A stretch of 39,020 nucleotides of DNA, taken from assembly GCA_049999805.1 (NCBI GenBank), contig JBNGIO010006289.1, positions 102,180-141,199 on the forward strand, in the 5' to 3' direction. The DNA is from Folioceros fuciformis (taxonomy: Eukaryota). Of the stretch, positions 1 to 39,020 are shown one piece after another. The notes under the pieces were generated by a model. It was given only the letters and a program-made list of their open reading frames with translations. It was not told where the DNA came from and did not search any database. Each line of letters begins with the position of its first letter. The stretch's first letter is position 1. The translations under genes and the position numbers were made by a program.

Positions 1-30
1 AAGTCACCAATATCCTTCATTTCAAATTTG

Positions 31-2970
31 TTAGATAAAAGCTGCTTTGACATGTTCTAAAAGGGTCTTGTCATTTGTGGCTAATATTACGTCATCAACA
101 TATAAAGCCAAAATGACGTATGAGGAGCCTTGAGTAAGCATATATATATTGGAATCAGCAGTACTTTGTACAAAGTTAATTTCCAACAAGTAAACATGCA
201 TGGGAAAGTACCATACTCTACCGGATTGCTTGAGGCCATAAATACATTTGAGAAGTAATAAAACTTTGTTGGGGTATTTAGAATCAACATACCCCTCAGG
301 TTGTTGCATATAAAGTTCCTCCTCAAGCTTGCCGTACAAATACGCTGTGCAAACATCCATTTGATGCAGATACAAATCATGTTCCGTTGTCATAGCAAGT
401 AACATCCTAATGGATTGAGATCTAACCACAGGACTGAATGTCTCTTGATAATCTAGGCCTTCAACCTGCGTGAATCCCCTAGCCACGAGTCTAGATTTGT
501 AACGTGCAATCTCTAGAGCCCTTGGAGTTGAGTTTGTGCTTGAAAACCCAATTGCACGAGATGGGTTTCCTACCAGGTGGCAAATCCACTAACTTCCATG
601 TATTATTCTTGATCAAGGACTGATACTCATCCTCAACTGATATACGCCACTTGTCACCATCAGGGCCAGACAAGGCTTGCTTCAAGTTGATTGGCTCATC
701 AGGGATGACAGTAGTGAGTGATGTGGAAGTGTTGCGGAAATCTATAGACTCATAGGGGGGCTCGATCCACTCGGCTCTAGGTAGTCTATGGCGGGTGGAT
801 CTGCGCAACTCGGGCTCTGGTGGAACTTCTACAACTTGTGGCGGTATGACATTTGGCTCTAAAACATGTTCATGGTCATCCTGAAGAGGGTCAGTGGTAC
901 TTGATTAGTGTCCTACTCATCATCATAATCAGCTAATGGAGCTGCTCACTCTACTGACGTGGCCGGTTCACCATGAGCATAGCTAGGTTCAATGAGAGTG
1001 ACACTACGAGCTAAGGTTAGAGAGTGAGTAACTGGATCATAGAGCTTGTATGCCTTGGCAGTCTCGCTATATCCGACGAAAACAAGGCCCTTGGCTCTCA
1101 TGTCAAGCTTCCTCCTCTTTTCGCAAGGAATATAAGCGAATGCCTTCGCTTGAAAAACTCGGAAATGAAGTAGGCTAGGCTTACGCTTCCAAAATACCTC
1201 ATATGGTGTCCTTCCATGCACAGCACTGGTGAGCACCCAATTGAGGATGTACGTTGCAGCAACTATGGCCTCTGCCCAATACCCTTGAGGAAGACCTGCC
1301 CAAAGCAGCATACTCCTCGTCATACCTAGCAAAGTTTGGTTCTTGCGCTTAACAACTCCCTTCTGTTGTTGAGTATAGGGTACACTCAGCTGGCGCTGAA
1401 TGCCATGTTGTGCCAAGTACTCGTCGAAGGCTGCGTTGACAAATTCCGTTCCATTGTCCATGCACAGCATTCTAAGAAGTTGACCCAACTGTCTCTGGGC
1501 AACATGCAACCATTCTTGGAAGCAAGTGAATGTATCACTCTTCAACTGCATAGGAAAGGTCCATGTGTACCTACTATAGTCGTCGGTCAAGCAAAAGTAG
1601 TAACGAGATCCGCCAAGTGAAGCCTCCTATATCTTCTCAGATATATCCGCATGGACAAGCTCCAATACTTGTGATGCCCTATGTGCAGTTGCATTAGGGA
1701 AAGGAGCCTCCTTCTTCTCGGCAAGAATGCATGCTTCGCAGACTGTAAGGTCTTTGAAGCACTTGGGCAAGGGTTCTCGAAAACATTCCTTGTTGGACAT
1801 GTCCACCAGTTTTGCTCGGTTGACGTGTCCTAGGCGAGCATGCCACAAAGCAGCCAGCTTCTTCTGGTCCATGTGGGTACTCCCTGTAGAACATACTGTA
1901 TGAGCACGCTTGCAGTTGATGTTCAGCTTGTACAAGTCGTTGACTACCACCCCTTTGAAAGCACAGATACCAGGTGAATCTGCCTTGCTAAAGGAGCAAG
2001 ACACTTGATCAGCTTGCATAAGAAGAGCGTGCGACTTCAACAGTTTGCTAAGTGACATCAAATTCTTCGCCATCCCTGGGACATACAGTACCCTGTCAAG
2101 GATAAGCTCTGTGTTGTCCGGCAGGATAAGGTACACATCCCACGCCCTCTAATCTACAATCCAGTCTCAGCCCTCTCATCTCCCAACAGCACTTTCTTAG
2201 ATACTTTGAGTAGATGCAGATGTGAAAACTGGTCCTTGTCCATACAAATATGTGTAGCTGCTCCAGAGTCCAGATACCAACTGGTACTATCCCTCGTGGA
2301 GCTCGACAGGCAAACAGTATAAATCTTTACAGTAGATTTATCATGGTCACCTCCAGACTTGCCTTACAGTTCCCTGTCCTTTTAGTGGAAGAAGATCCAG
2401 AGTCATTAGCACGCTGACATAAGCTGCCGACTTTGCTCCTCCTGGTACAATGCGCCAATGACATCCTCCAATGTCCGGGTGCTGGATGTTGTCGCAGCTC
2501 CTGAGGGATGAATTGGGCCATTTTGTGTACTCACAAAATTTTGCTAGGATGGTGGAAGGCTGATCAGCAGTTGGGCAATGGCATCCTCTTCATCCATAGT
2601 AGAACCAAAAGATACCAGGTCCGCGCGTAAATGTCCGGTATATTTTCTCAAGCTGCGCCCAGATCTCGTGAGCCTTGAGCAAATATTCTACATCTGGAAT
2701 TAAAACATCATCCAAACCACTTATGATTAGTGCTACAACAAGTTCGTTGGCTGAAGTCCATTCGTCCAGGAGGGTTTGTTGAGCAGCTGAAAGTGTAGTT
2801 CCTGGGGCTGCTGCGGCTGGCTCCTTGCGGGTCCCATCAACCACAGTCCACACTTTCCTAGCGACAAGAACAGCTCTCATCCGAACACGCCAAATGTGAT
2901 ATTGGTTACCATTAAATCTATCCTTTTCTTTTAATTCAGATATTGAAGAGGGGGCAGATGAGGTAGACAT
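31..2970 (-). pseudogene. Disrupted copia gag-pol polyprotein
   Basis: Five ORF fragments in different frames carry consecutive copia domains. There is a frameshift at ~488 within RT, an in-frame stop at 31-33, and a destroyed protease catalytic motif. Confidence 0.92.
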
Positions 2971-3824
2971 GTTTACGTGGGGGTTGGTGTTTGTGCTATG
3001 TGATAATGGTTGCGCTTGCTTTCGTGTTTTTCTTTTATTTGTCTTAGGTGTGCTTATGTGTACTCCCAGAAGAGGGTCGTCATCTGACGAGCCTGAATCC
3101 TCTTCGCGCTCAGAATCAGAATCCCTGCCTCCAAAAAATGATATACAATGGCTCTCCCACTAGACTATGGCTAGGTGAAGAAGCAGCAAAAAATATGTAC
3201 CTTTTCTTAATTAAAAAAACAGGATAAATTTCAGTAAATATTTTTCAGAAATAAATGTGTTTTCTTTTTTATTTGAGAAAAAAAAGGGTTACTGATTTAC
3301 TGATTTGCTGTGCAGGAGGCTATGGTGGAGTCATCAGTTCGGGGGAGGGTAGATTTTTATCTGCCCGATCTCGGACTGATGGCTACCTCATTGCTTTCTG
3401 GCACACACAAGATTAGGGAGCAGCGGAAAACCATGACAAGAGAAAAACAAACTAGCAAGCAAGCTGTGCATCACGTGAAACAACAAGAGAAAACACCTCC
3501 TCACAAAACAGGATTCCCACACTCAGCAAGGCGCAAGCAGCAGGCAAACCAAACCGGTTTCCGTTTTATGTTTCTCTGGCATGCAATCTGCAAAATTGAG
3601 CGAGAACCCCAAAAACGTGCAGCCGGTCCATCAGCAACACGGAAGGCTCGCATCTGCTTCGAAAAATAAGATCAAGCAACCCGAGCAACAACAGTTCTGA
3701 TATTGAACTAAAGAAGATAATGCTCAGGAGCTCGACCGGGCCATTTCGCTCCACATCTGCCTCTGCCCGGCATGTCCGGAGGCAAATTCGAGGACACTAG
3801 GTTCCAGAACCGCGAACCCAAACC

Positions 3825-3974
3825 TAACCGTCACGGGTGCATCCAAGCGCGCGCACCGCACTAGATCCCAGCAGCGTGCCCTCCTTCTAACTGTCATGGG
3901 TGCATCCTAGCGCGCGCACCGCACCAGATCCCAACAGCGTGCCCTCCTTCTAACTGTCATGGGTGGATCCTAGC
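3825..3974. repeat. 63-bp tandem repeat (~2.4 copies) in the retrotransposon 5' leader
   Basis: Units taac(c/t)gtca(c/t)gggtgcatcc..gccctccttc start at 3825, 3888 and 3951. Confidence 0.9.
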
Positions 3975-4673
3975 ACCGGAGACCGATGCCAAGGCGAGAT
4001 CGAACGCGCCGATTCGGATCTCGACCGGCCTCCCCCTGCAGCGGAAGCAGAAAAGCTAGGGGGATGGGGCACCACCATCTCTGGTGGTGCCCAACATCAA
4101 ATCTCCAAGCAGCGCGGAGTGCAGCTGGCTGATTCGGTAGGATAGAAGATCAAAGTCCGCCTGTGATGCACGCAATCTAGTAGCCACCAAGGCCTCCACC
4201 TTCTCGACGCGATCCCCAATCCCACCAAGCATGGCAATCTGCGAAGAAAACATAGTCGCCTCCTGCACCTCCAACACATGGGGCCGACGCTCAAAGAAGG
4301 GCTGTGTGGATGGCAGGCCGTACAGGCAGCACACGCTGAGGCGGGGTAGAGATCCCCATGTTCGAGTCTCTGTAAAAAAGGCTAGTATTGTCAGGGACAG
4401 ACTTCTTCCAAGGAGCTGAGTGTGGTCTGGTGGTTTCACTGCCGCTTGCTCCATGGGTAGTCGGCACCACAATAGGTGGCCGGGAATCCTTCCCCTTCCT
4501 CCTCGCAATCTCCGTTTTCTTTTCTCCTTTTTTTTCTTTTAGAAGAAAAAAAAGTCGAGAGCACTCTCTCCCTTACTGCAACATGGATCGCATCGTGTGG
4601 TAGTGGCAATGGCTGGCACGCGATGCTAGCATCGCGTGACCATGGCATCGCTCACCACATCGCTCACCACCTA

Positions 4674-4686
4674 GGCTCTGATACCA
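4674..4686 (-). promoter_or_regulatory. Primer-binding site complementary to the tRNA-iMet 3' end
   Basis: The - strand reads TGGTATCAGAGCC, 2 nt after the LTR-terminal CA (plus-strand TG at 4689-4690). Confidence 0.93.
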
Positions 4687-4688
4687 GG

Positions 4689-5102
4689 TGAAAATTGTGC
4701 AAAACACGATTGTTGCCAAAATTGAATGAATAAAATAATCAATACAAAATGTTTACAAAACATGTGTTTAAATATTCATGACCTGGAGTCATGTTGTTTC
4801 ACTTTAACTAAACATATTTAATCTAAATTAAATACATACAACCCTAAGTGTGACAGGGCTTGTTATCTTAACACCTATCCCCAGCTCTTATGGGCTATGT
4901 ACACGCAGTGCATGTCACCCATGACAATGTGTATGTGAAGGAAGGGATTAGAGGATATGAACTTCCTCCCGAACATGTACTAGTTACATATGGCATTGGC
5001 AACCTTGCATAGGGAGTTGCACATGTCATTGACAACCTTGTGCAAGGGAGTGCAGGAGCAAGCACAACTACAAAGTGGGCCCCTTTATGATGTTATGAAA
5101 CA
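4689..5102 (-). mobile_element. 5' LTR of the copia element (inner end firm, outer end uncertain)
   Basis: The inner boundary is fixed by the PBS. The outer end is only a guess at plus-strand ...tgaaaca (5102), because the partner LTR is not in the window. Confidence 0.45.
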
Positions 5103-5619
5103 TAGTTTAATGACGAGATCAAATAACTTTTGACAAAAAACCTACCCAGAGGAGTTGTCTCTTGCTCAATTTTTGAATGACGAATTAGTTCTGTTTCCCA
5201 TTGCAGTCGTACAAGATTGTTAAATTTGGGTTTCCCGTACCCTCACCGTTCCCTATCCCCTTCGATAACTCTCTCGCACTAAGGTGGTCCCATTCAATGG
5301 AGTTGACAATGGGGCCAGCTGGGATTTTCCATCCAACGCCATTGAAGATATAGGAGTTGGAGCCTTTAGAGACCTACTAACACTCATGCATGGAGGAGGA
5401 GGCTAATCCATGGGTCTATCCAATAGTATAGGGTTTGCTAAATGGTGTTAGTAGGTGTATGCTTTGTGGTGAATGCTTGTGTACCTTTAGCTTGACCTCG
5501 GCACCTACAGAATCAAGATAGGGGATTTCATTCCCCCTTAGAGATGTCATGCATTATGTATCCCCATGTTCATTCCGTCTAGCAATCCATCCAAAAGCAC
5601 GTATGGCTTCTTGGCACAC

Positions 5620-7300
5620 TAGATGCTTTGGTGCTTGATTCAATGGAAGGCACAAGGCAGTGGGATCCTCGAGGGGGGGGGTGCTCTCTTGCGATGGCTC
5701 ATTTAAGGGCCCTTTCTGTTATTGTCTGTCAATTTCTAATTGCTTATCCTCTCTGGCGGACAATACTTACATTTTAAGACCATCTGATCGCGTAGGGGAA
5801 GCTTTCAAGCTTTTTTCCTCAAAGTTAGCCTGCATTGGTTTGAAGGTGAAGATTTCTTAGTACAGGGTTTGGTTACTTCCATAGGATTACCTCCTTTAGT
5901 TTTCTTGAGAGGACGAAGTTGCTTCTTCAAAAGGCCTTCGAGTTATGGGGGTCCGGGTGGGGTCCTCCAGCCTTTGTCCAAGGCTTTGTGGATGTGGCCC
6001 TTGAGAAGGACCTAGACTATGCAAATTAGCTTGCTTATTTAGGGGACCCACATGTGGCTTTCAGGATTCTCTCATGTGCCCATTGTCCAAGGTACCTTCT
6101 CTAGACAGTCCCTCCCTCTTTGATATTGCTATCAAGCTTGAGGAGCTTTGATAGTAGGATCATGTAGGTTTTTGGTGACATAATCGGCCATGGTACTTTC
6201 AAGTGTGACATAGGCTTGGTGTCCCACTTGCAAGATCCTCGGGGGATCTTGCAAGGCGACAAGTATCTCTTCTTATCTTGTTTGGAGGCATTAGTTGACT
6301 AGTAACAGAGATATTGGCACTGGTTGCATTTCTTGGGAGTTGGGCCCTTACTACTCTTATTTTGGCTTCTCGTTTTCTCATTCATGATCCCTACATTCTG
6401 GAATCTTTCATCCTTGGTGTTGAGAAGGCGCCCTCTCTTTGTAAGTGTTCCTAAGATTAGCTAAGGACTCTCTTTCTTCTCTAGCTACGGCTGCTATGCC
6501 TCAATTTTTATCTCTCCTTGCAGTGGGGATTCGGGGGCTCTAAGCTTCTCTTTTCGAGAAGGAATACAAGCAAGTGCATCTTAGTCTTGTTCAGGATCCT
6601 TCTACTCTTAGGCCCATTCGAGCGTAGCTCTGTTCATTCTCAGGAAAAGGCGCAGGTTCTTGGCTCTTGACTTGACCTTGCATCCAGGCTTTTCAAATCA
6701 CAATTGCATTTTATACTACAATGAGGTTTCGCCTTAGTTTGGTCCAATCTTTGGCTTGCTCTCTCTCCTCTTGCATTTGTGGTGCGCTATTGGATGACTC
6801 TGGTACTCATCTTGCCCGTTGCCAGGTTGGGGGTCAACAAATTGATATGCATGACAATGTGCGGGAGGCCATGTTTTCGTTGGCCAAGGAGGCTTTAGGA
6901 AGCTTTAGTCTACTTAAAGCCATTTTTCTTTGAGTTAATCTTTTCCTCATCCATGAAGAACAATAAGGTCTCTATTGCTGACATGGTCGTAACTGACCCC
7001 ACATGGATCTTAATTTGCAAGCGTTTTGTTCTCAACTTCTCGGATTGGGCAGCAGAAGGGAGTGCATCGGCAAGTACACCCCTCTACATGTTAGACACAC
7101 CTTTATCCTCCTTGCTATAGAGACCCAATGGGCCATGTGTAAGGCATTTTCCACGTTTTTGAAGTCTTGTGAAAGTCTGGTTCATAACAGGAAAAATGGG
7201 CTTAGTCTTCCTCATTCATGTATTGTAGCCTTCATTCGATAGAGGGTTTCCGTTGCTCTATAGTGAGTGTTGACTAATGCTATATTCAATACAACGACAC
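5620..7300 (+). mobile_element. Degenerate, 5'-truncated CRE-like non-LTR retrotransposon (RT + CCHC finger + restriction-like endonuclease region)
   Basis: Motif relics appear in the expected order across stops and frameshifts: SMEGTRQWDPRGG (~GxRQGDPLG, ~5640-5680), LADNTYI (YxDD, ~5754), GLRVMGVRVGS (~5933), LGDPHVAFRIL..RYLL*TVPP (~6040-6115), QVSL..GGIS..AFLGSW (~6260-6343), GAGSWL (~6647), MRFRLSL..CICGALLDDSGTHLARCQVGGQQIDMHDNV (6721-6862), FILLAIET (~7102) and R*RVSVAL* (~7237). Confidence 0.75.
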
Positions 7301-7440
7301 TGGCTAGAGATGTGGTGTCAACAACTCTAACGGGAGGTAGACCCTTTCTCCTTTTGGACATAGAGTTAGCTCCTAGATGGCTTTTTTCATCTTGTTTTTC
7401 TAAAATGAATGGACATCCCTGCATATTTCGCAGAAGGTTT

Positions 7441-7566
7441 GGATTAGGTTGAGTATTGGATTAGTGGTGTAAATTAGGTTATGTCTTGGATTAGTGGTGT
7501 AANNNNNNNNNNGTGGTGTAAATTAGGTTATGTCTTGGATTAGTGGTGTAAATTAGGTTGAGTCTT
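7441..7566. repeat. 30-bp tandem repeat (attaggttatgtcttggattagtggtgtaa) interrupted by an assembly gap
   Basis: Units start at 7443 and 7473 and continue after the N-run at 7503-7512, so the true copy number is unknown. Confidence 0.9.
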
Positions 7567-7660
7567 TTATTCGTTTTGCAATGAGGATAGAGTAGGCGAC
7601 TGCTAAATCTCTTTAGCAAGTCTTGGAGGCGGTAGGGAAGAGGGCGGCAGTCGTGACAGG

Positions 7661-9349
7661 ATGGCCGTGGGATCCGAGGAGGATGAGCCCTCCAGGGAGC
7701 TGTACGCGCTGCTGCATCTGTCTCCGGATGCCGATGACGATGACATTAAGCGGGCGTACCGGCAATGGGCGCAGGTGTACCATCCGGACAAGCACCAGTC
7801 TGTGCAGATGCGGGATATCGCAACGCAGAGCTTCCAGCGAATTCGGGAGGCGTACGAAATTCTTAGCGATCCCAAGAGGCGACAGATTTACGACCTGTAT
7901 GGCATGGAAGGCTTGACATCGGGGCTGGAATTGGGGCCGAAGCTCAAGTCCCGGGAGGAGATCAGAAAGGAGTTCGAGAGGTTGCAATTGCGGAAGCAGG
8001 AGCGCAGTCTGGCTGCTCATGTGCACCATGCAGGCTCCTTGGCGGTAACCATCAATGCTGCGAGGTGGTTTGAGTCGTTCGACAGGCCCCCCAGGATGGC
8101 TTCCATGGCCATGTCCTCGTCTGTGCAAGCGCAGGTTTCAAGCAAGGACACGGTGGTGCTGGGCGGGCATATGGCCATGCGGACTGGTATGGGAGGGGGC
8201 TCTCTCACCATGGCTGTGAGGCGTCAGTTGTCTAGTATTTCTACGGTGGAGGTTGTAAGCACTGTGGGTCTTCGGTCCGTTCTTAGTGCGCAGACTTCCA
8301 GGCAGCTGTCAGCGCACTCCACAGGGACTTTGGGTGCTAGCCTATCCCTGAAGGAGGGCTCTGTCACGCTGACTAATGGGTGGACCCGGCAGATCGGTCA
8401 GAACACGGCGGCCTCCATCCAGCTTGCAGTAGGGCCGGAGCCCATGGTTGCAGTAGGGTGGCAACACAACGGATCAAAAAACGGCGGATCAGGAGAAATC
8501 AGGGTTTCCCCCAGCATGTTGGGCCTTTCGGGAAACTTTGTTCGCCATTTCTCGTCCAAGTCTCGTGGGCGGGTATCTGGCAAGCTTGGAAGTTCAGGGA
8601 TGGAGGTGGAAGTAGGAGGGGAGAGAAGGGTTTCGGAGCGCAGTTCTGCTGCCATGTCTTGCAGCCTCGGCCTTCAAGGTGTGTTGTGGAAGATACGGTA
8701 TACCCGAGGTGGTCAAAAATTTGTGATTCCCATCCTGCTTTCCACATCCCTCAGACCGGGAATTTGTTTGGGGGCCTTGTTCGTGCCTTCTTCCATCTAC
8801 GCCTTGTTGAACGTCTTCCTTCTTAAACCCTACTACTTGAGGAGGGCGAGAAGGAAACTCCTGGAACAGAGAAGGTCCACGATCTCAGAGGTGCTCGAAG
8901 CACGGGCTGCATCCGAGAAAGCGCAGGCCTTGCTGCTCAATGTTGCAGAGAGGAAGCGAAGAAAGCAAGCACAGAAGGATGGCTTGGTCATTAGTGAGGC
9001 TCTTTACGGGAATCTGAAGGCCTCCTCCAAGGGCCAGGATGCTGCGGACGATGAAGATGTCGACCTCGGTGACATGCCTCCGCCCAACCTGGATGTGACA
9101 GTTCCCTTGCAGTTCCTCATCACGGAGACTGGCCAGTTGCTGCTCTACGAAGGCGTCAAGAAATCAGGGCTTATGGGCTTCTGTGACCCATGCCCGGGAG
9201 AAGCCAAGCAGCTCAGAGTTGCTTACATTTACCAAGGGCAGGAGTATGTTGTTGTTGTCGGGGACACTGAAGAGCTTCGCATACCTCAGGACGCACACAG
9301 ACGACCGAGAACTGCTGGGACCCCTGGAAATCTCAACCAAGTGGATTGA
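7661..9349 (+). CDS. DNAJC11: DnaJ homolog subfamily C member 11 / chaperone dnaJ 13 (OWL1-like), single exon, 562 aa
   Basis: N-terminal J domain with HPD (VYHPDKH), a Gly/Ser-rich beta-strand middle region, a hydrophobic segment, and a C-terminal DUF3395-type domain (GLVISEALYG..LDVTVPLQ..KSGLMGFCDPCPGEAKQL). Confidence 0.93.
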   Translation: MAVGSEEDEPSRELYALLHLSPDADDDDIKRAYRQWAQVYHPDKHQSVQMRDIATQSFQRIREAYEILSDPKRRQIYDLYGMEGLTSGLELGPKLKSREEIRKEFERLQLRKQERSLAAHVHHAGSLAVTINAARWFESFDRPPRMASMAMSSSVQAQVSSKDTVVLGGHMAMRTGMGGGSLTMAVRRQLSSISTVEVVSTVGLRSVLSAQTSRQLSAHSTGTLGASLSLKEGSVTLTNGWTRQIGQNTAASIQLAVGPEPMVAVGWQHNGSKNGGSGEIRVSPSMLGLSGNFVRHFSSKSRGRVSGKLGSSGMEVEVGGERRVSERSSAAMSCSLGLQGVLWKIRYTRGGQKFVIPILLSTSLRPGICLGALFVPSSIYALLNVFLLKPYYLRRARRKLLEQRRSTISEVLEARAASEKAQALLLNVAERKRRKQAQKDGLVISEALYGNLKASSKGQDAADDEDVDLGDMPPPNLDVTVPLQFLITETGQLLLYEGVKKSGLMGFCDPCPGEAKQLRVAYIYQGQEYVVVVGDTEELRIPQDAHRRPRTAGTPGNLNQVD

Positions 9350-9968
9350 AGAGCTATGCAGCAGGTTATTCGAAATGGCAGACTCTCCCTCGATTTGTTC
9401 CATCGGAATCGCCTACATGCAATGCAGCATGTGGTGCATGGCAGTCACATCCCATCCTAGATCGCGAGCCCCTGCTGAGGTGATGCCACCTCTTCCCGTA
9501 CTGCGCCGAGGTCTGTTTAAGACATGTAAATTTTCACGATAGATGTCCGATGTCCAAATATCGGCGTGGGCTACCCGAGGTGCAGCAAGCATCCTAGAGA
9601 TATGCCCTAAGAGTACATGGGGAGGGTGATGGTGTAGGTCAGGAGGAAACAAGGGGTTGTCTTTTCAAGACATTTTTGCGCTCTTGCGGAGTTGATAAGC
9701 TCAGGACATTTGTGCCCCAGTGGTGTGGTGATGGTCTGCGCCCTAGGTTGGGTACACAGGGCTGATTTTGACGCGTGCTGTTTTCACGAAATATGATAAT
9801 TAAGAGTTCGCTCCTCTCGTGCCGAGAGCGAGGAGCTGCAGAAGTACGGAAGAGTTCCAATTCCATGTCGCCTGACCCCGTCTACTGTGGGATGGGGGCT
9901 GGAGTGGATGGAGCCTGAGGTGTGCGCGTGCGTGCTGTGGAGCCTCCCGCAGCCGGGTGGAAGAATTG

Positions 9969-12092
9969 ATGGGACCTGCTTCCGAGCCGTGTCGCCGCTG
10001 CATCGTGAGGACCGTGCTCGCGTACAGGGTCGCCTTGGTGGTGGCTTTCTTCTTGTGCGCTGCAGCTGTCTCGTGGTTCAAGGGGGGTTGGGAAGCAGCA
10101 GATCGGGCTTCACCTCTGCGTTCGACAGCCGTGAAGAATCCGCAAAACGGGTTTCGTCGCAGGCTGCAGCAGGACTTCGCCGATGGATGGAATGACGCCC
10201 AGGTGGTGGATGATTCCATGGCTTGTCCTGGTTGCACTCCACATGACAAGGATGATGAGCGTCTGCCGGCAGATCTGGTGCCCCCACGTGTGTTGCAGTG
10301 CGCCGAAGTTGGCAGTCAGCTCCCAAAGGACCGGTGTGAGCAGGCGCGGCATTGTAATGGTGCTGGTCGGGGGCTTATAAACTATACGGCGCTGCACTTC
10401 TGTGAACTCCAGGAAGTATCTTGGATTTCGGTACCCCTGCTAATTGCGGGCGTGCTTGTGGCTTTCGTCTTCTTGGCAGAAACTGCTGAGAATTTTTTCT
10501 CCCCAGCTGTATCCTACATGGTTACCGTCATGAGACTGACACCAAGCACCGGGGGTGTTACATTGCTTGCCTTTGGAAACGGCGCTCCTGATCTGTTTGC
10601 ATTACTGGCAGCGATTCAGGGAGGCAATCCGCGAGTTGGCCTAGGGGCAATCCTCAGCGCTGGAACATTTGTGTCCACCTTCGTAGTGGGCTGCGTGGCA
10701 CTGGCAGCTGCCCCATTTTCTGTCGCAGCTTTTCCGTTTGTTAGGGATATTGTTTTCTATGCCGCTGCTGTGTGTTTGCTCTTCGGAGTGTACCTCACTG
10801 GGATTGTCTACTTCTGGGAAGCCGTGGGCCTCATCGTTTTTTATTGTGTGTTTGCGCTGGTAGTTATGGTCACTGATCAAGTCAAGGGTCTGAGAGACGT
10901 GAAGGCTCCCTTCTCTCCTCGGGATGCGTCCAAGAAAAGAAGGGAGTTGATTGAAGACATTGTTGTGGCTTCTGGTAGTCTCCCCTTGTGGGAAGACTCG
11001 CAGTCACCAAACACCAGGAGCCCGGAATTTGACAGGGCCGATAGCTGGTGGGGATCAGGAGGGGTAGGAACCTCAGGCTTGCGGGGCCCTATGTTGGTCA
11101 GCAGAAGAATTTTGGACAAGGTTGTGGCTGGCTATTCTTTCTTGAAGAATTCAGCATACAGTAGCCCTCCCAAGACGATGCTGTCTCCTATGCTACCCAG
11201 CATGCATAAACAGAGCCTTTCGGACTGCTGCGGACAGCCTACATGGAAGGTAATTCCAGTAGTTTTCGTTCAGTGACTACCCGTTTCTTGCCTCGTTTCT
11301 CATCCCCCTAACGCAGGCTGGGATATACTTCTCCTGCAGTTTCGCATGCCAGTGGAGGTGTTGCTCAAGGCCACCATTCCTGTGATCCATCCTTCACTAT
11401 GGAACCGCCATTACGCCACTGCTAACATGGTCCTGTGTCCTCTGGCGCTGCTCTATATGTGCGGCTCCCAGATTCCACTCAATCTGCGCATCAGTCTGAC
11501 TGACACACTTCAGCTTCCTATCTGGGGTCTGGTGGTCATACTGAGCCTCCTGGTGGGAACTGCCTACTATCTGATGTCAGAGGAGCCTCCGGAGAGTCAA
11601 CACCTACTGCCTGCAGCCTTCGCCTTTGCTATGAGTGTAGGCTGGATTTCCTTCATGGCGGGTGAACTGCTGGGCTGCCTTGTGGCTCTGGGCGTCATTT
11701 TAAGAATTCCTTCAGCGTTGCTGGGGATAACCGTCCTAGCGTGGGGCAATTCCATGGGCGATCTGGTTGCGGATGTGGCTGTTGCAAGGAACGGGCAGCC
11801 AGCTTTGGCCATGGCCGGCTGCTTTGCAGGCCCCATGTTCAACATGCTCATAGGCCTAGGAGTAGCCCTGGCCACGGCCACGTCGGAGTCTGTGTCTTCT
11901 GGCTACACACTCCGCGTACATCCCAGCATTCTCATTGCGTTTGGATTCCTTTTCACTGGTCTTCTGGGCTCGCTCGTAGCCATGACGAGGTCTAGGTTTC
12001 AAATCACTCGGTGCTGGGGCCTCACTCTGGTGGCCTGGTACGTCTTGTTCATGGCTGTCAGCATAACAATTGCGTTACAGTTGGGAATGTGA
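9969..12092 (+). CDS. CCX: Cation/calcium exchanger (CCX, CCX5-like), 2 exons (9969-11249, ~11340-12092)
   Basis: Alpha-1 repeat GVTLLAFGNGAPDLF, alpha-2 repeat LGITVLAWGNSMGDL..AGPMFN, an INY..LHFC N-terminal motif and many TM helices. The first ATG is at 9969 (the ORF-track start is GTG). A phase-0 GT..AG intron at 11250-11339 joins the two ORFs. Confidence 0.92.
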
Positions 12093-12570
12093 CCAATTCT
12101 GAGCACAACTTACATATTCAACAAACTCCTTTTCCGGGTCCATGTCCATCTTTATAAAAGAAAAAAAATTAAAGTTTATAAAAGTTTTGCATTGGATTTT
12201 TTTTATGTGATATGCTTGGAGTACATCATATTATGTGTTTTGTGGGCGGTGAGTAAGAATCTTAAAAAAAAAGATATGAATATTGATATTTATATAAAAT
12301 TTTAAAATCATGTTAAATATTGATGTTTTATAGACAATGCGGTAATTAGTAAGCTTGGGCATGCTCATGCTCAAGAACCATGGATTATGTTATCCTTTTG
12401 GATGAAAGGTCATGCACCTCTTTGTAAGAGGTGTGGATGGTAGGATAGAACAAATGTCGTGTATGCTTGAATAAGGAAGGGCCTTAAACACATATGCAAA
12501 GTTTGAATGAAATTCAAAGTCATGCTGAATATTGCTGTTTTACACACGCCAACCATATAGGTAGAATGCT

Positions 12571-12694
12571 TCAAGGTATGATTTTAGATTGAAGACCATG
12601 TACTTGCCTCAACGCATGATTTTGGATTGAAGGCCATGTACGTAACTCAAGGCATGATTTTAGATTGAAGGTCATGTACTTGACCCAAGGCATG
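12571..12694. repeat. 38-bp tandem repeat (~3.3 copies) in the AT-rich intergenic region
   Basis: Units tcaa(g/c)g(t/c)atgatttt(a/g)gattgaag..catgtac.. start at 12571, 12609, 12647 and 12685. Confidence 0.85.
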
Positions 12695-15281
12695 TGGCCC
12701 TCGCATTAATGCATTTGAATTAGGCAATGATGTTGGCCTATACAAATTTTCAAGTTAACACCATAAGCCTATTATCAAGGGAGTTAGTCCATTCAAGATA
12801 TGTGTTGCAAGACAACTGCAAGTATAAGTAGAAGTTAGCTAGAATGTCATTGAAGAGTATGGAATGCATGAAGTTTAATTGTATCAAAGTTAAATAGAGT
12901 TGCAAAGATGCAACCAAACAATCTTGAAGAATGCATGTCATAAAACTAAACGAATTGAAACTAATGTAGTATGAAGCTAGAAAATACAACAACAAGGATC
13001 ATGAAATTCTTGCGTTTGAAATAAATGAGGTCTTTGCTCGGTTTTTCGGGTTTCGTGTAAAATCCTAACTTTTTTTTTTGCTTGATTCAGTATTTTTTTT
13101 TTTAAAGACAAATTTGGAGGTGTTCGCCAATGATTACCTTGGGTTCTCGTAAAAGTGTTTAAGTGTCATACCAAAGGTATAGGGCTGCCATAATTCCAAA
13201 TCGTGTGCATATCAATAGATGAGTAAACTTGTCAAAATGATTTATTCTTGGTATATTTACATTTCCTTGAAAAGCTATGGAATTATTCTTTTGTATCCCA
13301 TTGGATGGGTAGAGTGCATAAGTGCGCATCATATGGAATGTAGTGCCTCTTCCTTCACCTCATTTCTCTCCATCCTTTCCTCTTGTCTTCTAAATTAGAT
13401 TATGGAGGCATTTAAGATGTTGTAGCCACCTTAAATGCCTCTAGAAAGGGGTGATTAAGGGGCTAAGGATTTGAATCCGGTTTCATTATCGTTTTACCTT
13501 CCCCACATTTAGGTTCCTTTAAATCAATGGATTGCTATGTAGAGCTGCAAGTTGGATACCAAGTGGTATTTGCAAGTCCACGTTAAGAACCAATTGTCGC
13601 GTTTGCACTAGGAGGCACAATTTCTTGCTTTGAGCGTGCCCGTGCTCAAAAGTGTTCACCATGGCCCGATTGGCGCTCATAAGTGTGCACCATGACGCAT
13701 TGACGCGCACTTGTGCATGTGATGACCGAGATGGCGAGCACTTGTGTGCGATGATCAAGCTGGAGCGTACAAGTGCGCACCATAAATTGGCTAACACACA
13801 TTTCAAGCATGTAATGGTAAAAAAATCCTAAAATACGACAACTTAATGATTTGGCAAATTAAATGGTTTATATGAAATGGTTTGGAGGAAGATGAAAAGG
13901 GAAAATAAGTGGTAAAGAAGTTGTAATGATTGTAATGATATGCCGTGATATACGATAATATACGATAATTATTCAGGTTTTATTAGTTAATGATTATTCA
14001 CACCACATATCCTGTACCTTATTGTGCATACATTTATTACTACACATTGATGTTAAAAATCTACAAATCATCAAAGTACTTTTTTCCTTTTTGTCTTTGA
14101 CAACTGCATTCATAGTTCTCAGAGCTATAGCTTGGGTTTGCAAATCTACAACCAAGTCATGTGATCTTGCACATGCATACCTTAATGAGATTCTAATGAG
14201 AGTGAAAATACAAGCTTATAGTTGTAGCGATCTTGAGCTAGGTTTTTATGCCTATTACATGAGGCTCGTTAGAAGTAGGTCCACACACCTAGCTTTGTAT
14301 GTACTTCATATTCTATTTTTTTAATGATGATCTTAACTAACTATTGTATTATTTACAACTAATTCTAGTTATTACCATAAATTATTTATTTATTAACTAG
14401 TTTTTGCATGCACCTATCTAATAACATACGATCATGCTTAACAAAGCATGCTAGGTCGGCAGTTGAAAAGTGCTAAACATAAACGTAAACGGCCAAGCTG
14501 CAGATTGAGAGCCAAGAAGAAGGAGGCTTGGGAGGCAATAATGAGCTAGAAGATCTTTATCTGCAAGAAGATAGTAAGGTGTAGAGGTAAGACCAATTTG
14601 CAGTTAGCCACTTCAAAAAGGTGGGTGTGGTTAAGGACACTAGATAGGTGAAAGAAGCCTAAGCCAAAGTTCAAAATAAAAGGTGGTAAATTCAAAGAGA
14701 AAAATAGATAAGGACATAAAACAATTACAAAAGATGTGGGAGCAGCAAAAGGAGGCTTGTACTCTATCCACCTTGAGCTAAGAAAAAGAAAGGAAATCTT
14801 GGCCCCAAATTTTAGTACCAAATAATAGTAATCAAATAACTAAATTGCATGGGTTTGTGTATTAACCCTTTTACAAGTTCATAACATTGGTAAATTATGA
14901 TAGTTAACAGAATAACCAAATTGAATGTATAGAAATCATAGTTATTTTGGAATATCAATGTAAAACATATTCATGCTAATTATACAAAGCTCGACATAAA
15001 GCACCAAATCCCACCAAGTTGAGGCACTTGGTGACATGGGTTTAGGGTTTGCAAGTCAAAAGGTGTCCAAAGCAACCCTTCAATAAACCTAACAAGAACA
15101 TAGAGGCTTGGAATTTTTTTTGTTCCAAGGTTGAGGAATAGAACCATTCCTTGGAGTACCATCGACTTTTCCACTAATTGATAAAAACAATGTAGAAAAC
15201 AATTGTTGCCAGAATACGCGGCAAAACCTTTAATGAGAAGACAGTCATAAGAAACTGCAACTTCAATAACGATAATAATTA

Positions 15282-15431
15282 CTCCCAGAGCTGGGACCAT
15301 CGCTTTGAGCTCCCAGAGCTGGGACCATNNNNNNNNNNCTCCCAGAGCTGGGACCATCGCTTTGAGCTCCCAGAGCTGGGACCATCGCTTTGAGCTCCCA
15401 GAGCTGGGACCATCGCTTTGAGCTCCCAGAC
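15282..15431. repeat. 28-bp perfect tandem repeat (ctcccagagctgggaccatcgctttgag) spanning an assembly gap
   Basis: Identical units lie back to back on both sides of the N-run at 15329-15338. Each contains the hairpin tccca-gagc-tggga. Confidence 0.93.
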
Positions 15432-15719
15432 CTGGAATCTGAGATCACCCTTACACACCCCGCGGGGTTTTTTGAGCTCCTAGACTAAACACTCTGGGAA
15501 AGATCTTTAGTTCTAAAAGTTACTTTGGAGGTTGCAGCTGCCAGCCGACCTAACGCAACCTAGTCAACAAAAGAACTCATGATAGCTGACTTGCCCTTCG
15601 TTCTCGTACTTTCAAGGAAGTCGAGGGGAGCACGAATTACCAACCGACCTAAAGGCATACATAAATGAATGGCAATGAACAAAATCCAATGGCATCAACG
15701 TGCTCAGATGACGAGCACG

Positions 15720-18700
15720 TCAATGAAATGCCGCTGTTTCCGCTTTGAACTCCTCCAGCAGTTCGGACAGGTTCTTCATACCATGCACCCTGTTATCGCG
15801 GGTGCGAACATTGACCTACAACACACAACGATGTTGGCTTGTTGTACGACTAACAATGAATTTCTAACGGAGAAGCTGGAGGCACAACTGACCTGCTCAG
15901 TGCTTTCTTCCTTTTCACCGACCACCAGAATGTAGTTAAATTGGGCTAGCTGCGCTTCCCGCACCTGGTTTTACAGACACAGTAGTAGAGACTGTCAACC
16001 GAGTGTGCAATTGGACTAACCATATCCAACCGGCAGCAAACTGCTCACAATCCACCACCTCACCAGACCAAGCAAGAATTACCTTCTTATCAATTTTCCG
16101 GTCTGAGATGTCCACTTCGACATAAAAGCCTGCTTCGTGGATGTGGTCACGGACCTGAATTTCCACACCAAGGAAGTCAGCGCCTTGACACGATGCACTC
16201 GAAAGTAGCTTCACAGTAGTCGCAGGAAATGAGACCCGTGCTTACTCTCTTTGCGTACTCCACGAACTTCCCTGATATAGAGCACACAATGGCCTGACGA
16301 GGGCTGAGCCAGAAAGGCCACTTGCCAGCATAGTTCTCAAGCAGAATTGCAAGCATTCGTTCCACAGATCCAAGAATTGCCCTGTGGATCATGACAGGCC
16401 TTTCCTTTCTGGACTCGTCATCTGTGCAGTAGGTCAAGTTGAATCGCATAGGCAGTTGAAAGTCTAGCTGCACGTGCAAAACACCAGATATCTTATCAGA
16501 CGCCCGACTATCTCAATATGGACCCTCAAATTAATCTCTGCGATTAGATACCTGAATCGTCGCACACTGAAATTTCCTTTTCAGCGCATCAAGCACTGTG
16601 ATATCGATCTTCGGCCCATAGAAAGCACCATCGCCCTCATTCCTCTGCAAAAGACAGATGCGGTTAATTGCCCAGCAGGATGACAAGGATGACAAGATTG
16701 GCACGCTCAGACCTACGCCAAAGCGCATACCTCCCATGGCCTTTTCAAACCGTCGAGTGCATCCGCCAGAGCCTTTTCTGCCCGCTCCCATACTGCAAGC
16801 TCTCCAAGGTATTTCTCGGGTCTCTGTCCACCAGCTTTTATGGTTACTGAATGTACTTGCTTATAGATCAATGGTTGAACTAGAAATCAAATTGCACATA
16901 CCGTTGACAGTTCAAGTTCGAATGTGAAGCCAAAAATGTCGTAGGAATATTGCAGGAAGTCCAAAACTCCCTTCACTTCGTCAAGTACCTGGGACTCCAT
17001 GCAGAAGATATGTGCATCGTCCTGTTTTCCCCGCAACCAAGACACAAAGTTCAGCCTGCAGTGGACACCAAGCCTATTTTTCAACATGAAGCATGATTTC
17101 CTGATACGACATTAAACTGTTCCCTGTCTCCTAACCTGCTGAAACCGCCTAACTCTCGTTAGACCTGTAAGCGCACCACTCTTCTCATTGCGATGGAGCA
17201 CTCCAAAGTCGGCTAGACGAAGTGGCAACTCTGCACAGGAAGGTACCAGCAAAATAAAACACTTCTGGTAGGTAACAAAGGTCTGACCATTCTGGATATT
17301 CCTTGAGAGACTTCTCGCATTACCTCTGTAAGATCGTACTCTATTGTCAAACATGAGGCAATGACCTGGGCAGTTCATCGGTTTAAACCCATATTCTTGC
17401 TTTTCAACCTATTAACCAAAGGACACGGTAAAACATACCTGATTAGTGTCTTCAAGTGAACTGAAAAACACGAACCCTCAACTCAAAGAAAACAAAAAGA
17501 CTTTGGCATACCTCACAGAGAAACATGTTCTCCTTATAGTTGGCAGCATGCCCAGATGTTTCAAAGAGCTTCATATTAAACATGTTTGGAGATATAACCT
17601 GTAACATGATCATTGCATCCATTATGGTCTGCTTCTCGGTCACATAACTCAGCATATCCACATCCAAATTCAAGCTAAGGGATCAACCTCCTCATATCCA
17701 CGCTTCCGGTACTCTGTGCGTATAAACTCCACGAGCTTATTGTATATCCTCGTTCCATGAGGCAAGAAGAAAGGACTCCCCGGGCTGCGATAGTTTCCAA
17801 ACAAAATGCAGGAGAAAATTAAACATGACTTCCATGCATGACCTACTCAGTAGAATTAGCAATGTCAGTTTATTCCGGTGCGATAACATGACAAACGGAT
17901 GTGTACCTTAGTTCATGGAAGTGGAACAGTTCCTGCTTCACGCCGAGGATTCTGTGATCCCGTTTCTTCGCCTCTTCGATTGCCTCAAGGTATTCCTGCA
18001 ATACCATCGGACAGATGATTGTAAGGACTCACCATAAAGTCTGGTTATGCAGTGAGCATTGCATTTGAGAAATGACCTTGAGCTTCTTCTGATCAGGATA
18101 TGAGATCCCATAAACGCGTTGCAGCGTCTCTCGGTCAGCTCTACCTCTCCAGTACGATGCAGATGCCTGTGCACAGGTGCAGTGGAATTATGGAGATTAT
18201 GACCAGTGGAATTACGCAGCATATGAGGCAGTTGCTAGACGCTTGCTACCACAAGCAGACAGAAAGAAACATATACTTTTGTAAGGGCAAAAGCCTTTGC
18301 AAATCCCGTGGTGGGCACATGAGGCCCTCGGCAAAGGTCAACCAAAGGCCCACACCTATACACCGTGATGGTCTTATCCTCTGGCAATTCTTGAATGATT
18401 TCAACCTGAAAGATTAAAACACTGACTTAGATTCCGCCAAGTCTCAGATTCCACAATTTTAGGATCAACATGATACAAAGAAACTTGGCAGCCAGCAGGA
18501 CTTACCTTGAAGGGGTTATCAGAAAAAATGTCAAGCGCTTGTTGTCTTGTCACTTCTATGCGCTCGAAAGGTTGCTTTTCCTGCGACATTTATGTATGAC
18601 ACTCTACTGAGTCTTTTGAGATGATATCCACGACAAGGAAACTCACGATAGGTTGCACAGCTCCAGGAGAGCTGAGCGTGCTGGAATAGCATTCACCATC

Positions 18701-20046
18701 CTCAAACACTGACCTGAACAGCTTTGTCTGCTTGGGACTTGATCTCCTCAAAGTGCTCCTCGTTTAGCGTGACGTCCCCATAGAAGGCATCATAGTAGAA
18801 ACCCTACAAAAGCAACAAAATCACAACCAAATGGCATTGAAATACATCATAATGTAAGCTTAGGTGAGATACGTCATACTACAAGCTTAGGTGAGATACG
18901 TCATACTACAAGCTTAGGAGCGTAAGCCGTTTAGTACAGACGGAAACCCAACCTCAGTTCTCGTTGTACAGGGTCCAATACATAATTTGCAGTCATACAC
19001 AGTCTCCAGTGCCTGCAAAAACACAACTATGTGTACATCAGGATCTCCCACAATACCGATGCAGAAAAAGAAAGCAACAGACTGCGAAAAGATAGGAAAG
19101 ACCACACAGGCATTATACAGCAAACGACCTGCCCAAGGATGTGAGCACTGGAATGCCAAAACGTGTCTCGCCCTTCTTTGTCCTCGAAAGTAAATATTTT
19201 AAGCTGACAATCTCCCTCCAAGGGTCTGCCCAGGTCCCAAAGGACACCATCAACCTGGCGCAGCACATGTCAGAACTTGTCAACCAAATGGCTTCGCATT
19301 ATTTCTCGCAGAAAAAAGAGCCAGCGAGTAAAATGACAACGGTGTTCCAGTAGCAGAGAACTGATTAAACCTCCGAAATGAGAGCAGCTGTAGCCAGCTG
19401 TTTGGAAATCTGCTTGGCAATGTCGAGGGGCGAAGTGCGCCACTTAATCCCATCTCTCACGGAACCATCAGGAAGTGTGATTCTACAAGGCGGCACATTC
19501 CCTACAAGCTGTCAGGAGCCAATCCAGAGACCTACAAGATAACACACAGCACAAAAAGAGAAGCACGTACTTGATCGCGTCCCCCGCAATTTCATTCAAC
19601 CGTTCCTGACCAATACGCTGGATCTCCTCAAATTTGGAGATCCTCTTCTTTTGAATTTCGCTCAACTGTCCTGCTGGTTCACCAGGTCCTTTGCCCGACT
19701 TGGAGACCCTCTTCTTTCTAGTCTTGCTCACATCCGGTCCTGCTGCTGTCCCAAGTCCTTCGCCGCAGGTCCCGGAGATCGGGACTTGTGATTGAAGGAG
19801 GTTTTGTTCTGCTACTTCACCGGACTTGGAGATGTTTCCAATCTTATCTCCCATTGGGAACCCTCCTGCTTTCTCAGGTCCTTCGCCAGACTTAGAGATC
19901 TTCTTTCCAATCTCCTTCACGGCTACGGAACCTGAGAAAGCATCTGCTTTATCAACAGTGACGGGCCCAGCAGCTCCGTTCGCCCTTGGAGACACAATTG
20001 AAGCAATTTCGTCGGGCGCCGAATGGGCAGCTCCATTGGCCGCCAT
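15720..20046 (-). CDS. ThrRS: Threonyl-tRNA synthetase (eukaryotic cytosolic type), multi-exon
   Basis: Spliced exons give TGS ([17 protein letters not shown]), [91 protein letters not shown] and the anticodon domain ending AETAAFH* (stop 15720-15722). The start is taken as the first in-frame ATG at 20046. An upstream exon is possible. Confidence 0.96.
18856..18918. repeat. 27-bp tandem duplication within a ThrRS intron
   Basis: aagcttaggtgagatacgtcatactac occurs at 18856 and 18883, with a partial copy at 18910. Confidence 0.85.
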
Positions 20047-20167
20047 GGGAGGCACAATTGGATCAGCTCCGTTCGACGAGCCAGGCACACGCAGCTGAAA
20101 GATGCCTTGTAAGATGATTAGGGTGCCTCCGTTTGCAGCCAAAATCTTGTGAAAAGCTAGCTCTCGA

Positions 20168-20310
20168 TGAGGACCAGTGACAAGTATAAAAGGCACTACT
20201 GTAGGACCGGAAGGCCAGTGACAAGTATAAAAGGTACTACTGGAGGACCGGCGGACCAGTCACAAGTATGAAAGGCAATACTGGAGGGCCGGAGGACCAG
20301 TCACAAGAAT
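20168..20310 (+). repeat. 41-bp tandem repeat (~3.4 copies) with TATA-box-like cores, between the divergent ThrRS and PPR genes
   Basis: The anchor ccagt(g/c)acaag occurs at 20174, 20215, 20256 and 20297. Units 1-2 contain TATAAAAG and unit 3 has TATGAAAG. Confidence 0.88.
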
Positions 20311-20526
20311 AGAAGTATGTACTGATCCGCAAAAATAGAAGGCTATCCAAAAATGAGTGAGGAGGACCATTTCGCAGATTACCCAAAGGGGGCCGCGACT
20401 CACAGGCAGTACCATTCATTCCACTTTGTCTACCTGCACTCGAAACTTGGATTTTAGACAAGTTCACCCTGCATGCGAAGTGGCCTTCAGATAGGTTCAG
20501 TGGCTGAAAATCGGGGATGAACCGTA

Positions 20527-23295
20527 ATGCCAGACAGTCGAATTTTGTACCATCCCAAGCGCTCAAGCAGCCTGGTCCGAATGACAACTCCGTATTCTAT
20601 GGATCCCACCCCTACAGTTGCCCGTCACCCAACAGGTACGTATTGTCTAATGCCAGCACAAGGCAGCAAACGCTCTTGTGGAAAGATTTTTGGTTCACAT
20701 CCAACACATTGCCAGGACCTTAGGCAAGGAAAGACAGCTTCGCTGCATCTTGACTTCAGGCACAAGAGGTCTGAGCAGGGACTATGGCTTGACCACAGGC
20801 CTGCTTGGGTTGATTCCGATCTGCCCGTGTGGAATTGGCAGCTTCAAATTGGGGATAAGGGGACCAGAAAGGTTGAAGAGTTGCGCCGAGTGTGCAAGGA
20901 GGGGCCAGTAGCTGAGGCTGTGGCAGCGTTGGATATCCTGTTGGAGCAAGAATGTTCTGTGGGCGTCTCCCTCTTTTATCTCGTGCTCAAGAGATGCATT
21001 GCACATAGTAATCTCATTCTTGGAAGACGAGTACATGATCTTATTGTGAAAGGCGGGTGCGAAGGAAATGGCTTTTTGTCCAACCATATTGTTCGGATGT
21101 ATTCGTCGCATGGAAGGCTGCAGGAAGCAGTGCAGGTGTTCAGGAAAGTAACTTCGCCCCAGATTTTTATCTGGTGTTCGATCATATCAGCACATGCTGC
21201 GCATGGACAGCCTGCGCAGGCCGTGCACCTATATCGACAGATGCGGCAATCGAGTGTCAAGCCAAACAGCTATGTCTTTGTGGCTGTTCTCAAGGCCTGC
21301 GGTATCGCAATGGACTTGGAGTCTGGGAAGGAGGTTCATACGGATATTCTGAGGAGTGGAGTTGAGGCGATTGATGTGTTTGTTGGCTGCAGCCTGGTTG
21401 ACATGTATGCAAAATGCGGGAGCTTAGAGGATGCTCGGAGAGTGTTTGACTCTTTGTGCACAAAAAATGTCGTCACGTGGACTGCTATGATAGCAGGATA
21501 CTCTCAGCATGGCTTCTGCGAGGAAGCCCTTGACCTGTATGCCCGTATGGAACAGGGAGGTATGGCTCCTGCCGACCATGTTACATTCTTGTGCTTACTG
21601 AAAGCTTGTGCCAGCACAGGGTCTTTGCAGCAGGGGAAGCATCTGCATGCACAGATTCAGGAAAGAGGTCTGGAAATCATCATGGTTGTTGCCAACTGCC
21701 TGGTGGACATGTACGCCAAATGTGGAAGCTTAGCGGATGCTCGCAGAGCATTTGACATGTTGCCGAAGAGGGATGTGGTGACTTGGAACACGATGATCGC
21801 AGGATATGCACAACAGGGATTCGGTCAAGAAGCATTAACCCTCTACGCCTGCCTGGAAAAGGAGTTGACAACTGTAGCCGATCAGGTTACATTCATCTGC
21901 GTCCTACAAGCATGTGGAAGCCTTGGGGCTTTCCATCAGGGTAAGCGTATTCATTCACAAATTCGAGACAGGGGACTTGAAAAACATCTCGTAGTTGGGA
22001 ATGCACTCATTGACATGTATGCAAAATGTGGAAGCCCAGAGGATGCTCAACAGGTGTTTGAGAGTCTGCCAACCAGGGATGTGGTGACATGGACAGCCAT
22101 GCTTTCAGCATATGCTCATGAAGGGCTCGCTCAAAGGGCCCTGAATCTGTATGCTGAAATGCAGCGGGAGGGGATAAGTCCAGTCAATCACATCACATTT
22201 GTTTGCCTCCTGCAAGCCTGTGCCAGTGTCGGAGCTTTCAATCAGGGTAAGCAGCTACATGCACAGATTCAGGATAAAGGACTTGAAGGCAATGTGGTTG
22301 TCGCTAACGCCCTGGTGGACATGTATGTCAAATGTGGGAGCTTAGAAGAGGCCCGGAATGTGTTCATCCGACAGCCCACAAAAGACGTGGTAACATGGAC
22401 TGCTTTGCTCAATGGATATGCCCAGCACACTAATGCCTGGATGGCAATGCAGTGCTTTGAGCGGATGCTTCTGCAAGGTGTGACACCCAATGGCGCTACT
22501 TTCATTTCTCTTCTTGTCGCATGCAGTCATGAAGGCCTGGTGAAGGAAGGCGTGAAATATTTCAGGACGATGGAGGAGCATGGTGTTGTTCCCACTGATC
22601 GTCATTACAATTGCATGGTTGATCTCTTCGCAAGGTCAGGCCACCTAGAAGAGGCAGAAAGTTTGCTGCAAATTATGCCATTCAAGAATTCTCTTGTGGG
22701 ATGGACATCTTTACTGAGTGCAGTAAAGAACCATGGAGATGTGGAGCGCGGCGAGCGATGCTTTGACGTCCTTGTCACCCTAGAACCGGAAAGTGCGTCG
22801 GCGTATGCCATGATGGCCAATCTTTATGCAAATGCTGGCAGGTGGAGAGATGTAGGTAGAATAGAAGCCTTGAGAAAGTGTGCAGGTGCTTGGAAGAAGC
22901 CTGCAAAGGCGTGCATCGAAGTGGAGAGTAAGGTGCACGAGTTCACAGTAGGAGAAAGCAGTGGTGATATCTCAGAAAAGTTGAGAATCATGAATTCACA
23001 GCTGAGGAATGGGGGCCATGTCCCACAAACGGAGCTGGTACTAAAACGTTTGTCTGAGACAGAAAAGGAAGATGCACTGTGTGGGCATGCCGAGAAACTT
23101 GCATTGGCCTATGGTCTTCTGAATACATCAGATGGTACAACTCTTATAGTTACGAAGAATCTTCGAATGTGCAGTGACTGTCACAGCAGCACTAAAGTTA
23201 TGTCACGTCTCGAGAAGCGGGAAATCATAGTTAGAGACGCACACCGCGTGCACCGTTTCCAGGATGGAATTTGCTCTTGCGGTGATCGTCATTGA
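20527..23295 (+). CDS. PLS-class PPR protein with E1/E2 and a DYW:KP-type deaminase domain ending in DRH (organellar RNA-editing factor), single exon, 922 aa
   Basis: 17 PPR motifs (L-S-(P-L-S)4-P2-L2-S2) are followed by E1/E2. The C-terminal domain has KKPAKACIEV, HAEKLA, KNLRMCSDCH, RDAHRVHRFQDGICSCG and terminal DRH*. The exact start ATG is uncertain. Confidence 0.96.
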   Translation: MPDSRILYHPKRSSSLVRMTTPYSMDPTPTVARHPTGTYCLMPAQGSKRSCGKIFGSHPTHCQDLRQGKTASLHLDFRHKRSEQGLWLDHRPAWVDSDLPVWNWQLQIGDKGTRKVEELRRVCKEGPVAEAVAALDILLEQECSVGVSLFYLVLKRCIAHSNLILGRRVHDLIVKGGCEGNGFLSNHIVRMYSSHGRLQEAVQVFRKVTSPQIFIWCSIISAHAAHGQPAQAVHLYRQMRQSSVKPNSYVFVAVLKACGIAMDLESGKEVHTDILRSGVEAIDVFVGCSLVDMYAKCGSLEDARRVFDSLCTKNVVTWTAMIAGYSQHGFCEEALDLYARMEQGGMAPADHVTFLCLLKACASTGSLQQGKHLHAQIQERGLEIIMVVANCLVDMYAKCGSLADARRAFDMLPKRDVVTWNTMIAGYAQQGFGQEALTLYACLEKELTTVADQVTFICVLQACGSLGAFHQGKRIHSQIRDRGLEKHLVVGNALIDMYAKCGSPEDAQQVFESLPTRDVVTWTAMLSAYAHEGLAQRALNLYAEMQREGISPVNHITFVCLLQACASVGAFNQGKQLHAQIQDKGLEGNVVVANALVDMYVKCGSLEEARNVFIRQPTKDVVTWTALLNGYAQHTNAWMAMQCFERMLLQGVTPNGATFISLLVACSHEGLVKEGVKYFRTMEEHGVVPTDRHYNCMVDLFARSGHLEEAESLLQIMPFKNSLVGWTSLLSAVKNHGDVERGERCFDVLVTLEPESASAYAMMANLYANAGRWRDVGRIEALRKCAGAWKKPAKACIEVESKVHEFTVGESSGDISEKLRIMNSQLRNGGHVPQTELVLKRLSETEKEDALCGHAEKLALAYGLLNTSDGTTLIVTKNLRMCSDCHSSTKVMSRLEKREIIVRDAHRVHRFQDGICSCGDRH

Positions 23296-23958
23296 CGCCT
23301 GCCGACTGTGTCCGAGACTTCGTCAAAAGCAGGCTCAAGTCACAGCTTTAGTTTCACTCACTCTGAGGCCCAACGGCAATCCCGCCTAAAAGGTTGTCTG
23401 GCCCTCGTGTAACCGCTGGTAGTCTCAAACGGGCGTGATGAACCATCTCTGATCGAAAAGTCGCGCTTTAATCAGGCGAGCGATCGCACTAGTGTGCCGA
23501 CTGGGTAAAGCTGAATGTCGAAGGACGGCATCAGCTCTCTGTGTACATTCAGCAAATTACAAGCGAGGAGTGCTGCATTGTAAATTTCGCAAAACAACAG
23601 GTGTAGCATCGACAACGCACGACGCATCCATCAAACAGATTCGGGAGAGGGAAAGGAATGAACAAGTGGGTGGTCCTGTGGGATCCTCAATTTCAGAGAA
23701 ACTCAACATATCAACACTGCCGTAACTACAAAATCATGTATCCCTCAGTCACTCACTCGGAGTTTCACAAATGGCCGGGATCCTGGAGTACATATTTTAA
23801 TCCCTCCCGTCGGGCCAGAACTGGAACCCGAATCGTAATGAGTTGTTACTTCCTACACTAAGGACGACCAAACAATTACCACCACTCCCCGATGCGTCGC
23901 ACGTAAGGTAGCTTTAGCGATGGCCCATCTTTCATGAACCTGCAACGGGAACAAGATG

Positions 23959-24828
23959 TTAAGCGGCAGCGTACTGCTGCTCCTCCTCCTCCTCGTCTCC
24001 CACCTCCTCCTGCGTCTCCCTCACCCGGCTCTCCCTCCCTTCTTTCGGCAAACCACCGGTCTCTACGTTCTCTGTCTCTTGTTTTACCGTGACTTCAGCC
24101 TCCGCAGTAGTCCCCTCTGTAGAGACCTCCTCCTGCAATGATTTTTCAGCCTGCAACACGGGCCCGTAGTAGGCGGGATTAACCTCCATACACTGCCTGA
24201 GCGTTTGCGTCATCTGCCAACATTTCTCCACGATGTTATCCCCGGTCTTCTCCGCGCTCTCCACGCAATCTTCCCAACGAGAGAACCGTTTACCACAAGG
24301 ACCTGATTTCATGAACACGCAAAATCCACAATCGGTTTCCTCGTTGCTCTCCGCTGGACCATCTGTGCTTTCCGTTCCCGTCTCCGTCTTGGGGCTATCC
24401 CCGGATGCGTTTTTCGCATCTTCAGCGTCACCTGGCTCAGTCGATCCTTCCCGCTCATGCTTAGCGGTGGTATTCGTCCTAGCTTCTGCTTCCTCGCCAC
24501 GCTTGCCACTTGGATGCGCTGCTTCAAGCTTTACGATATCCGTGTCATCATCTGTGCTTTCGTCTCCTTTATCAGAGCTCCCTCCGGATTCCTTTTTTTC
24601 ATCCTCATCATCACCTGACCCGATCGATTGTTTCCGCTCATGCTCAGCGGTGCTATCTGGCCCTGCTTCCGCTTCCTCGCCAGGCTTGCCACTTCGATGC
24701 GCTGCTTCAAGCCTTACAATGTCTGTGTCATCTCCTTGGGTGGGAAAGCTCTGCTCTGGTGGCCCCTCCACTTCAGGGGCTGGCACTGGAGAAGAAGCAG
24801 GTTCTTCCTGCTCAACGTCTCCAGACAT
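23959..24828 (-). CDS. GCK-domain protein with a long acidic, internally duplicated N-terminus
   Basis: The Cys pattern CGFCVFMKSGPCGKRFSRWEDCVE..KC..LRQCM..YYGPVL is characteristic of the plant GCK family. The first in-frame ATG is at 24828. The frame stays open to a splice acceptor at ~24932, so the start could lie further upstream. Confidence 0.82.
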   Translation of the reverse strand: MSGDVEQEEPASSPVPAPEVEGPPEQSFPTQGDDTDIVRLEAAHRSGKPGEEAEAGPDSTAEHERKQSIGSGDDEDEKKESGGSSDKGDESTDDDTDIVKLEAAHPSGKRGEEAEARTNTTAKHEREGSTEPGDAEDAKNASGDSPKTETGTESTDGPAESNEETDCGFCVFMKSGPCGKRFSRWEDCVESAEKTGDNIVEKCWQMTQTLRQCMEVNPAYYGPVLQAEKSLQEEVSTEGTTAEAEVTVKQETENVETGGLPKEGRESRVRETQEEVGDEEEEEQQYAAA

Positions 24829-25131
24829 AATTTCTTCGGTGGTCCCCTGAGAAGAGACGAGACCTTCGTCGCTAATCACCACATCCGACACATTAGAATC
24901 CCGTCTGAATTTCAGCCAGTCTAGGATTGCCCTGCATCATCAACTCAAACATGAAGCCTTAGAAACGAACTTTCCAAAGCCTTGCAAATACATTCTGCGA
25001 AGATGGCAGATTGAAAGACAATTGGACAGATAGCGTTCAAATCGCAGTCAGACCAGCCACCTACATGTCATACTCACAATTTCAGCTCAAACGTTTGGGA
25101 GATCCAAACCAGCAACAAAGTATCGTCGCCC

Positions 25132-25232
25132 TAGGGTTTGGAGCCCCGACCTGCGCCTCCTTCGGAATGCGATGCTGATCAGAAACCTCTTCTCCTCCTA
25201 CCACACTTGGTTAATACCCAGATAAACCCTAA
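25132..25232. promoter_or_regulatory. Two oppositely oriented telo-boxes (AAACCCTA) in the divergent GCK/INTS11 promoter
   Basis: tagggttt at 25132-25139 and aaaccctaa at 25224-25232, about 30 nt before the INTS11 ATG. Confidence 0.55.
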
Positions 25233-25261
25233 ACCCCGGCAACAGCTGGTTCCCAGGCGCG

Positions 25262-28200
25262 ATGCCGATCAAGTGTACTCCTCTTGGTAATATGGTTGTG
25301 TGATTTCTAAAGGGGGAATCACTTGCAGGTGATTGAAGGCTTTGGAAATAAGGGGTCGCAATGATCGGTAGCTCACAATTTGTTTCTCCGGACAGGTGCT
25401 GGCCAGGATGTTGGAAAGAGTTGCGTAGTGGTCAACCTTGGGGGTAAGACGGTTATGTTTGACTGTGGAGTGCACATGGGCTATCAGGATGAAAGGCGAT
25501 ATCCTGACTTCTCAATGATCACAAAAAGTGGCAACTACACCCAGGCCATCGACTGCGTCATAGTGACTCACTTGTAATTCTCTTTGCTCAGCTGGCTGCG
25601 CTCACAGGAAATATTACCTGTCAGCAACTACGTCTTTTCGCTCTTGAAGTGAATGTCGGAGTTCGAATTTTGAACCTTATGTTCTGTGGGCAGCCATTTG
25701 GATCACATTGGAGCTCTCCCTTATTTCACCGAAGTTTGTGGATATGAAGGTCCTGTCTACATGACTGTATGTGCTGCCTCCAGTTACCTGAATGCTGATA
25801 AAAACCTATGGAACGATGCTGTTGATCCTCCATGCCGATTCCCGCCTGGTTGCAGTATCCCACAAAAGCGTTGGCACCTTTAATGCTCGAGGATTACAGG
25901 AAGGTCATGGTCGACAGGAAAGGGGAACAGGAACAATTTAGTGCTTTCCAAATTCAGCAGTGCATCAAAAAAGGTGTCTGATTTTTCATAGTTTCTTTTT
26001 CCGTTGTCTTGTATTGGTGCGGTAGTTCTCTTGCATTGTCCACACAAAGAAAGAAACTTCCAAGTTCCTTATGCGAGAGTCGGGTTGTTTTCCGTCTTCA
26101 GTTATTCCTGTGGATTTGAGGCAGACAGTCACTATTGATGAAGGTTTTGAGCTTCGAGGTTACTATGCTGGGCATGTAAGGGTCTGCAGCCTTGAAGCAG
26201 CTGAATTTTATCGCTTCTGGTATGTGTTAGTACATTCAGATGTGCCAACGTCTATCTCTGCCGTGATCAGGTTCTCGGAGCTGCCATGTTCTATGTCAGG
26301 GCAGGAGATGAGACAGTTGTCTACACAGGAGACTACAACATGACACCTGACCGCCATCTCGGAGCTGCTCAGATTGATCGGCTGAGGCCAGATCTACTCA
26401 TCACTGAGTTTGTATTCTCTCAACCATGTCATGAGCAACCTCTGTCGTGATGGCACGTGACTTCTGAAAATGTTGTGCCTTCATTTTTTGTTTCAAAGTG
26501 GAGGACTTGAACATCTTCGCCTTATGGCTTTCAGATCTACATACGCTACAACAATACGTGACTCAAAGCTTGCTCGTGAAAGAGACTTTCTAAAAGCGGT
26601 TAGCTTGAAGACAAGCTGCATTTGCTTATTTGTGGCATGTTTGTCCACGTGGCTACTTAGCCCTTGTATGACACCACTAACTTCCAATGCAATAGGTCCA
26701 TAGCTGCATCAGTGCCGGTGGCAAAGTTCTTATTCCTGTGTTTGCTCTTGGGAGAGCTCAGGTCGGCATCTTGTTTCTGATGTTTGCACACATGTTGAAA
26801 TGTTAACTTAAGTACAGCTTAGGATCATGATTATGCTTGGACAGGAGCTCTGTATACTGTTGGATGAATATTGGGAGCGCACCAATCTCAAAGCTCCTAT
26901 CTACTTCTCGGCAGGTAACATTAACCCGGTTTTCTTATATCTCATCACCTATGCCAGAGATATTATGTCAAGCAGTTTCCCTTATGAGAGGACGTGCAGG
27001 ACTGACAATGCAAGCCAACGTGTACTATAAGCTCTTGATAAGCTGGACGAACCAAAAGGTGAAGGACACTTACGTGACGAGAAATACTTTTGACTTCAAA
27101 CATGGTAGGTTTTCTATGGCTCTTGAATTTGTTTCGCAAATCTTATCCGGATGCTGATCATTCATTATACTTGTGAAATTTCAGTTTCACCATTTGAACG
27201 ATCCCAAATAGATGCCCCAGGGCCATGTGTTTTGTTCGCAACGCCTGGTATGCTCAGTGGTGGACTGTCACTTGAAGTATTTAAGCATTGGGCACCATCT
27301 GAGCTAAACATGATTATACTACCTGGGTTTCTCTCTCACCCTATGACCGCTCACGCAATTTTTCAGCGCATGGACTTGGTTGTTTTCTACAGTGGAACTT
27401 TTCTCAATATCTGCTGTGTCCTGCAATGTAAATATGCAGGTTCTGTGTGGCTGGGACAGTGGGATATAAATTGATGTCTGGGAAACCAACTAGAATTGAC
27501 CTGGACAAGCGAACTCAGTTAGACGTCCGTTGTCAGGTGCGACAGATGCACTATGTGATCGGTTTTACAGGGAGTTGGAAAGCTGGACTCATGTCTGTTT
27601 TGTTGGGATTTCTGTATTTTTTATGTGAATACCAGGTGAATCATCTGTCCTTCAGTGCCCACACTGATGCTAAAGGCATTATGGATTTAGCGAAGCATGT
27701 GGCTCCAAGACACGTGGTTCTGGTTCATGGTGAGAAGCCTAAAATGGTGTCACTGAAAGGCCGCATCATTACGGAGTTGAACATCCCGTGCTATGACCCT
27801 GCCAACCACGAGACAATCAACATACCGCCTTGCGATTCTATTAAGGTCAGCATTTCGAAGCAGTTTTTGTTGGAAGCCACTGCGTCACCGGTTCCAGCAC
27901 ACCAGCACGTGTATGGGCCATTGCCCGAGTCTGGGAAGAGAGAAAGAGCTCAGTCTGAGACCTTGCCACCTGTTCAGAATAAGATAGCAGTGGAAGGGCT
28001 GTTGGTGAGTGATTCCAACTCATGGAAACAGGTGTTGCACCCAACGGAAGTAGCAGGTGCTTTGGGTTTGGAACAACATAGGCTACGCTACAGTTCTCTT
28101 TGCCCAATCTATCTGTGTCCTGAAAATGAGACAGACGTGGACGAACAATTGCCGGCGGTGGACAGGCCGATGGAAGTTTCTGAGTTTCCTCGGAGGATGT

Positions 28201-28793
28201 ATGAACCTTCTACGACAATTCAGAATCTGTCGTCGGATAAAGAAGCAAAACCGGAACCAGAACAGAAAAGGTCCAAGAAGAATTTACAGAGAGTGCTAAG
28301 CCTTGACCTAGAGCGATTGCCCGAAGCCGAGGAAGGGGATGATATATGCTTGGACCTGGAAAGGGCTCCTTCTGAACAGAGTGAGCAACGGTCCGGTAGT
28401 TTGGGCGCAGCACACAGTCGAGGAAGCTCCTCAAATGTAAGGATAGATCTGGATATCAACGTGGTTCCAGATTTGACTCTGATGGACTGCAGCCCCAGGT
28501 CAAGCGACAGCCCAGAAATATCGTCGTCTTCTATCTTGCATGGTGTATATCTAGCCCTTGCCAAGTGGATGGGCCATCAGGTCACGGAACAAATCGACAG
28601 CGTAAAGGGTGGGCGGACTTTATCAATTCGTATATCGCCCCAGCCTATTTCAGATTCCGGCCTGGATGTACCAGGAAGGTCGGATTCCAGCAAACCCATT
28701 GCTATTGTGGAGTGCACATGGGAAGAGGAAGATGATCATTTGGCTCAACGAGCGGTATCCATATTACATGGCTTGAAATTCAAGCCGGAGTAG
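25262..28793 (+). CDS. INTS11: Integrator subunit 11 / CPSF73-II (MBL beta-CASP endonuclease), multi-exon
   Basis: Spliced exons give [40 protein letters not shown] (HxHxDH), [55 protein letters not shown] and LVHGE. The long last exon ends at TAG 28791-28793. Confidence 0.95.
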
Positions 28794-29140
28794 GGGGGTT
28801 ACAGTAGATCCAATTCCGAAAGTTGGCTTCTTCCACACTACGTTGTGGATTCTCGTATGTCGGTGCCGACTAACCAATCCAGGTAGATCTAGCTCAGGGA
28901 GACGGAAGCCACGGTACGTGGTGTAAGAGAGGTAAGTGGGGAATCGAAACGATTTGGCGAATGATGTAGTTCTGAAGGGAAAAAAAAACACGAATCAACA
29001 CGCAGCTACTCTGCTTACATTGCGTGGTACAACATGGACTGGTGGTGATCACACATTCAACACTAAGAAGAGATTTCGAAAACAAGGAGTTCCGCAACTT
29101 CGCCCCTGTAGACTTGCGAAACAGGGAAGAAGTTTGGTCG

Positions 29141-29732
29141 TCAGGTAGCCTCCGCTGGCGCTGCCGGCTCCTGGACAAGATCTTCCATAAGCATTTTCAC
29201 AAGCACTATCTTAACACAAACCCCAGCTTTCACTGTAGAAAGCTAATCACCTTCATCGAAGAGCTCGTCTGCGTTGCCGACGGAGATAAGACGGAGGTGA
29301 TGCTCTCCAATCGGGCTATTCGCCCCTCCAGTTCAGCATGATATCCTTCAGCCTGCCACCGCCCGTCCCGAATCGCTCTCGAGTTAGAGCTCTCATTCCG
29401 AGTGCCATATTGCGCCCTTATGCACTTGGTTCAATCTAAAAACACGATGCTTGCCCGTCAAGTGTTGTCTAACGCAACACCAAGATGATAAGGCAGCTAA
29501 CCCAACAGGACCAGTAAGCCAATCCCCTCGCAATTCCTTCACAATCCATAACGGCATACTGCCATGGACACACCAAAAGAGCAGGCAGCACCATCCCAAG
29601 GTGAAGAAAGCCAGGCACCTGATTCGAGAGGCTCTTATGGCTCGCCCACAAATCTCTCTGCAGTAGATACATGGATCCGGCTGCGGCCACCGCAAAGCCC
29701 ACACAGAAGGAGGAAGCGCGCACTCGGAACAT
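29141..29732 (-). CDS. Small (~81 aa) single-TM plus coiled-coil protein, probably mitochondrial; 3 exons (29732-29619, 29352-29251, 29170-29141)
   Basis: The spliced product is MFRVRASSFCVGFAVAAAGSMYLLQRDLWASHKSLSNQ|AEGYHAELEGRIARLESITS..MK|EPAAPAEAT*, with GT-AG phase-0 introns. It resembles a conserved small plant family (RVRxxSFxxG..RIxxLE). Confidence 0.75.
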
Positions 29733-29924
29733 GACTAGTCTCCTCTGCTCCGGCAGGCACTTGCTGATGCTGGCGAATTGCCGGAGGTGCAGTTGTCCGT
29801 GGAGCTCAACGGGGAAGGTCGACCTAGTGCGCCATGCACGTTTGGTTTATATTCCAGTCATCCACTTAGGGCAACTAGGGGAACATTCTATGGGCAACCA
29901 ACAGTCGTTGTAGGTCGGACAAAG

Positions 29925-30486
29925 ATGGCGTTCAGAGGAGTCTGGCAGCTCAAGAGACTGGTGGTGAATTTCTGTGACTTTTCTGGTAGCAGTCGAGGAA
30001 CGAGGTTTGCGTCGCTGTAGTTGAATCCCTCTCGCGCCGCAATTTGGTGGCTGAACTGTTGTACTCACTTCGACCTGGCTGCTGCTGTCCTCCAGAGAGT
30101 TCATAGAAACCATCCTCCCCAAATTTGTGTCTGAGAATCCCCATCTAGAGGTCACCACGGAGCTGCGTAGGGGACGCCATCCTCATCTGCAAGGGTTTTT
30201 TGGTGAATCTCAGAGGCCTTTAAACTTGGTTTGAACAAATGCCCGGTTGCATCACATTCTACGTTCACAGCAAGGATGGCGAATGTGACCTCGTCCCTGT
30301 ATTCTTTCTGCAGCAAACAAGAATGAGAGAGTGGTGGATTTGAGGAATCTGGAGAAGGCGGAGGTGGCGCTGCAAGCAACTAGGTTAAGGAACTCGACTG
30401 GACGAAAAGTGGTGAAGTTGAAGACACGCCATGTCACAGTCAAGCCTAGCATTCAAGGCACCTGGACTCCGCATTTGAAGTTGTAG
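29925..30486 (+). CDS. MRPL43: Mitochondrial large-subunit ribosomal protein mL43 (L51/S25/CI-B8 family), 3 exons
   Basis: The spliced product is MAFRGVWQLKRLVVNFCDFSGSSRGTR|EFIETILPKF..RRGRHPHLQGFF|ANKNERVVDLRN..LRNSTGRKVVKLKTRHVTVKPSIQGTWT..*. Confidence 0.93.
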
Positions 30487-30926
30487 GAGCTCTGATAGTC
30501 TAGAATTGTGGATAGAACGTGGCTGGATCGTCCAGCCACCTCGTGGTATGCTGATGGCCTCGTTGTCAAATTATCTCTTGTAAGGTTGTGCAATTCATTT
30601 CAGCTGAGGATCGTTGTTGTCTCGGACTTGGGTCGAGTTACCTGAAAGACAGAGCGTGGACAGGGTTTGCTTTCCGTCAATCAAGTCAAGTGAGAACTAC
30701 TTCTCTGCAAGCCCTGCCGCTGCTTCGTGGAGATGCTAAAACTACACAGTACACCATGTCACACCAAAGCTCGCCTTCGGAGCAAGCCCACAAATATCGA
30801 CCCTAGGAACTCCCTACAGTACGTCCACGGCTTTACATAAAGGGCGCACAGATAGTCAGAGAGAAGGTTCAGAGAGCAGGTTACACAAGAGCCTGCTATC
30901 GGGTGAGCTCGCAACCGGGCAGGAAT

Positions 30927-33109
30927 ATGGTGAATTGGTTGAACACGCTGCTGTATGGTTTGGGGGGACTCGTGTGCACCTGCATGGTTCTCCTGGTGAC
31001 TTTCCAGGAGAAACTGGTGTATGTGCCTGTGATCCCGGGTCTGAGCAAGGGGTATTCCATCACTCCTGCGCGCTTCAGTTTGCAGTACGAGGACGTATGG
31101 CTGTTCGCCGCGGATGGGGTGAGGCTGCACTGCTGGTTTATCAAGAGCGGCGCCCGGGGTGAGCTGCACAGGATCCTGTCCTTTCCCGGTTGTTTGCGAT
31201 CTCAAATTTAATACCTACTCTGTTTGCCCCCAGGCCCTGAAATTTCACCTCCTTCTCGTCCTGTTGCTGCTTTTGGCGTCTTGAATTTTGCTGCCTTCTC
31301 TCAGCCGGAGCCTGAGAATTAGAAATGTCCGTGTTCCACAGAGAGCCAGTGGTTGCTGGCATCAAACTGTAATGCCAGCAGCTTAAACTCGGTGCCTGCC
31401 TGGAAATCCCACAGCAGTGCAGATGATCCCACCGCAAGGGGGAAGGCGTCGTGTGCAGCTGCCGTTGCACACGACGATGGAGTTTTTGAACTTCAAGACT
31501 CTTTGTCCGGGAGTGCGCTCTCCGTCCCACTTCACCGTTAGTTTCTCCTGATTGACTGCATGACCTCCGCGTGACATGCAGGTAAAAAGCCTGCATAATG
31601 TTGCATAACAGCCTTACGCGCGAAGGAGAGTCATCCTTGGTTTGTATGTATTTGTATGGAAGCTGGTGCTTGCTGTGAGTCGTTTGAAAACCAGGCAAAT
31701 GTGCTTTCTGTCGTTCGGAACTGTACTGGCACCTAGCTTCATCAGTGCTTTGTAGCAAGAGCACTGATGCTAGGAGCTCATGGACAGGGTCTCCGTTCTT
31801 GGATGTGCGTCAGCTACTTGAATTCTGCGCTCTTGTCTGTTCTAGATTTTGAGTTCACAAATTTTTGTGCAGGTCCAACCATTCTCTTCTTCCAGGAGAA
31901 CGCTGGCAGTATCCTTGATAATGTACAGTTCTTAGTGCTTGCAGCTTGGTTCTTTGTTTTGCTGGGTTTCAAGAATTTTGGTGGAAGCAAGAATTTCACA
32001 GAAGCTGTACAGACATTGCTCATCGGCTTGAATTCGTGGAGCATATGCTGGGACGCCTGAAATGTAACGTTTTGCTGCTTTCGTACCGGGGGTATGTGTG
32101 CCAACTAGATTCTGGTCATTGGCATCAAACTCTATTTCTTGTTGGTGTATGGAATTGTGAACCATCTTGGAGCATCACTGTCAATGATTGACCGTCTTCT
32201 GTAGTTACGGTGCAAGCGATGGACAGCCATCACAACCTGGTCTTACGCAAGATGCAGAGGTAATGGCTGCCCTTCAGCCTTCGTCTGTTTTTGTGTTCCA
32301 GCCAGCGTTAGTGGAGAAACCCGGAACGATGCTGACGCACATGTTTTCCAGGCTGCATTGAATCATTTATTGCAGAGGAGTGACATCGATACAAGAAACA
32401 TTTTTGTCTTCGGAAGGTCACTCGGCGGAGCAGTTGGTGCAACACTTGTCAAGAACAATCCTGGCAAGGTATATTTGTCAGTGCAGTGATGTCGTCGAGG
32501 TTAAATTTTCTGAGACTTCAATTTGTTGCGTGCACGTGTTACCTGCGGAGCATGATGGATTAAACGGCTGTTGCTTGTAGGTATCTGGTATCATTTTGGA
32601 AAACACATTTACATCGGTGTTGGATATGGCTGGTGTGCTCATGCCTTATTTGAAATGGTTCGTTGGGCGGACCGGCAGCCGAGGGCCGAAATTGCTTAAT
32701 CCTCTAGTCCGATCGCCGTGGTCCACAGTTGATGTGATTACAGAGGTGCGTTCACCGAGGCCTTTGATAACTGGTGACGTCCCCTGTTTTTTAGAAGCTG
32801 ATACATAACTATGGTGGGTTCTCATGGCAGATACGAGAACCAATCCTGTTTCTCTCAGGAATGAGGGATGAAATGGTTCCTCCTATACACATGAGGAGGC
32901 TGTACGAGGCTGCAAATCAGAGCATCAATCGCACTTTCATAGAATTTCCCACTGGAATGCACATGGATACGTGGCTCAGAGGGGGAGACCGCTACTGGCG
33001 TGTGATCCAGCTTTTCCTAGAAAGGTTTAGCATGCCTCAAGTGGGCAGGTCCCGTATGGATTCGGGAGGACTGTCCGCTGTGGAGTCAGAGGAAACAGCA
33101 GTGAACTGA
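30927..33109 (+). CDS. WAV2: Alpha/beta hydrolase WAV2 / ABHD13 (Bem46-like), multi-exon
   Basis: N-terminal TM followed by FQEKLVYVP, DGVRLHCW, PTILFFQENAGNIAHR, LSYRGYG, nucleophile elbow FGRSLGG, ENTFTSVLDM, DEMVPP and GMHMDTW. Confidence 0.93.
31909..32012 (+). other. Probable U12-type (minor spliceosome) GT-AG intron in WAV2
   Basis: The 5' end is GTATCCTTG. Removing the intron restores ENAG-N-IAHR. The 3' end is purine-rich with no pyrimidine tract, and a weak branch-like TTTCAC has its A 14 nt upstream of the 3' splice site. Confidence 0.65.
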
Positions 33110-33604
33110 AGAAGCACTGCCAGCCAGGCATGGATGCCCATGTTCGACTGTCATCCTTGCCTAGCATCTTTTCACTTTCTGCCGTCCATCGTCTCAGTAA
33201 TCATCGACCTTCGCGCTGTCTACGGCTCAAGTCTTGCGTCGTTGCACGTTTGCAGTCTCACTGTGGGATAACGGAACGCAGTTGGCTAGTTTGCTTGAAT
33301 TACATACATGTACGAACACCGGGCGACCGAGCCGACGACCTCGAAGACTGTCCCTCTTGAACTGGAGAATCTGAGAAGACTGCTATTTTCGGCTCCAATC
33401 ATTGTAGTTGATGTGAGTGTGCTACGTGTGCTTGGATGTGGCAGCATATTAGCCGCTTGCTCCATATTGCCAAGGGCTCTTCTCTGATGTAGCCCTACTG
33501 CTACATGCTTGTCTGCTAATATTACTGCAGCTATATTCTGTCGCTGCAACCGGCTGCTTTTCGCCAGGGTGGTGGGTATACCACCTTCCGATCCGTGTGG
33601 AATC

Positions 33605-36600
33605 ATGACGGTCGGTAGAGATGTGGAAGGTAACCTTAGCTGATGGATCCAGTTACGGATTGGAAGTTGGGATGATCCCTCAAACTCGATTCTCCTCCTC
33701 GTTTGCAGGATTTGTTGATTTGCTGCCTGCCGAGGTGATCTTTGGGTACCATAAAGAGCAGCCCAGATTGTCCTCGGATGGCAAGCTGTTGGCATACCTT
33801 GCACCGTCTCCCGATGACGTTTTGAACGTGGTACGTACTTCCGCTCGTGAAAAACGAGAACTGACGGGCTGCTAGAAAACCGTGTTGCCGAGGAGCTATC
33901 TGTAGTGGCAATGTCTTTTGTGACTGTGTCTTGCCTGTCCCGCAGTTTGTCCGACCCCTGGAAAGCGGTGAAGATGAAGCTAAGCAAGTCACCAGGGAAA
34001 CTCATCGAGGGGTATTGCTCGTCAGACCCGGGATTTGCTGCAACCCGTGCGTCTGCTGGTTCTGTTCTCATTGAGCTCACTTCTCTGCGCTACTGGGTAT
34101 GTAGGTTCGCTGGTTCATATGGAGCCCGTCCTCAGAGTATATCATCTACAAGCAAGATGACGGAGGTAGGGAAAAGTACCAGCACCTTGCCCTTTTTTGT
34201 GTCCCCTCATTTCTTCTTGCCGGGGTCGTTCCCATTGCTCTCAAGTTCATAGCAAATTTCTTTGCAATGGACAGGTGATGAGGACTGGCATCACTATGCG
34301 GTTGAACTGGCCACTGGGAACATCCGGGATCTTACTCCCTTTGAGAACGTGCACACCAGGTTCATTCCCAGTGCCACAAGTGGAATTCGCCCGTATGAAC
34401 TCTACTTTTACATCAACCTCCGATCCAAAGAAGATTTTGATGTGGTGCGTAGCCCTTGCATGTCTTTCTTGTGCCACATTTCTGCCTCCAGTAGATGGGG
34501 ACATGCTGGAAGGTGTGTGATAATAGTGCTTGTATTTCGCTCAAGCTGAAGTACGTGCATGCTTTCCGGATGGTTGCAGCACCGGATCAATATACAGACA
34601 GGAGAAGCATCTCTTGTTATCCTGAATCCTGGTGACGTATCTGAATGGCTGAGCGACAGTAATGGTGTGATTCGAGGAGCGCTTGCATTTCACAGCGATG
34701 GTGGCCATACAATTCGCGTCAGGGATACAGCAGACTCACCCTGGAGGGACTTGTTGAGCTGGACATCTCAAGATGAGGGTGGCCTGGTAAGAATTTTAGT
34801 TTGCTTCACGCAAGTTCTAGAAACATGAGATGATGACTGGCACGTTTTTGTTACTTGTTATGTTCTGCAGGTCGGCTTCAAGGAGCCAAACCAACTTTAT
34901 ATTCTCTCGTCTTTGGACTGTCCAACAACACGCCTGCTGCTGGTGCAATACTTATCCTTTTTGCTTCACGGAAACAGGGTTTCTTTCTGTTTGTCACAGA
35001 CTGAGATTGTGGGCAACTTTGTGATGTATCGGTGTTGCAGATTAACACCGACGATGGTAGCATTGTCAAAGTGATTGCATCACACCCGAAATGTGATATC
35101 ATGGGCATCAAAAAAGACCTCTCTAAGGTGCTGTTGATGGACTTCAAAACCAAAGAATATCAAGCTGTGGGTTTTTACCACGATCGTCTTCAGTGGAAGG
35201 TCTTAGATCCAAGGTAGGGATCTGCGCCTCCAGAATTTTTTGTCATCAGGACCCTGCAGCTTGAGACATTTTGGAAATTGTTTCTCAGGAGTTAGATGTT
35301 ACAACTGCTCTTGAAGCAGGCCGTCTTCTGCAAGGGCCCGTCTCGCTTATGATTGTGTGTCGCCTCATGCAGCATTGAGGAGGATTTCAACTTTTTGTTA
35401 AGCTACAGGGAAGGTGGGCAAATGGTTGTCACCAGTAGAGATCGTACCAATCGCAGGTAAAATGTGATTAGTGGTCGAACGTTTTTCCAACTTCCCTTGC
35501 TTGGCCACGCTTGTTGGTTGCAGTGGTGTCAGTTTTCGGATGTTCCGTTGGATGGCTCAGGTGGGTGATAACTTACGAGTTCGACAACAAGAGCGGAGAG
35601 AGCTATGTGTACGACAGGGAATCGAAATCGATGTCTCTGCTTTTCCAGCATCATCCAAAGCTGAATAAGTGAGTGCTCTCTATATTTTGCCAAGCAAAAT
35701 GCAAGCTGTGCATCGTTCTGAATTTCGTTTGGCAGGTACAAGCTTGGGTCGATGCACCCAAAGTTTGTCAAGTCTCGGGACGGCTTGGATGTTCTCATTT
35801 ATCTGACGTTGCCTGCGGATGTCGAGGTAGTAATGGTCCCTGAGGCACACTGTGTTGATGATGTTGGAAGTGACTCGACTAGTTTCGTAACTCTGATGAC
35901 TTGGGACAACAACTGAACTATTCTACTGGCATGCAGCCAAAAAGCTTGCCTCTCGTGTTGAGGATTCATGGTGGCCCGTGGTTCCGTGACTGGTGGGGCT
36001 TTGATCCGGAGGCCCAGTTTTTGGCCAGTCGTGGTTACGGTTAGATTTTCTACTCGCATTCAAGTTAATGTGGATCCAAATTGTTCCTCTGAAGTAGCCG
36101 CGTCACTCTGTGAGGAATACCGTTGCTGATGCGCGTTGGAACCAACAGCCGTCATGCAAGTGGAATACAGAGGGTCAGATGGCTTTGGAAAGAAATTTCT
36201 ACATGCTGGAGATAAGCAGTGGGCAGCGAACATGCAGGTAGTGGGTGAACCAAGATTGTGGTGTGATAGTCTTCCCCGTGAGACGGGCACTGCCCACAAT
36301 GGATGAGGTGGTTGTTGTTGTTGCAGAACGACATCACAGATTCGGTGTTGTGGGCAATCAGTGAAGGCATCGTCGACAAGGAGCGGGTGGCAATCACCGG
36401 CATTTCCTTCGGTGGATTCTGCACACTGTCTGGAATCACCTTCACCCCAGGTAAGCGGTGAGGTTAAAGAAGAGAGGTAGGCAGCCGTCCAGATGGAATG
36501 TGGGTGACAATGTTGACGCCGGTGTGTGCAGATCTGTACAAGTGTGCAGCCGAACTGGTGGGGCCTTCTCAGCTCTTCACTGTGACCACAAAGATAGTTC

Positions 36601-37345
36601 CATACTGGTGAGTGAGTGCGGATGGTTAGCTCTTGCTGCCTGTGGGTGATACAGAGGATGTGCACTGATAATCTGTCGTGTGTGGTAGGAAACCAAGGCG
36701 GAAGTTATTGAACGACCGTGTGGTAGACCTGAGCAAGGACCATGAGCTGAACAAGAGTCGATCACCCGTCTTCCATGTCAGACTGCGACGCGCTATCCAG
36801 AATCCTGGCTTGCTGAAGTGATTAAGGTGCATGCCTATGGTATTGACATCACAAATTTGCCCTGCAGGCCCAAAACGTTCGCGTACCACTGATCATGGCA
36901 CACGGAGCCAATGACATCGTTGTAAACCCAGGGGAAAGTGTTCAGGAGTATGAGGTAAGAAGATGGTGGTCGTCGAGGTAAAAGCGGTGAGGGATCTATA
37001 TATACGGGCTGGGCTGACTGGTGGATCTGGGTGGTGTGCAGGCCCTGAAGGCTGCTGGCAAGCAAGTGGAGTACCTCATCTACAAGGATGAGGTAAGTGC
37101 TAATCTGGCAAAGTGCAGCAACGACAGCAGAAAGCAGCTTGTTGGTTGGGACCTAACATGGGGTGGGTGAACAGGGGCACTGGCTGGAGCGGCCTCAAAA
37201 CAAGTTGGACTGGTTCTGGAGAGTGGAGAAGCTGTTCCACAAGTACTTGGGCGGGAAGTTGGGCCCCCGGCCTCCTGTGCACAATTCGGGTGCTGTCATG
37301 GTGTCGTTGCCCTTGGAGATGGGAGAATCAGAGCAGAAAGTGTAG
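33605..37345 (+). CDS. S9 family serine peptidase (dipeptidyl aminopeptidase/acylaminoacyl peptidase-like; beta-propeller + hydrolase), ~19 exons
   Basis: Exons give [60 protein letters not shown], nucleophile GISFGG (~36399), HGAND and DEGHW, so the Ser-Asp-His triad is intact. The start ATG at 33605 is inferred from splice phase. The stop is at 37343-37345. Confidence 0.88.
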
Positions 37346-37794
37346 GGACATGATTCCTACGTGAACAACATTACACAGGCTCGCACACTATTGATAGTAA
37401 CAGGCAAAGTCCATTCCAAGTGTATCCGACCGTCGTTTCGTCCATATTAATTCATATCCGTTTCCTCTAAAGAGTCATGCGGAGTGAAGGTATTCCCGCT
37501 AATGGCAGAGGCAGGGGGGCCGCAGGCGCATGCTCGGCACGCCTCGGCCGAATTGTCAGGCGCAATAGTTGGAATATTTGGGTGATGGCAGCAAATCTGG
37601 CTGGGCTTGTGCTGTGTGTATAAGGAGGCATTTTTGATGCATCTTCTGTCCGTGTGGCGGGGGCGCGTCTGGAGCTCGGAGGATTGAAGCGCGCTACGGC
37701 GCTAGGCCAATGGGAAGACTGCAGAAGAGGCGCGCGATTGTGGCAAGCGCAGCGCGCTGAGGAGGGCCCACGCGTCTGCTCTTCCTGCTCCCGC

Positions 37795-37820
37795 TCCTCT
37801 TCCTCGTCCTCCTCCTCCTC

Positions 37821-37851
<31 letters not shown>

Positions 37852-37856
37852 GGCTG
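37795..37856. repeat. Compound microsatellite (TCC)n(TGC)n
   Basis: Directly visible trinucleotide runs. Confidence 0.9.
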
Positions 37857-39020
37857 CAAAAATATCCATTCCACACAGACCTAGTCTAGTCGGCTCCGAG
37901 TGCTGGGGCCAAATTGAATGCGATATCCGGGCGAACGAGCCCGCTCTACCTCTCGTAGAGGCATGCGCGCCATTGGTGGAGTCGTGCTAGGGCTGGCTAG
38001 GGTTTGGCATGGGCATTGAGCATGGGGCAAGGGCATGTCCTGAACCCCGACTCCTTTCCTTTGTCCTTTGCTGTCCTACGGTTCCTCCTCCGGGATCATT
38101 CCCTTGGCACCACCTTTCCCTAGCCCCAGCCAGCCAGCCAGGGCCGGCTGGGGTGCCTTGCTGCTGCTCTTCCTTTCTTCTTGTCTTGCCTTTCCCTCCC
38201 TTCCTCCCTTCCTTGCAAGTTGGACATGATGTTGGCAGGGAGGTGGGCCGGGGATCGGAGGAGGAACAGCGTGTGGTGATGGATAAACGGAGTGGTGTAG
38301 TCGGAAGCAAGCAAAGTGGAGGTCCGGCCAGGCCAAGCCAGGGATCCCATCCAACAGGCGAGCACAAAGGATGGGACGGATGCCAAGGACTGACTGGACT
38401 GAGCAAGGGAATCTGCTGCGGATGGATGATGGAGCGACGCAGGTGGAGCTATGATCGTGTCAAGCGCGTGGCACATGATCCCTGATGTGCATCATGGGTC
38501 ATAGCGGCCTGATGAGGAGGCATCGTGACACGTCGGGGACTGGGAACGGAACGGCGGTGCACGGCAGCGGACAGTAGCAGCAGCAGCAGAGCGCGTAACG
38601 GGGTGGTTGTGTCGCGGCGCTGTCTGTGGAGGCGCCGCCCGGATCGGGCCGGGCCGGGCCGGGCGGGGAGACGAGAAGAGGGGCAGGGGCCAGAGGCAGC
38701 AGGCTTGTGGCCTTGGTTGTTGATGTGCGCGGGGGGAGGATCGAGGCCACCGGTTGGCACCGGTTGGCGCAGCTGGGCCGTACCCTCCCGTGTTGGCCGT
38801 GTTGGGAGCGGTGACATGCATTTTTGGCTGTGTGGACGAGTTGCGGCCCCGATACGATACGATGCGATACATCATACTTGGGCTTGGGGCTTTGCGGGTT
38901 TATGGCAACGTTATGTACGGCGACGTGAGCCCGAGCTGTAAAGGATGATTGCACGTGTCGGTGCAGAGGGTGGCAAGCGGGCGGCCCGCGCCCTGAGCTC
39001 CGACATGTACCCGGGGCAGC

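Follow-up and report, generated by a model that had tools for sequence, protein, structure and literature searches.

A native hornwort PPR gene with a DRH-type DYW:KP domain, a candidate U-to-C RNA editing factor

The DYW:KP domains, published as occurring solely in hornworts, lycophytes and ferns, are reported to catalyse U-to-C RNA editing, the evidence coming from designer proteins of which KP2, KP3 and KP6 are active (PMC9478123). As described there, the GRP-based designers KP2 and KP3 perform U-to-C editing only, and the fern designer KP6 carries out both U-to-C and C-to-U editing in human cells; KP1, which represents the DRH consensus, does not belong to the trio for which editing was seen in E. 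coli or HEK293T cells. Hornwort DYW:KP domains fall into two subgroups, DRH and GRP (Gerke et al. 2020, via PMC9478123), and the contrast between the Asp-Lys of DRH and the corresponding GRP residues is described in the same paper (PMC9478123). Domains of this class are 132-133 aa long and lack the xHP segment (PMC11845758, PMC9478123), and the alanine of their HxE motif (HAE) is specific to them (PMC9478123). The initial annotation of the locus described here had relied on such features as marks of a KPAxA/DYW:KP subclass confined to lineages with U-to-C editing, and on the activity of designer DYW:KP proteins; both points are borne out by these reports.

Published evidence points to a conserved active-site lysine both as the nucleophile in crosslinking and as the donor of nitrogen (PMC11332814, PMC11845758), Lys88 of the designer domains being needed both for U-to-C editing and for crosslinking (PMC11845758, PMC11332814). 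The amination chemistry, which the initial annotation had called unsettled, is on this evidence less so than it claimed. In papers of 2024-2025, U-to-C editing stands as the one pyrimidine transition assayed with consensus-designed DYW:KP proteins only, and those stall at the covalent intermediate: this lysine-RNA crosslink is described as the point where all synthetic KP editors stop. A review of December 2025 credits designer proteins only, and the titles and abstract openings of the literature searched describe no functionally characterised native DYW:KP protein.

The window analysed here, the whole stretch of 39,020 nucleotides from a Folioceros fuciformis contig (JBNGIO010006289.1, positions 102,180 to 141,199; assembly GCA_049999805.1), contains one complete gene of this kind (Table 1). 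Its reading frame extends over 2766 nt without stop or frameshift and specifies a protein of 922 aa; an in-frame stop lies 6 nt 5' of the first ATG, and translation may in fact begin at Met1, 19, 25 or 42. Pfam PPR families (E 1.5e-82), E_motif and DYW_deaminase all match the whole protein, whose DYW domain is the only one in the window, six-frame translation having revealed no second one elsewhere. The integrity of the gene, its architecture, its intact catalytic set and its membership of the KP/DRH clade are established, and we regard it as close to certain that the frame is a DYW:KP/DRH PPR editing-factor gene. The initial annotation had spoken of a full-length native candidate, and the DYW:KP domain does form the C-terminus of the uninterrupted 922-aa frame. 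The best explanation is that the gene is nuclear and intronless and that its product is a site-specific RNA editing factor of the PLS-PPR/DYW:KP type, DRH subgroup, presumably targeted to an organelle.

Table 1. Features of the PPR gene and its DYW:KP domain (positions in the window; residues of the domain numbered from its first lysine)
Feature	Position (nt)	Strand	Basis or remark
PLS-class PPR gene with E1, E2 and DYW:KP	20527-23295	+	922 codons + TGA, intronless (ORF list, translation)
N-terminal 111 residues ahead of first PPR-like motif; putative organellar presequence	20527-20859	+	
PPR tract, 18 motifs	20860-22692	+	motif table, Pfam PPR families
E1	22693-22794	+	motif table
E2	22795-22896	+	motif table
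DYW:KP deaminase-like domain, DRH subgroup, 132 aa	22897-23292	+	PF14432, PDB sequence matches, AF2 model, trees
KPAKA box (aa 791-795) replacing PG box	22897-22911	+	
Cys6, typical of DRH rows	22912-22914	+	directly after KPAKA
Junction G19-E20, site of missing xHP segment	22951-22956	+	HMMER alignments to 9kfx, 7o4e; MAFFT columns
GHVP	23014-23025	+	
HAE(KLA): zinc-ligand His64, KP-specific Ala65, catalytic Glu66	23086-23094	+	
Lys87, equivalent of Lys88 of 133-aa designer domains	23155-23157	+	
CSDC: CxxC zinc ligands Cys92, Cys95; KP-typical Met91 just before	23170-23181	+	
Terminal Asp-Arg-His	23284-23292	+	then TGA 23293-23295

Downstream of the frame no poly(A) remnant of a recent retrocopy is seen, runs of A or T of at least 6 being absent from the adjoining 665 nt, and no AATAAA-type signal occurs within the first 605 nt. 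A fragment of copia type is located 18 kb upstream of the PPR gene. A neighbouring DNAJC11 gene has its closest counterparts in liverworts and mosses (63-65% protein identity), ahead of lycophytes (57-59%) and a fern (51%); taken with the published distribution of DYW:KP, this would point to a hornwort genome.

The N-terminal ~111 residues resemble a presequence (2 acidic, 8 basic and 15 Ser+Thr residues among the first 60) and are presumed to confer organellar targeting. The motif table then gives a degenerate P motif followed by five L1-S1-P1 triplets and a final L1-S1-P2-L2-S2, with motif lengths of 35/36, 35/36 and 31/32 that stay regular through to E2. These tandem P-L-S triplets, ending in P2-L2-S2 and followed by E1 and E2, place the protein in the PLS class; Pfam E_motif PF20431 matches aa 736-797. 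Several N-terminal motifs carry pairs of fifth and last residues that lie outside the recognition code (V/G, N/Q, C/N, C/N), and the code applied to the P and S motifs yields a predicted target with G (-15), U (-13, -12 and -10), A (-9), U (-7), A (-6) and C (-4). When residues 110-700, the PPR tract, served as query, long multi-repeat PPR proteins dominated the ranking and no close orthologue with the same tract was found, the best identities being 52% (P0016) and 51% (P0013).

The C-terminal domain belongs to the DYW deaminase superfamily, having the HxE...CxxC zinc site, the second zinc site (H...H...CxC) and the deaminase fold. Taken alone it matches Pfam DYW_deaminase (PF14432) at E 3.7e-37, which rules out a fortuitous hit, and its PDB sequence matches are 9kfx, 7w86 and 7o4e. 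An AF2 model (pLDDT 90.1) superposes in Foldseek on 9kfx with a TM of 0.93 and an rmsd of 1.4 A, and on 7w86 with a TM of 0.81; over the solved canonical DYW:PG domains (OTP86, 7o4e/7o4f; DYW1, 7w86; synthetic PPR-DYW, 9kfx) TM ranges from 0.79 to 0.93. Zinc ligands, glutamate and lysine are common to all of these, and H64, E66, K87, C92, C95, H96, H119 and C128 are invariant in an alignment of 60 sequences. Lys87 is present in every KP group compared; as it is conserved in PG domains too, it is necessary but not diagnostic for DYW:KP.

What separates the domain from these canonical relatives is the loss of all four of their hallmarks, PG box, HSE, xHP segment and terminal DYW. The replacements read out in the initial annotation are all there: KPAKA stands for the PG box, HAEKLA for HSEKLA, GHVP for GYVP and DRH for DYW, and the HxE and CxxC zinc motifs are intact; Val before CxxC is replaced by Met. 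The SHP segment is indeed missing, VHEFTVG running directly into ESSG with a 4-residue gap in alignment with solved PG-type DYW domains, and the domain is accordingly 132 aa long as against 136 aa for the PG-type domains in the sample.

Placement in a DYW phylogeny, proposed by the initial annotation for PG, WW and KP clades, was carried out for PG and KP, the two represented in the sample. In a quick tree of 245 rows the domain falls inside a clade of 76 (SH-aLRT 97) that holds every KPA-box and every HAE row, leaving 169 others; in a careful tree of 104 rows, whose bootstrap was not fully settled (correlation 0.964), the split between KP and PG has a support of 95/94. Within the KP clade it lies in a DRH/GRP group of 22 rows (100/92, careful tree), outside which the named fern and lycophyte KP rows fall, and there in a DRH-type group of 13 rows (89/91, not starred), outside the four GRP rows, which form a clade of their own (100/97).

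Group composition was taken as counts per column in the two sets of rows that the supported branch divides; sorting by motif labels had misfiled KPGKA and EPACS boxes. K1, A3 and A5 are found in 65, 61 and 67 of the 76 KP-clade rows, as against 3, 12 and 0 of the 169 others. Outside the clade HAE, the KPA box and terminal DRH do not occur (0/169 each), whereas HAE is present in 46 and terminal DRH in 10 of the rows within it. Met91 is carried by 61/76 KP-clade rows, 106/169 others having Val at that position, and a length of at most 133 aa is seen in 48 KP rows as against 135-138 aa in 160 of the non-KP rows. Among rows ending in DRH, C6, K100, D130, R131 and H132 are each found in 10/10; GRP rows have G6, G130 and P132 (4/4 each), with E, Q or T at position 100. 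The domain has C6, K100, D130 and H132, the DRH-specific states, together with R131. Motif and phylogeny alike support assigning it to the DRH-type DYW:KP domains.

The DRH subgroup and its designer KP1 (Gerke et al. 2020, via PMC9478123; Ichinose et al. 2022) are the nearest described relatives: the domain clusters with DRH-ending rows and has KPAxA, HAE, Met before CxxC, 132-133 aa without xHP, Asp130 with Lys100, and the terminal DRH, the likeness to KP1 being drawn from descriptions of it rather than from a sequence alignment. KP1 differs in being a consensus C-terminus mounted on a designer tract, which is reported to have given no detected editing, whereas here a native sequence is joined to its own 18-motif PPR tract. 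To the GRP subgroup, from which KP2 and KP3 derive, the domain is linked by the 22-row clade and by K1, A3, A5, G63, A65, K87, M91, V112, A115, V118 and R131; the four DRH-specific states set it apart. KP6 is likewise a DYW:KP domain with an essential lysine (PMC11845758). Positions were mapped onto KP6 by numbering and the place of a one-residue indel, not by direct alignment, and in this mapping five states that raise U-to-C activity in KP6 (C6, T17, E46, A115 and V118 in our numbering) are all present, C6, A115 and V118 being KP6u states. So are all three KP6c states, those that make KP6 C-to-U-only: G63, V112 and H132, corresponding to KP6 positions 64, 113 and the last. G63 and V112 are common to GRP rows; H132 is DRH-specific. 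A single native sequence thus combines, as mapped by numbering, five U-to-C-favouring with three C-to-U-favouring states.

For this 922-aa protein we infer targeting, target sequence and, above all, editing direction. The N-terminal ~110 residues would direct it to plastid or mitochondrion, where the 18 PPR motifs with E1 and E2 would bind RNA just 5' of the target, one motif to each base and S2 opposite -4. The target pyrimidine would thereby be placed in the C-terminal zinc site formed by His64, Cys92 and Cys95 with Glu66. The most likely reaction there is U-to-C, in which Lys87 would attack the uridine at C4, forming a covalent intermediate that, in the native system, would be resolved to cytidine. 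We put the probability that the DYW:KP/DRH protein edits U to C at roughly 0.6.

The direction of editing by DRH-ending proteins was flagged as unsettled in the initial annotation, aptly, given that the three designers with activity do not include the DRH-based KP1. A DRH-type domain might edit C to U, or in both directions as KP6 does in human cells (PMC9478123), rather than being a dedicated U-to-C enzyme; we consider this unlikely. The KP6 variants E64G, L113V and F133H are reported to be C-to-U-only (PMC11845758), and the domain has G63, V112 and the terminal His, the last in 10/10 DRH rows as opposed to Pro in 4/4 GRP rows. G63 and V112, however, are present in 4/4 GRP rows too, and the GRP-based designers are described as U-to-C only; all five U-to-C-promoting states are here, and Lys87, Ala65 and Met91 are kept. 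For KP1 no U-to-C activity is reported, which would fit this alternative, but no C-to-U activity either (PMC9478123). A. agrestis reportedly possesses only a few canonical DYW domains although its C-to-U editing is abundant, but hornwort C-to-U editing is ascribed in the same source to DYW domains acting in trans (PMC12548569).

It is also improbable, in our estimate, that we are dealing with a paralogue that is silent or catalytically idle, whether because it is an unexpressed duplicate of recent, dispersed origin or because its protein does no more than bind RNA or depends for catalysis on a partner in trans. Hornwort genomes are reported to hold 1,583-2,308 PPR genes, a good many of which lack introns and are dispersed duplicates close to LTR elements (PMC13386178), and the upstream copia-type fragment, a best PPR-tract identity of 52% with no orthologue found, the non-code pairs of the N-terminal motifs and the inactivity described for KP1 (PMC9478123) all fit this alternative. 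Against it stand an open frame of 2766 nt, the intact zinc ligands, Glu66 and Lys87, motif lengths that remain regular through to E2, and a downstream region of 665 nt free of any poly(A) remnant. To an ordinary DYW:PG cytidine deaminase whose motifs merely reflect lineage noise we give practically no credence. The domain shares its fold and zinc motifs with the solved PG-type DYW structures, but it is split from the 169 PG-type rows of the quick tree by a starred branch, and from PG in the careful tree by a branch of 95/94; none of the 169 has HAE, a KPA box or DRH, and the 4-residue xHP segment is absent. Clustering with canonical DYW:PG domains, which the initial annotation had named as counting against its reading, did not occur in the trees, and since the domain falls outside PG this explanation is rejected. 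U-to-C editing by the DYW:KP/DRH protein is the reading we prefer.

The gene is a good example, yet an ordinary one, of a large family that has been described before. Published hornwort genomes contain full-length DYW:KP genes in large numbers, so that there is nothing special about this one, and the locus adds a usable candidate and not a new concept. It is a long shot that native DRH domains are the hornworts' missing C-to-U or bidirectional editors, or else aminases capable of turnover, able to resolve the crosslink between lysine and RNA. With its RNA-binding tract included, a complete native DYW:KP gene is a reagent for asking how U-to-C editing is completed in vivo, and, being a DRH gene, a means to ask whether the DRH subgroup edits at all.

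The reading frame of the PPR gene, with an in-frame stop 6 nt 5' of its first ATG, was divided into motifs by canonical motif lengths and leads in regular order to a C-terminal DYW:KP domain (KP being the DYW subclass with a KPAxA box and HAE, and PG the canonical one), the only DYW domain found in the window. The N-terminus could, by composition, be compatible with an organellar presequence, since 8 basic and 15 Ser/Thr positions stand against 2 acidic ones within residues 1-60.

Features of the window and motifs of the PPR protein (nt unless marked aa)
Feature	Position	Strand	Remarks
Ty1/copia-type retroelement fragment	31-2136	-	extends past window start
RVT_2	31-486	-	in Ty1/copia-type fragment
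Integrase core plus SH3-like	946-1590	-	in Ty1/copia-type fragment
GAG-pre-integrase	1627-2136	-	in Ty1/copia-type fragment
DNAJC11-like gene	7661-9349	+	intact single ORF, 562 aa; DnaJ, DNAJC11 beta-barrel, C-terminal domain
Two successive ORFs, 439 and 248 aa	9957-12092	+	Na_Ca_ex domain in each
Short ORF	19027-19266	-	TGS-domain match at E 0.0056, too weak for Pfam's cut-off
PPR gene ORF	20527-23295	+	single uninterrupted frame, 922 codons
PPR families			PPR protein; Pfam E 1.5e-82
Degenerate P motif	aa 112-146		PPR protein
L1-S1-P1 x5, then L1-S1-P2-L2-S2			PPR protein, after degenerate P motif
E1	aa 723-756		PPR protein
E motif	aa 736-797		PPR protein; Pfam
E2	aa 757-790		PPR protein
DYW:KP domain	22897-23292	+	starts at aa 791
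DYW_deaminase			PPR protein; Pfam E 9e-36 full protein, E 3.7e-37 domain alone
GCK-domain protein gene	23959-24891	-	310 aa; convergent with PPR gene
Metallo-beta-lactamase / RMMBL RNA-processing nuclease exons	25380-28793	+	CPSF73- or INTS11-like

The domain translates to 132 residues, begins with KPAKACIEV, joins VHEFTVG directly to ESSG, contains GHVP, HAEKLA and CSDCH, and ends in CSCGDRH followed by TGA. The initial annotation had proposed a candidate U-to-C editing enzyme from such features, and each of them proves real, far beyond chance, because translation, ORF, Pfam and solved-chain matches agree. The closest solved chain by sequence is the synthetic PPR-DYW 9kfx (E 3.3e-39), followed by DYW1 (7w86) and OTP86 (7o4e); a gap of four residues follows VHEFTVGE in the alignments with 9kfx and 7o4e. 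Residues H64, E66, A69, K87, C92, C95, H96, H119, F121 and C128 (domain numbering) are invariant in an alignment of 60 sequences, from which an AlphaFold2 model was built (mean pLDDT 90.1, pTM 0.84). Foldseek matched the model to 9kfx (TM 0.93, rmsd 1.4 A), 7w86 (TM 0.81) and 7o4e/7o4f (TM 0.79), and beyond these only to distant deaminases. As modelled, the domain has the DYW fold and both DYW zinc sites.

From 1180 candidates, a search with the last 223 residues of the protein retained 126 at E <= 1e-3, the best at 73% identity; CSCGDRH or GGRP is the C-terminus of many top matches, Diphasiastrum, Ceratopteris and Adiantum supply the named KP-like matches, and angiosperm PG/DYW proteins rank lower. 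An exhaustive representative search with the domain gave 2549 proteins at E <= 1e-3, 46 of them at E <= 1e-30, with a top identity of 77%. Near-full domains from 245 of 263 proteins were aligned, the 18 partial ones being left out, and in a quick ML tree the smallest well-supported set containing the window domain had 76 rows (SH-aLRT 97). No KPA box occurs in the 169 rows outside this set.

Domain features in the KP set and in the other rows of the 245-row alignment
Feature	KP set	Others
Lys at box position 1	65/76	3/169
Ala at box position 3	61/76	12/169
Gly at box position 3	14/76	146/169
Ala at box position 5	67/76	0/169
HAE	46/76	0/169
HSE	11/76	163/169
Met before CxxC	61/76	25/169
Length 133 aa or less	48/76	5/169
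Length 135-138 aa	18/76	160/169
Terminal DRH	10/76	0/169
Terminal [DGN][YF]W	3/76	152/169

A more careful tree comprised 104 rows: 74 KP rows (the 76 minus the long-branched P0054 and P0115) and a random sample of 30 unique PG rows, P0118 excluded. The proposed KP affiliation held in this phylogeny, the window domain lying apart from canonical PG across a KP/PG split with ultrafast bootstrap 95 and SH-aLRT 94, the bootstrap being not fully settled (correlation 0.964). A 42-row set (99/81) consists exclusively of HAE or HVE domains with Met91, and a 22-row set (100/92) takes in every DRH row (10) and every GRP row (4), with no named fern or lycophyte row. Within the latter the four GRP rows form their own clade (100/97); the window domain falls in a 13-row DRH-type group (89/91), closest to relatives P0003 and P0009 (80-81% identity to P0009). 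Among other KP relatives, P0012 has two additional residues beyond DRH, P0023 an 18-residue insertion exactly at the site of the PG xHP segment, and P0030 a 136-aa HAE domain retaining a longer segment there; the last two make the xHP site an indel hotspot inside the KP clade.

The gene is thus almost certainly intact and codes for a native PPR editing factor of the DYW:KP/DRH type, and its most likely activity is predicted to be U-to-C editing (probability about 0.6). PMC9478123 divides hornwort DYW:KP proteins into the DRH and GRP subgroups, named for their terminal residues, and describes consensus designer domains of which KP1 was built on DRH and KP2 and KP3 on GRP; U-to-C editing was seen with KP2, KP3 and the fern-based KP6 alone, KP6 also edited C to U in human cells, and mutation of HAE to HAA or CxxC to AxxA abolished activity. 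According to PMC11332814 and PMC11845758, U-to-C editing requires a conserved lysine (Lys88 in 133-aa domains), which is implicated in forming a covalent intermediate between RNA and protein; the crosslink is where synthetic enzymes stall, whereas the edited RNAs of a fern are free of it. This lysine is Lys87 in the window domain, because an indel after Gly19 relative to 133-aa fern rows shifts numbering by one residue, in agreement with Met91 here for the paper's M92.

Comparison of 10 DRH rows (window domain included) with 4 GRP rows showed K1, A3, A5, G63, A65, K87, M91, V112, A115, V118 and R131 to be common to both, whereas C6, K100, D130 and H132 are confined to DRH, the GRP rows having G6, E/Q/T100, G130 and P132. 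This agrees with the contrast drawn in PMC9478123, where an Asp is conserved save in GRP proteins, whose partner lysine is glutamate. KP6 positions placed on the window domain by numbering with the one-residue offset, rather than by sequence alignment, give it all five states that raised U-to-C editing (C6, T17, E46, A115, V118), but also all three behind a C-to-U-only KP6 (G63, V112, terminal His), as would suit a product with C-to-U or dual activity. The terminal His is the DRH-specific one of the three; G63 and V112, however, are by themselves no argument for C-to-U since GRP rows carry both, and we consider such an activity unlikely. In A. agrestis canonical DYW domains number only a handful (Gutmann et al. 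2020, as cited in PMC12548569). That the gene is an idle paralogue seems quite improbable.

In P and S motifs, T/S+N specifies A, T/S+D G, N+D U and N+S C. Combined with the register in PMC9478123 (L2, S2 and E1 opposite -5, -4 and -3, respectively), this code predicts the upstream element G(-15). U(-13) U(-12). U(-10) A(-9). U(-7) A(-6). C(-4). A PPR-tract search found no orthologue sharing the tract, top identity being 52%.

Elsewhere in the window, the Ty1/copia polyprotein frame is broken, as its domains sit in three separate ORFs. The DNAJC11-like protein has a top match at 79% identity; among named relatives it is closest to Marchantia, Calypogeia, Riccia, Sphagnum and Physcomitrium (63-65%), followed by Diphasiastrum and Selaginella (57-59%), Adiantum (51%) and seed plants (about 49-54%). 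These identities place the genome at bryophyte grade with no named moss or liverwort near it; taken with the published limits of the DYW:KP class, they make a hornwort the probable source. The Na_Ca_ex ORFs are probably two exons, ~70 nt apart, of one cation/calcium exchanger gene, and a threonyl-tRNA synthetase-like gene, oriented divergently from the PPR gene, may have one of its exons in the ORF with the TGS match. An AT-rich trough at 12000-15000 (GC 0.36-0.37 vs 0.45-0.55 elsewhere) contains no ORF that reaches 150 aa, and 10-base N runs at 7503-7512 and 15329-15338 are probably assembly gaps. The acidic N-terminal half of the GCK-domain protein bears a ~35-residue internal direct repeat, DDTDIV(R/K)LEAAH...GEEAEA, and the C-terminal ORF of the nuclease gene is long and of low complexity.

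In PMC13386178, hornwort genomes are credited with 1,583-2,308 PPR genes, many of them intronless dispersed duplicates with LTR elements alongside, and the DYW:KP class is limited to hornworts, lycophytes and ferns. The present locus matches this picture of dispersed duplication, being intronless with a copia-type fragment 18 kb upstream. The gene will not surprise the specialist; its use is as one among many native candidates.
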